From: a virus
Lineage: Duplodnaviria > Heunggongvirae > Uroviricota > Caudoviricetes
DNA: 11,884 nucleotides
Virus record (IMG/VR): IMGVR_UViG_2703719368_000012
Location: 1 to 11,884 of that record
Strand: one strand, 5' to 3'
In this document: in pieces, positions 1 through 11,884 of the stretch
How positions within the stretch are numbered: the first letter of the stretch is position 1
Layout: each line of letters opens with the position of its first letter
Notes under the pieces: generated by a model
Seen by the model: only the letters and a program-made list of their open reading frames with translations
Databases searched by the model: none
Told to the model about the DNA's origin: nothing
Program-made: the position numbers and the translations under genes

Positions 1-2343
1 GCATCGTGCAGGGCGTTATGGCGTTCACCTTCGAATGGAATAGTCGTTCTTGCGTCGAAATCCATCACCAGTCCCAGAGCAACCATCGTTCTTACATCGC
101 GATCATTGGTGTAACGCCACGGGCAGGGGATCCCCTGCCGTTCATATGAACGGCGTAAAATCACGTTGTCGAAAGTTGCACCGTTACCCCAGACCTGAAC
201 AAAAAATTCACCGGAGTTTTCGTCGATAAATTCCCGGAATTGCAGCAGTGCATCATCCAACGTGATTTCATCGGTCAGAATGGAGGATTGTGCTTCGCGT
301 GACTGTTTCAGCCACCACTTAATGGTGTCCCGATCGATGACCCCACCTGCGGTTTCCAGATCGATAGTTTTGCTGAATTCTGGCCCCATCTCTCCGGTTG
401 CCGGATCAAAAAACTTACCGGCTATAGAGTTTATTGGCGCATCAGGATTTTTTCCCATTGTTTCAAGGTCAATCATCAGATGGTGCCACAACCTGCTGGT
501 GGATGAGATTTCATGATGACCGTTCACTTTAATTAAGGGATTTGCTGTTTCGCCAGTTTTATTATCGCTGGCGTGATACTGATCGCTGCCAGTGTTCTCC
601 TTGTGCAGATGTTCAGTGCCTTCCATTTCCTCCGGATCATTTTTCTGAGCTTCAGCCTGATTCTCTTCATCGAATGTTTCCAGGTAGGTTGCGTTCCCCA
701 TCACCGCACCACAGTCAGGACAGTTGCCGCCACCGGTCTGACCGCATGCGGTGCAAACTTTTTCCAGTTCCTGTTGCACTGCTGGTTCTGGTTGTTGTTC
801 TTCTGGCCCGTTTTGTTGCGTATCCGGGCTGTTTTGTTCCGCTTCTGGCTCATTTTGTTTCACGTTGGGCTGATTCTGGTCCTCAGCGTCGCGACTCTGG
901 ATCCCTTTCACCCATTTCGGATCATTCGGGTCGCTAATCCCTTCAACAAATTCACCACGTGATGCAGCAAGCAATTTATCGGCGTCAGGCTGGCTGATAT
1001 TGGCTGCCTGCATAATTTTGTTTACTTCGTCAGCGGTAACTTTTACCGGCTCTGATTGTTCGGAATCTTCAGCGGTATCCACATTTTGCGGTAAGCCCGT
1101 GTATGTGCCATTTTTTCGGGCAAAATATTCTTCTTTTGAGATTTCGGTACCGCCGGCAGCCAGCGCCTTGTCCAGACCAGAAAGTTTGTTTGCCCTGCCG
1201 TATTTTTCCCCGCCCTTATCGGTAAAGACGAAATAAAATGGTCCTTCACGCTCTACAGATGGTTCAGCTTCCACCAGGATTTCATTTTTTTGAGTATCGG
1301 ATTCTGCCGTCTCCACTGGAGCAGTTTGTGCTGCTGACGGCTGGAGAGCATCAGTAGAGCTCTGGTCTGTTTCTTCATGTTCAAACACGCCCTTTGTCGT
1401 CAGGTATTCACTGATATATTTGTTCAGTGCAACGGGATCTTTGTGAATATCGATCGGACGTTCGCGAACAAGGCCAAAAATAGTCTGACGGTCATAGCCA
1501 AGTGCTTCGGGCTGTTTGCGCATTGATGCTGAGATACGCTTCCAGTCTTCGCGATCCTTGTCGATAACCTCATTTGTCGCCCAGCGATGGATGGTACCGT
1601 CAATGTTTCCTGCATCCACATCACCGGGCCAGAGGGCGCAGGCCAGTTCATTGTCGAGTGTTTTCCATGTCTGTTTGTATTCGCGGCGAATGGCAAAAGA
1701 GATCAACAACAGACGTGTATTTTCCGGTTTCCTTGCGTTCACCTTCGCGACGTTTTTTCCAGATGCGCATCTCTGCCTGAATTTCAGGCCATTTAGCGCC
1801 AGGCTCACATTTATGCTTAACCCACCCGATGGCATGCAGTTTAAGTTCAGGATACATGGCGTTAACTTCTGGCATTTTCATCAACGCTTCAACGATATGT
1901 CCGCCGAATGTTGCCATGTCTTCCTGTAGTAATTCCTGTGCGCTAATCACCATATCAACGGTGATGTTTTCGCATGTGTCGAATTTAACCAGGACTGCGT
2001 TCTGTACTTCAGGGGACAGCTTGTCAAAATTGACGTTCATCGGATCGGATTCTGGTTCGACCGGTACAAAGGAAGCTGACTCCTCATCCCAGCGGTTTTC
2101 CTGCATATATTCGGTATCCCAGGAATCGAGGGCAGGGCGGGGTATGCCGGGTTTATCCTCGCAGACAATAAATTTATAAGCGCAGTCCTGAGCTGCCGGG
2201 AATTGCTCCAGAAATTGCCAGTGAAATTTTGCGCGTGCGCGACGCTCATCACCGGCTTCAATGGCAGTGGCCACCGCAACAGCGCTATCTTCTTTTATGG
2301 CCTGTTCGTCAGGAATAGCAGCGCAAATAAAGATTTTACTCAT
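1..2343 (-). CDS. Phage exonuclease (exodeoxyribonuclease VIII-like annotation class) with C-terminal DEDDh 3'-5' exonuclease domain; reading frame broken near 1695-1698; 3' end beyond window edge
   Basis: Minus-strand ATG at 2343 with GAGG about 10 nt upstream opens a 231-codon ORF (MSKIFICAAIPDEQ...) that stops at 1648. A second minus-strand frame, open from about 1740 to position 1 with no stop, continues plausibly (FAIRREYKQTWKTLDNELACALWPGDVDAGN...). It contains a Cys4 motif (CTACGQTGGGNCPDCGAV) and, near coordinates 1-500, DEDDh-like exonuclease motifs (MIDLETMG, WGNGATFD, HNALHDA). The two frames overlap around an A4/T4 run at 1695-1698. Confidence 0.8.
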
Positions 2344-2436
2344 TGTGTTTTAACCTCATTACAGATTTAAGGGTGAACAAATCCCTGCCATTGCTGGCAT
2401 ATAAAAATGAAACCGGATATTAATTACGGTGCTGTT

Positions 2437-2628
2437 TTAAAGTCCTGCCGGTATTTCGTTATTATTAGTGTGAGTAGTTTTATCTACCGGATAACAGTTA
2501 CCGGGAATTTTTTGTTCTGCTGCTGCAGCCATGCATTCTTTCATTGAACCGTATAAGCCAGTCACCAGCTCAAGAGATTCGCCGGAAACAAGATAAACTG
2601 TCAGAACGAGTGCAAATGTTGTATTCAT
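2437..2628 (-). CDS. Small hypothetical prophage protein, 63 aa, hydrophobic N-terminus (possible signal peptide or membrane anchor)
   Basis: ORF MNTTFALVLTVYLVSGESLELV...; AAGGA about 9 nt upstream of the ATG; its start overlaps the upstream gene stop in an ATGA arrangement (2625-2628), suggesting translational coupling. Confidence 0.5.
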   Translation of the reverse strand: MNTTFALVLTVYLVSGESLELVTGLYGSMKECMAAAAEQKIPGNCYPVDKTTHTNNNEIPAGL

Positions 2629-2813
2629 TGTTTATATCCTTTTTGCAGCAGGTCCAGACGAGCCAGCATTGAAGGAATGCATACTTCATTTAACAGGTCC
2701 TGCTCGAGTTTTCTCTGCTTAATGGCGTCTTCAATAAATGTTTTGTCTCCAGTGATAACGCCAATTTCGAAACGAAGTTCAGACGTGCTGGCATTACATG
2801 ATAACTTTTCCAT
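2625..2813 (-). CDS. Small early-left protein, possibly Kil-like host cell division inhibitor (62 aa)
   Basis: Internal ATG at 2811-2813 is preceded by GAGGA about 8 nt upstream; the longer track ORF to 2921 has no comparable RBS. Product MEKLSCNASTSELRFEIGVITGDKTFIEDAIKQ... loosely resembles lambda Kil (FIGDEKMFREAV) in my recollection; size and position between exonuclease and the distal early genes fit a kil-type gene. Confidence 0.45.
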   Translation of the reverse strand: MEKLSCNASTSELRFEIGVITGDKTFIEDAIKQRKLEQDLLNEVCIPSMLARLDLLQKGYKQ

Positions 2814-3386
2814 TATCGCGTCCTCAACAATGAATTTTGTGATGCGGTGCCTGGTGCCTCCAGGTGACGTTAACCAGTTAACAATTAACGCCGGATACAG
2901 AGCATTCTCGTTACTCAGCAAATGACCGCTTTACCGATTTAACTGTTCCGCGTGCGCTGAGCCGCATTCACCGCATCACAAAATTCACTTTTAAAAAAGG
3001 GCGGCAGAGCAGTTACGGAGTAAAACTGATACCGCCAAATGTCACCAGAATATTGATAACAGAGGGCGTTGCAGCGGGGTTGTCACTTAAGCGTATGGTC
3101 AACCTGACAACCCGGTGTCCTCAACGGGGAAAGAATAACCCCGCCATACTTACCGCCGCGCCATTTCGCGGATTGCCACAACCGGAAGCGCACGGTCGAA
3201 TTAAATTTAACGACGGCTCTAAGGGAGAAGGACTTCGCCGTGCACTTTCGTGTTATGCCCTGACTTTTCAGGGATATATCCTTTCAGTAAACTGTCAGTG
3301 CCGGATTCTTATCTGTGTCCGGCGCACGACCACACGTAGCAGCGTGTTGGTCTCCATTTTTAATTCAGCCCTTAATGGAGGATAAA

Positions 3387-3572
3387 ATGCCAAACAAACC
3401 ATGCCCTGCCTGTAACGCTCTTTCTGGCTTTTTAGAGAAGGGCGGTTATTACATTTTTAACTGTCCAGAACATGTTGAATTTCATATATCAAAACTTGAC
3501 AGTATCATTACAAAGCCAAATCAGTATCAGTCTGATTTACTGAATAAAGAGTTAAACGCCGCCCGAGATTAA
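3387..3572 (+). CDS. Small zinc-ribbon-like protein (61 aa), function unknown
   Basis: ATG at 3387 with GGAGGA 4 nt upstream (3377-3382). Product MPNKPCPACNALSGFLEKGGYYIFNCPEHVEF... has CPAC ... CPEH spacing typical of a small Zn ribbon. It is plus-strand, convergent with the next gene, inside an AT-richer segment. Confidence 0.45.
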   Translation: MPNKPCPACNALSGFLEKGGYYIFNCPEHVEFHISKLDSIITKPNQYQSDLLNKELNAARD

Positions 3573-3610
3573 GGGCGTAGTGGCCCATTAAAAATATTGC
3601 AAAGACCAAC

Positions 3611-4148
3611 TATTGTTGAACTGGATTAAACCAGTAATTCTCTATTGCTCTTATTGTTACCATCGGATGATTGCCGGGGGTTATTTTAAGTTCGGGAGGA
3701 AAAGGCTCTCCATCAGCAGCCATCATTGAGTATGTGAAATCCGCCGACGCAGTCCCTTTCATGATAATTCCGAATTTTTCAAGTAATGAGAGCAGTTCCG
3801 GTAATCCTGTGTCATCTGAATAACTTTCCTCATAGAAAGAAGCGATTGCCGCAGGAGATGACAGTTCTCGCTCTGCAATTTTTTTGTAGTTTTCCAGAAT
3901 TCTTTTTTTGAATACTTTTCCTCGACATGAAAACCCATCACCGAGGCAATCCGCTTTGCAGTTTCTTCAGTATTCTGGTTGTTTGTTACCGAAACAGAGT
4001 ACAATCCGGTAAACGCATCGCGCACATTACGAGCCATATTATCAATGTATTTCTTCGTTGCAGATTCTAATTCAACTTCGTTCAGACGTTGGTGAAGTGC
4101 ATGTGCTGCAATTTCCTGGATTTCTTTTAGTAAATCTTTAAATTCCAT
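3611..4148 (-). CDS. Hypothetical prophage accessory protein (about 179 aa if read through); frame interrupted at a homopolymeric A7 tract
   Basis: ATG at 4148 (MEFKDLLKEIQEIAAHALHQRLNEVELESATKKYIDNMARNVRDAF...). After KYSKK at the A7 tract (plus-strand T7 at 3903-3909; a second T7 at 3879-3885) the -1 frame continues protein-like (RILENYKKIAERELSSPAAIASFYEESYSDDTGLPELLSLLEKFGIIMKG...NYWFNPVQQ) to a stop at 3611-3613. The zero frame instead reads EFWKTTKKLQSENCHLLRQ... and stops at 3759. Total length 538 nt is not a multiple of 3. Confidence 0.5.
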
Positions 4149-4159
4149 CTTTAACTCCG

Positions 4160-4288
4160 TTAGTCGTTAGATTTTGCCGAACTGGAAAGCGCCTGTTTAA
4201 ACTCACTGAAGCTGAGAGCTTCCTCGCCTTCGGCAAGGCCTTCGAAGTATTCTTCGTAAGCCTTTTCCATGATTGTGTCGAAATCCAT
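4160..4288 (-). CDS. ydaG: YdaG-like small prophage protein (42 aa)
   Basis: ATG at 4286-4288 with AGGTGA about 7 nt upstream; product MDFDTIMEKAYEEYFEGLAEGEEALSFSEFKQALSSSAKSND matches my recollection of Rac-prophage YdaG; sits immediately downstream of the ydaF-like gene. Confidence 0.6.
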   Translation of the reverse strand: MDFDTIMEKAYEEYFEGLAEGEEALSFSEFKQALSSSAKSND

Positions 4289-4289
4289 A

Positions 4290-4445
4290 TCACTCACCTG
4301 AGTTTCTTTCCAGCCAGCGACGGGCACCATTTTCGGTTTTAAACGTTTTGCTTTTGGTATACGTCATCGCGGTGAATGTACCGTCCTGGTTGGGAAACAC
4401 GCCGTACACCAGAGATTCGTTGTTGCCAAGATCGATAGTATCCAT
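4290..4445 (-). CDS. ydaF: YdaF-like small prophage protein (51 aa)
   Basis: ATG at 4443-4445 with GAGG about 6 nt upstream; product MDTIDLGNNESLVYGVFPNQDGTFTAMTYTKSKTFKTENGARRWLERNSGE matches my recollection of Rac YdaF (DUF1391). The track ORF extends 13 codons further upstream without an RBS. Confidence 0.65.
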   Translation of the reverse strand: MDTIDLGNNESLVYGVFPNQDGTFTAMTYTKSKTFKTENGARRWLERNSGE

Positions 4446-4621
4446 GTTGACCTCATTTCCCCTTAACGCCGGGTAGCGGAACAAAAACCTGCTGCATAGT
4501 TATTAAAGTTGAACCCTGCCGTCATGTTCATACGCCTCGGGCTGGCTACTTACCCCCTGACCACTGCTTGGTAACTCGAAGTATTGCCCGGCGTTCTGTG
4601 GGGCGGGGTGGGTGGTTGGTG

Positions 4622-4661
4622 TATGTAATCTACAATTAAAAACTGTTTTTGTGTCAACAGT
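4622..4661. promoter_or_regulatory. OL-like operator palindrome with embedded leftward (pL-like) promoter
   Basis: Perfect inverted repeat, 16-bp arms (4622-4637 and 4646-4661, AATTAAAAACTGTT / AACAGTTTTTAATT core) with an 8-bp spacer. On the minus strand the spacer and arm contain a consensus TTGACA (plus-strand 4643-4648). The unit is near-identical to the palindrome at 5667-5705. Confidence 0.5.
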
Positions 4662-4671
4662 TTTTAATTGT

Positions 4672-4694
4672 TGTTTTGGGCAAAAAAATCCCTC
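4672..4694 (-). terminator. Rho-independent terminator ending the repressor-antitoxin-toxin transcription unit
   Basis: On the minus strand: stem TCCCTC/GAGGGA (4679-4684 and 4689-4694) with a GAAA-type tetraloop, followed by a T7 run (plus-strand A7 at 4672-4678); lies 30-50 nt downstream of the toxin stop at 4723. Confidence 0.6.
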
Positions 4695-4722
4695 GAAAGA
4701 GGGAGTATGAAAATTGTTCAAC

Positions 4723-5010
4723 TCAGATAGAGAAGGGAAATTGTCGCCGAGAATGTGTCACGCTTACAATCTCAATGCTTGAAGCAGCTACTCTGTACAG
4801 GATTATGTAGTTAGGGTGGGTCACGATCTCTCTCAATCCAGAAACCCGTTCGCTTGGTGGATATAAGTACGGATGCTCAGATAGAGGTAATACCGATGTT
4901 TCAATGCGTATTTTTAGTCTACGTGCTGCCGGTGGGTTCTCCTTGGCGATGTAAGTTATGATCTGGCGCAAATCATCGCGAGCAGACGGTAGCCATAAAA
5001 TGGGTAACAT
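4723..5010 (-). CDS. Type II toxin, ParE/RelE family (95 aa)
   Basis: Product MLPILWLPSARDDLRQIITYIAKENPPAARRLKIRIETSVLPLSEHPYLYPPSERVSGLREIVTHPNYIILYRVAASSIEIVSVTHSRRQ carries the ParE/RelE signature pattern (W..A..DL..I..YI, GLRE, YII.YR, V.H..R). Its start overlaps the upstream small gene stop by 1 nt (TAATG). Confidence 0.7.
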   Translation of the reverse strand: MLPILWLPSARDDLRQIITYIAKENPPAARRLKIRIETSVLPLSEHPYLYPPSERVSGLREIVTHPNYIILYRVAASSIEIVSVTHSRRQFPFSI

Positions 5011-5201
5011 TACTCGCTCTTGTTAGTTACAGCAATTTGAGCAATAAGATTTTCCATTTCAGCCATTACCTCGTCATGTGGAATTGCGGGGCGAGTGTCT
5101 GCAAGGCTTGACGTTACTTTAGTGCGCAACCATTCGTTGTAACTGTTTTCTTGTTCGGTAGTTTCGAATTCTGAAACTATCGGAGAAAGGGCTGTACCCA
5201 T
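5010..5201 (-). CDS. Putative cognate antitoxin of the ParE/RelE-family toxin (63 aa)
   Basis: ATG at 5199-5201 with GAGGAG 5 nt upstream; small acidic product (MGTALSPIVSEFETTEQENSYNEWLRTKVTSSLADTRPAIPHDEVMAEMENLIAQIAVTNKSE); immediately upstream of and overlapping the toxin gene in the canonical antitoxin-first order. Confidence 0.6.
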   Translation of the reverse strand: MGTALSPIVSEFETTEQENSYNEWLRTKVTSSLADTRPAIPHDEVMAEMENLIAQIAVTNKSE

Positions 5202-5228
5202 GGCATAACTCCTCTTCTTGTACTGTGG

Positions 5229-5630
5229 TCACGCCCGGCGGCTTTTTTGTGCCGCCAGCCACCTAGCAATGGTTTCTTCCATTGATTTTTTCTTGTCTTT
5301 GATTTCTTGAAGCATTTTTTCTTGGTCTTCCTCAGGAAACGCACTAAAAGCTTGGAGCAGTTCGCGTTGGCGAGGACCAATTTTCATCGTGTCAGGGGTG
5401 AAAATTTGCTCACACTCTTCAGGAGGCAATAAAAACCAATGCAATGGATGCCCTGAAACCTCAACCAGTTTATCCAAACTTGAGGCTTTAGGTGTAGCCT
5501 TACCGCTGACCCATTGTTGAACAGTTTGTTGTGTCACACCAATTCTACGGGCAAGCTCAGCCTGGCTCCATCCAGTTTCCTGAAGAAGCTTGCTGATTCT
5601 GTACATAGATACTTCTAGGGCGCTCATCAT
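5229..5630 (-). CDS. Prophage repressor-like HTH (XRE/Cro-CI family) DNA-binding protein, about 133 aa, no peptidase domain
   Basis: HTH signature SQAELARRIGVTQQTVQQWVSGKATPK; transcribed divergently from the cro-like gene across the operator region at 5631-5738. ATG at 5630 has no Shine-Dalgarno (possibly leaderless); an alternative ATG at 5606 gives 125 aa. Confidence 0.7.
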   Translation of the reverse strand: MMSALEVSMYRISKLLQETGWSQAELARRIGVTQQTVQQWVSGKATPKASSLDKLVEVSGHPLHWFLLPPEECEQIFTPDTMKIGPRQRELLQAFSAFPEEDQEKMLQEIKDKKKSMEETIARWLAAQKSRRA

Positions 5631-5666
5631 TATTCAATTTTACAGGTAAATACTGTTAAAAGCATC

Positions 5667-5705
5667 ACAATAAAAAACTGTTGATTGCATACAGTTTTTT
5701 ATTGT
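5667..5705. promoter_or_regulatory. OR-like operator palindrome with divergent promoters (rightward pR-like; repressor promoter on the opposite strand)
   Basis: Inverted repeat with 15-bp arms (5667-5681 ACAATAAAAAACTGT and 5691-5705 ACAGTTTTTTATTGT), 9-bp spacer containing TTGATT; an extra ACTGTT half-site at 5651-5656; candidate -10 TATAGT at 5716-5721 ahead of the GGAGG RBS and ATG at 5739. Confidence 0.55.
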
Positions 5706-5738
5706 AGGCTTTGCTTATAGTTTTTAGAGGAGGGCAAA

Positions 5739-6011
5739 ATGCTAGATAGCACTCGCGAAAAAATTAGGCAGAAATACACTCAGGCTGAAATAGGTCGTTA
5801 TATGGGGGTCGCTCAACAGACTGTTTGGCAATGGTTTAGCTTTGGCGTTCCCCCAAAGCAGGTAATTCCGTTATGCCAACTAATGAAGTGGGAAGTTACC
5901 CCGCATGAAATCCGCCCAGATATTTATCCTAACCCAACCGACGGTTTACCTGTTGGATGTAAGGTTAACACATCAAATGCGCCGGAGTTGATTCATGAAA
6001 ATCAAGCATGA
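5739..6011 (+). CDS. ydaS: Cro-like HTH regulator, YdaS family (90 aa)
   Basis: ATG at 5739 with GGAGG 8 nt upstream; HTH AEIGRYMGVAQQTVWQW and a C-terminal ...EVTPHEIRPDI motif recalling the YdaS-family ELRPD motif; first gene of the rightward operon. Confidence 0.7.
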   Translation: MLDSTREKIRQKYTQAEIGRYMGVAQQTVWQWFSFGVPPKQVIPLCQLMKWEVTPHEIRPDIYPNPTDGLPVGCKVNTSNAPELIHENQA

Positions 6012-6420
6012 ACACATCCGCATGGCGATGAATGCCTGGGCGCATCCGGACGGCGAAAAAGTACCGGCTGCGAAAATTACCAAAGCGTATTTCGAGCTGG
6101 GAATGACGTTCCCGGAACTGTATGACGACAGCCATCCGGAAGCCATGGCTCGCAATACTCAGAAAATTTTCCGCTGGGTGGAGAAAGACACTCCTGATGC
6201 GGTTAAAAAAATTCAGGCGTTGTTACCAGCGATCGAAAAAGCGATGCCGCCTCCGCTGGTGGCCCGAATGCGCAGCCACAGTTCCGCTTATTTTCGGGAG
6301 TTGGTAGAGACGAAGGAACGGCTGGTGAAAGATATTGATGATTTCGTTGCATCAGCGATCGTTCTGTTCGATCAGATGAATCGTGGTGGCCCGGCAGGAA
6401 ACACTCTGGCTGTGCATTAA
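5995..6420 (+). CDS. ydaT: YdaT-like protein (141 aa), toxic-when-derepressed family in Rac
   Basis: Product begins MKIKHEHI, as I recall for Rac YdaT; start overlaps the end of the ydaS-like gene by 17 nt; GGAG about 8 nt upstream. Confidence 0.7.
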   Translation: MKIKHEHIRMAMNAWAHPDGEKVPAAKITKAYFELGMTFPELYDDSHPEAMARNTQKIFRWVEKDTPDAVKKIQALLPAIEKAMPPPLVARMRSHSSAYFRELVETKERLVKDIDDFVASAIVLFDQMNRGGPAGNTLAVH

Positions 6421-6433
6421 TTGGGTAATAAAT

Positions 6434-6943
6434 ATGAGTAATGACAAAAAATTGACACTGAGCGTTTACGAAAACAGTCCGCACATCTGGCGTGGCGGTT
6501 TATCTGATGTGGAGCTGGCAGAGTGGTTGATACATAAAGCTAATGCGCTGCTCTGGCGTTTGTCAGCCAGAGAACAGCGCAAGGAAACCAGAATAAAGCT
6601 GGCTGATGCAGAAGCGTGTGCCGGGCTTATTGAGGATTATACAAATCTTGGTATTTCTTCAGCAGAGAGTGATCCCATTCAGCCTCTGAGCAGGGAGTCA
6701 ATCCAGCACGCTGGTTGTATGGCACATCTTGTAACTGCTCGTCAACATGAGGTGGGTATTGGATCACTTCCGGCGGGATATTCGCTGATTCCAGAGCTGG
6801 TTGAAGCAAGAAAATCAGTTCAGAAAAAGAGAGATGACGCACTTCAATTATTGAGAGAGCACTATGGCGCGATACCAGAATGCGAACAGCGTCGATACCC
6901 TGAAGGTTATGAATGGATGCAGTCTCTTTTTGAAGTTCGCTAA
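6434..6943 (+). CDS. Hypothetical early-right protein (169 aa)
   Basis: ATG at 6434 (MSNDKKLTLSVYENSPHIWRGGLSDVELAEWL...); ordinary codon usage; the RBS is weak, and an alternative GTG at 6383 would overlap the ydaT-like gene. Confidence 0.55.
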   Translation: MSNDKKLTLSVYENSPHIWRGGLSDVELAEWLIHKANALLWRLSAREQRKETRIKLADAEACAGLIEDYTNLGISSAESDPIQPLSRESIQHAGCMAHLVTARQHEVGIGSLPAGYSLIPELVEARKSVQKKRDDALQLLREHYGAIPECEQRRYPEGYEWMQSLFEVR

Positions 6944-7160
6944 TCAATATGTCGAGACGAAGGTATGTTTCGGCGCGCAGCCAGGCTCTGTAATCCGGGA
7001 GCATTTCGGGGCTGTTACACCAGCGGTTTGTTGCTGCAACATTTAATACATGAGCCTGATAAAGGCTTTTCAAAAAATACATGTCGAACCTCCTCTGGTT
7101 CTGTCGATTGGGAACCACAGATTATATCCGGAGGAAGGTTCGGCACCAGATGAGGTAGCC

Positions 7161-8252
7161 ATGCGTGATTACGCAAAAGTTTCTCCGCGATTCTGGCTGG
7201 GAGAAACGGGGAGAGAACTTAGAAAGGCGGGTGCAGAAGCGCAAGTTGTTGCTTTTTACCTGATGACATCCCCTCACGCAAATATGCTGGGTTTGTATTA
7301 CCTGCCAGTTTTATACCTTGCTCATGAAACCGGGCTTGGTCTGGAAGGGGCTTCAAAGGGGCTTAAAAGGGCTGTTGAAGCTGGTTTTTGTAGCTATGAC
7401 CATGATGCAGAGATGGTCTGGGTCCATGAAATGGCAGCCTGGCAGGTTGGGGAAACGTTGAAGCCTGGCGATAACCGTTGTGCAGGTGTCAGGAATGAGT
7501 ATGCATCATTACCTGAAAACGCTTTTCTGTCAGTGTTTTACGACAGATATAAAACGGATTTCCATCTGGATGTGAGGCGGAATAATAGCCGAAATTCGGT
7601 AAGGGGCTTCGAAGGGGCTTTTAAGGGGCTTCGAAGCCAAGAACAGGAACAGGAGCAGGAGAAAGAACAGGAACAGGACAAAAACACTATGGTTCATGGC
7701 AAAAAAAACACCACGAACCAGGCAGGGGATGTTCAGACCGTCAATCCTGGTCAGCCAGCAGGCACGACACCGGAAGCCGATTCGGGCGCTGTGCAGCAGG
7801 TGATGACCGCAGGGTCGGAGCAATCACACCAACTGCAGCAGCCTGAAGCCGATTCCGCCATTCAGCGGGAAGCCGATCGGGTAGTCCCGGAAAGCACCGG
7901 GCAGTCTGTGGGACGAGTGGATTATCCGGATGTGTTCGAACAGGTCTGGCGGGAATACCCGTTGCGTGCTGGGGCAAACCCGAAGAAATCCGCTTTCAGT
8001 GCCTGGAAGGCCAGATTGCGCGAGGGGGTGCCACCAGAGACCATGCTGGATGGTGTGAGGCGTTACGCGAGATACCTGGCGGCGACCGGGAAAGCGGGAA
8101 CGGAATTTGTTCAGCGAGCGACGACGTTTTTTGGGCCGGACCGGAATTTTGAAAACCCCTGGTTGCTCCCGGTAAGCGGCACGAACAACCAGCGTTGTGT
8201 GAATCATATTTCTGAACCGGATACCGAAATTCCGCCGGGATTCAGGGGGTGA
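7161..8252 (+). CDS. ydaU: YdaU-like (DUF1376) putative replication initiation or replisome-organizer protein with an EQ-rich linker (363 aa from this start)
   Basis: ATG at 7161 with GAGGT 4 nt upstream. N-terminal region (FWLGETGRELRKAGAEAQVVAFYLMTSPHANMLGLYYLPVLYLAHETG...EMVWVHEMAAWQVGE) matches my recollection of Rac YdaU; it directly precedes the DnaC-like gene, as lambda O precedes P. The track ORF begins at ATG 7050 but has no RBS there. Confidence 0.75.
   Translation: MRDYAKVSPRFWLGETGRELRKAGAEAQVVAFYLMTSPHANMLGLYYLPVLYLAHETGLGLEGASKGLKRAVEAGFCSYDHDAEMVWVHEMAAWQVGETLKPGDNRCAGVRNEYASLPENAFLSVFYDRYKTDFHLDVRRNNSRNSVRGFEGAFKGLRSQEQEQEQEKEQEQDKNTMVHGKKNTTNQAGDVQTVNPGQPAGTTPEADSGAVQQVMTAGSEQSHQLQQPEADSAIQREADRVVPESTGQSVGRVDYPDVFEQVWREYPLRAGANPKKSAFSAWKARLREGVPPETMLDGVRRYARYLAATGKAGTEFVQRATTFFGPDRNFENPWLLPVSGTNNQRCVNHISEPDTEIPPGFRG
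7345..7375 (+). repeat. Iteron-like direct repeats, cluster 1 (AAGGGGCTT at 11-bp spacing)
   Basis: AAGGGGCTT at 7345-7353 and 7356-7364, with a degenerate third copy (AAAAGGGCT) at about 7367; exactly 11-bp periodicity. Confidence 0.45.
7601..7682 (+). repeat. Iteron-like direct repeats, cluster 2 (3 x AAGGGGCTT at 11-bp spacing) followed by a tandem hexanucleotide (GAACAG-like) array and an A-rich tract; candidate origin within the initiator gene
   Basis: AAGGGGCTT at 7601-7609, 7612-7620 and 7623-7631; then GAACAG GAACAG GAGCAG GAGAAA GAACAG GAACAG GACAAA (7641-7682), encoding the QEQEQEQEKEQEQDK linker; then A-rich sequence including an A8 run. Confidence 0.5.
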
Positions 8253-8258
8253 TGTGGC

Positions 8259-9005
8259 ATGAAAAACATTGCGGCAGCCGGGGTTCTTGAACGTATTCGC
8301 AGACTTGCACCACAGGCGTCGGTTCCACCGTACCGGACGGTGGAGGAGTGGCGGGAATGGCAACTTGCTGAAGGACGAAAACGCAGCGAGGAGATTAACC
8401 GCCAGAATCACCAGTTGCGGGTGGAAAAAATCCTGAATCGTTCGGGCATCCAGCCTCTGCACAGCAAATGCTCGTTTGCGAATTATCAGGTGCAGAACGA
8501 CGGGCAAAAATACGCGCTGAGCCAGGCCAAATCCATAGCTGACGAACTGATGACCGGGTGCACGAATTTTGTGTTCAGCGGTAAAACCGGCACCGGGAAA
8601 AATCACCTTGCAGCGGCGATGGGTAACCGGCTGATGGCGAAGGGGCGCAGCGTGATTATCGTCACCGTGTCTGATGTCATGAGCGTGTTGCATGACAGCT
8701 ACGACAACGGCAAATCCGGGGAAAAATTTTTACAGGAGCTTTGCAGTGTTGATTTGCTGGTCCTGGATGAAATAGGCGTTCAGCGGGAGACGAAAAACGA
8801 GCAGGTGGTATTACACCAGATAATTGATCGCCGGACAGCATCACTGTGCAGTGTCGGGATGTTAACAAACCTGAATCATGCCGCAATGAGTACACTTCTT
8901 GGTGAGAGGATTATGGACCGCATGACCATGAACGGTGGTCGATGGGTGACGTTTAACTGGGATAGCTGGCGTCCAAATGTCAGCAATATGAGGGTTGTGA
9001 AGTAA
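8259..9005 (+). CDS. ydaV: DnaC-like AAA+ helicase loader (YdaV-like replication protein, 248 aa)
   Basis: Walker A GKTGTGKNHLAAA and Walker B LLVLDEIG; N-terminus MKNIAAAGVLERIRRLAP as I recall for Rac YdaV; ATG 6 nt after the upstream stop, AGGGGG RBS. Confidence 0.9.
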   Translation: MKNIAAAGVLERIRRLAPQASVPPYRTVEEWREWQLAEGRKRSEEINRQNHQLRVEKILNRSGIQPLHSKCSFANYQVQNDGQKYALSQAKSIADELMTGCTNFVFSGKTGTGKNHLAAAMGNRLMAKGRSVIIVTVSDVMSVLHDSYDNGKSGEKFLQELCSVDLLVLDEIGVQRETKNEQVVLHQIIDRRTASLCSVGMLTNLNHAAMSTLLGERIMDRMTMNGGRWVTFNWDSWRPNVSNMRVVK

Positions 9006-9026
9006 TTTTGTCCGGAGGAAATTTTA

Positions 9027-9614
9027 ATGGAAACCGTATCTGACGCACTGAAAGCACTGAAAAAAGCCTCTTCACATGTGGTGGCAGCTCGCCTTGGAAT
9101 CAGTCGTGAAGAGGCTGTCAACGAGCTGTGGGAACTCAAAATAAATGGCGTCGTTGATAAAACTGGTCACACCTGGTTTCTGGCTGGCGAAGGTGAATCC
9201 CGGGTAACCGAAGAGCGGCCAGTAAAATCTGAAGCACAGGATATGCTGACCGGGGAGGTCGAACAAAAAGTTACCGCAGACATGATGATTGAGTTTATCG
9301 GTCAGGATGGGGCTAAAACGTGTGAGGAACTGGCGGGTAAGTTCGGTGTCAGTACTCGCAAGGTTGCTTCCACGCTGGCGGTGGTAACCGCAACGGGGCG
9401 GCTGGCACGCGTTAATCAGAACGGTAAATTTCGTTACTGCATGCCGGGCGATAATTTACCAGCAGAGCCGAAAGCCGCGCTGGTAACGGAAAGTGATGGT
9501 AAGGCCTTTCCTCAGAACGTGTTGTATCGGAAAAGTGATTGCCGGAGGCGCTTATGGCAAAAGTATTTACACAGGAAGAGCGGGAAAAAATTAAAGGGCA
9601 GGTTGTTGAGCTAG
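9027..9614 (+). CDS. Hypothetical prophage protein with winged-helix-like repeats (possibly DUF1627-like), 195 aa
   Basis: ATG at 9027 with GGAGG 8 nt upstream; two similar HTH-like segments (ARLGISREEAVNELWELKINGVVDKTG and ELAGKFGVSTRKVASTLAVVTATGRLARV). The last 25 or so codons overlap the next gene and look low-quality. Confidence 0.6.
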   Translation: METVSDALKALKKASSHVVAARLGISREEAVNELWELKINGVVDKTGHTWFLAGEGESRVTEERPVKSEAQDMLTGEVEQKVTADMMIEFIGQDGAKTCEELAGKFGVSTRKVASTLAVVTATGRLARVNQNGKFRYCMPGDNLPAEPKAALVTESDGKAFPQNVLYRKSDCRRRLWQKYLHRKSGKKLKGRLLS

Positions 9615-9967
9615 TACGCCGGAGTGGGCGCGAGACGTTACGGCAACTGGAAGCCAAGACAGGTGCGACAAGATATCTGATGAGCGTTCTTGCCAGAGAG
9701 CTGGTTGCCAGTGGCGATGTATACAACTCTGGTTACGGGTTATTCCCATCTGAACAGGCTCGTAAGGACTGGCAAAACGCCCGCAAAAAACTATCGAGGG
9801 CAAAACTGAAGAAACCGGTTGTGGTTGATCCTGACCTTATCTGGTCATTACCAGACGGAGAAATACGCCGCTATGACAGGCAATTGAACATAATTTGTAG
9901 TGAGTGCCGTAACAGTGAAGTGATGCAGCGAGTTTTGATATTTTACACAGGAGTAATGATGGAATAG
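9554..9967 (+). CDS. Hypothetical prophage protein (137 aa)
   Basis: ATG at 9554 with GGAGG 5 nt upstream; product MAKVFTQEEREKIKGQVVELVRRSGRETLRQLEAKTGATRYLMSVLARELVASGDVY... includes a winged-helix-like segment and a CSECRNSE motif near the C-terminus. Confidence 0.55.
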   Translation: MAKVFTQEEREKIKGQVVELVRRSGRETLRQLEAKTGATRYLMSVLARELVASGDVYNSGYGLFPSEQARKDWQNARKKLSRAKLKKPVVVDPDLIWSLPDGEIRRYDRQLNIICSECRNSEVMQRVLIFYTGVMME

Positions 9968-10318
9968 TGAAAATAACATGAAACCTTTGGATTCTGGTGT
10001 TTCAGTGGATGGGAAAAGAGCAGATACATAGAAAATGAATAGCAATAATTCACAGTCTGGATGTTGTTTGTATGCTTATAAAATGATCCTAGTATGCATT
10101 GCCGGAGTTGAATCAGCTCCAATGAAGAAACTGAGAGGAGTATTTAGAAGATAGCTAAATGGATGTAATTATTAGTATCTAAAAAATAGTATTTTTGAAA
10201 TGGGTCTAAGAACACAACAATGTACAAATGAGAAGTTATCTTTTAATATGTTCAAAGACCCATTAGGATTGATATCAGTTATGTTAGCTAGATTGATAAA
10301 GTGATTACATATTTTCTG

Positions 10319-11092
10319 TTATATGCTGAAATGAATAATGCTATTCCAGAGTGCAGCAGAGAAAGTCTCCTGATGATTGAGCTCTGGAAATTGTACAATA
10401 GAAAAATTACTGTATTTTTCTGTCAAAATATTTCTCAAAACAGATTCCGCTTTGATGGCTTCAGGATATAAAGATGCGGAGTAATCAAGGCTAAGATTTC
10501 CGTTAAGCAAGCATATACTTTTAGTGTGCTTTGATTCTGATATATCATCTTTAATTATCTTGATGATTCTTTCATTCTGCCATAGAAGTGATGGTGCAGA
10601 TATATAATAATAGTTAAAGCATGAATTATTTTTTAAGCAATCAAGCACAAAAATAGCACCTAGCGAGTGCCCCCATATACCGATTCTGGAACTGTTCGGA
10701 GCAATAGTACTAACCCATGGCATGATCTGAGTTAGTAATAATTCTCGGAAAGACTGGCTTCCTCCACCAGTAAAGTAGATCCATGCTGGTTTAGAGTTAT
10801 CAACAATAGCATTTTCACCATCAGGAGTATAATCGTAAGCACGGCGATGAATGCTAAGGTTATTCCAAGATTCATAACCAAGTGTAACTAACACTGGTGG
10901 ATTGGGTAGTGCATCAATAACAGGCAGAATATCAGAAATGTAATTGTTGGCACTATTCCCATCAAGTATATAAAGAGTTGCATTATTTTTTTTAATGTTT
11001 TTTGGAGTAAAAATACATATTTTATATTTGGTGTCATGGTTAATTGAGTTAAATATGCGTGTTTGACAATGAATGTCCATATGTTTAGTCAT
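10319..11092 (-). CDS. Alpha/beta-hydrolase esterase (PF00756-like putative esterase / siderophore-esterase fold), 257 aa, no signal peptide; AT-rich cargo (moron) gene
   Basis: Catalytic nucleophile elbow GHSLG; N-terminal LYILDGNS motif and IFTP strand typical of the Fes/IroE/esterase D family; GGAG-type RBS upstream of ATG 11092; local base composition is strongly AT-rich relative to the flanking prophage genes. Confidence 0.8.
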   Translation of the reverse strand: MTKHMDIHCQTRIFNSINHDTKYKICIFTPKNIKKNNATLYILDGNSANNYISDILPVIDALPNPPVLVTLGYESWNNLSIHRRAYDYTPDGENAIVDNSKPAWIYFTGGGSQSFRELLLTQIMPWVSTIAPNSSRIGIWGHSLGAIFVLDCLKNNSCFNYYYISAPSLLWQNERIIKIIKDDISESKHTKSICLLNGNLSLDYSASLYPEAIKAESVLRNILTEKYSNFSIVQFPELNHQETFSAALWNSIIHFSI

Positions 11093-11492
11093 GCGTTCTC
11101 CCCATGAGCATTAAAGGATGCTTAAGATATGCTATGTCACTGATAAAAAATTTGTTGTGTGTGTTTAGTTATTTTATCTACCTCCATTATGATTTAAGAC
11201 TGATATATGTTATCAGCAAAGGTACATCGTTATTATTTTACCTGTCAATACATTTGATATTGATTATCGTTTACATCGCTTGCTTAGGAAATTGAAGGCA
11301 GGTAACTATCATGTCAATGAACTAACCCACAGTCTAACGTACTTCTTTCCCCAATCACCAACAACCAAATTCCTGTTATCACCACTGGGATTTTGGCGCA
11401 ACTTCATGGTGCAGAGGTAAATAGCATCAAGCAAAATCTCTTTTTCCGTTGTTGTCCTTATGGGACGTCTGTCTTTCTGACCGATTTCATAT

Positions 11493-11521
11493 TGGCGAGG
11501 TAATGGGAAGTTAAGTAGAAT
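11493..11521 (+). promoter_or_regulatory. Putative hok mRNA promoter
   Basis: TTGGCG (11493-11498), 17-nt spacer, TAGAAT (11516-11521); predicted start near 11529, just upstream of the GAGGC/GCCTC leader hairpin (11536-11550). This parallels the plasmid R1 hok leader as I recall it. Confidence 0.45.
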
Positions 11522-11589
11522 AGCTGCGGGTGCTTGAGGCTATCTGCCTCGGGCATGAACACCAACGGCAGATAGAGAAAAGCCCCAGT

Positions 11590-11657
11590 TAACATTACGC
11601 GTCCTGCAAGACGCCTAACATTAATCTGAGGCTCAATCTATGAACGGCAAATCTAGG
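11590..11657 (-). ncRNA. sok: Putative Sok-like antisense RNA (type I antitoxin), approximate boundaries
   Basis: Minus-strand candidate -10 TAAGAG (plus-strand 11664-11669) sits opposite the start region of the upstream ORF, as in R1 sok; a hairpin GCGTC/GACGC (11599-11614) lies at the expected 3' end. Ends are not determinable from sequence alone. Confidence 0.35.
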
Positions 11658-11696
11658 TTAGCCTCTTACGTGCCGAAAGGCAAGGAGAAGCAGGCT

Positions 11697-11852
11697 ATGA
11701 AGCAGCAAAAGGCGATGTTAATCGCCCTGATCGTCATCTGTTTAACCGTCATAGTGACGGCACTGGTAACGAGGAAAGACCTCTGCGAGGTACGAGTCCG
11801 AACCGGCCAGACGGAGGTCGCTGTCTTCACAGCTTACGAACCTGAGGAGTAA
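11697..11852 (+). CDS. hok: Hok/Gef-family type I toxin (51 aa); an in-frame upstream ATG at 11640 gives a mok-like leader reading frame
   Basis: Product MKQQKAMLIALIVICLTVIVTALVTRKDLCEVRVRTGQTEVAVFTAYEPEE is a canonical Hok-family sequence (single TM helix, conserved Cys, C-terminal YEPEE), closely matching my recollection of HokD/RelF. The track ORF 11640-11852 extends the frame upstream by 19 codons. Confidence 0.85.
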   Translation: MKQQKAMLIALIVICLTVIVTALVTRKDLCEVRVRTGQTEVAVFTAYEPEE

Positions 11853-11859
11853 GAGACCT

Positions 11860-11881
11860 GGCGGGGGAGAAATCCCTCGCC
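11860..11881 (+). terminator. 3' stem-loop of the hok mRNA (terminator or fold-back element); downstream part beyond window edge
   Basis: GGCGGGGG (11860-11867) pairs with CCCTCGCC (11874-11881) including one G-U pair, loop AGAAAT; begins 8 nt after the hok stop codon. The U-tract, if any, lies outside the window. Confidence 0.4.
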
Positions 11882-11884
11882 ACC

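Follow-up and report, generated by a model that had tools for sequence, protein, structure and literature searches.

Results

Organization of the locus

The window analyzed here is the whole 11,884-nt stretch of the IMG/VR virus record IMGVR_UViG_2703719368_000012, and its sequence matches the early-left region of the E. coli O157:H7 prophage Sp4/CP-933M. An exonuclease gene lies at its left end on the minus strand, with the last 67 nt of the gene beyond the window edge, and a DUF1627 gene lies on the plus strand. Each of these two genes carries a lesion, termed lesion 1 and lesion 2 below (Table 1). The window also holds the DicF and sok RNAs and a predicted toxin-antitoxin pair.

Table 1. 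Features of the window and of the loci compared with it (window positions unless stated otherwise).
Feature	Position	Strand	Remarks
Exonuclease gene nt 710-2405 (codons 238 to ~801), other frame	1..1696	-	From translation and comparison with Sakai and strain 472
Rv2179c-like DEDDh 3'-5' exonuclease domain (intact residues 641-813)	1..485	-	Cut by the window edge
Cys4 motif C551-x2-C554-x7-C562-x2-C565 (CxxC-x7-CxxC)	711..755	-	Also in the RecE middle region
16 out-of-frame codons (FCHSPRIQTDMENTRQ) and stop	1648..1698	-	From translation against intact homologues
Lesion 1, junction dinucleotide 'AA' (plus strand)	1697..1698	.	In place of exonuclease gene nt 646-709 (64 nt)
Native codons 1-215 of the exonuclease gene, ending at gene nt 645	1699..2343	-	100% identical to Sakai and strain 472; orthologue ECs_1057 / WP_000034474.1
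DicF sRNA, upstream of dicB	2999-3050	-	Rfam RF00039, 76.9 bits
ParE/RelE-family toxin	4723-5010	-	Strain 472 annotation and precomputed Pfam
PaaA2/RelB-type antitoxin	5010-5201	-	Pairs with the ParE/RelE toxin in the prophage early region; strain 472 annotation and precomputed Pfam
Truncated DUF1627 ORF, 195 aa	9027-9614	+	Gene hit by lesion 2: ECs_1075 / WP_000450992.1
Lesion 2, second 'AA' junction	9516..9517	.	In place of 261 nt of the DUF1627 gene, precisely codons 164-250
sok antitoxin RNA	11528-11702	+	RF01794, 105.6 bits; overlaps the hok-family ORF 11640-11852
IS-interrupted copy of the exonuclease gene, strain 2015C-3163 (NZ_CP027219.1)	837-5857 of extracted locus
ydfE pseudogene truncated by IS2E, K-12 cryptic prophage Qin	4579-5499 of extracted locus
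recE, K-12	4287-6887 of extracted locus		Middle region in common with window 1-1696 (-)

Six-frame translation of the window showed a minus-strand ORF of 231 aa, which runs from the ATG at 2343 to a stop at 1650-1648, just as a previous sequence-only reading had described it. A second minus-strand frame was open to window position 1. The same reading was right that this other frame reaches the window edge, but it placed the beginning at about 1740, while translation gave 1877. The predicted product of the broken exonuclease gene consists of 215 native residues and a 16-residue missense tail; the tail and its stop arise because the net loss at the break is 62 nt. We looked for a start codon preceded by a Shine-Dalgarno sequence in the downstream frame, and none was found.

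Nature of the two lesions

The first 2,400 bases of the window were 100% identical to hundreds of E. coli O157:H7 chromosomes, but every match was split in two and covered a span of 2,462 bases. When Sakai and strain 472 were aligned to the window base by base, the intact gene had 64 nt (codons 216-236 plus 1 nt) where the window has 2 nt. The filler, 'AA' on the plus strand, reads 'TT' in the coding sense. On both sides of it, window 1-1696 and window 1699-9515 were collinear with the Sakai prophage Sp4, in which ECs_1057 encodes a protein of 823 aa.

This comparison confirmed to the base the break site that had been proposed at 1695-1698, but it refuted the proposed cause, the gain or loss of one nucleotide in an A4/T4 run. 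At this site the intact allele, GGCAA|CAGTG, has no homopolymer; the A4 run in the window is made by the junction, from a native 'AA' and the filler 'AA'. The remark in the sequence-only reading that a small deletion might be present instead was correct. Homopolymer slippage as a source of the frameshift was therefore rejected, since 64 nt stand against 2 nt and the run was created by the junction. Microhomology or slipped-strand deletion was rejected as well, because no nucleotide is shared at the edges of either lesion and the 'AA' filler is non-templated; a template for it was sought in the sequence adjoining the lesions, and none was found. An IS-mediated disruption was also rejected, as the flanks are collinear and separated by 'AA' alone. 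Of the four deletion edges, three coincide with a codon boundary, but the estimated chance of this is ~0.1, which is not significant, and it carries no weight here. No known RNA was detected with Rfam in the 64-nt or the 261-nt block; DicF and sok lie elsewhere and are the same in the window and the intact locus.

The second break within 12 kb, which had also been attributed to a homopolymer, is a lesion of the same kind. This lesion 2 stands 7.8 kb from lesion 1 and likewise has a block of native sequence exchanged for two bases. At both lesions the 'AA' is on the plus strand of the record, though the two genes have opposite strands. These identical, strand-consistent scars suggest a process acting on the record.

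The entire window was compared with strain 472 (NZ_CP018245.1, with the intact locus at 1178681-1190885). There were no mismatches over 11,880 nt, save the replacement of 64 nt by 'AA' and of 261 nt by 'AA'. The comparison with Sakai added two SNPs to the two lesions. These SNPs, at window positions 4637 (T for A) and 10670 (C for T), are the sole substitutions relative to Sakai and EDL933. Both are common to strains 472, 1613, ERL04-3476, AUSMDU00002545, and others, and thereby assign the source of the window to that O157:H7 sub-lineage.

Homologues of the exonuclease gene

Alignment of the gene to intact homologues placed lesion 1 at gene nt 646-709. The intact homologue is a single 823-aa ORF in Sakai, strain 472, phage Tritos, and eight of ten further loci, and it is 816 aa long in one. 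All close homologues examined keep the 22 residues that the window lacks. The alternative that homologues have two separate genes with a natural stop and restart at this point was not borne out, as each close homologue is one ORF, 816-823 aa in length. Split copies were seen only where an IS interrupts the gene, in strain 2015C-3163 and in the K-12 Qin prophage (ydfE). In strain 2015C-3163, ISEc43 (IS66 family) has inserted into the 64-nt block lost from the window, at gene nt 653-660, and is accompanied by an 8-bp duplication.

Predicted product of the exonuclease gene

Precomputed Pfam matches assigned YdfE_N and YdfE_C domains to the N-terminus of the intact protein. The sequence-only reading had noted a Cys4 motif and a DEDDh exonuclease domain in the second frame, and both were borne out by translation and by a match to Pfam PF16473. 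With a cut-off of 27, PF16473 scored 209.6 bits for the intact orthologue and 186.6 bits for the second frame of the window. The motifs DLE, FDN, and H-x4-D were seen in the second-frame translation, which agrees with a predicted DEDDh nuclease. Among solved structures, there was a weak match to the DEDDh domain only (8KEL/8KEN, E = 1e-6).

BLASTP aligned residues 262-625 of the intact protein with residues 278-591 of RecE from the Rac prophage at 38% identity overall, and the two were near-identical over ~465-625. This RecE segment alone aligned; the C-terminal nuclease domain of RecE gave no BLASTP alignment to the protein. The protein also failed the NCBIfam equivalog model for exodeoxyribonuclease VIII, NF007259, scoring 260 bits where at least 1269 are needed. 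In intact genomes, the gene order is DUF1482/dicB, this gene, excisionase, and integrase, and no annealing protein gene (recT, bet, or erf) adjoins it. The sequence-only reading had called the product a recombination exonuclease and had advised a check for a partner annealing protein gene just outside the window. The name is not supported, as the protein shares with RecE only a non-catalytic middle region, scores below the NF007259 cut-off, and has a DEDDh domain; where the partner was looked for in intact genomes, excisionase and integrase genes were found instead.

Judged by these matches, the gene encodes a known, widespread YdfE/RecE-like prophage protein, with a predicted C-terminal DEDDh nuclease domain and no RecT/Bet partner. 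The label 'exodeoxyribonuclease VIII' is frequent in this family because the middle region is shared with RecE. This is a point for annotation, since the 'exonuclease VIII' label is set on a protein that has only the non-catalytic middle of RecE, together with a DEDDh domain. A literature search on the prophage YdfE exonuclease or prophage Rv2179c proteins returned nothing.

Searches for the junctions and the truncated products

No one-piece match to the lesion 1 junction was found among 5,426 complete E. coli genomes. A 40-mer across this junction gave no matches in IMG/VR, GTDB representative genomes, or JGI metagenomes, and the 40-mer with a wildcard gap of 0-30 nt gave none in IMG/VR. Among 153 billion gene positions, neither the 231-aa nor the 195-aa truncated product was recorded in its exact form; in the same gene-position collection, two neighbouring proteins of the locus, of 257 aa and 137 aa, occurred in about 11,000 blocks. 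The copy number of the lost blocks was also determined, and it was about 2 per O157 genome for the 64-nt block and 3-6 per genome for the 261-nt block. As the whole region is repeated in O157, block copy number did not discriminate between the readings considered below.

Position of the breakpoints relative to paralogue-variant sites and contig ends

The exonuclease gene has a second prophage copy in strain 472, whose haplotype is that of the window. This second copy differs at only 5 of 2472 nt, namely gene nt 646, 673, 2406, 2418, and 2471. The upstream piece retained in the window ends one base before variant site 646, and the lost block contains variant sites 646 and 673. Likewise, window position 1 corresponds to gene nt 2405, one base before variant site 2406. 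By our estimate, two of three ends would fall next to one of five sites within 2.5 kb with a chance of ~5e-5. However, the other side of lesion 1, at gene nt 709/710, lies 36 nt past the nearest variant site, which counts against a join artefact.

The breakpoints were also compared with the ends of draft contigs, using a numbering of the strain 472 locus in which window position 1 is 201 and the edges of lesion 2 are 9777/9778 and 10038/10039. The draft contig IMGVR_UViG_2703719366_000007 (9583 nt) was 100% identical to positions 201-9783 of the strain 472 locus. Its first base is the same as that of the window, it is intact across lesion 1, and it ends 6 nt inside lesion 2. Other draft contigs end in or just past the 261-nt block, at strain 472 locus positions 9965, 9999, 10002, 10059, and 10067. 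The region of lesion 2 is highly mosaic, with many contig ends, as seen in a spread BLAST result and 55 IMG/VR alleles. No draft contig ending at the right end of the window was present among those returned from IMG/VR.

The window behaves as a short-read contig or scaffold and not as an arbitrary slice, because its start abuts a paralogue-variant site and is shared with IMGVR_UViG_2703719366_000007. In most assemblies the locus is on a contig of 5-20 kb, which fits a contig-like window of 11.9 kb. Breaks at points where copies in the same genome diverge, the mark of a repeat gap, were thus found for lesion 1 and for the window start. For lesion 2, support for a repeat gap is indirect and comes from the ends of other draft contigs there and not from variant sites.

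Discussion

Origin of the two lesions

From the sequence comparisons we infer that a scaffolding or mis-join artefact of short-read assembly, at the level of the record, is probably the best explanation of both lesions. The window would come from short-read sequencing of an E. coli O157:H7 strain and its draft assembly, in which three correctly assembled pieces (window 1-1696, 1699-9515, and 9518-11884) abut. At the joins, from which 64 nt and 261 nt have been lost, 'AA' would serve as a 2-nt placeholder. The pieces would stop at forks of the assembly graph, created by differences from a near-identical second prophage copy in the same genome. The 'AA' itself may stand for a gap, as when NN is rendered as A, or be the trace of a mis-join. 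A gap placeholder of 2 nt is unusual among common scaffolders, which counts against this explanation. A join artefact is nevertheless favoured because of the breaks at paralogue-variant sites, which we regard as decisive. If it is correct, the frame break would belong to the sequence record and not to the organism, and the real gene would be expected to be an intact 823-aa ORF, as in every genome of the same haplotype. The sequence-only reading had weighed data quality against genuine pseudogenization. The data-quality half of that choice is the better supported, although homopolymer error, which it had in mind as the cause, is not.

It is unlikely, by comparison, that the lesions are genuine deletions private to the source strain, a case of prophage decay. 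This would call for two double-strand breaks, each closed by an end-joining-like repair that added 'AA', with 64 nt and 261 nt lost. Orthologues of the gene do decay naturally, as seen for K-12 Qin ydfE (IS2E) and strain 2015C-3163 (ISEc43), and, as the C-terminal domain has no Shine-Dalgarno-preceded restart, a real lesion would leave a null allele. However, two independent, non-templated 'AA' events on the same strand and without microhomology are very improbable; to our knowledge, E. coli has no canonical NHEJ, and deletions in E. coli usually occur between short direct repeats. The locus is otherwise identical to that of complete genomes over 11,880 nt, and the truncated products are unrecorded where neighbouring genes occur in thousands of blocks. 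Moreover, biology does not explain why the breaks and the window end coincide with paralogue-variant sites and with the ends of another contig. If lesion 1 were real after all, it would give a null allele for the nuclease domain by ordinary prophage decay, with precedents in the same gene.

Somewhat less likely again is editing or damage after assembly, in which blocks were swapped for 'AA' during data handling, unrelated to repeats. The scars are identical, the window differs in no other way from complete genomes, and the lesion 1 junction and both truncated products are absent from the collections searched, all of which would be accounted for. A random or rule-based excision, however, is not expected to fall one base from sites that discriminate between paralogues, and it would not make the window and an independent draft contig start at one and the same base.

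Both scars could also be real and stem from one process, in which a mismatched heteroduplex formed during gene conversion between prophage copies was broken and closed by end-joining with a fixed addition of 2 nt. Such breakage would explain why lesions lie at paralogue-variant sites, but we consider it improbable.

The remaining two explanations have a negligible likelihood. A 1-nt insertion or deletion at 1695-1698, by sequencing error or replication slippage, has in its favour that an A4 run does occur at the break, but the intact allele has 64 nt in place of 2 nt and no homopolymer, and the 22 residues found in all homologues are gone. A natural two-gene arrangement or a programmed frameshift might be read from PHROGs, which keeps N-terminal (1-257) and C-terminal (295-823) fragments in families of their own, so that split versions do occur among annotated phage records, but the close homologues examined are all single ORFs with the 22 residues kept, the sole split ones carry IS interruptions, and a frameshift would not restore missing residues.

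The preferred explanation, an assembly join artefact, bears on quality control. In draft assemblies, a frame break in an O157:H7 prophage can stem from a faulty join at a paralogue-variant site, and such breaks should not be tallied as pseudogenes or as homopolymer errors.

Comparison with known systems

The closest relative of the gene is the Sp4 (CP-933M) 'exonuclease' ECs_1057 (NP_309084.1) / WP_000034474.1, which is nucleotide-identical to it at all retained positions. The two loci have the same upstream-side neighbours, DUF1482/ydfD, dicB, and DicF, and in intact genomes xis and int lie just past the left edge of the window. The window differs from ECs_1057 in that gene nt 646-709 are replaced by 'TT' (coding sense) and the last 67 nt are outside.

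K-12 Qin ydfE and the copy in strain 2015C-3163 belong to the same family (Pfam YdfE_N/YdfE_C, N-terminal) and occupy the same place after dicB-ydfD. Both are real cases in which an N-terminal fragment survives. They carry a recognisable IS and target duplication, whereas the window has a 2-nt scar and no IS.

RecE (exonuclease VIII) of the Rac prophage shares its middle region, including the Cys4 motif, with the protein encoded in the window. The C-terminal nuclease of RecE is unaligned, and the Rv2179c-like DEDDh domain stands in that place in the window protein. In Rac, recT adjoins recE, whereas the Sp4 gene has no recT neighbour. Compared with K-12 recE, window 1-1696 shows a domain swap, with a common middle and unrelated nucleases.

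Finally, the lesions can be compared with the repeat-induced breaks and scaffold gaps of lambdoid prophages in short-read assemblies of O157:H7. Unlike usual scaffold gaps, those in the window are written as 'AA' and not as a run of N, and one edge is 36 nt off a variant site. In other respects they are the same: breaks lie at bases that distinguish the copies, the start is shared with another contig, and many draft contigs end in the block missing at lesion 2.

Follow-up and report, generated by a model that had tools for sequence, protein, structure and literature searches.

The two convergent genes at positions 3387 to 4148 of the window, which is the whole stretch of 11,884 nucleotides analysed here, are very probably both cut by ordinary mutations, and their decay appears to be fixed in STEC rather than to reflect an assembly error, a switch or programmed recoding. 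According to this explanation, a two-gene cassette would occupy the ydfC slot of an early-left dicBF operon, with gene A co-directional with the operon and gene B convergent to it. Intact A, a protein of 177 to 186 amino acids (aa), would combine an N-terminal helical domain common to many phage proteins with a C-terminal domain specific to the cassette, and intact B would be an 80-aa zinc-ribbon-like protein, the 3' end of its gene overlapping that of A. Gene A would have lost one A from a run of eight, presumably by replication slippage, leaving A7 at 3879-3885, and its translation would exit the native frame after residue 90 and end at 3759, with the loss of the whole C-terminal domain. A nonsense mutation, TCA to TAA at 3570-3572, would have deprived B of its last 19 residues, and the resulting double-truncated haplotype seems to have become fixed and very widespread in STEC. 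For annotation, this would mean that genes of 179 and 80 aa, in truncated form, underlie the 'hypothetical proteins' of the ECs_1063 type and the ECs_1061 type, respectively, that thousands of STEC assemblies contain.

A module in the ydfC slot of an Sp4-type prophage

The window is a lambdoid prophage of the Sp4/CP-933M type. It is near-identical to Sp4, the prophage that adjoins yccA in E. coli O157:H7 Sakai, and its segment 3330-4200 was found with 100% identity in the many complete STEC genomes listed (O157:H7, O103, O121 and others). Compared with Sakai Sp4 (L015), the window shows net losses of 62 nt in the exonuclease gene ECs_1057 (window 1697-1698) and of 259 nt in the DUF1627 gene ECs_1075 (window 9516-9517); as neither loss is a multiple of three, two further genes are broken in the window copy. 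On the minus strand, a PaaR-type repressor, PaaA, ParE, a ydfA-like DUF1391 gene, ydfB, the gene pair, DicF, DicB and a DUF1482 gene follow one another in this order. The features of the operon and of the cassette within it are as follows.

5229-5630, minus strand: PaaR-type repressor
5010-5201, minus strand: PaaA
4723-5010, minus strand: ParE
4160-4445, minus strand: ydfB and the ydfA-like DUF1391 gene, operon-upstream of the gene pair (PGAP on identical sequence; Pfam DUF1391)
3329-4161: accessory cassette of 833 bp in the ydfC slot of the ydfA-ydfB-[ydfC]-dicF-dicB early-left operon
3759-4148, minus strand: gene A, present ORF of 129 aa (ECs_1063 type), 90 native and 39 out-of-frame residues
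3903-3909, minus strand: first A7 tract, in frame (Lys-Lys), invariant in five aligned copies
3879-3885, minus strand: second tract, A7 on the coding strand (A_AAA_AAA), assigned as the frameshift site by DNA alignment and one-base repair
3610-3878, minus strand: C-terminal domain of gene A, stranded in the -1 frame (89 codons, stop at 3610-3612)
3387-3572, plus strand: gene B, present ORF of 61 aa (ECs_1061 type), zinc-ribbon-like, phrog_10133
3570-3572, plus strand: early stop of gene B, TAA in place of the TCA (Ser62) of intact copies
3573-3629, plus strand: lost 19-codon tail of gene B, GRSGPLKILQRPTIVELD and stop (read-through translation)
2999-3050, minus strand: DicF sRNA, operon-downstream of the gene pair (Rfam RF00039, 76.9 bits)
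2625-2921: ORF with the DicB domain

The Qin-type dicBF operon has the layout ydfA-ydfB-ydfC-dicF-dicB-ydfD (PMC5069750). The window resembles it in carrying ydfA-like, ydfB, DicF and DicB in the same order on one strand, together with DUF1482, but it lacks ydfC between ydfB and dicF and has in its place a two-gene cassette, one gene of which is antisense. The borders of this cassette were given by a blastn comparison with phage vB_EcoS-689R5 (L008), in which the homology stops at window position 3328 and restarts at 4162. As vB_EcoS-689R5 carries ydfC where the window carries 3329-4161, this segment is an alternative module that replaces ydfC, in agreement with the proposal of the sequence-only reading that it is an accessory cassette. 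The segment is also AT-richer than its surroundings, as had been noticed, only modestly so: its GC content is 40.0%, compared with 46.9% and 46.4% in the flanks, and 14% of the segments of the same size within the 11,884-nt stretch have a GC content as low or lower. No direct or inverted repeats that would be a sign of a mobile insert were found to flank the cassette. Additionally, the region upstream of gene B contains no sigma-70 consensus promoter, and no convincing terminator is present between the convergent genes. In CP-933P, a PL-type promoter lies directly downstream of parE2 (PMC8630535), and by homology with this prophage the same type of promoter may drive the operon of the window.

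The cassette was absent from phage isolate records, which hold just relatives of the N-terminal domain (N-domain) of A, with 30-52% identity. Gene A had no match in a scan of GTDB species representatives, and no mention of ECs1061, ECs1062 or ECs1063 was found in the literature searched.

Next to the immunity region, PaaR, PaaA and ParE constitute a three-component toxin-antitoxin system (4723-5630, minus strand). The same arrangement is known from CP-933P and CP-933M (PMC8630535).

The lesions in genes A and B

Both present ORFs, of 129 and 61 aa, are annotated by PGAP in O157:H7 genomes. The minus-strand ORF indeed has a broken frame, as the sequence-only reading had recognized: the 129-aa ORF at 3759-4148 is followed by an open -1 frame of 89 codons, and both T7 runs of the plus strand, at 3879-3885 and 3903-3909, are present. 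With the reconstructed protein as a query, we retrieved full-length homologs of 179, 179 and 180 aa (91%, 82% and 77% identity, respectively) and further ones of 177-186 aa from E. coli and Salmonella (61-68% identity), nine full-length clusters in all. Clearly, the homologs are not uniformly about 129 aa long, an outcome that had been considered in case the downstream frame was not coding. In support of its coding function, the C-terminal 87-89 codons of the E. coli-type and Salmonella-type intact genes differ with a dN/dS of 0.15-0.21 at a dS of about 1.4-1.9; this low ratio indicates that the downstream frame is truly coding, and the impression that both frames are protein-like was correct. 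The C-terminal domain (C-domain) of the window is 97.8% identical to that of the intact protein P0001.

The position of the break differs from that proposed initially, which was the tract at 3903-3909. Intact homologs read ...YSKKEFWKTTKK-IAERE... (...KKEFWKTTKK-IAERE...) across the site. The ...YSKKEFWK... at the first tract is kept in all intact proteins, and the native sequence of the 129-aa product ends, in the protein alignment, at ...WKTTKK. The reading of the intact homologs thus places the first tract in frame, within ...YSKKEFWKTTKK..., and the switch of frame at the second tract. The comparison of tract lengths in intact copies gave the same result. All five aligned copies, the intact ones included, have A7 at the first tract. 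At the second, 3879-3885, the window has A7 but the intact E. coli-type genes have A8, and the Salmonella and ETEC types show AAAAGAAT or AAACGCAT in its place, without a run. Moreover, the addition of one base at 3879-3885 yields exactly the database protein P0126 (179 aa), and the same repair at 3903-3909 does not. The joined protein of about 179 aa that had been predicted was therefore right in length but wrong in the eight residues between the two tracts.

The stop codon of the 129-aa ORF, TGA, shares bases with an ATG of the C-domain frame (ATGA, 3759-3762), at which a 50-aa ORF (3610-3762, residues 130-179 of intact A) could be reinitiated. This ORF is sometimes called by gene callers (P0178), and in the current annotation of Sakai there is no ECs_1062.

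Gene B was found as it had been described, a plus-strand, zinc-ribbon-like ORF of 61 aa at 3387-3572. It has a CxxC...CPxH pattern and is preceded by a ribosome-binding site, GGAGG, at 3377-3381, 5 nt upstream. Judged from its alignment with intact copies, this 61-aa gene is a nonsense-truncated form of an 80-aa gene. Intact B has 80 aa, or 84 if an ATG further upstream is taken as its start, and ends with ...DSGRSGPLKILQRPTIVELD; its gene shares 20-44 nt with the 3' end of A. In the window, 20 nt of the lost tail (3610-3629) coincide with the 3' end of A. The tail is kept in the Salmonella and ETEC types, the B proteins of which are 65-68% identical overall. An 80-aa B stands beside an intact A in loci L002, L005-7, L009, L011, L013, L014 and L016-20, and a B of 61 or 65 aa with the TAA stop was present in every A7 copy examined (the window, L001, L015 and L021-25). 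With the intact cassette as a query, no mixed haplotype, with one truncation only, ranked above the window allele.

The intact E. coli-type cassette was verified in one complete E. coli genome, that of strain A19 from a vampire bat. Copies of the ETEC type, with an A of 186 aa and a B of 80 aa, number about 24 in complete E. coli genomes, one of which was verified. PGAP calls the intact 80-aa gene of A19 (NZ_CP028756.1; L014 3084-3266) 'incomplete, missing C-terminus', as if the truncated 61-aa form acted as the annotation reference, which it seems to do.

The A7 tract: error, switch or recoding

Three explanations other than a fixed truncation bear on the A7 tract. Were it a sequencing or assembly error, the real gene would be intact. 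Homopolymer runs are error-prone on several platforms, and one such case occurred among the fetched loci: the sole copy with A6, L004 (GCA_008122345.1, VIFR01000002.1), has eight changes relative to the window in 4.3 kb, of which seven are one-base homopolymer deletions, and several of its genes are split. This load of homopolymer deletions indicates that the A6 copy is an assembly artefact, and that the 105-aa representative of the 'A6' cluster, P0011, is an artefact too. To look at the allele on a larger scale, we queried 99-mers with A7, A8 or A6 against 5,426 complete E. coli genomes. The allele was present in 386 of them, and 384 of the 386 matched the A7 99-mer exactly, while the A8 and A6 99-mers had no 100% match among these 386 genomes. 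The same A7 sequence is found in the Sakai reference and in five IMG/VR contigs. As many laboratories obtained the identical A7 in a total of 384 independent complete genomes, Sakai included, the sequencing-error option that had been left open is excluded, and we give it practically no chance of being true.

The same counts bear on the idea that the tract is a phase-variable contingency switch, with gene A on at A8 and off at A7 or A6. Homopolymers are mutable, and public assemblies contain this allele with A6, with A7 and with A8. However, neither A6 nor A8 occurs in any of the 386 complete genomes carrying the allele, which leaves phase variation unsupported, and the A6 record comes from the error-laden assembly described above. 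The A8 version of the exact allele is represented by the repaired 179-aa forms P0126 (O111:H11 CVM9534) and P0130 (O157:H7 SE18018), which are recorded on one or two contigs each, from draft assemblies, as opposed to thousands for A7, and which may be revertants or errors; for the 129-aa proteins, the contig counts are at least 1000, at least 1000 and 287. Moreover, in the same haplotype the nonsense mutation of the partner gene B is not reversible. A switch is thus very improbable. Of the paired suggestion of a pseudogene or a phase-variable switch, the first half held, as a fixed frameshift located at the other tract, and the second did not.

A third possibility is programmed -1 frameshifting or transcriptional slippage at A7, which would purposely yield both the 129-aa and the 179-aa proteins. 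The slippery heptamer A_AAA_AAA is present in the correct phase on the coding strand (AC-A AAA AAA-TTG at 3879-3885), every copy has kept the 89-codon -1 ORF open, and the allele shows stability as well as a wide distribution. Unaided by stimulators, this heptamer is among those that shift in E. coli with a frequency above 0.10%, and IS elements make use of it (PMC4066793). However, the closest intact genes have an in-frame A8 and the more distant ones no run, so that the two-frame layout is a derived state, seen in one near-identical allele alone; the diverged homologs are single-frame and have not kept it. The downstream RNA does not fold better than shuffled sequences (z = 0.17 and 0.22 for 50 and 80 nt, respectively), and no Shine-Dalgarno-like GGAG or AGGA was seen in the 17 nt upstream, GAAUUCUGGAAAACUAC. 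That the -1 ORF is still open can be explained by recency, as all copies are at least 99% identical. The dnaX and IS-element -1 sites of E. coli (A_AAA_AAG or A_AAA_AAA with stimulators) share with gene A the type of heptamer, its phase and a long -1 ORF, but gene A lacks an SD-like or hairpin stimulator, and its layout is not conserved, the in-frame state being ancestral. For transcriptional slippage in bacteria, runs of about nine A or T have been documented (PMC5009743). The tract at 3879-3885 thus has the phase of a -1 slippery site, but programmed slippage, with no stimulator and no conservation, is improbable, and the in-phase A_AAA_AAA heptamer with a long -1 ORF does not appear to denote recoding in the case of gene A.

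Unprogrammed slippage on A_AAA_AAA could possibly produce full-length A at a trace level. The background of shifting without a motif is 0.055%, and the best heptamers devoid of stimulators shift at most about ten-fold more often (PMC4066793), which would correspond to a leak of the order of 0.1-0.5% in E. coli. In this respect, gene A can be likened to the herpesvirus thymidine kinase gene with its G-run 'savior indel' (PMC5009743), where a homopolymer indel in a gene likewise makes a trace full-length product conceivable. In contrast to that case of leaky compensatory frameshifting, nothing at gene A points to a trace product.

Fixed truncation by ordinary mutation also has precedents in the same group of prophages. 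Like the homopolymer frameshift pseudogenes of the cryptic lambdoid prophages of E. coli O157:H7 (Sp / CP-933), gene A has a one-base change in an A/T run, its host prophage is defective with other lesions, and the allele is fixed across the lineage. Unlike them, the product of gene A keeps a complete conserved domain, and the convergent partner is truncated too.

Cassette domains, the Rip1 lead and a possible role of selection

The two halves of A differ in what they travel with. Among 95 fetched loci with the N-domain, a zinc-ribbon gene was convergent directly behind the C-domain in all 24 that have this domain, compared with 1 of the 70 without it. At 23 of these 24 C-domain loci, the partner is of the 80-aa type and at one, L012, of a 168-aa type. 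As L012 has an intact A and no 80-aa partner, the pairing of A with B is not obligate. The N-domain alone is represented by PHROGs 9419, 6937 and 33007 and by many representatives of 50-130 aa. In a HMMER search with intact A against 1.84 billion representatives, nearly all of the 31 hits had only the N-domain, the exceptions being the query's own cluster and two fragments; this search revealed no distant relatives of the C-domain. As the frameshift spares the widespread N-domain and removes the half that is specific to the cassette, we make no claim that the 129-aa protein has lost its activity. It keeps the entire conserved N-domain, and may still work.

As for the function of the intact pair, sequence searches of Pfam, NCBIfam, PADLOC and PDB gave nothing significant for either gene, and their PHROGs matches were to families of unknown function only. 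The segment had been noted to sit at a sieB-like position, where lambdoid phages often carry exclusion genes, and hence to be a possible defence cassette, but neither A nor B matched the SieB family of Pfam at E values up to 1. The AlphaFold2 models were poor (pLDDT 54.6 for A and 53.9 for B), and Foldseek with this poor model of A retrieved nothing from PDB or BFVD at E < 0.001. A type II toxin-antitoxin pair was considered as well and rejected: no toxin or antitoxin family of Pfam, NCBIfam or PADLOC was matched, and the genes are convergent, not co-directional.

A lead came from L012, in which the slot of B, convergent behind intact A, holds the 168-aa protein, which matches Rip1 (PDB 9oox) over its residues 5-138 with E = 4e-12. 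Rip1 (ring interacting pore 1) is a prophage-encoded single-protein anti-phage defence, the N-terminal amphipathic helix of which forms a pore and the C-terminal half of which binds small-terminase or portal rings (PMC13434031). Homologs of Rip1 stand antisense in the early-left operon, in the B slot, in L012 (3598-4104) and L091 (about 3865-4317), and the family of the L012 homolog is broad in Enterobacterales, where its members are recorded as 'hypothetical proteins' of 155-175 aa. Intact B resembles Rip1 in being zinc-ribbon-like; the zinc ribbon of Rip1 is C-terminal and of the CxxC...CxxC form. However, B has just 80 aa, begins at the zinc ribbon and lacks the N-terminal pore-forming helical part of roughly 100 residues. 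An hhalign comparison of the B zinc ribbon with the Rip1 family gave a weak similarity (35 columns, probability 22%, P = 9.5e-4), phmmer of B against PDB did not retrieve 9oox, and tblastn with the Rip1 homolog found no N-terminal remnant upstream of B in 23 loci. As B has no pore half and no remnant of it upstream, and the similarity is weak, it is not a member of the Rip1 family. The ORF at 3053-3385, upstream of B, was also tried as the missing N-terminus of a split Rip1 and rejected, as it is unrelated. The shared slot nevertheless suggests that the antisense position is used for conflict genes, and, given this position and the Rip1 homolog in the slot, the intact pair may have a role in phage-host or phage-phage conflict. 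Since this slot can hold a Rip1 homolog, the intact cassette of ETEC, Salmonella and a few E. coli would be a reasonable candidate in the search for phage-conflict genes.

These observations raise the question of whether the double truncation was selected. If the C-domain and B formed a costly conflict module, STEC prophages could have gained by its loss while the N-domain protein was kept. In line with that, the two disabling changes are found among about six differences from the nearest intact allele, downstream of alignment column 130; the frameshift deletes exactly the domain that travels with B; and a defence gene of the Rip1 family occupies the B slot of L012 and L091. Moreover, the truncated haplotype, with 386 complete genomes, far outnumbers the intact ones, with one verified E. 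coli-type copy and about 24 of the ETEC type (one verified). However, the truncated copies represent one haplotype, effectively one event per mutation, and their abundance may reflect no more than STEC sampling and hitch-hiking alongside the prophage. The two truncations are perfectly linked, though possibly as a single haplotype (effectively n = 1); this linkage says little about selection and is no proof of co-selection. Additionally, the physical overlap of the C-domain with B makes their co-inheritance trivial, and neither A nor B has a match in PADLOC, Pfam or NCBIfam. On balance, we regard selection for the double truncation as unlikely. We are equally doubtful about its fuller version, in which the C-domain of A and B would be an undescribed conflict module, with B derived from a Rip1 ribbon, both disabled by selection, the N-domain kept and full-length A possibly made in traces.

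At the far end of the window, positions 9900-11300 constitute a low-GC block (29-36% GC). A 257-aa ORF within it (10319-11092, minus strand), which contains a T8 run at 10986-10993, had no match in Pfam or PADLOC and matches phrog_8493, a family of unknown function. Downstream of this block, a sok antitoxin RNA was identified at 11528-11702 on the plus strand (105.6 bits), with a hok-type ORF at 11640-11852.

Follow-up and report, generated by a model that had tools for sequence, protein, structure and literature searches.

Predicted left and right repressor-binding regions in the immunity region of prophage Sp4 of Escherichia coli O157:H7

A window of 11,884 nucleotides from a virus of the Caudoviricetes contains two long, almost identical palindromes. 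What are they for, and if a repressor binds them, does it read each palindrome as one large site or as several smaller ones? The window carries the immunity region of E. coli O157:H7 prophage Sp4, which is probably the same element as CP-933M. On the most likely reading, the palindromes are OL and OR, to the left and right of the immunity genes, where the repressor of this cryptic lambda-like prophage would bind, and we put at about three chances in four that each consists of two adjacent 15-bp operators with 434-like half-sites, candidate repressor sites, rather than a single large site.

The palindromes and the genes between them

A sequence-only reading of this DNA had proposed the two palindromes as an OL/OR-like pair flanking the immunity region. 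Both exist with exactly the sequences it quoted. The second, ACAATAAAAAACTGT-N9-ACAGTTTTTTATTGT, has perfect arms of 15 nt and lies at 5667 to 5705, where it had been placed, but the first, ACAATTAAAAACTGTT-N8-AACAGTTTTTAATTGT, with perfect arms of 16 nt, occupies 4632 to 4671, 10 nt to the right of the interval 4622 to 4661 given for it. The OL and OR palindromes differ at one position, and this change is mirrored in both arms, keeping the pairing. The outward-facing -35-like hexamers described within them are present, TTGACA on the minus strand (4657 to 4652) and TTGATT on the plus strand (5681 to 5686). A chance origin had been called unlikely, and shuffling bears this out: in 300 dinucleotide-preserving shuffles of the whole window, searched for perfect hairpin arms with loops of 3 to 20 nt, the longest arm was usually 8 to 9 nt, reached 14 nt once, and never attained 15 or 16 nt.

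The regulator, a PaaA-family antitoxin, and a ParE toxin are encoded leftward, with ydaS-ydaT divergent from them:

4689 to 4704, minus strand: intrinsic terminator, TCCCTCTTTCGAGGGA then T7, ending the repressor-antitoxin-toxin operon between parE and OL
4723 to 5010, minus strand: ECs_1067, ParE-family toxin (Pfam PF05016, E = 2.9e-17; annotation)
5010 to 5201, minus strand: ECs_1068, PaaA2-family antitoxin (Pfam PF21217, E = 5.6e-19)
5229 to 5630, minus strand: ECs_1069, repressor of 133 aa, annotated as "phage repressor protein," with an N-terminal HTH_3 domain
5739 to 6011, plus strand: Cro-like protein of the YdaS family, 90 aa (Pfam PF15943), recognition helix AQQTVWQW
5988 to 6005, no strand: YdaT operator (OM), TTGATTCATGAAAATCAA, with 0 mismatches, at the ydaS/ydaT junction, marking a PRE-like region
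5995 to 6420, plus strand: ydaT, functional analogue of lambda cII (E = 1.4e-82 to PDB 8bt1, the YdaT of CP-933P; Pfam PF06254)

The stem and T-run of the terminator are retained in relatives. The repressor has the recognition helix TQQTVQQW and a PaaR2-like C-terminal domain. Its Pfam matches at or above the curated score cutoffs are to HTH families only, and a search of Pfam for a LexA/S24-type peptidase domain returned no peptidase family at any score.

Five 15-bp units and the predicted promoters

The conserved unit in both regions is a 15-bp sequence, ACA(A/G)(T/G)-N5-(A/C)(C/T)TGT, present in five copies. The half-site ACTGT-N-ACAGT suggested by the sequence-only reading gives way to a different anatomy, in which each arm is by itself a complete, quasi-symmetric operator of the form ACA-N9-TGT. 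Operators and predicted promoter elements are arranged as follows:

4627 to 4632, minus strand: predicted PL -10, TAGATT, its first T doubling as the final base of OL1
4632 to 4646, no strand: OL1, ACAATTAAAAACTGT, in the predicted PL spacer; left arm of the first palindrome
4652 to 4657, minus strand: predicted PL -35, TTGACA, in the inter-operator spacer, sharing one base with OL2
4657 to 4671, no strand: OL2, ACAGTTTTTAATTGT, right arm of the first palindrome
5637 to 5642, minus strand: predicted PRM -10, TAAAAT, 6 nt upstream of the repressor ATG
5642 to 5656, no strand: OR3, ACAGGTAAATACTGT, overlapping the predicted PRM -10 and spacer
5667 to 5681, no strand: OR2, ACAATAAAAAACTGT, left arm of the second palindrome
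5681 to 5686, plus strand: predicted PR -35, TTGATT
5691 to 5705, no strand: OR1, ACAGTTTTTTATTGT, in the predicted PR spacer; right arm of the second palindrome
5705 to 5710, plus strand: predicted PR -10, TAGGCT, 18 nt after the -35

OR3 is a third related copy that the sequence-only reading had missed. The strict motif matches five times in 11.9 kb, always inside the two regulatory gaps, compared with a shuffle mean of 0.16, a figure to be read with the caveat that the motif was defined after the sites had been seen. No other site in the window was found to score 10/10 on the end positions of the motif. A third OL site was considered and rejected, as nothing scoring at least 9/10 lies near OL. 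At OR, three 15-mers within a 108-bp gap overlap the predicted PRM -10 and the PR -35, spacer, and -10; relative to the predicted transcription starts, OR2 is centered at about -44 for PRM and about -43 for PR. At OL, two 15-mers flank a conserved TTGACA...TAGATT, past the operon terminator and upstream of ydfA/ydfB/dicB. The distance from the start of OL1 to that of OL2 is 24 or 25 nt, and the operator unit is always 15 bp. OL1 is conserved amid variable flanks, and its natural variants are confined to the central A/T bases and the outer half-site, where ACAAT is replaced by ACAAG or ACAGT.

A generic sigma-70 scan returned no promoter at OL or OR, so that the promoter calls rest on conservation and not on consensus strength. 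The PL -35 is invariant in all relatives except one (TTGACG in L047). Among the 28 distinct OL haplotypes listed, whose repressors are 68 to 100% identical, 27 keep the PL -10 as TAGATT, the exception being TAGTTT in L042; a relative at 48% has TAAATT/TTAAAT there. The PL spacer measures 19 nt in the window and 17 to 18 nt in most relatives. At PR, the -35 reads TTGAYY in 22 of 23 haplotypes (TTTATT in L007), and the next four spacer nucleotides vary freely; the -10, TAnnnT, has an invariant T, A, and final T and variable middle bases. TATAGT at 5716 to 5721, an alternative PR -10, was ruled out for want of conservation. Against the model stand the 18- to 19-nt spacers and weak -10 hexamers of the predicted PR and PL, and the lack of a recognizable -35 for PRM. 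Every relative as far as 66% identity keeps TAAAAT-N6-ATG at PRM, with no Shine-Dalgarno sequence there, and a leaderless repressor mRNA starting at 5630 is predicted.

Conservation, co-variation with the repressor, and other readings

The anatomy of the sites, their conservation, and their co-variation with the DNA-binding domain are direct observations. Among 20 OR haplotypes whose repressors are at least 91% identical, variation affects 1 of the 45 columns that belong to operators and 26 of the 44 intergenic columns outside them (Fisher p = 1e-9). No column varies among the 15 of OR2 or the 15 of OR1, the sole variable column of OR3 is the central position 5647, and all four nucleotides of the OR2-OR1 spacer outside the -35 vary. 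Where the repressor is 80% (L046) or 68% (L047) identical, ACA-N9-TGT sites whose inner sequences differ lie at -75, -51, and -26 relative to the ATG. A scan of genome contigs yielded a single relative, in Arsenophonus (L005/L054), with 48% identity and an identical recognition helix, TQQTVQQW; its sites are at -82 and -33, with a degenerate copy, ACAATAAATTCTTTT, between them. All of these relatives carry two further sites after the repressor or its operon, flanking TTGACA. At 80, 68, and 48% repressor identity, the 15-mers hold corresponding positions whether or not the large symmetry is present.

The motif is retained wherever the helix is TQQTVQQW (48 to 100% identity) and replaced where the HTH domain differs (L050 to L053, L004, L058, Stx2 phages, and phi467). 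L050 to L053 have the helix AQQSVQKW and ACAC-type sites; the CI proteins of Stx2 phage and phi467, with an HTH about 45 to 55% identical and the helix SAQSVQYW, are accompanied by ATCAAG repeats instead of the motif. The proposal of an OL/OR-like pair is supported by these comparisons: the elements bracket the repressor operon, co-occur with the repressor, and are replaced where its DNA-binding domain differs. As changes in the repressor and in the Cro-like protein always coincide, the site preferences of one cannot be told from those of the other. Of 5426 E. coli genomes, 511 carry the repressor with OR and 523 the complete OL region. Some 3200 others match the left flank only up to window positions 4613 to 4633, a mosaic boundary at the left edge of OL.

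Is the operator instead the whole palindrome, as the sequence-only reading had assumed? Each 39- to 40-bp element would then be one operator with half-sites AAAAACTGT and ACAGTTTTT 8 to 9 nt apart, bound by one dimer or by a symmetric tetramer needing both arms. The perfect symmetry of the arms in the window speaks for this, as do OR1 and OR2 of diverged relatives, which remain near-mirror images (14/15 in L046 and 13/15 in L047) with mirrored co-changes at central bases; PaaR2 is an octamer in solution (PMC8630535), and a common C-terminal domain makes an assembly spanning both arms plausible. However, the 15-bp unit is constant and the distance between the arms is not: the inner half-sites are spaced as ACTGT-N9-ACAGT or ACTGT-N10-ACAGT, differing between OL and OR and between strains. 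OR3 is a 15-mer without a partner, conserved as well as the others. The OL sites of L045 are direct and not mirrored, those of L047 and L054 likewise lack mirror symmetry, and in the L006 group, L013, and L042 the OL arms are unlike each other despite repressors 97 to 100% identical. Furthermore, each arm has an internal dyad (ACA...TGT) of the size typical of an HTH dimer site, as in 434. We regard a single large operator as improbable on this evidence.

On the reading of adjacent 15-bp operators, each large palindrome results from the mirror-image arrangement of O1 and O2, two copies with a -35 hexamer between them. The retention of OR1/OR2 mirror symmetry through divergence is not something that a model of independent 15-bp sites predicts. 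A functional mirror arrangement, either a 39- to 40-bp "super-operator" for a symmetric higher-order repressor assembly (a tetramer or a PaaR2-like octamer) or an RNA hairpin in PRE-initiated or read-through transcripts, is unlikely. If true, either form would explain the mirrored changes in noncontacted central bases of OR1/OR2. In a super-operator, the inner half-sites would not be equivalent to the outer ones, nor the two directions of the central A-tracts to each other.

That the palindromes are purely nucleic acid structures, whether cruciforms, RNA hairpins, or terminators, possibly in PRE-initiated or read-through leftward transcripts, we consider very improbable. The predicted RNA hairpins reach -16 to -19 kcal/mol (z = -4.4 to -6.8), a terminator scan flags 4632 to 4671 on the plus strand, and the one OL/OR difference retains pairing. 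Nevertheless, both palindromes lie upstream of the predicted PR, PL, and PRM starts, and the main transcripts would therefore lack them. The stems are almost all A/T (3 G-C pairs), at OL the L006 group, L013, L042, and L045 to L047 have lost pairing with no compensating change, the minus strand has no T-run after either hairpin, and neither OR3 nor the invariant ACA/TGT ends are explained. As a terminator, the OL palindrome was rejected: relatives do not keep the T-run after its plus-strand hairpin, having GGGCTG or AGATCT in place of TGTTTT, and there is no gene needing one.

Finally, it is hardly credible that the CTGT...ACAG cores are LexA (SOS) boxes or are bound by a different regulator of the host or the prophage: a repressor without an autocleavage domain would make SOS input via LexA attractive, but the LexA consensus is CTGT-N8-ACAG, which does not occur in the window (spacings are N9 at OR and N10 at OL), the bases between the cores vary freely, and the sites change along with the prophage's own HTH domain. 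The same holds for YdaT acting through TTGATT in the OR spacer, which is one half of a YdaT site (PMC9986795), since the second half-site, AATCAA, is absent, TTGATT becomes TTGATC or TTGACC in relatives, and YdaT has no effect on PR, PRM, or PL in CP-933P (PMC8630535). This YdaT site was rejected as one unconserved half-site; the true one is at 5988 to 6005.

A 434-like module in a predicted switch related to that of CP-933P

The Sp4 switch is a differently specific relative of the characterized paaR2 switch of CP-933P (Sp12), which comprises PaaR2, YdaS, and YdaT with paaA2-parE2 in E. coli O157:H7 (Jurenas et al. 2021, PMC8630535; Prolic-Kalinsek et al. 2023, PMC9986795). A homologue of the CP-933P system had been located on CP-933M (PMC8630535). 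Both systems have the same order, repressor-PaaA-ParE leftward and ydaS-ydaT rightward, and an operator cluster by a PL-like promoter beyond the toxin-antitoxin genes. YdaT is nearly identical, and the operator TTGATT-N6-AATCAA stands at the ydaS/ydaT junction, as footprinted in CP-933P (PMC9986795). In CP-933P, the equivalent of the OR gap is footprinted by PaaR2 and YdaS, with PR, PRM, and PL repressed, and paaR2 is leaderless, its start mapped by 5' RACE (PMC8630535); a -10 hexamer likewise stands 6 nt before the repressor ATG in both prophages (GATAAT-N6-ATG in CP-933P and TAAAAT-N6-ATG in Sp4). The observed homology to PaaR2, however, covers the C-terminal domain only (42% identity over 98 aa, E = 2e-20): the two repressors have unrelated N-terminal DNA-binding domains, and no similarity was detectable between the Cro-like proteins. 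CP-933P operators are 18-bp inverted repeats of consensus GTTTAGTAA, TTTAGT-type (PMC8630535), in contrast to ACA-N9-TGT in Sp4, and three OL sites are reported there compared to two in Sp4. Repeats of the GTTTAGTAA type were found in CP-933P itself and in neither OR nor OL of the window. With unrelated DNA-binding domains and different operators, Sp4 and CP-933P should be heteroimmune.

The DNA-binding module resembles that of phage 434. The best PDB matches of the repressor (phmmer) are the 434 repressor (1per and 2r63, E = 3e-5), and Q28, Q29, and Q33 align between TQQTVQQW of Sp4 and TQQSIEQL of 434, with QQ at these recognition-helix positions also in the Sp4 Cro-like protein. Gln28, Gln29, and Gln33 reportedly contact the operator in the 434 repressor. 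The Sp4 half-sites, ACAAG, ACAAT, and ACAGT, occur in the six 434 operators read from OL657226.1, and both phages have A/T-rich operator centers, three OR sites between divergent repressor and cro genes, and a -10 abutting the end of O1. The sequence-only reading had called the sites distinct from those of 434, which holds for their length but not for the half-sites and recognition-helix glutamines, which are common to both. All six 434 operators (ACAA-N6-TTGT, 14 bp) have the form ACA-N8-TGT, seen in none of the five 15-bp window sites. The additional base pair in the center rotates the half-sites by about 36 degrees, and hence the dimer geometry cannot be that of 434. G is at position 4 in about half of the Sp4 half-sites but in 1 of 12 in 434, OL has two sites instead of three, and Sp4 further differs in its inter-site spacers of 9 to 10 bp, its predicted leaderless PRM, and a repressor without a LexA-like C-terminal peptidase domain.

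The sequence-only reading had also called the sites distinct from lambda operators; these are 17 bp long, and there is no sequence similarity. The predicted layout is lambda-like: a three-site OR in control of PRM and the divergent PR, another cluster at PL beyond the repressor operon, accessory genes cotranscribed with the repressor (rexAB in lambda and paaA-parE in Sp4), a leaderless cI mRNA (predicted in Sp4), and adjacent sites 24 to 25 bp apart. In contrast, OL and OR are about 1.0 kb apart in Sp4 and about 2.3 kb apart in lambda, and the Sp4 repressor lacks a RecA-cleavable domain.

From these comparisons, we infer how binding, promoter starts, activation, cooperativity, and looping may be organized. 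A dimer of the 133-aa HTH repressor would bind each of the five 15-bp operators, and the Cro-like YdaS homologue would probably use the same five. OR1 would lie in the PR spacer, OR2 abut the PR -35, and OR3 cover the -10 of a leaderless PRM, with OL1 and OL2 holding positions at PL that match those of OR1 and OR2 at PR. Repressor on O1 and O2 would shut PR and PL; on OR2, about -44 from the PRM start, it may stimulate PRM, and on OR3 it would shut PRM. Recognition would be 434-like, with glutamines at 434 positions 28, 29, and 33 reading ACA(A/G) and the A/T-rich center read indirectly, although these glutamine-to-base assignments are made by analogy only. Cooperativity and OL-OR looping may be provided by the PaaR2-like C-terminal domain.

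This immunity switch is ordinary in kind, though apparently undescribed: in the literature on paaR1, CP-933M, and the ECs locus tags, we found no description of its operators. General concepts are unchanged by the finding. It provides an operator and promoter map, predicted from sequence and its conservation, for an immunity type that about 9% of complete E. coli genomes carry, O157:H7 Sakai and EDL933-type strains among them, and it presents a toxin-antitoxin-bearing immunity scaffold combined with a different, 434-like DNA-binding module. It also offers natural variants of specificity through which HTH recognition could be studied: sites of 15 bp where 434 has 14, either A or G at position 4, and a helix with K in place of Q that goes with ACAC sites.

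Gene context of the immunity region

The window matches E. coli O157:H7-type chromosomes at 100% identity, and the Sakai annotation assigns the region to 'prophage Sp4, lambda-like phage'. The genes and features that frame the immunity region are as follows:

left of the terminator: ydfA, ydfB, dicB, exonuclease and integrase
4689-4704, leftward operon: intrinsic terminator
4723-5010, leftward: ParE toxin gene
5010-5201, leftward: PaaA2-family antitoxin gene
5229-5630, leftward: HTH 'phage repressor protein' (133 aa, ECs_1069)
5739-6011, rightward: YdaS-family Cro-like gene
5995-6420, rightward: ydaT
past ydaT, rightward: replication genes

An 'ECs1072 family phage-associated protein' gene on the opposite strand (6627-7118, -), between ydaT and the replication genes, looks like a moron. 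Direct and inverted GGGGCTT(C/T)NAAGGGGCTT repeats at 7340-7381 and 7596-7648, within the Sakai-annotated 'phage replication protein' gene, look like origin iterons in an O-like gene, lambda fashion. Upstream of dicB, the DicF sRNA gene (2999-3050, -; Rfam RF00039, 76.9 bits) is flanked by a nearby 24-nt inverted repeat (2826-2849 / 2969-2992, 92% complementary). A sok antitoxin RNA (11528-11702, +; Rfam RF01794, 105.6 bits) adjoins the annotated hokD, so that the window's right end holds a type I toxin-antitoxin locus.

Palindromes and predicted operator sites

The sequence-only reading took two long palindromes as repressor operators, one site each. The bases it quoted are exact and the second palindrome lies where it was placed (5667-5705; 15-nt perfect arms, 9-nt spacer), but the first is at 4632-4671 (16-nt perfect arms, 8-nt spacer), not 4622-4661. 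Its argument against chance holds: across 300 shuffles that preserved dinucleotides, perfect hairpin arms usually peaked at 8-9 nt and the single best reached 14, so that two mutually similar palindromes with arms of 15-16 nt are not explained by chance. They differ from each other at one position, with the change mirrored in both arms. The outward -35-like hexamers are also present as described, TTGACA at 4657->4652 (minus strand) and TTGATT at 5681-5686 (plus strand).

Each palindrome arm is a quasi-symmetric 15-mer of its own, ACA-N9-TGT, and a solitary fifth copy lies nearer the repressor gene. The predicted operators at the leftward promoter (PL) and at the rightward and repressor promoters (PR and PRM) are:

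4632-4646: OL1, ACAATTAAAAACTGT
4657-4671: OL2, ACAGTTTTTAATTGT
5642-5656: OR3, the solitary copy, ACAGGTAAATACTGT
5667-5681: OR2, ACAATAAAAAACTGT
5691-5705: OR1, ACAGTTTTTTATTGT

Their start-to-start spacings are 25 nt for OL1-OL2, 24 nt for OR2-OR1 and 25 nt for OR3-OR2. These five are the only strict-motif matches in the 11.9-kb window, against a shuffle mean of 0.16, for a motif defined post hoc, after the sites had been seen. Pooled half-sites read ACAGT (17), ACAAT (10), ACAAG (9) and ACAGG (4), the ACA ends being set by the search pattern; these ends are invariant also in positional alignments, which do not depend on that pattern. The pooled centers are 93% A/T.

As hairpins or terminators, the palindromes would fold stably in any transcript that contained them (-16 to -19 kcal/mol), but all three predicted starts are downstream of them, relatives do not preserve the T-run, and several haplotypes lose pairing without compensation. 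The reading of one operator per palindrome is contradicted, and the 40-bp unit gives way to 15-bp 434-like sites: arm-to-arm distance varies, OR3 stands alone, and the OL pair is direct in one related immunity region (L045) and otherwise non-mirror in two more (L047 and L054). In addition, the OL arms differ by one base in the L006 group, L013 and L042 despite identical or almost identical repressors. LexA sites are dismissed, CTGT-N8-ACAG being absent from the window, as are YdaT sites at the palindromes, since the exact YdaT operator OM, TTGATTCATGAAAATCAA, is located elsewhere (5988-6005, where the cro-like gene ends and ydaT begins).

The mirror match of OR1 and OR2 persists despite divergence (15/15 in the Sp4 type, 14/15 in L046 and 13/15 in L047), and several substitutions in the presumably noncontacted center are mirrored in the partner site. 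Independent 15-bp sites do not require such changes, which are a weak signal from three lineages. Gene conversion, arm to arm or between OL and OR, or a symmetric higher-order complex are possible causes.

Conservation of the predicted operators and promoters

Of 5426 complete E. coli genomes, 511 have the repressor together with OR and 523 have the entire OL region. In about 3200 other genomes, left-flank similarity ends at window positions 4613-4633, the outer edge of OL, indicating that OL is part of the immunity cassette. A comparison set of 49 IMG/VR relatives and two E. coli variants gave 23 distinct OR haplotypes. In the 20 of these with repressors >=91% identical, variation touches 1 of 45 operator columns versus 26 of 44 in the rest of the intergenic sequence (Fisher p = 1e-9). 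All four bases of the OR2-OR1 spacer outside the -35 vary.

The predicted -10 hexamers each overlap the end of an operator by one base (TGT|AGATT for PL, TGT|AGGCT for PR and TGT|AAAAT for PRM), and the predicted PL and PR -35 hexamers overlap the end of the second site, O2, in the same way. By arithmetic from these predicted promoters, the first site, O1, is centered at ~-19 of PL and PR, OR3 at ~-19 of PRM, and O2 at ~-43/-44. The PL -35 TTGACA is the same in all haplotypes save L047 (TTGACG), and its -10 TAGATT is found in 27 of 28, with TAGTTT in L042 and TAAATT/TTAAAT in an Arsenophonus relative. For PR, the -35 TTGAYY is kept in 22 of 23 haplotypes (TTTATT in L007) and the -10 TAnnnT is kept among relatives. 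The predicted PRM arrangement, TAAAAT-N6-ATG with no Shine-Dalgarno sequence, persists to 66% identity and resembles the mapped, leaderless PRM of CP-933P.

The 15-mers are of constant length, while OL1 and OL2 start 24 nt apart in most haplotypes and 25 nt apart in the window. The O157:H7 Sp4 OL spacer has one extra T (4648-4652, TTTTT versus TTTT in most relatives, L008 and L019 among them), making the predicted PL spacer 19 nt instead of 18; PL of this cryptic prophage may be weaker as a result.

More diverged relatives keep the arrangement. L046 (repressor 80% identical) and L047-49 (68%) have ACA-N9-TGT sites with different inner sequences at the same -75, -51 and -26 positions, and two further sites 3' of the operon that flank TTGAC(A/G). 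In a remnant prophage of Arsenophonus (L005/L054), the repressor is 48% identical and its recognition helix, TQQTVQQW, is the same; the sites upstream are ACAAGAAAATATTGT at -82 and ACAAGATGATCTTGT at -33, with ACAATAAATTCTTTT as a degenerate copy in between, and past the repressor gene lies ACAATAAAATACTGT-TGACA-N4-ACAATTATTTATTGT. The large palindrome is absent from this region. Two sets of proteins whose DNA-binding domain differs serve as controls. In the IMG/VR relatives L050-53 the C-terminal domain is kept, the helix is AQQSVQKW, with Q-to-K at 434 position 33, and ACAC(T/C)TTT sites stand at the three OR positions in place of ACA(A/G)T, possibly a natural specificity switch at operator position 4. 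With the CI of Stx2 phages and phi467, whose HTH scaffold is about 45-55% identical to the window repressor and whose helix is SAQSVQYW, the ACA-N9-TGT motif is absent and ATCAAG repeats are found instead.

Recognition and the proposed switch

Among solved structures, the repressor best matches 434 repressor N-terminal domains (E = 3e-5). Its TQQTVQQW aligns with 434 TQQSIEQL, conserving Gln28, Gln29 and Gln33, which Aggarwal et al. in 1988 and Anderson et al. in 1987 reportedly assigned to base pairs 1-4; the Cro-like helix is AQQTVWQW. The six annotated phage 434 operators (OL657226.1; ACAAGAAAGTTTGT, ACAAGATACATTGT, ACAAGAAAAACTGT, ACAAGGAAGATTGT, ACAATAAATATTGT and ACAATGGAGTTTGT) share the ACAAG, ACAAT and ACAGT half-sites with the window but are all 14-mers, whereas the window sites have a center one base pair longer. 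The 434 repressor contacts the outer 5+5 bp and reads the center indirectly (PMC1636474), and central A-tracts raise its affinity (PMC3317979). From the conserved glutamines, common half-sites and this contact pattern, we infer that a repressor dimer would bind each 15-mer, each monomer reading ACA(A/G) 434-style; the longer center should block cross-recognition with 434.

In CP-933P, PaaR2, YdaS and YdaT act like CI, Cro and CII, and PR, PRM, PL and PRE have been mapped (PMC8630535). Its immunity region is laid out like the window's, but the window is not CP-933P: PaaR2 begins MQKKE, neither its N-terminal domain nor its Cro-like partner is related to those of the window, its alignment with the window repressor is confined to about 98 C-terminal aa (42% identity), and the CP-933P operators are TTTAGT-type repeats rather than ACA-N9-TGT. 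TTTAGT-type repeats also occur in a related region of E. coli GF60 (L004, 1805-2609), with two tandem leftward regulator genes, for a 132-aa HTH protein adjoining toxin-antitoxin genes and a 123-aa PaaR2-like protein adjoining OR. The window YdaT is nearly identical to the crystallized CP-933P protein (PDB 8bt1; E = 1.4e-82), and with the exact OM the cII/PRE module is thus common to two prophages with differing repressor and Cro modules. A homologous system was reported on CP-933M (PMC8630535), presumably the one in the window.

By analogy with lambda and CP-933P, and from position, occupancy of O1 and O2 would block PR and PL, occupancy of OR3 would block PRM, and OR2 at about -44 could activate PRM, a promoter without a -35. 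Since PaaR2 is an octamer (PMC8630535), the PaaR2-like C-terminal domain could allow cooperative binding and a loop of about 1 kb between OL and OR. The switch would work like those of lambda, 434 and CP-933P. Membership in imm434 fails on site length and C-terminal domain, and the CP-933P immunity type fails on operators and DNA-binding domain; among lambdoid immunity regions, the system belongs to the PaaR-PaaA-ParE/YdaS/YdaT class. Within the searchable literature, which leaves Hallez et al. 2010 outside its scope, we found no operator description for the Sp4 system. The main value of the analysis is a concrete, testable map of predicted operators and promoters, read from sequence, in which 434-like sites of 15 bp replace the 40-bp palindrome as the putative unit.

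Follow-up and report, generated by a model that had tools for sequence, protein, structure and literature searches.

What is a toxin gene of the ParE/RelE type, together with its antitoxin, doing directly behind a prophage repressor, in the slot that lambda gives to rexA-rexB? The question is raised by a three-gene operon on the minus strand of an 11,884-nt stretch of caudoviral DNA (IMG/VR record IMGVR_UViG_2703719368_000012, positions 1 to 11,884; hereafter the window). With a probability of roughly 85%, we read the region as the paaR1-paaA1-parE1 type II toxin–antitoxin (TA) operon, seated in the lambda-type immunity region that belongs to the cryptic lambdoid prophage Sp4/CP-933M of Escherichia coli O157:H7.

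The operon comprises paaR1 (5229-5630), which encodes a 133-aa DicA/PaaR-type prophage repressor, paaA1 (5010-5201), which encodes a 63-aa PaaA-family antitoxin, and parE1 (4723-5010), which encodes a 95-aa ParE-family toxin. The corresponding genes of O157:H7 strain Sakai are ECs_1069, annotated ‘phage repressor protein’, ECs_1068 and ECs_1067. All three reading frames had been placed exactly by the original prediction. Of the two junctions it described, the 27-nt gap between repressor and antitoxin stands and contains a Shine-Dalgarno sequence for paaA1 (GAGGAG, 5209-5214, minus strand), but the ‘1-nt junction’ is really a 1-nt overlap of the paaA1 stop and the parE1 start (TAATG). This geometry, with one terminator downstream, suggests that the three genes are co-transcribed; paaR2, paaA2 and parE2 of the sister locus are co-transcribed (PMC8630535).

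The 95-aa product had been assigned to the ParE/RelE family pending a profile search, and that search returned Pfam ParE_toxin (PF05016) at E=2.9e-17 (63.5 bits, cutoff 23). RefSeq names the protein a RelE/ParE family toxin, and it matches ParE2 in PDB entry 5cw7_B at E=3e-36, with 62 of 93 residues identical (67%). The small upstream gene, correctly anticipated to be an antitoxin, belongs to the PaaA family: Pfam PaaA2 (PF21217, E=5.6e-19, 68.3 bits, cutoff 27) is the sole family found for PaaA1 among the Pfam matches listed (best 25 of 35), and the PaaA2 structure 3zbe is matched at E=1.4e-20, with 70% identity to PaaA2 across 56 aa. NCBIfam also labels PaaA1 ‘RelB family antitoxin’ (NF050103), by a 45-residue model. 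PaaA1 lacks a DNA-binding domain, with no RHH match among the Pfam matches listed (best 25 of 35), so transcriptional control would fall to PaaR1, jointly with YdaS and, at OM/PRE, YdaT. Neither protein has homology to RexA or RexB, ParE_toxin and PaaA2 being their only hits among the Pfam matches listed (best 25 of 35); the likeness of paaA1-parE1 to rexAB is positional only.

PaaR1 matches HTH_3 (E=2.3e-12) and Phage_CI_repr in Pfam, its residues 11-130 match NCBIfam DicA, and its best PDB match is the 434 repressor. It joins a 434-like HTH to a PaaR/DicA-type C-terminal domain: BLASTP aligns the C-terminal 98 aa only with PaaR2 (42% identity, E=2e-20), and identity to K-12 DicA is 28%. No Peptidase_S24 match appears among the Pfam matches listed (best 25 of 35), and the C-terminus aligns with PaaR2 and DicA instead of an S24 peptidase domain. 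Lacking the S24 autocleavage domain, as PaaR2 likewise does (PMC8630535), PaaR1 is not expected to react to SOS as CI does through RecA.

Across positions 4600-5760, the window and Sakai Sp4 (ECs_1067-1069) share 1160 of 1161 nt, the sole difference being T versus A at 4637, within the OL operator at 4632-4646. Sp4 and CP-933M are treated as one prophage (PMC2884950), and a homologue of paaR2-paaA2-parE2, the system of the cryptic O157:H7 prophage CP-933P/Sp12, is stated to be on CP-933M (Jurenas 2021, PMC8630535). O157:H7 genomes carry exactly two paaA-parE places each, and Hallez 2010, as cited in PMC4803016, speaks of ‘two paralogous systems’ in O157:H7. Since the other copy is paaR2-paaA2-parE2, the window should hold paaR1-paaA1-parE1, a name that we apply by this elimination together with the CP-933M statement. 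A full-text literature search for the locus tags ECs1067, ECs1068 and ECs1069 found no paper.

The paaA-parE pair occurs at 99% identity or above in 437 complete genomes, the exact PaaA1 and ParE1 proteins are each present on >1000 contigs, and PaaA-ParE cassettes are found in ~15% of complete E. coli genomes. When the module was compared by megablast with 50,697 phage records, nothing matched; the module is thus known from bacterial-chromosome prophages and missing from deposited phage genomes at identities of at least ~85%. Relatives in E. coli and Salmonella keep the repressor-PaaA-ParE order with divergent YdaS-YdaT, each with its own OR/OL repeats. In Bartonella, a PaaA-ParE pair stands alone, without an upstream repressor, and in the Qin prophage of K-12, dicA is followed directly by ydfA with no TA pair, a natural empty site. 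Together, the empty site and the stand-alone pair support the insertion of a TA cassette into an immunity region.

These data also bear on whether the module survives only as an inactive remnant of a prophage in decay. Sp4/CP-933M is cryptic and IS-ridden, a CP-933P-type copy (L002) is broken by an IS91-family element, and in the paralogue ParE2 activity went undetected at steady state and was seen in neither state of the switch (PMC8630535). Against a loss of all current activity stand three intact reading frames, the near-identical copies and exact proteins counted above, preserved operators, Shine-Dalgarno sequence and terminator, and a report of a functional and specific PaaA1-ParE1 pair (Hallez 2010, as relayed by PMC4803016). 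We regard an inert module as very improbable.

A 15-bp operator, ACAATWAAAAACTGT, brackets the operon, occurring twice at OL and three times at OR; five matches were reached in 0 of 200 shuffles. The original prediction had placed the genes between two operator palindromes; operators do flank the operon, but they are five copies of a shorter repeat. At OL, ACAATTAAAAACTGT (4632-4646, plus strand) matches the consensus exactly and a second copy (4657-4671, minus strand) is inverted relative to it, the two together forming the 40-bp palindrome noticed earlier. At OR, an OR3-like copy with 3 mismatches (5642-5656, plus) overlaps the PRM core, an OR2-like copy (5667-5681, plus) is exact, and an OR1-like copy (5691-5705, minus), also exact, lies nearest the ydaS promoter side. 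We infer that PaaR1 binds these sites. Its recognition helix, TQQTVQQ, resembles that of 434 (TQQSIEQ), and the idea that this explains the ACAA/ACAG half-sites is kept as a lead rather than a result, because a related repressor (locus L004; helix AQQSVQK) has different repeats, CACTTTTAAAGT.

Downstream of parE1, beginning 18 nt past its stop codon, lies an intrinsic terminator at 4682-4704 on the minus strand (TCCCTC-TTTC-GAGGGA-T7; the 6-bp stem includes 4 GC pairs and closes a 4-nt loop, and seven T follow). The hairpin and T-run had been put at 4672-4694, a position that we correct here. It is the sole minus-strand terminator-like site in 4300-6100, and its folding energy does not stand out from that of shuffled sequences (z=-1.46). 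By position, it probably ends the paaR1-paaA1-parE1 transcript and would be the analogue of lambda t-imm. The L004 relative has a different hairpin, then a T-run, at this place.

Promoters were assigned by position and analogy, not by consensus strength: a sigma-70 consensus scan picked up neither PRM nor PR nor PL, whose hexamers are weak or oddly spaced. Reading the sequence directly, we find a candidate PRM -10 element (TAAAAT, 5637-5642, minus) 6 nt before the paaR1 ATG, which would imply a leaderless paaR1 mRNA. The same TAAAAT-6 nt-ATG arrangement is present in L004, CP-933P has GATAAT-6 nt-ATG with the same leaderless geometry, and leaderless translation of paaR2 was proven by 5' RACE and N-terminal sequencing (PMC8630535). 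Between the two OL operators, a candidate PL -35 element (TTGACA, 4652-4657, minus) could drive leftward transcription into ydfA...DicF...dicB. Its spacer to TAGATT is 19 nt, and the scan therefore did not call it. TTGACA recurs at the equivalent position in L004, and in CP-933P, experiments located the PL933P promoter at the corresponding site (PMC8630535). A structured RNA in the conserved ~130-nt leader downstream of PL was considered and dropped, as its fold was no better than shuffles (z=+1.33). Rfam gave no RNA family within 4500-6100; DicF and sok, the only matches in the window, both lie elsewhere.

Divergent from paaR1 is a ydaS-family gene (5739-6011, plus; PF15943, E=8e-10), followed by ydaT (5995-6420, plus; PDB 8bt1, E=1.4e-82; 3c4r, E=3.9e-83). 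In the sister-locus literature, PaaR2 is the CI analogue and YdaS and YdaT are the analogues of Cro and CII. The YdaS of the window gave zero BLASTP alignment with the CP-933P-type YdaS, and its YdaT is ~90% identical to the crystallised CP-933P YdaT (PDB 8bt1). At the ydaS/ydaT junction lies the YdaT operator OM, TTGATTCATGAAAATCAA (5988-6005, plus), which matches the published TTGATT-N6-AATCAA exactly; no other site in the window has 0 mismatches. Its placement agrees with the description in PMC9986795, in which the repressor-TA operon of CP-933P has its CII-like alternative promoter at OM. The window thus contains both arms of a lambda-type switch, that is, divergent repressor and Cro-like genes with common operators and further copies at a distant OL, as well as a CII-type gene with its own operator after the Cro analogue.

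This arrangement weighs on a different view of PaaR1, namely that it is the detached DNA-binding half of an antitoxin, serving the TA pair only, with the lambda-like layout a coincidence. The absence of a DNA-binding domain from PaaA and the first account of the system, which made it a three-component TA with a regulator of its own (Hallez 2010, as cited in PMC4803016), would both fit. However, the same operators recur ~1 kb away at OL, before a Qin-type ydfA-DicF-dicB operon; PaaR1 is DicA-like over its full length, and the DicA of Qin occupies the same slot with no TA pair; in the Sakai annotation, the gene is the phage repressor of Sp4; PaaR2 was shown mainly to repress ydaST and PL (PMC8630535); and the Bartonella pair manages without an upstream repressor. 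A regulator dedicated to the TA pair is therefore improbable, and PaaR1 is best taken as an immunity repressor.

Much of what such a locus may do can be drawn from the sister copy, which was treated in Hallez 2010, Sterckx 2016, Jurenas 2021 (PMC8630535) and De Bruyn 2023 (PMC9986795), with structures 5CW7, 5CZE, 5CZF, 3ZBE and 8BT1. Experiments there established a lambda-like immunity switch, bistability and an addiction module (Jurenas 2021, PMC8630535), the module stabilising a mini-F plasmid through post-segregational killing that depends on ClpXP/ClpAP (PMC8630535). The paralogue toxin is nucleoid-associated and triggers SOS. By extension, PaaR1, a DicA/CI-type repressor with no RecA-cleavable domain, would bind ACAATWAAAAACTGT at OR and OL, repress the rightward ydaS-ydaT promoter and leftward PL, and autoregulate PRM, a logic shown for the paralogue and here proposed for these particular operators. 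PRM would yield a leaderless paaR1-paaA1-parE1 mRNA ending at the terminator, and a repressed prophage would make antitoxin and toxin continuously, as shown for the paralogue and consistent with the conserved geometry. PaaA1, presumably disordered and protease-labile, would neutralise ParE1 by direct binding. If the locus were lost or replaced, decay of PaaA1 through ClpXP/ClpAP would leave stable ParE1 to intoxicate the cell, as in the paralogue. Such post-segregational killing would make the immunity region addictive and protect the prophage from being deleted or having its immunity region swapped by recombination. For the sister locus, a role in limiting rearrangements is a hypothesis whose benefit is undemonstrated (PMC8630535). 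The two O157 copies could coexist independently, since PaaA1 and PaaA2 reportedly do not cross-neutralise (Hallez 2010, via PMC4803016). Prophage retention by addiction, one of the functions originally predicted, thus has experimental support in the paralogue (PMC8630535) and extends to this copy by analogy.

The other predicted function was defence of the lysogen by abortive infection or superinfection exclusion. Under this reading, the pair is mainly an anti-phage module and a functional analogue of RexAB: a superinfecting phage would stop host transcription or trigger loss of the antitoxin, and ParE1, no longer neutralised, would kill the cell or arrest it before phage could be released. 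The positional premise is sound. Operator mapping places the pair directly behind the repressor, between OR and OL, in the rexA-rexB slot, with expression expected alongside the repressor, and the same replacement of rexA-rexB is stated for paaA2-parE2 of CP-933P (De Bruyn 2023, PMC9986795). TA systems, including members of the RelE/ParE superfamily, are reportedly being tied increasingly to phage defence, HigBAC being one example, and PMC6832061 deals with the protection that DicB, encoded in the adjacent PL operon, gives E. coli against phage infection. Nonetheless, PADLOC-DB v2 gave zero families for ParE1 or PaaA1 at E<=0.01 and generic HTH matches only for the repressor, the literature search found no phage challenge of PaaA-ParE, and post-segregational killing is the phenotype that experiments established for the paralogue (PMC8630535). 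We consider defence unlikely as the main role, while noting that anti-phage and addiction roles are not mutually exclusive.

The paaR-paaA-parE system is already known, its name and characterisation both dating from 2010 (Hallez 2010, as relayed in later papers), and the rexAB-position analogy is in print (PMC9986795). With crystal structures and a detailed regulatory dissection available for the sister copy, the discovery value of the locus is low; of modest value is that a tripartite TA and its immunity-region architecture are recoverable from raw sequence. Two features may be undescribed: the 434-like HTH of PaaR1 with its own operators, heteroimmune to CP-933P, and the YdaT protein and OM operator common to CP-933M and CP-933P. 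Two conjectures follow, and we hold both doubtful. One is that PaaA1-ParE1, and PaaA-ParE cassettes at large, are a RexAB replacement triggered by superinfection, which raises the question of whether a repressor-linked ParE module protects lysogens from phage. The other, prompted by near-identical YdaT and identical OM in both prophages, is that the two O157 copies are coupled, in which case lytic-side induction of one prophage would boost repressor-TA transcription in the other.

The closest known system is that of CP-933P, with which the window has in common the gene order, strand logic, spacing and flanking OR/OL, the toxin (67% identical), the antitoxin (70%) and the PaaR C-terminal domain, divergent ydaS-ydaT with near-identical YdaT and an identical OM, and ydfA (DUF1391) downstream of PL. 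In contrast, the 434-like N-terminal HTH of PaaR1 cannot be aligned to PaaR2, the Cro-analogue YdaS is unrelated in sequence, and the 15-bp ACAATWAAAAACTGT takes the place of GTTTAGTAA-type repeats. Different HTHs and different operators suggest that the two loci are heteroimmune, and, with YdaS also differing, quantitative traits, bistability among them, may not carry over. Canonical parDE (RK2, Caulobacter, Vibrio) has the same ParE fold, a labile protein antitoxin just upstream and, likewise, a function in addiction and post-segregational killing; it differs in using ParD where the operon has a disordered PaaA with no RHH DNA-binding domain, in that the window operon is autoregulated by a separate repressor, and in that the toxin target here is not established as gyrase (PMC8630535). 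Qin DicA-DicC/dicB supplies a DicA-family repressor alike over its full length and the same leftward ydfA-ydfB-...-DicF-dicB operon, but there DicC, instead of a YdaS-family protein, fills the Cro role and no TA pair separates dicA from the dicB-operon promoter. Compared with lambda, the window shows no sequence homology to CI, RexA or RexB, only two OL sites were detected, and the passengers are a TA pair instead of the RexAB sensor and ion-channel pair. The lambda layout, PL/OL-rexB-rexA-cI-PRM/OR/PR-cro-cII, is nonetheless matched position for position, including a predicted leaderless repressor mRNA, three OR operators, OL operators, a terminator before OL, and passenger genes that stand behind the repressor and would be expressed in the lysogen.

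The three minus-strand ORFs lie exactly where the original prediction placed them: a 133-aa repressor (paaR1, 5229-5630), a 63-aa antitoxin (paaA1, 5010-5201) and a 95-aa toxin (parE1, 4723-5010). The repressor and antitoxin genes are separated by the anticipated 27-nt gap, which contains a GAGGAG Shine-Dalgarno motif (5209-5214), while the supposed 1-nt junction that follows is a one-base overlap of paaA1 and parE1 (TAATG). A terminator-like site (TCCCTC-TTTC-GAGGGA and T7) is present after the toxin, on the minus strand 18 nt past the parE1 stop, at 4682-4704 and thus about 10 nt away from the 4672-4694 first proposed; it is the sole such minus-strand site within 4300-6100.

Profile searches against Pfam uphold both gene assignments. 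ParE1, predicted as a ParE/RelE-family toxin, matches ParE_toxin over its full length (E=2.9e-17), and its closest solved structure is ParE2 of E. coli O157 (PDB 5CW7/5CZE; E=3e-36, 62/93 identical). The small antitoxin-like protein matches the PaaA2 "stability determinant" family (E=5.6e-19) and PaaA2 itself (PDB 3ZBE, E=1.4e-20; 70% identity across 56 residues). PaaR1 carries an HTH_3 domain and is closest among solved structures to the phage 434 repressor; the NCBIfam DicA model covers residues 11-130, with 28% identity to K-12 DicA, and no S24 peptidase domain is among the Pfam matches listed. On the opposite strand lie a YdaS-family HTH protein (5739-6011) and a YdaT (5995-6420) near-identical to the crystallised YdaT of CP-933P, a cryptic prophage of E. 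coli O157:H7 (PDB 8BT1, E=1.4e-82).

Many E. coli O157:H7 chromosomes match window positions 4500-6100 at 100% identity; in them the host prophage is integrated beside yccA-tusE-rlmI. The Sakai reference annotates it as "prophage Sp4, lambda-like phage", and the genes as ECs_1067 (plasmid stabilization system protein), ECs_1068 (hypothetical) and ECs_1069 (phage repressor protein); positions 4600-5760 differ from Sakai by one mismatch in 1161 bases. Sp4 and CP-933M are treated as one prophage (PMC2884950). The PaaA antitoxin family and the paaR-paaA-parE operon of three components go back to Hallez et al. 2010 (cited in PMC3141249, summarised in PMC4803016), who also reported two paralogous copies in O157:H7, neither antitoxin neutralising the toxin of the other copy. 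According to Jurenas et al. 2021 (PMC8630535), CP-933M carries a homologue of the CP-933P operon paaR2-paaA2-parE2. Since sensitive blastn finds exactly two places matching the pair in O157:H7 genomes, and the window proteins are paralogous and non-identical to the CP-933P set, the locus is, by elimination, paaR1-paaA1-parE1. The system is therefore already known; the observation is confirmed and its interpretation supported.

The two predicted operator palindromes do mark repeats at both ends of the operon. A 15-bp element, ACAATWAAAAACTGT, is present there five times, as an inverted pair at the left cluster, OL (4632-4646 and 4657-4671), and as three copies at the right cluster, OR (5642-5656, with 3 mismatches, 5667-5681 and 5691-5705). 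Five matches were reached in 0/200 dinucleotide-preserving shuffles. The window differs from Sakai Sp4 at position 4637, inside OL (ACAATTAAAAACTGT vs Sakai ACAATAAAAAACTGT); with the Sakai base, OL and the OR sites have the same sequence. TAAAAT stands 6 nt ahead of the paaR1 ATG, as it does in L004 (a locus of a third immunity type), with GATAAT at the same spacing in CP-933P. One operator overlaps this candidate PRM core and another lies just upstream, an OR3/OR2-like arrangement. Between the OL operators, TTGACA points toward the ydfA...DicF...dicB operon, and 5988-6005 matches the published YdaT operator (OM), TTGATT-N6-AATCAA, with zero mismatches. Every structural element of the CP-933P circuit has its counterpart in the window.

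In CP-933P, experiments showed that a promoter ahead of paaR drives a common transcript of the three genes (PMC8630535, PMC4803016), and the paaR2 mRNA is leaderless, as is lambda cI; the operators bound by PaaR2 and YdaS overlap and lie between the divergent operons, both proteins additionally repress PL933P, a promoter situated past the TA genes, YdaT turns on an alternative promoter where ydaS and ydaT meet, and the switch is bistable (PMC8630535). PaaA2 is a substrate of the ClpAP and ClpXP proteases, and the locus stabilises an unstable mini-F with an efficiency equal to ccdAB (PMC8630535, PMC4803016). De Bruyn et al. 2023 (PMC9986795) say of CP-933P that paaA2-parE2 take the place of rexA-rexB. 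The experiments on the paralogue back the addiction or retention function originally suggested. In the repressed prophage, a leaderless paaR1-paaA1-parE1 mRNA would run from PRM to the terminator-like site, and ParE1 would be kept inactive by labile PaaA1. Loss or replacement of the locus would free ParE1 and kill or arrest the cell, so that ParE1 release would make the immunity region addictive. We infer PaaR1 binding to these five operators and every phenotype ascribed to the window copy. A superinfection-exclusion or abortive-infection role, also proposed for this pair in the lambda rexAB position, is compatible with addiction and seems unlikely: PADLOC models gave no match for toxin or antitoxin, no phage challenge of any PaaA-ParE system was found in the literature, and the module was absent from deposited phage genomes at megablast sensitivity.

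Homologues of paaA-parE occur in 833/5,426 complete E. coli genomes (at least 99% identical in 437 of the 833), and each exact window protein in >1000 contigs. The full arrangement of HTH repressor, PaaA, ParE and divergent YdaS-YdaT is kept in E. coli and Salmonella relatives; L004 has OR/OL repeats and a terminator of its own sequence. In K-12 Qin, ydfA directly follows dicA without a TA pair, a natural empty site, and a Bartonella pair (toxin 74% identical to ParE1) lacks an upstream repressor. Relatives, empty site and Bartonella pair all agree with a published model in which a DicA-type immunity region acquired a two-gene TA cassette by insertion (PMC8630535). In Bartonella vinsonii (L009, 2245-3788), a CAP12-PCTIR TIR-domain gene immediately precedes the pair; finding the cassette in an alphaproteobacterium, beside a defence-type gene, shows a striking spread across classes. 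In a CP-933P-type copy (L002, 1109-2890), an IS91-family transposase unit inside the paaA2/parE2 junction parts toxin from antitoxin, and the called toxin ORF is lengthened to 108 aa.

The leftward PL operon encodes the DicF antisense sRNA (2999-3050, minus strand; Rfam RF00039, 76.9 bits) and ydfA (4290-4484), ydfB and dicB homologues, which marks the operon controlled from OL/PL as a cell-division-inhibition operon of the Qin dicB type. The untranslated leader of about 130 nt between PL and ydfA (4490-4620, minus strand) is nearly identical in the window, L002 and L004, and the operators just upstream are wholly different, which places a mosaic boundary at the PL -10. The leader has no Rfam match and folds no better than shuffles (z=+1.33). 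At 11528-11852 (plus strand), a hok/mok-type ORF (11640-11852, RefSeq hokD) and an overlapping sok antisense RNA (RF01794, 105.6 bits) make up a second toxin-antitoxin system of the same prophage, this one of type I. Between ydaT and the replication genes, a RefSeq 'ECs1072 family phage-associated protein' (6627-7118, minus strand) overlaps the start of the O-like replication gene region (7050-8252, plus strand). Compared with strain F6667 (L001), AA replaces 64 bp of a recE-like exonuclease gene at 1697-1698, leaving only a 231-aa N-terminal ORF (1648-2343), and 261 bp of a DUF1627 gene at 9516-9517. Neither junction is contiguous in any of the 5,426 complete E. coli genomes, every best match falling in two pieces around the missing segment; the window may be a rare variant, may carry an assembly artefact or may have been edited.

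We found no published description of heteroimmunity with a common YdaT/OM arm, a detail inside a known system. PaaR1 and PaaR2 can be aligned across the C-terminal 98 residues only (42% identity; motif FSAFPE[ED][DE]Q...ARW[LI]AAQK), and their N-terminal HTH regions are unlike. The YdaS-family Cro-analogue does not align at all with its CP-933P counterpart, and the operators differ (ACAATWAAAAACTGT vs GTTTAGTAA-type repeats). Because HTH, Cro-analogues and operators are all different, the window prophage and CP-933P are predicted to be heteroimmune while sharing the YdaT/OM establishment arm.

Follow-up and report, generated by a model that had tools for sequence, protein, structure and literature searches.

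Probable Cro-like and CII-like roles for a YdaS-family and a YdaT-family protein in the immunity region of the defective Escherichia coli O157:H7 prophage Sp4

The YdaS-family and YdaT-family genes found at positions 5739-6420 of the 11,884-nucleotide stretch of DNA analysed here (the window) very probably represent the rightward half of the immunity (lysis-lysogeny) switch of Sp4, a lambdoid defective prophage of E. coli O157:H7, and, by analogy with sister prophages, it appears highly probable that their products are Cro-like and CII-like regulators of a known switch design, not toxins. The window shares 99.99% identity with prophage Sp4 of strain Sakai, and its region 4700-6450 recurs with at least 99% identity in 441 records (about 440 complete E. 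coli genomes), many of them at 100%. In identical genomes the genes are annotated as 'transcriptional regulator', 'toxin YdaT family protein' or 'helix-turn-helix domain-containing protein', and the open reading frames of the immunity region can be regarded as real genes and not chance ORFs because the region is conserved and annotated in complete E. coli genomes. The switch is already known, Sp4 being a reference pathogen prophage and the function of the YdaS/YdaT/PaaR trio having been solved in a sister prophage between 2021 and 2025; what the window itself provides are the gene identities, the homologies, the operator and YdaT-box sequences and the identity with Sp4. The genes and elements of the region are the following:

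5229-5630, minus strand: immunity repressor, 133 aa (Sakai ECs_1069), apparently of PaaR/DicA type, divergent from ydaS
5739-6011, plus strand: HTH protein of the YdaS family in the cro position, 90 aa (MLDSTREK...), Sakai ECs_1070
5995-6420, plus strand: YdaT, the candidate CII-equivalent regulator, 141 aa (MKIKHEHI...), Sakai ECs_1071, with a POU-like HTH and a C-terminal tetramerisation helix
5988-6005, no strand: YdaT-box or OM operator, TTGATTCATGAAAATCAA, spanning the ydaT start codon (5995-5997) within the ydaS/ydaT overlap region
5010-5201, minus strand: PaaA-family antitoxin, 63 aa, no DNA-binding domain, 1-nt overlap with parE
4723-5010, minus strand: ParE-family toxin, 95 aa, paralogue of ParE2
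4689-4704, minus strand: intrinsic-terminator-like hairpin, TCCCTCTTTCGAGGGA followed by T7, directly after parE

The rightward operon opens, divergently from the repressor gene, with a gene for a member of the YdaS family, as the original prediction had proposed for the protein in the cro position; Pfam YdaS_toxin (PF15943) is matched by residues 15-65 at 38.8 bits (cut-off 30), compared with 107.7 bits for Rac YdaS and 46.5 bits for CP-933P YdaS, and phrog_35 is matched at 9e-29. The suggested relationship to Rac YdaS was recovered by alignment (33% over 51 aa, E 7e-6), although at a distance at which Rac is no close comparator. BLASTP gave no match between the YdaS proteins of the window and CP-933P, the search of solved structures gave none for the YdaS-like protein at E≤0.01, and the cro-like protein of L003 shares 42% identity over 79 aa.

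The identification of the second gene as YdaT-like is substantiated by matches to Pfam YdaT_toxin (PF06254, 38.9 bits, cut-off 21), to phrog_163, 'CII-like transcriptional activator' (4e-46), and, over the full length, to the PDB entries 3c4r (E 3.9e-83) and 8bt1 (E 1.4e-82), and the protein is 86% identical to the crystallised YdaT of Sp12/CP-933P. The Rac protein is again a true relative (32% identity over the full length, E 5e-16) but a distant comparator. The predicted order, with the cro-position gene followed by that in the cII position, holds, and so does the predicted 17-nt overlap between the two frames, which share the segment 5995-6011. The recognition-helix pair Arg60-Trp61 is present in the window protein (...QKIFR60W61VEKD), this arginine being Arg60 in CP-933P YdaT (PMC9986795) and R57 in Rac YdaT (PMC11879457).

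The motif TTGATT-N6-AATCAA has a single exact match in the window, at 5988-6005, where 0.06 would be expected; this box is the same as that footprinted in CP-933P (PMC9986795), departs from the YdaT-box of Rac at 1 nt (ATGATT... versus TTGATT...; PMC11879457), and has a 22-nt core that is invariant over five loci. The overlap of the two genes is explained by the end of ydaS, whose last six codons (IHENQA*) run through this conserved box, a tail also present in the cro-like proteins of L003 and Sp11; it measures 17 nt in the window versus 4 nt in CP-933P, since the frame in which ydaS enters the box is not the same. In CP-933P, YdaT is a 222-symmetric tetramer acting on an inverted repeat, in contrast to CII, which reads a direct repeat (PMC9986795), and in Rac a reverse promoter located in ydaS and driving racR is activated through the YdaT-box, the Rac and CP-933P proteins being able to cross-react (PMC11879457). 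Tetramerisation, DNA binding and activation of a leftward promoter may be extrapolated from those proteins to the YdaT of the window, in which an automatic sigma-70 scan found no minus-strand promoter within ydaS that could be the YdaT-dependent one.

The names under which these families are stored (Pfam retains 'Bacterial toxin YdaS/YdaT' and RefSeq 'toxin YdaT family protein') point instead to a host-killing toxin pair or a toxin-antitoxin module, with the repressor essential owing to both proteins, and the original prediction had transferred this toxicity from Rac. Two reports on Rac describe de-repression of ydaS/ydaT and loss of viability after racR silencing (PMC5700377, PMC5700373), Rac YdaT, when expressed, makes cells filament and die by activating host rcsA (PMC11879457), and PaaR2 and YdaS of CP-933P produce growth defects on prolonged over-expression (PMC8630535). 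The window proteins are, however, only about 32-33% identical to their Rac counterparts. The family and the gene order of the Rac comparison stand, but a transfer of the toxicity is doubtful, since the much closer YdaT of CP-933P showed no toxicity and the pair was shown there not to be a toxin-antitoxin module (PMC8630535). The structure of YdaT, moreover, is that of a DNA-binding tetramer, and its specific operator (PMC9986795) is present in the window, and, in the critique by Jobling, over-produced lambda CII is toxic too, yet is no toxin (PMC5917428). A toxin pair is hence very unlikely, and the database names, which mislead, are better read as Cro-like and CII-like regulators, the real toxin nearby being ParE.

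The repressor combines an N-terminal HTH_3 domain (residues 13-58, 47.2 bits) with a conserved C-terminal helical region (about residues 88-133); its Pfam search returned HTH families only, with no Peptidase_S24 match at E≤0.01, solved structures were matched only through generic HTH domains such as those of 434 repressor and HipB, and the PADLOC defence-system models gave generic HTH matches for the repressor and none for the other nine proteins tested. The C-terminal S24 peptidase domain with its Ser/Lys dyad, which characterises the LexA/lambda-CI-type self-cleaving class, is thus missing from this 133-aa protein, in agreement both with the earlier claim for this locus and with the description of the Sp4 repressor published in 2009 (PMC2669165). 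The repressor lacks a peptidase domain, and the switch would therefore be uncoupled from RecA/SOS self-cleavage; the earlier deduction that induction does not proceed through RecA-stimulated self-cleavage agrees with the published work on Sp4 (PMC2669165).

Among characterised repressors, PaaR2 shows 42% identity over 98 aa (E 2e-20), with the likeness greatest over the last 45 residues and the C-terminus near-identical, the L003 repressor 47% over 87 aa, and DicA 28% over 111 aa in pairwise alignment (E 6e-12). The NCBIfam DicA subfamily model NF007257 aligns end to end with 51.5 bits, below its cut-off of 101, and the protein is, judged by its sequence, a distant DicA relative outside the DicA subfamily. 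The alignment with RacR, the repressor to which the original prediction had compared it, brought generic HTH similarity only (E 0.002): 18 of 53 residues match, all within the HTH, C-terminal similarity is absent and the lengths differ (133 vs 158 aa). A RacR-type identity was rejected, and these comparisons class the repressor as PaaR2/DicA-like, not RacR-like.

Two genes overlooked by the original prediction share the operon of the repressor. The PaaA protein matches Pfam PaaA2 (PF21217, 68.3 bits) and PaaA2 in PDB 3zbe (E 1.4e-20) and is 70% identical to Sp12 PaaA2, and the ParE protein matches Pfam ParE_toxin (PF05016, 63.5 bits) and ParE2 in PDB 5cw7_B (E 3e-36) and is 67% identical to Sp12 ParE2. 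With an HTH regulator homologous to PaaR2, a PaaA2-family antitoxin and a ParE toxin following one another on the minus strand, the arrangement is that of a three-component PaaR-PaaA-ParE operon, and the sequence identifies the repressor as its apparent first gene; the hairpin at 4689-4704 probably marks the end of the repressor-paaA-parE operon. Such a three-component toxin-antitoxin operon was reportedly described by Hallez in 2010, when a homologue of the present toxin-antitoxin genes is also said to have been noted. The genes at this locus are presumably those named paaR1/paaA1/parE1, one review using 'paaR1-paaA1-parE3', and we take Sp4 to be equivalent to CP-933M of strain EDL933. CP-933M is stated to carry a homologue of the CP-933P paaR2-paaA2-parE2 genes, among which ParE2 induces SOS and the parE2 locus provokes post-segregational killing as an addictive toxin-antitoxin system (PMC8630535). 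ParE toxicity, its neutralisation by PaaA and addiction may be extrapolated to Sp4 from the ParE2 system.

The control regions on both sides of the repressor operon contain the following elements:

5631-5738, no strand: divergent control region (OR), 108 bp between the repressor and ydaS
5681-5686 and 5705-5710, plus strand: putative PR, -35 TTGATT and -10 TAGGCT, assigned by eye and analogy
5729-5733, plus strand: Shine-Dalgarno sequence of ydaS, GGAGG
5642-5637, minus strand: -10 (TAAAAT) of a putative PRM, ending 6 nt before the repressor ATG (5630)
4627-4671, minus strand: OL/PL-like element, with a 40-bp palindrome at 4632-4671, arms ACAATTAAAAACTGTT / AACAGTTTTTAATTGT
4657-4652 and 4632-4627, minus strand: putative PL, -35 TTGACA and -10 TAGATT with a 19-nt spacer, hexamers read by eye

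OR contains a perfect palindrome of 39 bp (5667-5705) with 15-nt arms ACAATAAAAAACTGT / ACAGTTTTTTATTGT and a 9-nt spacer, flanked by partial repeats 25-26 bp apart (5648, 5673, 5699). Compared side by side, the OL palindrome is a near-copy of it with the same promoter-like layout, carrying exact AAAAACTGT half-sites at 4638 (plus strand) and 4657 (minus strand), and its position left of parE matches that of PL933P/OL in CP-933P (PMC8630535). The automatic sigma-70 scan found no consensus promoter in 5631-5738, and in both PR and PL, as proposed here, the spacer is 18-19 nt long and the -10 hexamer weak. The distance from the PRM -10 to the ATG is the same as in paaR2 (GATAAT, 6 nt, ATG), which is experimentally leaderless (PMC8630535), and this likeness suggests that the repressor mRNA from PRM is probably of the leaderless type. 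Promoter positions, leaderless translation and the pairing of proteins with sites at the Sp4 locus are thus proposals by analogy.

In CP-933P, PaaR2, YdaS and YdaT have been characterised as CI, Cro and CII analogues (Jurenas 2021, PMC8630535): footprints of PaaR2 and YdaS lie on OR, both proteins repress PR, PRM and PL, YdaT activates PRE, and the switch is bistable (PMC8630535), the YdaT structure and the OM operator having been described later (Prolic-Kalinsek 2023, PMC9986795). Following this model, the 133-aa PaaR/DicA-type repressor would play the CI role at Sp4, binding the palindromes OR (5667-5705) and OL (4632-4671) and thereby shutting off PR, with ydaS, ydaT and the replication genes, and PL, with the DicF/DicB operon described below, while a weak, probably leaderless PRM-type promoter would produce the repressor together with the PaaA antitoxin and the ParE toxin. 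These two genes would occupy the position of lambda rexA/rexB and may make the immunity region addictive. YdaS, in the Cro role, would be a small HTH protein competing for OR and OL DNA, giving a bistable switch, and YdaT, in the CII role, would bind as a tetrameric POU-like HTH protein to the YdaT-box on its own start codon and activate a leftward 'establishment' promoter whose transcript would run back across ydaS into the repressor operon. Only for CP-933P and Rac, the sister systems, have DNA binding, regulation and bistability been demonstrated, and the literature search found no experiment on the Sp4 proteins themselves.

The architecture is identical to that of CP-933P (Sp12), with repressor, PaaA and ParE leftward and ydaS, ydaT and replication genes rightward; besides the identities given above, with the repressor conserved in its C-terminal region, the likeness includes the same YdaT-box at the ydaT start, the leaderless-type -10-to-ATG geometry and an OL/PL copy left of parE. 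The N-terminal HTH of the repressor differs (MMSALEV... vs MQKKE...), YdaS has no BLAST-detectable similarity, and the four 18-bp repeats of GTTTAGTAA type in the CP-933P operators contrast with the single 39-bp perfect palindrome with AAAAACTGT half-sites in the window. These differences indicate, at the sequence level, a different immunity specificity, and because YdaS, the HTH region of the repressor and the operators differ from CP-933P, the binding specificities of the Sp4 repressor and YdaS are extrapolations from no more than position and family. With its own operators and its heteroimmune pair of repressor and YdaS, Sp4 would add only one more example of the known design.

Rac of K-12 (Krishnamurthi 2017; Bindal 2017; Wons 2025, PMC11879457) shares the gene order, a YdaT homologous over its full length, a YdaS with the PF15943 domain and a near-identical YdaT-box overlapping the ydaT ATG, although RacR shares only the HTH, PaaA/ParE genes are absent, and ydaS and ydaT do not overlap. 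The likeness to lambda cI-rexA-rexB/cro-cII lies in the divergent PRM/PR with shared operators, the OL/PL copy, the accessory genes co-transcribed with the repressor, the leaderless repressor mRNA (putative in the window) and a second rightward regulator that, from within its own operon, switches on synthesis of the repressor (by analogy for the window), whereas sequence similarity to CI, Cro or CII is absent and the window repressor lacks the S24 domain.

Sp4 is defective in excisionase, recombination, terminase and head genes, is induced neither spontaneously nor by mitomycin C on its own according to the 2009 study, and is amplified only through regional replication of the neighbouring Sp5 (PMC2669165), and the exonuclease gene and DUF1627 gene of the window have suffered two internal deletions that break the frame. 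Since the prophage is defective, some of the circuit might be silent. It seems very improbable, however, that the whole switch is a decayed, transcriptionally inert relic devoid of present regulatory function, since all five ORFs of the immunity region are intact and 100% identical over hundreds of genomes that belong to several serotypes, neither the operators nor the YdaT-box show any flaw, and the equally defective CP-933P keeps a working bistable switch (PMC8630535).

The leftward operon, downstream of the OL/PL palindrome, carries two further genes as cargo, both division inhibitors that the original prediction had overlooked:

2999-3050, minus strand: DicF sRNA (Rfam DicF, 76.9 bits)
2625-2813, minus strand: dicB-like division inhibitor, annotated dicB in the identical Sakai and TR01 loci

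In Qin, DicA is needed to hold dicB off. The Qin dicA/dicC-ydfX region of K-12 resembles the window in its short, peptidase-less and distantly homologous repressor, in a leftward operon of the type DUF1391-ydfB-...-DicF-dicB, and in a cro-like gene overlapping a YdaT-like gene by 17 nt (tail NNENHS* versus IHENQA*), and differs in that DicC is dissimilar to the window YdaS, ydfX is a truncated YdaT remnant with a degenerate box, and no toxin-antitoxin pair lies beside the repressor, relBE being elsewhere. It is a substantial possibility, falling somewhat short of an even chance, that any harm from repressor loss would come mainly from the PL operon with DicF/DicB, from runaway replication or from PaaA/ParE imbalance. 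The position of DicF and dicB downstream of OL/PL, the distant homology between the repressor and DicA, the replication genes directly after ydaT and the activities of ParE2 and its locus (PMC8630535) agree with it; against it, PL activity and its control by the repressor are putative at Sp4, the promoter having been assigned by eye, and Rac genetics implicated ydaS/ydaT themselves (PMC5700377, PMC5700373). DicF/DicB would be at least as likely as YdaS/YdaT to sicken the host after repressor loss.

The 22-nt YdaT-box/ydaT-start segment GATTCATGAAAATCAAGCATGA is invariant even where the YdaT proteins are only about 30% identical, and it coincides with a very sharp mosaic boundary: in the partial matches sampled homology started at 5984-5990 in 44/44 and ended at the ydaT stop (6418-6420) in 42/44, the remaining two ending about 17 nt earlier. 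Tentatively, and with considerable doubt, the segment might, beyond its use as an operator, serve as a recombination 'linker' for immunity-module swaps and as a shared trans-acting node for YdaT. If it were such a node, the YdaT of one resident prophage would turn on repressor synthesis in all the others, and the lysogeny decisions of heteroimmune prophages would be coupled. Matches at megablast level (about 82-100% identity) place a ydaT cassette of this kind in 3031 of 5426 E. coli genomes, often in several copies per genome and joined to many unrelated cro-like genes.

In the window, O/DnaC-like replication genes lie downstream of ydaT, separated from it by an insert of about 740 bp with an ECs1072-family gene, by which the locus also differs from CP-933P. 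Within this stretch, the plus-strand ORF 6434-6943, a candidate for the next gene after ydaT, matches phrog_8304 end to end, and the overlapping minus-strand ORF 6627-7082, which is the one annotated in RefSeq, matches the NCBIfam ECs1072 model at 105.7 bits (cut-off 70).

The window aligns over its whole length, at 99.99%, to Sp4, a prophage of E. coli O157:H7 Sakai adjoining yccA. The feature is an immunity switch of a prophage, known before, and three ORFs are concerned:

5739-6011 (+), YdaS-like ORF, 90 codons, ATG start with an upstream GGAGG Shine-Dalgarno sequence
5995-6420 (+), YdaT ORF, 141 codons, starting MKIKHEHI and overlapping the YdaS-like ORF by 17 nt
5229-5630 (-), repressor ORF, 133 codons, divergent from ydaS/ydaT

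In Sakai, the repressor, YdaS-like and YdaT genes are named ECs_1069 ('phage repressor protein'), ECs_1070 and ECs_1071, and those downstream of the repressor ECs_1068 and ECs_1067. At 99% identity or more, region 4700-6450 recurs in 441 complete E. coli records (O157:H7, O26, O103 and others), and 485 E. coli genomes carry the greater part of it. Compared with Sp4 of Sakai, 64 nt within the exonuclease gene (ECs_1057) are missing from the window at 1697-1698, and 261 nt within the DUF1627 gene (ECs_1075) at 9516-9517; the dinucleotide AA replaces each deleted stretch, and the reading frame is broken in both. Neither deletion was seen among the listed best-matching complete E. coli genomes, in which each junction aligns as two pieces only.

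The ORF table, the raw sequence and Pfam confirm the original prediction of a YdaS-family gene followed, with a 17-nt overlap, by a YdaT-like gene, the two products matching YdaS_toxin (PF15943; 38.8 bits, cut-off 30) and YdaT_toxin (38.9 bits, cut-off 21). The PHROGs classes of the three ORFs, in the order listed above, are transcriptional repressor, CII-like transcriptional activator and transcriptional regulator. The 133-codon repressor matches helix-turn-helix (HTH) families only in Pfam, with no match to an S24 peptidase domain; Asadulghani et al. likewise found the peptidase domain absent from the Sp4 repressor, and saw no induction of Sp4, either spontaneous or by mitomycin C, but only its co-amplification by the neighbouring Sp5 (PMC2669165), in agreement with the proposed lack of a LexA-like peptidase and of RecA-mediated repressor autocleavage.

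The repressor gene is followed, in order and on one strand, by PaaA and ParE genes, a pair that had passed without mention:

5010-5201 (-), PaaA2-family antitoxin, 63 aa (PF21217, 68.3 bits; PDB 3zbe, E 1.4e-20)
4723-5010 (-), ParE toxin, 95 aa (PF05016, 63.5 bits; PDB 5cw7, ParE2, E 3e-36)
4689-4704, terminator-like hairpin after parE

This three-component regulator-antitoxin-toxin layout is common to the window and to paaR2-paaA2-parE2 of prophage CP-933P, and CP-933M, in the same strain, has been reported to carry a homologue (PMC8630535). The locus of Sp12, the Sakai equivalent of CP-933P, was retrieved and the window proteins were compared by BLASTP, with identities of 86% for YdaT, 70% for PaaA (PaaA2) and 67% for ParE (ParE2). 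The repressor is 42% identical to PaaR2 over 98 aa, the C-terminal 45 residues being near-identical and the N-terminal HTH different, and CP-933P YdaS gave no BLASTP match to the window YdaS-like protein, though both pass the PF15943 cut-off. As judged from protein sequence, the window and the CP-933P immunity region are therefore sisters, and heteroimmune. In CP-933P, the 97-bp divergent region is footprinted by both PaaR2 and YdaS, which repress PRM, PR and a PL left of the TA genes; PRM is activated at low PaaR2 levels, bistability has been shown for the locus, PaaR2, which is without the peptidase motif, shows no response to mitomycin C, and YdaT has no action on PRM, PR or PL, and turns on a leftward promoter, at the border of ydaS and ydaT, that would otherwise be silent (PMC8630535). 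CP-933P YdaT forms a tetramer and has a POU-like HTH domain, Arg60 being the sole invariant recognition-helix residue of YdaT, and the operator that it binds, TTGATT-N6-AATCAA, lies at the ydaS end (PMC9986795).

The 108-bp control region (OR) contains a perfect palindrome at 5667-5705 with 15-nt arms, flanked by partial repeats at 25-26 bp intervals, and a near-copy (OL) is situated at 4632-4671, just past the parE terminator; read leftward, each base of OL aligns with its counterpart in OR across ACAAT(A/T)AAAAACTGTTGA and ACAGTTTTT(T/A)ATTGTAG. Both copies carry a -35-like TTGAnn hexamer inside the palindrome spacer and a -10-like TAGnnT hexamer 18-19 nt downstream of it; since a consensus promoter scan returned nothing at these sites, it is from the hexamers that we infer a putative PR and PL with their operators. 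No Shine-Dalgarno sequence precedes the repressor ATG, and a TAAAAT hexamer ends 6 nt before it, a spacing identical to that between GATAAT and ATG in paaR2 of CP-933P, whose mRNA is experimentally leaderless (PMC8630535).

The window has a single predicted YdaT-box, TTGATTCATGAAAATCAA, at 5988-6005, whose spacer contains the ydaT ATG, and 22 nucleotides at the ydaS/ydaT junction, GATTCATGAAAATCAAGCATGA, are invariant in an alignment of the window, Sp12, Sakai Sp11, another E. coli locus (L003) and the K-12 prophage Rac. The Rac box is nearly identical, overlaps the ydaT ATG and drives a reverse promoter, located in ydaS, by which racR expression is increased, and the Rac and CP-933P YdaT proteins cross-react on one another's boxes (PMC11879457). 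The 17-nt overlap arises because window ydaS reads through the box in one frame, with the tail …IHENQA before the stop codon; CP-933P ydaS enters it in another frame, with a 4-nt overlap. The IHENQA tail recurs in the cro-like genes of Sp11 and L003, which are unrelated, and dicC/ydfX of the Qin prophage also overlap by 17 nt, but with a degenerate box. The overlap noticed earlier is therefore a by-product of the operator. In one Rac-type locus, the match is restricted to 35 nt around the YdaT-box, at 100% identity.

The query is matched by 3031 of the 5426 E. coli genomes, mostly via ydaT alone. In a breakpoint sample taken across the spread of matches, the left edge of the partial ones fell at window 5984-5990, a few bases at most from the YdaT-box, in 44 of 44, and the right edge at the stop codon (6418-6420) in 42 and at ~6401 in the other two, while the upstream neighbours were annotated as YdaS-family, Cro/CI-family, AlpA-family or generic HTH regulators. 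These edges and the varied upstream genes therefore define ydaT as a discrete, exchangeable cassette, with its own operator as the left edge, the one point here that is mildly new. In Sp11 (L004 3556-4937), the partner of a ydaT with 80% identity is a P22_Cro-family protein ending in IHENQA; the 112-aa Sp11 'repressor' appears to be the peptidase-like C-terminal part only, and was listed as disrupted by Asadulghani et al. (PMC2669165).

Alignment with Rac gave 32% identity for YdaT (full length, E 5e-16) and 33% over 51 residues for YdaS (E 7e-6), so that the window pair seems distantly related to Rac YdaS/YdaT, as suggested originally; the analogy of the repressor with RacR did not hold, and its identification as RacR was rejected, the match being limited to the HTH (18/53 residues, E 0.002). 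Qin DicA is a distant relative of the repressor (28% over 111 aa, E 6e-12), and the NCBIfam DicA model aligns to it end to end, with a score below the cut-off. The putative PL leads into DUF1391/ydfB genes, DicF and dicB, the last two lying likewise in the leftward operon of Qin:

2999-3050 (-), DicF antisense sRNA (Rfam RF00039, 76.9 bits)
2625-2813 (-), dicB-like division-inhibitor gene, in the leftward operon

Loss of the repressor would de-repress ydaS-ydaT, the O-like/DnaC-like replication genes and the DicF/DicB division inhibitors, and would upset the PaaA/ParE operon as well. The Rac-derived view of YdaS/YdaT as a toxin pair is the least likely reading, because the 86%-identical CP-933P YdaT is non-toxic, YdaS/YdaT there being stated to 'not constitute a TA system' (PMC8630535), and because the toxicity of Rac YdaT, which acts via the host rcsA promoter (PMC11879457), is a regulatory side-effect. 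By analogy with Qin, any filamentation would more readily be put down to DicB/DicF. Of the earlier interpretation, the families and RecA-independence thus stand, and the toxin framing and RacR analogy do not.

Between ydaT and the replication gene there is a ~740-bp insert (6434-7118) that CP-933P/Sp12 does not have, with two candidate genes that overlap and lie on opposite strands:

6434-6943 (+), candidate ORF, 169 aa (phrog_8304 end to end, E 4e-120)
6627-7082 (-), candidate ORF, 151 aa (NCBIfam 'ECs1072 family phage-associated protein', 105.7 bits), the one in RefSeq

The mechanical ORF of the O-like replication gene, 7050-8252 (+), exceeds the RefSeq gene (start 7161) by 37 codons; its PHROG alignments start at residue 38, and the last 24 C-terminal residues of its product resemble the DnaT end. 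Further rightward are:

10319-11092 (-), alpha/beta-hydrolase gene, 257 aa, on the opposite strand after the DUF977 gene
11528-11852 (+), hok/sok-type type I toxin-antitoxin locus (sok RNA RF01794, 105.6 bits)
11640-11852 (+), mok/hok-like ORF, 70 aa, within the hok/sok-type locus

The alpha/beta-hydrolase gene, which has no match in PADLOC, looks like a moron, and in the identical locus of TR01 the hok/sok-type element is annotated hokD.

Follow-up and report, generated by a model that had tools for sequence, protein, structure and literature searches.

A candidate replication origin formed by helically phased 9-bp repeats within the initiator gene of an Escherichia coli prophage

The origin of phage lambda lies inside gene O, whose product acts with the P helicase loader, and its iterons, which are units of about 19 bp with internal symmetry, are located near the interdomain linker. 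Plasmid iterons, such as those bound by the winged-helix Rep proteins RepA, pi and the pTZ2162/pSK41 initiators, are typically 17-22 bp long, lie about two helical turns apart and occupy non-coding DNA beside rep. The direct repeats to which gp38 of phage SPP1 binds belong to oriL and lie within gene 38; an unwinding element follows them, and the genes for the loader and helicase lie downstream (PMC6316719). Only the SPP1 precedent was found in the literature on replisome organisers, iterons and replication modules. No paper was found that describes the 9-mers considered below in a phage context, a paper on the Eru/Stx replication region does not treat the initiator module and its origin, and the literature yielded no experiment on binding or origin firing for any member of the family.

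The locus considered here is an initiator gene of prophage Sp4 of E. coli O157 Sakai (ECs_1073), in which the word AAGGGGCTT occurs in two clusters (Table 1). These clusters are probably double-stranded DNA iterons for the winged-helix N-domain of the gene's own initiator, and together would make up the core of the origin from which the prophage replicates, comparable to lambda ori or SPP1 oriL. Throughout the window, that is, the whole 11.9-kb stretch of DNA analysed (11,884 nucleotides), exact copies of the word occur on the plus strand only, at positions 7345, 7356, 7601, 7612 and 7623. These five copies compare with 0.09 expected, and five or more copies arose in none of 200 dinucleotide shuffles; no further exact copy and no other repeat cluster lies elsewhere in the window. 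The sites within a cluster are spaced by exactly 11 bp, with a TRF period of 11 at 7345-7371 and 7601-7636. The original prediction of three 9-mers at 11-bp steps over 7601-7631 is therefore borne out, and that of an upstream cluster with the same word and phasing holds for two exact copies, the third phased copy (7367-7375, AAGGGCTGT) being degenerate, with a match at 6 of 9 positions. Cluster 2 ends in a phased half-site (7634-7642, AAGCCAAGA), and about 250 bp separate the two clusters. As had also been recognized, the repeats encode a repeated peptide, LEGASKGLKR at aa 61-70 and FEGAFKGLRS at aa 150-159. Because of the 11-bp spacing, the three cluster 2 sites of the window are read in three different frames, as RGF, EGA and KGL.

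Table 1. Features of the initiator gene and its neighbour (positions are those of the window)
Feature	Position	Strand	Basis or remark
Initiator / replisome-organiser gene, 363 aa	7161..8252	+	ORF; GAGG Shine-Dalgarno at 7152-7155; RefSeq CDS at the same place
N-terminal winged-helix domain codons, aa 1-142, presumed iteron-binding	7161..7586	+	Predicted structure
Iteron cluster 1	7345..7375	+	AAGGGGCTT at 7345 and 7356, plus a degenerate phased third copy
Iteron cluster 2	7601..7642	+	AAGGGGCTT at 7601, 7612 and 7623, plus a phased half-site; in disordered linker
(GAACAG)n hexamer array, encoding QEQEQE linker	7641..7678	+	TRF: period 6, 6.3 copies, consensus GAACAG
Mildly A-rich stretch, weak candidate for an easily melted flank	7679..7720		Imperfect inverted repeat around A8 run, 7690-7720
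C-terminal module codons, presumed helicase-loader adaptor	7681..8252	+	phrog_3729 'replication initiation protein', E 1e-125
DnaC-type helicase-loader gene ECs_1074, the initiator's partner	8259..9005	+	Pfam IstB_IS21 and Bac_DnaA; NCBIfam PRK12377, E 2e-153

The initiator is annotated as 'hypothetical protein' in RefSeq (WP_001205823.1) and as 'phage replication protein' in Sakai. It matches PHROG 1701, 'DnaD-like helicase loader', over its full length (residues 1-363 against profile positions 1-323, E 8.9e-149); the name of PHROG 1701 is annotation only. No Pfam family was matched at E<=0.01, Phage_rep_O (the lambda O family) included, and the Pfam domain DnaB_2, although found in the distant homologue L085, was not found in the initiator. 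The family to which it belongs comprises 4086 clusters at 50% identity, is without a Pfam model and often annotated 'hypothetical', and is spread over prophages of E. coli O157, Shigella Stx phages, Klebsiella, Acinetobacter, Burkholderiales and beyond. The genes of the module are ordered ydaS-like, ydaT-like, initiator, DnaC-type loader and DUF1627 gene; the loader is 80% identical to YdaV of Rac and has been classed as DnaC-type (PMC2669165). The label 'YdaU-like' originally given to the initiator accords with this gene order but not with homology. DUF1376 (PF07120) matches K-12 YdaU (E 3e-26) and not the initiator, hhalign gives a probability of 0.4%, and BLASTP between the two proteins finds only the C-terminal 19 aa in common; homology to YdaU/DUF1376 was accordingly rejected.

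By structure prediction the initiator comprises an N-domain of winged-helix type, which matches no Pfam family, followed by a disordered linker and then a C-domain. The N-domain model has the topology H1-S1-H2-H3-S2-wing-S3, with structural matches to solved winged-helix domains. Foldseek against the PDB returned only weak, generic winged-helix matches (all E >0.1), and in BFVD the named proteins nearest in structure to the N-domain are 'replisome organizer' proteins (best named E 1.8e-4). The resemblance to Phage_rep_org_N-type (SPP1 gp38-like) proteins is at the level of the fold only, no sequence or profile match being found with Pfam or hhalign. Cluster 1 falls in the codons of helix 3 (aa 60-73), which by winged-helix topology is presumed to be the recognition helix, and there codes for E-G-A-S-K-G-L as G-AAGGGGCTT-cN-AAGGGGCTT. 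Residues 143-175 have a pLDDT <50, and this predicted disordered linker contains cluster 2 and the hexamer array, for both of which the expectation of repeats in an interdomain linker, as in lambda O, holds true. The C-terminal module ends in the motif ...PDTEIPPGFRG (8193-8249); its tail is common to Rac YdaU and, weakly, to the C-terminus of DnaT. This module is 92% identical at the nucleotide level to that of phages with an unrelated N-domain, for example Tritos; homology to the Tritos-type N-domain, which is annotated as Phage_rep_org_N-type, was ruled out (hhalign probability 0.1%).

Comparison of homologues separates constraint on the DNA from constraint on the protein. In 63 homologues with <90% nucleotide identity and a gene GC content of 0.39-0.68, normalised codon entropy averages 0.161 inside the 9-mers and 0.836 elsewhere (Mann-Whitney p=5e-9), and the 12 lowest codon-entropy columns among 95 conserved ones all lie inside 9-mers. 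Codon fixation in cluster 1 is 100% for GAA, 95% for GGG, 90% for GCT, 100% for AAG, 90% for GGG and 92% for CTT, such that the rare codons GGG, CTT and GCT are kept across genomes of 39-68% GC. The 2-nt spacers are free to vary, with five codons used at spacer codon S65, and the CGA and AGC codons 3' of the last cluster 2 site are 100% fixed. Nearly all of the 63 homologues carry from 2+2 to 3+3 sites; the distance between neighbouring sites is exactly 11 bp in 133/150 pairs, and the sites fall in all three reading frames.

Cluster 2 consists of AAGGGGCTT (EGASKGL) in 7 lineages, that of the window included, and of its exact reverse complement AAGCCCCTT (EAPSKPL or QAPSKPL) in 40 lineages, still at 11-bp spacing. 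On a tree built without the motif, at least four independent orientation switches are seen, and in the majority (ancestral) state clusters 1 and 2 are inverted repeats. The EAPSKPL encoded by cluster 2 in most lineages results from inversion of the DNA word, the peptide here following the DNA. Selection acts strongly on the 9-mer sites at the level of the DNA, whatever their reading frame or orientation. The original prediction had named, as the telling case, homologues in which the peptide is conserved while the nucleotide 9-mers or their spacing are not. The opposite was seen, in that word and 11-bp spacing are kept where the peptide changes, and the iteron-like DNA element is therefore strongly supported. 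Because it is conserved as DNA rather than as protein, the 9-mer is most likely the initiator's binding site for starting replication. The adjoining DnaC-type loader, the winged-helix fold and the precedent of SPP1 gp38 lend support to this reading as an origin.

A tandem hexamer array of GAACAG type had been predicted directly after cluster 2 and is present there, as it is in nearly all homologues. The array is a length-polymorphic microsatellite whose length differs among identical N-domains, and in other lineages the 6-bp period is kept while encoding KE, TE/AE, VS, SE, TV or PE, or as CAGGAR in another frame. No DNA-level constraint on the QE array was seen among the homologues; a DNA-level role is not established, because its synonymous sites vary like the background. 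The array may be part of the unwinding region. The A-rich tract predicted to follow exists, but is weak: 7660-7719 is 60-62% AT, with a duplex stability less than 1 SD from the window mean (dG of -50 to -51 kcal/mol per 40 bp against -53.7 +/- 4.5), and there is a hairpin-like site on the minus strand at the A-rich inverted repeat. Averaged over the family, the array has an AT excess of +8%, and the DNA some 100 bp upstream of cluster 2 one of +13%. A strong AT-rich unwinding element, as expected of lambda/SPP1-type origins, was not found in the window or family-wide, and no DnaA boxes occur near the initiator gene.

The weakness of this flank would fit sites that are bound by the initiator mainly for autoregulation, as a transcription roadblock or for handcuffing, with the origin proper elsewhere. 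Acinetobacter relatives have an extra site pair 27-38 bp upstream of the start codon, which is an operator-like place. Sp4 was also reported not to replicate autonomously in Sakai, its amplification being wholly passive and due to regional replication of Sp5 next to it, and the Sp4 repressor was noted to be without the peptidase domain needed for SOS induction (PMC2669165). The weak flank and the passive amplification of Sp4 both count against the origin reading. An operator or handcuffing function of this kind is nonetheless unlikely to be the main one. Neither the window nor a complete Acinetobacter phage genome of 45 kb has any other repeat cluster or iteron copy, exact copies in the Acinetobacter genome being confined to the initiator gene or lying just upstream of it; operators in coding sequence, in two clusters 250 bp apart, would be unusual; and the same layout is an origin in SPP1 gp38 (PMC6316719) and also in lambda O. 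A tblastn search of 72,556 plasmids found no small plasmid with the initiator gene as sole replicon, the 6 records ranging from 32 kb to 4.1 Mb.

It is very unlikely that the sites are read by a host factor or another phage protein, or are kept as recombination linkers for module exchange. Binding by the N-domain is a prediction, and the homology breakpoints, at gene nt ~512-521, coincide with the end of the hexamer array, which forms the junction between exchangeable N and C modules. The word, however, tracks the type of N-domain and not the host genus. Homologues of about 30% identity have another phased word, AAAGGGTTT / AAACCCTTT, at the same two places, and Janthinobacterium as well as Burkholderiaceae include both iteron types, each paired with an N-domain type of its own; site sequence co-varies with N-domain type, not with host. 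The partner protein varies, being DnaC-type or, in Fraca and CharmingMan, a primase-helicase, whereas the word is constant from Acinetobacter to Burkholderiales and beyond, a range over which no single host factor is expected. Recombination linkers, moreover, would not fix every synonymous site or the 11-bp phasing. In phage Tritos an unrelated N-domain is fused to the same C-domain, and it comes with two clusters of a different word, GTCACG, likewise phased at 11 bp and with a short-period array after them; the architecture is therefore general.

Only a faint chance is given to a structure in mRNA or unwound DNA in which cluster 1 pairs with an inverted cluster 2 (AAGGGGCUU with AAGCCCCUU). 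The ancestral inverted-repeat state would allow such pairing, and the window segment folds better than shuffles (z = -3.3), but the predicted fold uses only local palindromes, no Rfam family is matched, and the 9-mers are still exact in the window and the six other lineages with same-orientation clusters. Long-range pairing is rejected for the window itself because both clusters share one orientation. Virtually no credence attaches to the view that the repeats are only a repeated EGAxKGL peptide needed by the protein, with nucleotide identity due to duplication and protein-level selection, for although EGASKGL is strongly conserved at aa 62-68 and the motif recurs at aa 151-157 in the window, the fixed synonymous sites and rare codons, the three frames of cluster 2 and its inverted word all speak against it.

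If the clusters are iterons of an origin, the following pathway can be proposed, in which we infer the N-domain as binder, the complex as origin, the place of melting and the route of helicase loading. Early rightward transcription would yield the initiator, whose N-domain monomers would occupy the 9-bp sites, one per helical turn; with one site per turn, the monomers of each cluster would be aligned on one face of the DNA. Bridging of the two clusters would then give a looped or wrapped complex, and a less stable neighbouring stretch would open, the best candidate being the hexamer array with the A-rich flank (7641-7720). The C-terminal module with its PPGFRG tail would recruit host DnaB via the adjoining DnaC-type loader.

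A bolder extension, doubtful as a whole, combines two proposals: that the sites in the recognition-helix codons make up a self-referential dual code, and that the 6-bp-period array is a DNA-level element. Under such a dual code, a change in a site would alter the reading head too, and the linker-borne cluster 2 would have to follow, so that protein specificity and origin sequence would evolve in physical coupling. This could explain the joint rise of new specificities, for example AAGGGGCTT/EGASKGL and AAAGGGTTT/ERVEKGF. The array would in turn be an unwinding or loader-assembly track and not only a floppy peptide linker; the DnaA-trio beside DnaA boxes follows a comparable logic.

The locus offers a precise and testable candidate origin for a very large initiator family, and, if the origin reading is true, one 9-bp word with one-turn phasing predicts the origin across the family. 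It is also an unusually clean natural case of overlapping codes, in which a DNA word survives three frames and both orientations and dictates the peptide, and which can serve as a benchmark for methods that separate DNA-level from protein-level constraint. The N-domain and its iterons mark the module that phages exchange, and tools based on replication incompatibility or origin titration could naturally be directed at the sites to act against Stx-type and Acinetobacter temperate phages.

The nearest systems differ from this one in distinct ways. Unlike iteron plasmids, the locus has 9-bp sites one turn apart in coding sequence, and no plasmid replicon uses the initiator. Rac YdaU/YdaV has the same gene order, a closely related loader and a common 19-aa C-terminal tail ending in IPPGFRG, but the N-domains are unrelated and YdaU has a different internal repeat, AGATGTTCAAACA. 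With SPP1 gp38 the locus shares repeats within the initiator's gene and an N-domain whose nearest named BFVD neighbours are 'replisome organizer' proteins. There is no detectable homology to Phage_rep_org_N-type proteins, repeat word and spacing differ, and SPP1 has a second, distant origin, oriR, whereas both clusters lie in the gene here. Relative to lambda, the initiator has no sequence relationship to O (no Pfam match), its 9-bp iterons follow one another at every turn (11 bp) and are not units of about 19 bp, they form two clusters with about 250 bp between them, of which one lies within DNA-binding-domain codons, the AT-rich flank is weak, and the loader is DnaC-type rather than P-type. 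Yet as in lambda, the origin, here a candidate, is embedded in the coding sequence of its own initiator and transcription passes through it, the iterons lie at or beside the interdomain linker, the N-domain, judged here from sequence comparison, would be the specificity module and move together with its iterons, and the helicase loader of the next gene is matched by a C-terminal module that can be exchanged.

Five exact copies of the word AAGGGGCTT lie in the window, all on the + strand and all within the initiator gene, against 0.09 copies expected; five or more were found in none of 200 shuffles. The predicted phasing was confirmed, with exactly 11 bp between adjacent copies, and a GAACAG-type hexamer array does follow the second cluster immediately. 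The A-rich tract that the original prediction placed beyond it exists but is modest, at 60-62% AT, and its duplex stability is within 1 SD of the mean for the window. Just 3' of the array is an imperfect inverted repeat, called by a scan for the minus strand as a hairpin resembling a terminator. A similar repeat occurs in phage Tritos, and in the lambda origin, too, an inverted repeat lies past the AT-rich region.

Coordinates of the initiator gene and its repeats, and commonest codons of the cluster 1 motif in 63 sequences
Feature	Window position	Strand	Description
Initiator gene	7161-8252	+	363 aa; Shine-Dalgarno GAGG at 7152
Cluster 1, exact sites	7345, 7356	+	AAGGGGCTT
Cluster 1 extension	7367-7375		degenerate phased copy after two exact sites
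Cluster 2, exact sites	7601, 7612, 7623	+	AAGGGGCTT
Cluster 2 extension	7634-7642		phased half-site AAGCCAAGA
Hexamer array	7641-7678		(GAACAG)n
Inverted repeat	7690-7720		TGGTTCATGGC-A8-C-ACCACGAACCA
E62			GAA 100%
G63			GGG 95%
A64			GCT 90%
S65 (spacer)			TCG commonest, 58%; 5 codons in use
K66			AAG 100%
G67			GGG 90%
L68			CTT 92%

The repeats also encode a repeated peptide, and synonymous conservation was to separate DNA-level from protein-level constraint. The comparison drew on 79 loci from one-genome-per-species contigs, together with 80 viral contigs and 10 annotated phages. Of the 79 diverse loci, about 65 carry the word, with at most one mismatch, at gene nucleotides 185 and 196, plus two or three copies around nucleotides 430-463. 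Codon, spacing and orientation figures refer to 63 sequences below 90% nucleotide identity (gene GC 0.39-0.68). Synonymous sites of the motif proved near-fixed and the 11-bp spacing is kept in homologues, exactly so in 133 of 150 adjacent site pairs. Where Gly, Ala or Leu is conserved elsewhere, the top codon reaches only 0.35-0.55; over the 13 motif columns normalised codon entropy is 0.161, versus 0.836 over 82 other conserved columns (p=5e-9), and the 12 lowest-entropy columns all fall within the motif. The sites occupy all three reading frames (128, 114 and 32 counts), and in the complete 45-kb genome of Acinetobacter phage B1251 exact copies are confined to the initiator gene and a position 38 bp 5' of it.

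In 40 lineages cluster 2 is exactly reverse-complemented, to AAGCCCCTT, and encodes the peptide EAPSKPL or QAPSKPL; it reads AAGGGGCTT in seven, the window included, giving EGASKGL, and is of mixed orientation in 12. When the motif region is left out of the tree, the inverted state comes out as ancestral, with at least four independent switches, for which palindromic junctions between sites, CTTCGAAG, would offer a simple route by flipping the whole cluster. Codon fixation, the use of three frames and the orientation flips together rule out a purely peptide-level explanation, and the changeable orientation likewise rules out conserved RNA or hairpin pairing of the clusters. The AAGGGGCTT sites are very probably bound by a protein at the DNA level.

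Acinetobacter members have an extra 9-mer pair or triplet directly 5' of the initiator start codon (5611 and 5622 in B1251, L173; -37 to -15 in L024, L037, L039 and L040), which may act as an operator for autoregulation or form a third origin cluster; no such copies lie directly upstream of this codon in the window. A Burkholderiales MAG (L067, 1-330) holds a second gene copy 1.5 kb upstream of the first, with five exact AAGGGGCTT sites at 11 bp and a degenerate sixth phased copy in cluster 1, and a very long (GAACAR)n array. Cluster 2 of another locus, L078, has eight copies; iteron copy number is therefore plastic.

The hexamer array follows cluster 2 in nearly all members. Its length differs among otherwise identical genes, so that it behaves like a microsatellite, and its synonymous sites vary like the background. 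Among viral contigs with identical N-domains (L091-L170), the array is QEQEQEQEKEQEQD at 14 loci, QEQEQEKEQEQD at nine and a 20-residue form at one. Other lineages keep the 6-bp period while encoding KE, TE/AE, VS, SE, TV/TI or PE, and two have CAGGAR hexamers read in another frame. Most simply, the array is read as a flexible linker that is prone to slippage and also marks where the modules join; it may have a role at the DNA level as well.

The window comes from prophage Sp4 of E. coli O157:H7; it lies within the Sakai feature of that name and is 100% identical in many O157 chromosomes. The initiator is a 'hypothetical protein' in RefSeq and a 'phage replication protein' (ECs_1073) in the Sakai record. 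No Pfam family matches it; PHROG 1701 ('DnaD-like helicase loader') does so over its full length, phrog_25210 (unknown function) over the N-half and phrog_3729 ('replication initiation protein') over the C-half. At E<=1e-3 the family comprises 4086 clusters at 50% identity. The label 'YdaU-like' was not borne out as homology: DUF1376 matches K-12 YdaU but not the initiator, BLASTP similarity is confined to the last 19 residues (...PD..IPPGFRG), and hhalign found no match. Gene order is that of Rac: ydaS-like and ydaT-like genes precede the initiator and a DUF1627 gene lies downstream, so the label holds for position only. The next gene encodes a DnaC-type loader (Rac YdaV is 80% identical), replaced by a primase-helicase in Fraca and CharmingMan. 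Just 5' of the initiator gene, ORFs 6383-6943 (+; phrog_8304, E 6e-120) and 6627-7118 (-; NCBIfam 'ECs1072 family', E 3e-30; the one annotated in RefSeq) overlap on opposite strands; likely at most one is real, and therefore one of these families may rest on mis-called ORFs.

By sequence comparison the protein is modular. Gene nucleotides 1-520 are common to Shigella/E. coli Stx phages 75/02 and POCJ13 and to Klebsiella, Acinetobacter and Ralstonia phages, and nucleotides 521-1090 are 92% identical to phages carrying another N-domain. An AlphaFold2 model from 40 sequences has pLDDT of ~90 for residues 10-142, with winged-helix topology (H25-36, E45-47, H49-57, H60-73, E77-80, E85-88), and residues 143-175 disordered. 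Foldseek matches of the N-domain to the PDB are weak yet agree with this fold, and the best named BFVD neighbours are 'replisome organizer' and 'replicon initiation protein'. Given helix H60-73, the cluster 1 codons (residues 62-68) lie within modelled helix 3, by topology the putative recognition helix; cluster 2 and the array would fall in the disordered linker. The C-terminal tail ...VN.IS.PD..IPPGFRG (8193-8249, residues 345-363) is common to the initiator and Rac YdaU (L171), and host DnaT resembles it weakly; elsewhere the three are unrelated. Since the tail goes with a YdaV/DnaC-type loader, it is probably a loader- or helicase-docking peptide.

In homologues of ~30% identity (Bacillota MAG, Janthinobacterium, Paraburkholderia, Kaistia) both positions are occupied by another phased word: cluster 1 has AAAGGGTTT and cluster 2 has AAACCCTTT or GAACCCTT, after which CGAAACCAG and a hexamer array come here too. 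Janthinobacterium and Burkholderiaceae each include both iteron types, and each type is paired with a distinct N-domain type; it is therefore the N-domain, not the host, that the word follows, and the linker-borne cluster 2 appears to track the helix-borne cluster 1. Tritos (L172) joins an unrelated N-domain to the same C-domain, with (T)GTCACG phased at 11 bp in a pair of clusters (1655-1700; 1910-1965, five copies), after which come a (GATAAAGATACA)n array and the junction found at window 7681, AAAACACTATGGTYCATGGC. This parallel layout makes the architecture general for this initiator class. Rac ydaU (DUF1376; NC_000913.3, 4472-4578 of L171) has internal AGATGTTCAAACA-type copies 33 bp apart and an inverted copy, TGTTTGAACAT, which may be the analogous origin of the Rac-type module, the old 'oriJ'.

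The evidence best supports an origin lying within its own initiator gene, and the AAGGGGCTT sites probably constitute it. In each of the two clusters, ~250 bp apart, winged-helix N-domains would take a site at every turn of the helix and assemble into a higher-order complex; a flanking stretch would open, and the C-module, with its PPGFRG tail, would bring in DnaB via the DnaC-type loader. Several findings weaken this reading. No strong AT-rich element was found at the putative origin, no DnaA boxes near the initiator gene and no natural minimal replicon using it. Sakai Sp4 was amplified only through regional replication of Sp5, and its repressor has no SOS-cleavage domain (PMC2669165); the Sp4 module may therefore simply have stayed uninduced. 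The literature searched reports no experiments on any family member and no description of this family's origin.

Origins inside initiator genes are of a kind already known, lambda O/ori being one precedent. SPP1 gp38/oriL is another (PMC6316719). The unusual feature of the putative origin is its dual coding; distinctive are the 9-bp sites at one-turn spacing, the two clusters, one within predicted recognition-helix codons, and the recurrent orientation flips that rewrite the peptide.

Follow-up and report, generated by a model that had tools for sequence, protein, structure and literature searches.

The gene ECs_1077 of Escherichia coli prophage Sp4 encodes a divergent, uncharacterised addition to a known enzyme family, and it does so in a known setting, that of a phage moron. 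Judged by homology, the protein very probably belongs to the IroE/PfeE/BesA clade of siderophore esterases, as a very divergent member. The explanation that accounts best for the data is that it could be a cytoplasmic Ser-His esterase of the IroE type, expressed in the lysogen and acting on the ester backbones of catecholate siderophores; belief and doubt in this explanation are about equal.

The gene and its relatives

The stretch of DNA analysed here (the window; 11,884 nucleotides, IMGVR_UViG_2703719368_000012:1-11884) is in its entirety the early region of a lambdoid prophage. The esterase gene (ECs_1077, product WP_000160654.1) lies on the minus strand at 10319..11092 and encodes 257 amino acids, predicted to form a leaderless serine hydrolase of the IroE family. 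An open frame of 257 codons at 34.5% GC is calculated to arise by chance with a probability of about 4e-9 (stop-codon frequency ~0.072 per codon). Because an in-frame stop is found 7 codons 5' of the ATG and a Shine-Dalgarno sequence (GGGGAGAA, 11096-11103, minus strand; unchanged across all alleles) precedes the ATG by 5 nt, the short N-terminus is real and the start codon fixed. In the translation, residues 40-47 read LYILDGNS and residues 141-145 read GHSLG, and so the alpha/beta hydrolase with these motifs that a preliminary description of this DNA had reported is borne out in its reading frame and motifs, as well as in its similarity to IroE (below). The same description had the gene lying in an AT-rich segment and running against the phage operon, and this too is correct: the gene has a GC content of 0.345 (GC3 0.283) versus 0.48 in the remaining window, with 0.313 in the 3' flank (9968-10318) and 0.368 in the 5' flank, and its orientation opposes both the plus-strand replication operon and hok/sok.

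When solved structures were searched with phmmer, IroE was matched at E = 5e-26 over residues 8-253, with weaker matches to BES (9e-13) and PfeE (1.5e-11); a profile search matched IroE at 7.7e-124. The fold is that of a single-domain alpha/beta-hydrolase whose nearest solved structures are siderophore esterases. The six closest structures are all of this kind, with a clear score gap before other esterases, and the structure of Fes scores below those of the IroE type. (The fold model was built from the alignment; single-sequence AlphaFold2 gave only pLDDT 47.) The protein had been placed broadly in a Fes/IroE/esterase D family; the Fes/IroE branch of that assignment holds, but the esterase D part does not, and the clade is specifically that of IroE, PfeE and BesA. 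Pfam, which had been suggested as a check, gives a match to PF00756 (Esterase) of 17 bits (E = 0.005), below the 22-bit cut-off, and the family assignment therefore rests on the sequence and fold searches of the PDB. PF00756 is present in all relatives. A search of NCBIfam with the esterase gave no match, and the PHROG family that it matches has no assigned function.

Among 1.84 billion representative proteins, 998 matched the family at E < 1e-3. Within this set there is a wide identity gap, since the E. coli alleles are at least 83% identical and the next relatives at most 36%. In a distance tree the prophage protein falls outside all 58 relatives, at the end of a long stem. The nearest of these (31-36% identical) come from Pantoea and an Acinetobacter-like organism, where they stand alone, outside siderophore clusters.

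The N-terminus is the first point at which the protein departs from its family. A 42-67 aa N-terminal extension, in which a conserved PLGPNIADxGS segment comes after a hydrophobic stretch, is found in 57 of the 58 relatives. The prophage protein has no such leader: as the preliminary description had noted in calling it free of a signal peptide, the conserved core starts after only 7 residues, and the maximum hydropathy is -0.07. Since both a leader and a hydrophobic segment are lacking, the sequence makes a cytoplasmic location probable. This predicted site would be like that of BesA and Fes, and unlike that of IroE, PfeE and Cee.

The catalytic residues, on the other hand, are those of IroE. 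In the alignment Ser143 corresponds to Ser189, His240 to His287, Asp44 to Asp90 and Arg84 to Arg130 (the 2gzr chain numbering is offset by 40 from full-length IroE; Ser143 and His240 align with chain residues 149 and 247). None of the four varies in the 61 aligned sequences or in any allele. Arg130 of IroE was reportedly described by Larsen et al. in 2006 as an atypical oxyanion hole, with Asp90 as its anchor. IroE works with a Ser189-His287 dyad (PMC10515146, PMC7034887), the sole exception among 40 alpha/beta-hydrolase families, the rest of which have a triad (PMC10515146, PMC7034887, PMC2661963). Fes has a Ser-His-Glu triad (PMC10515146), and PfeE is proposed to use a Ser/Glu217/His258 triad (PMC11852561).

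Close to these residues the prophage protein departs from positions that its family conserves, and every allele carries the replacements. The context of the nucleophile Ser143 is G-H-S-L-G-A, as against GHS-Y-G-G in relatives, with Ala at position 146 where 58 of 58 relatives have Gly. Position 241, next to the catalytic histidine, is Gln (His-Gln) and is again Gly in 58 of 58 relatives (His-Gly). Position 197 is Asn or Ser; relatives have Glu (53/58) or Asp (2/58) at this point, the Glu after strand beta-7 in the motif 'MEG'. Glu217 of PfeE aligns four residues downstream of the 'MEG' Glu, and Asp203 was considered as a candidate substitute for the catalytic acid. Of the Ser-Asp-His triad that had been expected, then, Ser143 and His240 are conserved and the usual acid position is not. 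Because the reference enzyme IroE itself uses a Ser-His dyad, the absence of a triad is no valid refutation of the assignment. Taken with the long branch, the active-site changes could mean that the substrate is a different one.

Comparison with the characterised enzymes sharpens these differences. IroE (a salmochelin/enterobactin trilactone hydrolase of E. coli CFT073 and Salmonella; structures 2GZR/2GZS) has an N-terminal leader or anchor, is periplasmic, is encoded within iroBCDEN, and carries GHSYGG, the Glu after beta-7 and His-Gly; the prophage protein has GHSLGA, Asn/Ser and His-Gln at these sites and is leaderless, stand-alone and phage-borne. The ferric-enterobactin esterase PfeE of Pseudomonas aeruginosa (6GI0) is also periplasmic, and is 22-23% identical to the prophage protein; its gene is linked to the pfeA receptor gene. 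BesA/BES, the Bacillus bacillibactin esterase (2QM0), shows ~20% identity and is encoded by a Gram-positive chromosomal gene that is regulated with the bacillibactin system and is not phage-borne. The cytoplasmic esterases of enterobactin and salmochelin, Fes and IroD, have an extra N-terminal domain of ~150 aa and a total length of ~380-400 aa, whereas the prophage protein is a bare catalytic domain of 257 aa in which the Glu is absent.

The cassette and its slot

The esterase gene occupies a variable slot in the early-right region. The plus-strand order in the window is replication genes (an O-like gene at 7050-8252 and a DnaC-like gene at 8259-9005), DUF1627, DUF977 and then hok/sok. The left anchor of the slot is the DUF977 gene (ECs_1076, 9554-9967, plus strand) and the right anchor is the hok/sok (hokD) locus (11528-11852, plus strand), which comprises an Rfam sok match at 11528-11702 and mok/hok reading frames at 11640-11852; conserved hok/sok DNA begins at ~11480. 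In every locus examined the esterase has the phage genes DUF977 and hokD as its neighbours, and at these loci no iroBCDN or other siderophore uptake or synthesis genes were found beside it. Other prophages have QueH, DUF7167 with small hypotheticals, a methyltransferase, or an ORF6N-domain gene in the same slot, so that the suggested comparison of syntenic prophages does reveal presence and absence of the island, with other cargo in its place.

The cassette common to all alleles spans approximately 9968-11345, the 11345 side being its right end. Its least conserved part is the 3' non-coding flank (9968-10318; 31% GC), which shows 76-78% identity and indels between allele classes; the 5' non-coding flank (11093-11345), which contains the promoter/operator block, is 88-99% identical between classes. 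Just beyond the right end, and outside the cassette, 28 codons are left of an ORF6N-domain gene (11354-11437, plus strand). They are 61% identical to residues 13-40 of WP_000211993.1, the product of an intact ORF6N gene that occupies the same slot in strain 2015C-3905. The remnant accompanies allele classes A and B and is absent from C. That 11354-11437 is what is left of an alternative occupant of the slot argues that the cassette proper ends near 11345.

The phage backbones around the alleles are mosaic, with the O-like gene absent or different, the DnaC-like gene 78% identical and DUF977 72-92% identical. No direct repeats or att-like sites were found at the cassette ends. Because three allele classes with a dS of ~0.3 occupy the same slot within mosaic backbones, the cassette is not a recent insertion; it is foreign by composition, an old resident of its slot, and has been spread by phage recombination. 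The gene had been described as horizontally acquired cargo, which its composition supports, with the qualification that the acquisition was old rather than recent. Allele class B (loci L020 and L021) is 98.8% identical to the window in the right flank, 92.6% in the gene and 78% in the left flank, and this unevenness argues for recombination breakpoints inside the cassette as well.

The cassette has the features of a moron: deviant composition, presence or absence at a fixed site, and a predicted promoter and 3' hairpin (below). It resembles the morons of lambdoid phages in all of these and in its opposite orientation. It differs from the classic ones in its location, since they occupy late-region sites and the esterase an early-right one, with the replication genes on one side and hok on the other, and in being old enough to have formed three diverged allele classes.

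Several other features of the window and of related loci may be recorded here. The minus-strand genes of the early-left part include DicF, a RelBE pair and the repressor. The DicF antisense sRNA is at 2999-3050 (minus strand; Rfam 76.9 bits) and the RelE/RelB toxin-antitoxin pair at 4723-5201 (minus strand), so that the window as a whole carries two toxin-antitoxin loci (RelE/RelB and hok/sok) and a DicB/DicF division-inhibition module. Another minus-strand gene within the plus-strand early operon, at 6627-7118 between the YdaT-like and replication genes, is entered in RefSeq as 'ECs1072 family phage-associated protein' (456 nt) and may be a further independently transcribed cargo gene. In the DUF1627 gene (ORF 9027..9614), 261 bp of the Sakai Sp4 gene ECs_1075 are replaced by 2 bp at window positions 9516-9517. 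The net deletion of 259 bp causes a frameshift and gives a product of 195 aa versus 256 aa, the longer form being that of most O157 genomes. At the locus L001 17137-20000, from O157:H7 strain PV15-279, the DUF977 gene upstream of the cassette is split by ISEc8 (IS66-family); it is intact in the window.

Alleles, occurrence and candidate expression signals

The alleles recovered from IMG/VR and RefSeq fall into three classes: A, that of the window, B, with 92% amino acid identity, and C, with ~90%. Pairwise dN/dS among the three classes is 0.16-0.25, with dS up to 0.32, and 8 of 9 distinct gene sequences have an uninterrupted reading frame. The esterase gene is under purifying selection. Some copies are pseudogenes: at L026 6001-6770 a 1-nt deletion leaves a 773-nt gene with 7 internal stops on translation, and a scrambled 209-aa version (P0017) comes from a 5.15-Mb contig.

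E. coli O157:H7 and strains of O145, O26 and O103 contain DNA 100% identical to the 1.3-kb segment. Of 5426 complete E. coli genomes, 471 have it, 458 at >=99% identity and 13 at 80-90%. A 286,775-bp record labelled as an O157:H7 EDL933 plasmid, NZ_CP124741.1, also has the esterase at 100% identity, and looks like chromosomal prophage DNA filed under plasmid. The Sakai copy is annotated as a 'hypothetical protein' of 'prophage Sp4, lambda-like phage', adjoining yccA, and RefSeq and all other sources name WP_000160654.1 only as 'alpha/beta hydrolase'. The literature searched contained no mention of ECs1077 or WP_000160654, no papers on a prophage-encoded siderophore esterase or a phage-encoded enterobactin esterase, and no expression or activity data for ECs_1077. 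A scan of IMG/VR with the single esterase protein found 18 prophage loci; an alignment-based scan found nothing, its patterns (WGHS[YF]GGL) being ones that do not fit the prophage protein. Isolated phages gave zero megablast matches to the esterase, and tblastn against phages gave only distant IroE genes in records of bacterial appearance, which were set aside. The BFVD viral structure library held no close fold relative (TM <= 0.54).

A sigma-70-like promoter is predicted on the minus strand at 11186-11213, with a -35 element ATAACA (11213-11208), a 16-nt spacer and a -10 element CATAAT (11191-11186). This block is unchanged in the three allele classes, within surrounding sequence that is ~10% diverged. 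A perfect palindrome, CTGATAACATATATCAG (CTGATA-N5-TATCAG, 11200-11216), overlaps the predicted -35 element, is invariant in all alleles, and is a candidate operator; identification as a LexA box was rejected, since the CTG...CAG spacing is 11 and not 10. Farther upstream on the minus strand is a Fur-box-like site (11256-11274) with 15 of 19 matches to GATAATGATAATCATTATC, the best in the whole window; when the AT-rich region was shuffled 2000 times, a score as high arose in only 17 cases. It lies ~45 nt upstream of the -35 element, does not overlap the promoter, and falls to 14/19 in allele class C. On the 3' side, a hairpin followed by a T-rich stretch (10199-10264, minus strand; z = -2.6) lies 55 nt past the esterase stop and is a possible terminator of the esterase transcript; its basal 8 bp are kept among alleles and its loop is variable. 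A permissive Rfam search of the island gave a single snoRNA match at chance level, which was discarded.

Possible functions

In the explanation favoured here, the gene would have descended from esterases of the IroE/PfeE/BesA group and would persist as a self-contained moron between DUF977 and hok in lambdoid prophages of E. coli. It would be transcribed from its own predicted promoter, against the phage early-right operon, and it is because this promoter opposes the operon that expression in the lysogen is expected. Ser143 would attack the ester bond with His240 as the base, as in the IroE dyad, and Arg84 would be held by Asp44, the counterparts of Arg130 and Asp90 of IroE. The likeliest substrates would be enterobactin, its linear DHBS oligomers, or a foreign trilactone, for instance salmochelin or bacillibactin, once these had reached the cytoplasm. 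The protein could then play a role like that of Fes or BesA and provide extra iron release or siderophore recycling in EHEC, which lacks the iro cluster. We infer the cytoplasmic location, the lysogen expression and, above all, the substrate. Analogy with the relatives would make that substrate a siderophore, a proposal that could go either way.

Several results count against this explanation. There are no linked siderophore genes, the nearest relatives stand alone, residues beside the catalytic ones have changed, and the protein lies on a long branch; the Pfam score is below threshold, NCBIfam gives no match, and the Fur-like site is located off the promoter and is weaker in allele class C. 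O157:H7, moreover, presumably already has Fes.

Much of this evidence suits the main rival, a neofunctionalised esterase that has kept the IroE fold with its Ser-His and Arg-Asp pairs and has turned to a cytoplasmic ester or amide other than a siderophore, for example a metabolite, a toxin, or a small molecule derived from phage or host. Such retargeting is possible but on balance doubtful. It would fit the GHSLGA and His-Gln motifs and the loss of the Glu beside the nucleophile and base, all fixed in every allele, the long isolated branch with nothing between 36% and 83% identity, the change of compartment, and the lack of siderophore gene context. Yet the six closest structures, set off by their score gap, are siderophore esterases, the unusual Arg/Asp pair of the IroE type is retained, a Fur-like site lies upstream, and no data suggest another substrate.

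A phage-directed function, in superinfection exclusion, defence or counter-defence, is improbable. The slot is hypervariable, adjoins the replication genes and houses diverse accessory genes (QueH, methyltransferase, ORF6N), and the neighbouring ECs_1076 is annotated in Sakai as a 'phage exclusion protein'; these are the grounds on which the idea was considered. However, the PADLOC defence models gave 0 families at E <= 1, there is no partner gene, neither isolated phages nor the viral structure library yielded a similar enzyme, and the biology of the family offers no link to phage.

It is still less probable that the protein is secreted or injected by type III secretion and for this reason lacks a Sec signal, like many products of AT-rich EHEC prophage genes. 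The 100%-identical allele in O157:H7, O145, O26 and O103 strains, an AT-rich composition of the kind usual in prophage effector genes and the missing Sec leader would all suit an effector, but the locus is not an effector locus downstream of tail genes, the relatives are periplasmic or cytoplasmic bacterial enzymes, and the other allele classes are not tied to LEE-positive hosts. To our knowledge, the esterase is not among the experimentally defined Sakai effectors.

Finally, there is very little to recommend an inactive relic, that is, a 5'-truncated iroE-like gene that lost its function after acquisition by the phage, for although the leader and the PLGPNIADxGS segment are missing, the conserved Glu is lost and the frameshifted copies L026 and P0017 exist, dN/dS stays at 0.16-0.25 across three classes whose dS reaches 0.32, no catalytic residue has been lost, neither the Shine-Dalgarno sequence nor the promoter block varies, and the frame is intact in 8/9 distinct sequences.

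Prophages carry much of what sets EHEC apart from harmless E. coli, and iron acquisition is central to gut colonisation. Should the protein prove inactive on siderophores, it would be just one more uncharacterised moron. If it is an active cytoplasmic siderophore esterase, prophages of the Sp4/CP-933M type would add to iron piracy, a contribution by a phage gene that is unreported in the literature searched, and the protein would be a natural IroE-type enzyme in a new compartment, with a Ser-His dyad that works without the conserved Glu of its family. More speculatively, this may be the first phage-borne siderophore processor, an IroE-type esterase stripped of its export signal and altered around the active site, which would free iron in the cytoplasm of EHEC lysogens from foreign ester siderophores that Fes handles poorly, or else an enzyme for a different cytoplasmic ester; either way, it might be a fitness factor of O157:H7 and related EHEC, overlooked under the label 'hypothetical protein'.

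Follow-up and report, generated by a model that had tools for sequence, protein, structure and literature searches.

The hok/mok/sok (parB) system of plasmid R1 is a plasmid-borne locus of post-segregational killing. Its mok reading frame starts at nt 116-118 of the mRNA and its hok frame at nt 174-176, an offset of 58 nt that places the two out of frame (PMC9841398), as the original prediction for the locus studied here had stated. Stop codons in mok that lie downstream of the hok start are without effect; what matters is translation up to the hok start and not the Mok product (PMC9841398). A transient, metastable structure at the 5′ end of the R1 hok mRNA has been described, as has a terminal hairpin that protects the truncated mRNA, and the element names tac, fbi, and ucb are used below as in the summary of the R1 model given in the same source (PMC9841398).

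A second system, hokW-sokW, is carried by the Stx2 phage 933W (Sakai prophage Sp5) and has been established by experiment as a type I toxin/antitoxin pair that is activated when the prophage is induced: HokW is toxic, sokW counteracts it, and expression of the 51-aa hokW ORF alone suffices for toxicity (PMC8621323). Induction with mitomycin C leads to the loss of sokW and to a RecA-dependent accumulation of HokW in the inner membrane, and deletion of hokW-sokW halves the release of phage (PMC8621323). HokW, a close paralogue of the Hok protein analyzed here, is reported to be 44% identical to the Hok of R1 (PMC8621323).

Here, we analyze a hok locus at the end of an 11,884-nt stretch of phage DNA (IMG/VR record IMGVR_UViG_2703719368_000012), which is called the window throughout. 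We are highly confident that this locus is a canonical hok/mok/sok cassette, intact in structure, which belongs to the hokD/hokW clade and is situated in the early-right (nin-like) region of a lambdoid prophage of Escherichia coli O157:H7. The locus is already known, and it is an ordinary textbook type I toxin-antitoxin cassette. Its sequence and structural elements can be compared directly with those of annotated or tested loci; from this homology, we infer how it would be transcribed and processed, whether its product would be toxic, and what its role might be.

The Toxin Gene and Its Closest Relatives

The protein-coding part of the locus consists of the following elements.

11697-11852, plus strand: hok toxin gene, 51 aa, of the hokD/hokW type (PF01848; RefSeq name hokD)
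11682-11687, plus strand: hok Shine-Dalgarno sequence AAGGAG, 9 nt 5′ of ATG 11697 (sequence reading; conserved in alignment A1)
11640-11852, plus strand: mok reading frame of 70 codons, which shares the frame of hok and ends at the common stop codon (ORF list; 87% identity to MokW of phage 933W)
11629-11632, plus strand: mok Shine-Dalgarno sequence GAGG, 7 nt 5′ of ATG 11640 (invariant in alignment A1)

The 51-aa ORF on the plus strand matches the Hok/Gef toxin family (Pfam PF01848 HOK_GEF, E = 5.8e-23, 80.7 bits; cutoff, 22) over all 42 profile positions, and it is identical to HokD of E. coli K-12 at 50 of 51 residues (98%), a single residue being different; it is thus the canonical Hok-family toxin that had been predicted at this place. 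The NCBIfam Hok models give it 48 bits, which is under their curated cutoff of 73 because these models are subfamily-specific. The assignment of the locus to the hok/sok type of type I toxin-antitoxin systems is fully supported.

The mokW/hokW/sokW locus of 933W is about 93% identical to the window locus in nucleotide sequence over 376 nt. In both, Mok (70 aa) and Hok (51 aa) are read in one frame, and Sok, 71 nt long, begins 8 nt inside mok; the two Mok proteins are 87% identical, and the 5′ leader and the region from the AGCCUCUUAC box to AAGGAG are identical. The two loci differ in mok codons 2-5, which face the 5′ end of Sok (AACGGCAAATC in the window, CTGAACACATG in 933W), in the Hok C-terminus (FTAYEPEE vs. 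FVDYESEK), and in their flanking genes.

The hokC (gef)/mokC/sokC locus of K-12 likewise has mokC (69 aa) in frame with hokC (50 aa), with sokC starting 8 nt inside mokC, and shares 79% protein identity with the window across 57 aligned residues, Hok among them. Unlike the window locus, however, it is chromosomal and adjacent to IS186 rather than phage-borne, and its Sok hairpin is without the 16-nt extension. Plasmid R1 resembles the window in the order of the elements, in tac/fbi, in ucb, in the logic of the mok Shine-Dalgarno sequence, and in the position of the Sok promoter, but its mok (70 aa, 58-nt offset) is out of frame where that of the window is in frame, and the window locus is borne by a phage rather than a plasmid.

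The hokD (relF) gene of the K-12 cryptic prophage Qin has lost its upstream half. As in the window, DUF968/ydfU and then antiterminator Q follow it (order hokD-rem-ydfU-ydfT), and the hok ORF, the 3′ hairpin, fbi, and the terminator are kept with 97.7% identity (L004 2025-2289 vs. window 11683-11884). The homology begins only 14 nt 5′ of the hok ATG, next to relE, hokD following relBE, and the promoter, tac, mok, and sok of the window are all missing. No match to the Rfam leader model (RF01794) was found at K-12 hokD. Because the homology starts 14 nt upstream of the ATG and the leader match is missing, K-12 hokD is a decapitated form of the window cassette. In the O157 copy the locus is intact, where K-12 keeps only a leaderless hokD.

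Promoter, Leader, and Hairpins of the hok mRNA

11492-11521, plus strand: hok promoter, -35 TTGGCG at 11492-11497, 18-nt spacer, -10 TAGAAT at 11516-11521 (consensus scan, 9/12 matches)
11528-11884, plus strand: hok mRNA, cut by the window end (start from RF01794; about 62 nt more to the terminator at 13482-13509 of the identical locus L001)
11530-11556, plus strand: 5′ nascent (metastable) GAGGC/GCCTC hairpin (11-bp stem, -18.8 kcal/mol, z = -5.0)
11660-11669, plus strand: conserved AGCCUCUUAC box of the hok leader (invariant in alignment A1)
11859-11882, plus strand: 3′ stem-loop just past the hok stop codon (10-bp stem, -19.6 kcal/mol, z = -4.8)

Both the promoter and the terminator of hok were located by consensus scan. 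The promoter is the sole sigma-70-like match in the 650-nt region scanned, where 0.6 would be expected by chance, and its -10 box sits 6 nt 5′ of the mRNA 5′ end defined by Rfam at 11528. A promoter with these two boxes had been claimed earlier and is indeed present, but its spacer is 18 nt long and not 17, the -35 box beginning at 11492.

An Rfam scan, which had been proposed as a check on the locus, gives a match of the hok-mRNA leader to RF01794 at 11528-11702 (plus strand) at 105.6 bits (gathering score, 59), and covers all 157 model positions (1-157). Elsewhere, this model scores 118 bits at hokC, 110 at hokB, and 87 at an R1-like plasmid locus. Although RF01794 is named "sok antitoxin," it aligns over the whole 157-nt leader to the sense strand of the hok mRNA, and the annotated K-12 sokC is encoded on the other strand from the match (L002 502-654, minus strand). 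The match therefore certifies the leader and not the antisense RNA as such, and in annotation its strand should not be taken as that of Sok.

The 5′ GAGGC/GCCTC hairpin that had been read from the sequence folds with its 11-bp stem within the first 35 nt of the hok mRNA. It is absent from the minimum free energy (MFE) structure of the complete mRNA, as is expected for a transient structure of the R1 type. The 3′ stem-loop, also noted before, folds as well; its counterpart in R1 is the hairpin that ends the processed, translatable mRNA.

The Predicted Sok Antisense RNA

11655-11683, minus strand: Sok promoter, -35 TTGCCT at 11683-11678, 17-nt spacer, -10 TAACCT at 11660-11655 (sequence reading)
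11648 to 11578, minus strand: predicted Sok antisense RNA of about 71 nt, in which a 5′ tail covering the mok start region is followed by a long hairpin and then GGGGCUUUU (gapless transfer of the 933W sokW annotation)

The predicted Sok RNA folds into a long hairpin followed by a U-tract (-35.9 kcal/mol, z = -6.7), and its start at 11648 agrees with the annotated 5′ ends of sokW and sokC, both of which lie 8 nt inside mok. The sequence thus predicts a cis-encoded Sok that is provided with a promoter and a terminator of its own. The original prediction had pointed to TAAGAG (11668-11663, minus strand) as the -10 box of this promoter. That motif is present, but no more than 9 nt separate it from the sole plausible -35 box, and we rejected it in favor of TAACCT, which with its 17-nt spacer fits both the annotated Sok 5′ ends and a promoter mutant of hokW. 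In the latter, a promoter-less construct, the -10 box at the position corresponding to TAACCT was mutated (primers YO-421/422; PMC8621323).

Folding of the hok mRNA and Proposed Mechanism

11528-11539, plus strand: tac element GGGUGCUUGAGG (MFE folds of the full-length and the 3′-truncated mRNA)

The window contains neither fbi nor the terminator because its end cuts the 3′ end of the hok mRNA. Both are located 18-65 nt past the window end and were read from the identical locus L001 (NZ_AP018488.1), where the sequence continues with CCUCAACGCACCCGC and then a rho-independent terminator. In the MFE fold of the full-length 421-nt hok RNA (z = -7.4), the 5′ GGGUGCUUGAGG pairs with the 3′ CCUCAACGCACCC, and the mok Shine-Dalgarno sequence is partly occluded, the GGC of GAGGC (11630-11632, plus U 11633) being paired with AGCC at 11581-11584. 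When the last 47 nt are removed, tac pairs instead with AAGCCCC (ucb, 11580-11586) and the mok start comes to lie in a hairpin of its own. With fbi taken from L001, the predicted folds thus display both the long-range tac/fbi pairing and a refolding after 3′ trimming, and the rearrangement so predicted is the one that the R1 model describes as a switch from tac/fbi to tac/ucb.

At the window locus alone, the tac/fbi duplex is only modestly above shuffled controls (5 of 200 shuffles were as good). The pairing is conserved in a comparison of 44 hok loci, which places a complement of the 5′ end about 45-57 nt past the hok stop codon in most of them, with compensatory changes in tac and fbi, for example GGUGCUUGAGG/CCUCAACGCACC, GGCGCUUGAG/CUCAAGCGCC, and GGCGCCUGAGG/CCUUCAGGCGCC.

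By homology with R1 and hokW, the following mechanism can be proposed. The hok mRNA would start near 11528 and be made as an inert full-length form, in which tac would pair with fbi about 49 nt past the hok stop codon (outside the window) and the mok Shine-Dalgarno sequence would be partly sequestered. Slow trimming of the 3′ end would then allow tac to pair with AAGCCCC at 11580-11586 and so expose the mok start hairpin. A short, constitutive Sok RNA (11648 to 11578, minus strand) would pair with the mok initiation region and block mok. Should Sok be lost, ribosomes entering at the mok ATG 11640 would cross the region of the hok Shine-Dalgarno sequence and lead to initiation at 11697, so that the membrane toxin would be made. 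Most likely, then, the window copy works like hokW-sokW at the RNA level.

The Frame of mok Relative to hok

The ATG at 11640 lies 57 nt 5′ of the hok ATG 11697 and in the same frame, which stays open through the hok Shine-Dalgarno sequence and ATG to give 70 aa. This in-frame ORF had been singled out earlier; its existence is confirmed, and GAGG lies 7 nt before its start. It had also been presented as a departure worth a second look, and here we disagree, since the same layout is found in mokC/hokC, in mokW/hokW, and in a large share of the loci of the two surveys described below (18/58 and 82/102). In K-12, mokC (16751-16960) and hokC (16751-16903) end at a common stop codon, and mokB/hokB are out of frame. 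A record labeled "phage Rac," 92% identical to the window locus, has its mok out of frame, and pMTY1886, a plasmid whose Hok is identical to that of R1, has a 57-nt offset with mok in frame (RF01794, 87 bits). At least 1000 contigs on record carry the exact 70-aa Mok sequence of the window.

The first survey was a genome-wide pattern scan with the AGCCUCUUAC box. It gave many chance matches in unrelated phyla, and their removal by a filter for a Hok-like ORF left 58 non-redundant loci from diverse Enterobacterales. An SD-preceded mok start in frame with hok is present at 18 of these. Mok is out of frame and reaches the 3′ end of hok at nine loci, is out of frame with a stop inside hok at nine others, and is out of frame with a stop at or before the hok ATG at 11; the remaining 11 have no SD-preceded mok start at the expected position.

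The second survey dealt with the spacing of the two start codons in 120 IMG/VR phage contigs having the conserved leader 15-mer, together with seven comparison sequences including the window; 102 loci were scored, as follows.

57 nt, in frame, 70/51 aa: 82 loci
57 nt, in frame, truncated hok (56/37 aa): 1 locus
56 nt, 19-codon mok whose end overlaps the hok start in ATGA: 12 loci
58 nt, 68-codon mok: 7 loci
Unscored (no call or chance match): 11 loci

All three frames occur in the family, and the frame of mok relative to hok is therefore not a defining feature of it. Since it is mok translation and not the Mok product that matters in R1, the frame would be expected to drift, and the finding that it is free to vary agrees with the published evidence on mok translation. 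Tandem arrays of two to four hok/sok cassettes, about 0.5-1 kb apart, were seen at loci L013, L021, L050 (Photorhabdus), L066, and L096, and within one such array the cassettes differ in their mok frame.

When mok is in frame, its translation by itself yields a 70-aa, N-terminally extended Hok. One could accordingly imagine that this Mok-Hok fusion is the main toxin or an additional active one, that the 51-aa start is secondary, and that the locus is functionally unlike R1 with its dispensable out-of-frame Mok. Ribosomes that finish mok in frame 0 must indeed make a full Hok with a 19-aa basic N-terminal extension, MNGKSRLASYVPKGKEKQA, and the in-frame layout dominates among the phage-contig loci with the conserved leader 15-mer (82 of the 102 scored). 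We nonetheless consider such a functional fusion improbable. The 51-aa hokW ORF is toxic by itself, and the hok Shine-Dalgarno sequence AAGGAG and the ATG are conserved whether mok is in frame or not. Moreover, among loci 92% identical to that of the window, mok is out of frame in some and in others ends after 19 codons at the hok ATG, so the extension is dispensable within the clade. The sequence of the extension is set by conserved RNA boxes and a hypervariable loop rather than by protein conservation. The excess of in-frame loci, finally, is accounted for by shared ancestry at a constant 57-nt spacing; selection for a fusion protein was rejected as its cause, the other two frames being used by close relatives.

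The Hypervariable Loop

11643-11654, plus strand: hypervariable loop (mok codons 2-5) in the hairpin at the mok translation start, facing the Sok 5′ end (alignment A1, 34 unique leader variants; hairpin fold)

The 34 unique leader variants include at least 10 distinct versions of the loop, while the hairpin is preserved and its flanks are nearly identical. Loci that differ in the loop are otherwise 92-97% identical (L126-L128, L129-L248). Tentatively, these 11-12 nt could serve as a specificity "barcode" that prevents cross-neutralization among co-resident hok/sok copies, a speculation that we hold possible rather than probable; in the in-frame class, the same variation would also diversify the N-terminus of the 70-aa Mok-Hok.

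Genomic Context and Prevalence

A 445-bp query (window 11440-11884) is 100% identical in many E. coli O157:H7 chromosomes and at least 99% identical in 1054 E. coli records, in which the RefSeq gene name is hokD. Of 5426 complete E. coli genomes, 4000 contain at least 80% of this segment, at a median of two and up to nine places per genome. The value of the locus as a discovery is small: the cassette exists in thousands of sequenced E. coli, and its close paralogue hokW-sokW has already been studied. For annotation, its value lies in the fact that RefSeq marks only the 51-aa "hokD" here and no mok or sok features.

The locus had been placed at the edge of the prophage. In NZ_AP018488.1, it is instead in the middle, with genes for DUF968, RusA, antiterminator Q, tRNAs, a holin, and a terminase downstream of it. 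Its immediate flanks there are replication-module genes and an alpha/beta-hydrolase gene on one side and a hypothetical gene, DUF968, RusA, and antiterminator Q on the other; the tRNAs and the holin, lysozyme, and terminase genes are farther downstream. The alpha/beta-hydrolase gene (RefSeq; a 257-aa ORF) occupies window 10319-11092 on the minus strand, just upstream of the hok promoter. Between them, window 11100-11440 contains an ORF fragment that RefSeq gives as an incomplete pseudogene, followed by a terminator-like hairpin at about 11453-11467.

In NZ_AP018488.1, the prophage that matches the window is a defective one: it carries IS insertions, and its terminase and portal genes are frameshifted. 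A role in phage release may for that reason not apply. The cassette could help lysis on induction as hokW does, could promote retention of the prophage, or could do nothing in a defective prophage.

Many of the chromosomal hok loci of K-12 are inactive. The window locus might in the same way, and like K-12 hokD, be a decayed and silent remnant that hitch-hikes in a defective prophage; the IS elements and frameshifted late genes of the matching prophage fit such a history, and K-12 hokD demonstrates that the clade can lose its regulatory half. Decay of this kind would hardly, however, have left the promoter, tac, ucb, the mok Shine-Dalgarno sequence and ATG, the Sok promoter and terminator, the hok Shine-Dalgarno sequence and ORF, and the 3′ hairpin all intact, along with fbi and the hok terminator as read from L001. 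The near-identity of the 445-bp query (at least 99%) in 1054 records and the functionality of the 93%-identical hokW-sokW locus also speak against it, and we regard a silent remnant as very unlikely. The intact cassette remains our preferred reading.

The window does not coincide with L001 throughout. By BLAST, the two are 100% identical over window 9784-11884, yet the window lacks the insertion of ISEc8 (IS66 family) that splits a DUF977 gene in NZ_AP018488.1 (L001 8367-11345) and is absent at window ~9515-9790. The window must thus come from a different strain or prophage copy than L001.

Other toxic modules had been suggested for the window, namely a YdaT-like gene, a ParE-type toxin, and a Kil-like gene. 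This part of the original prediction held to the extent that the matching region carries, according to RefSeq, a RelE/ParE-RelB pair, a YdaT-family protein, and DicB, and that DicF is recognized by Rfam. With coordinates transferred from L001, the RelE/ParE-family toxin and its RelB antitoxin lie at window ~4722-5200 (minus strand) and the YdaT-family protein at ~5994-6419 (plus strand). In a blastn comparison with K-12 relBE, the relBE pair of the window gave no match. The full-length DicF antisense RNA is found at window 2999-3050 on the minus strand (Rfam RF00039, 76.9 bits), and dicB is annotated just upstream in the matching region; together, DicF and dicB form the cell-division-inhibition module of Qin-like prophages.
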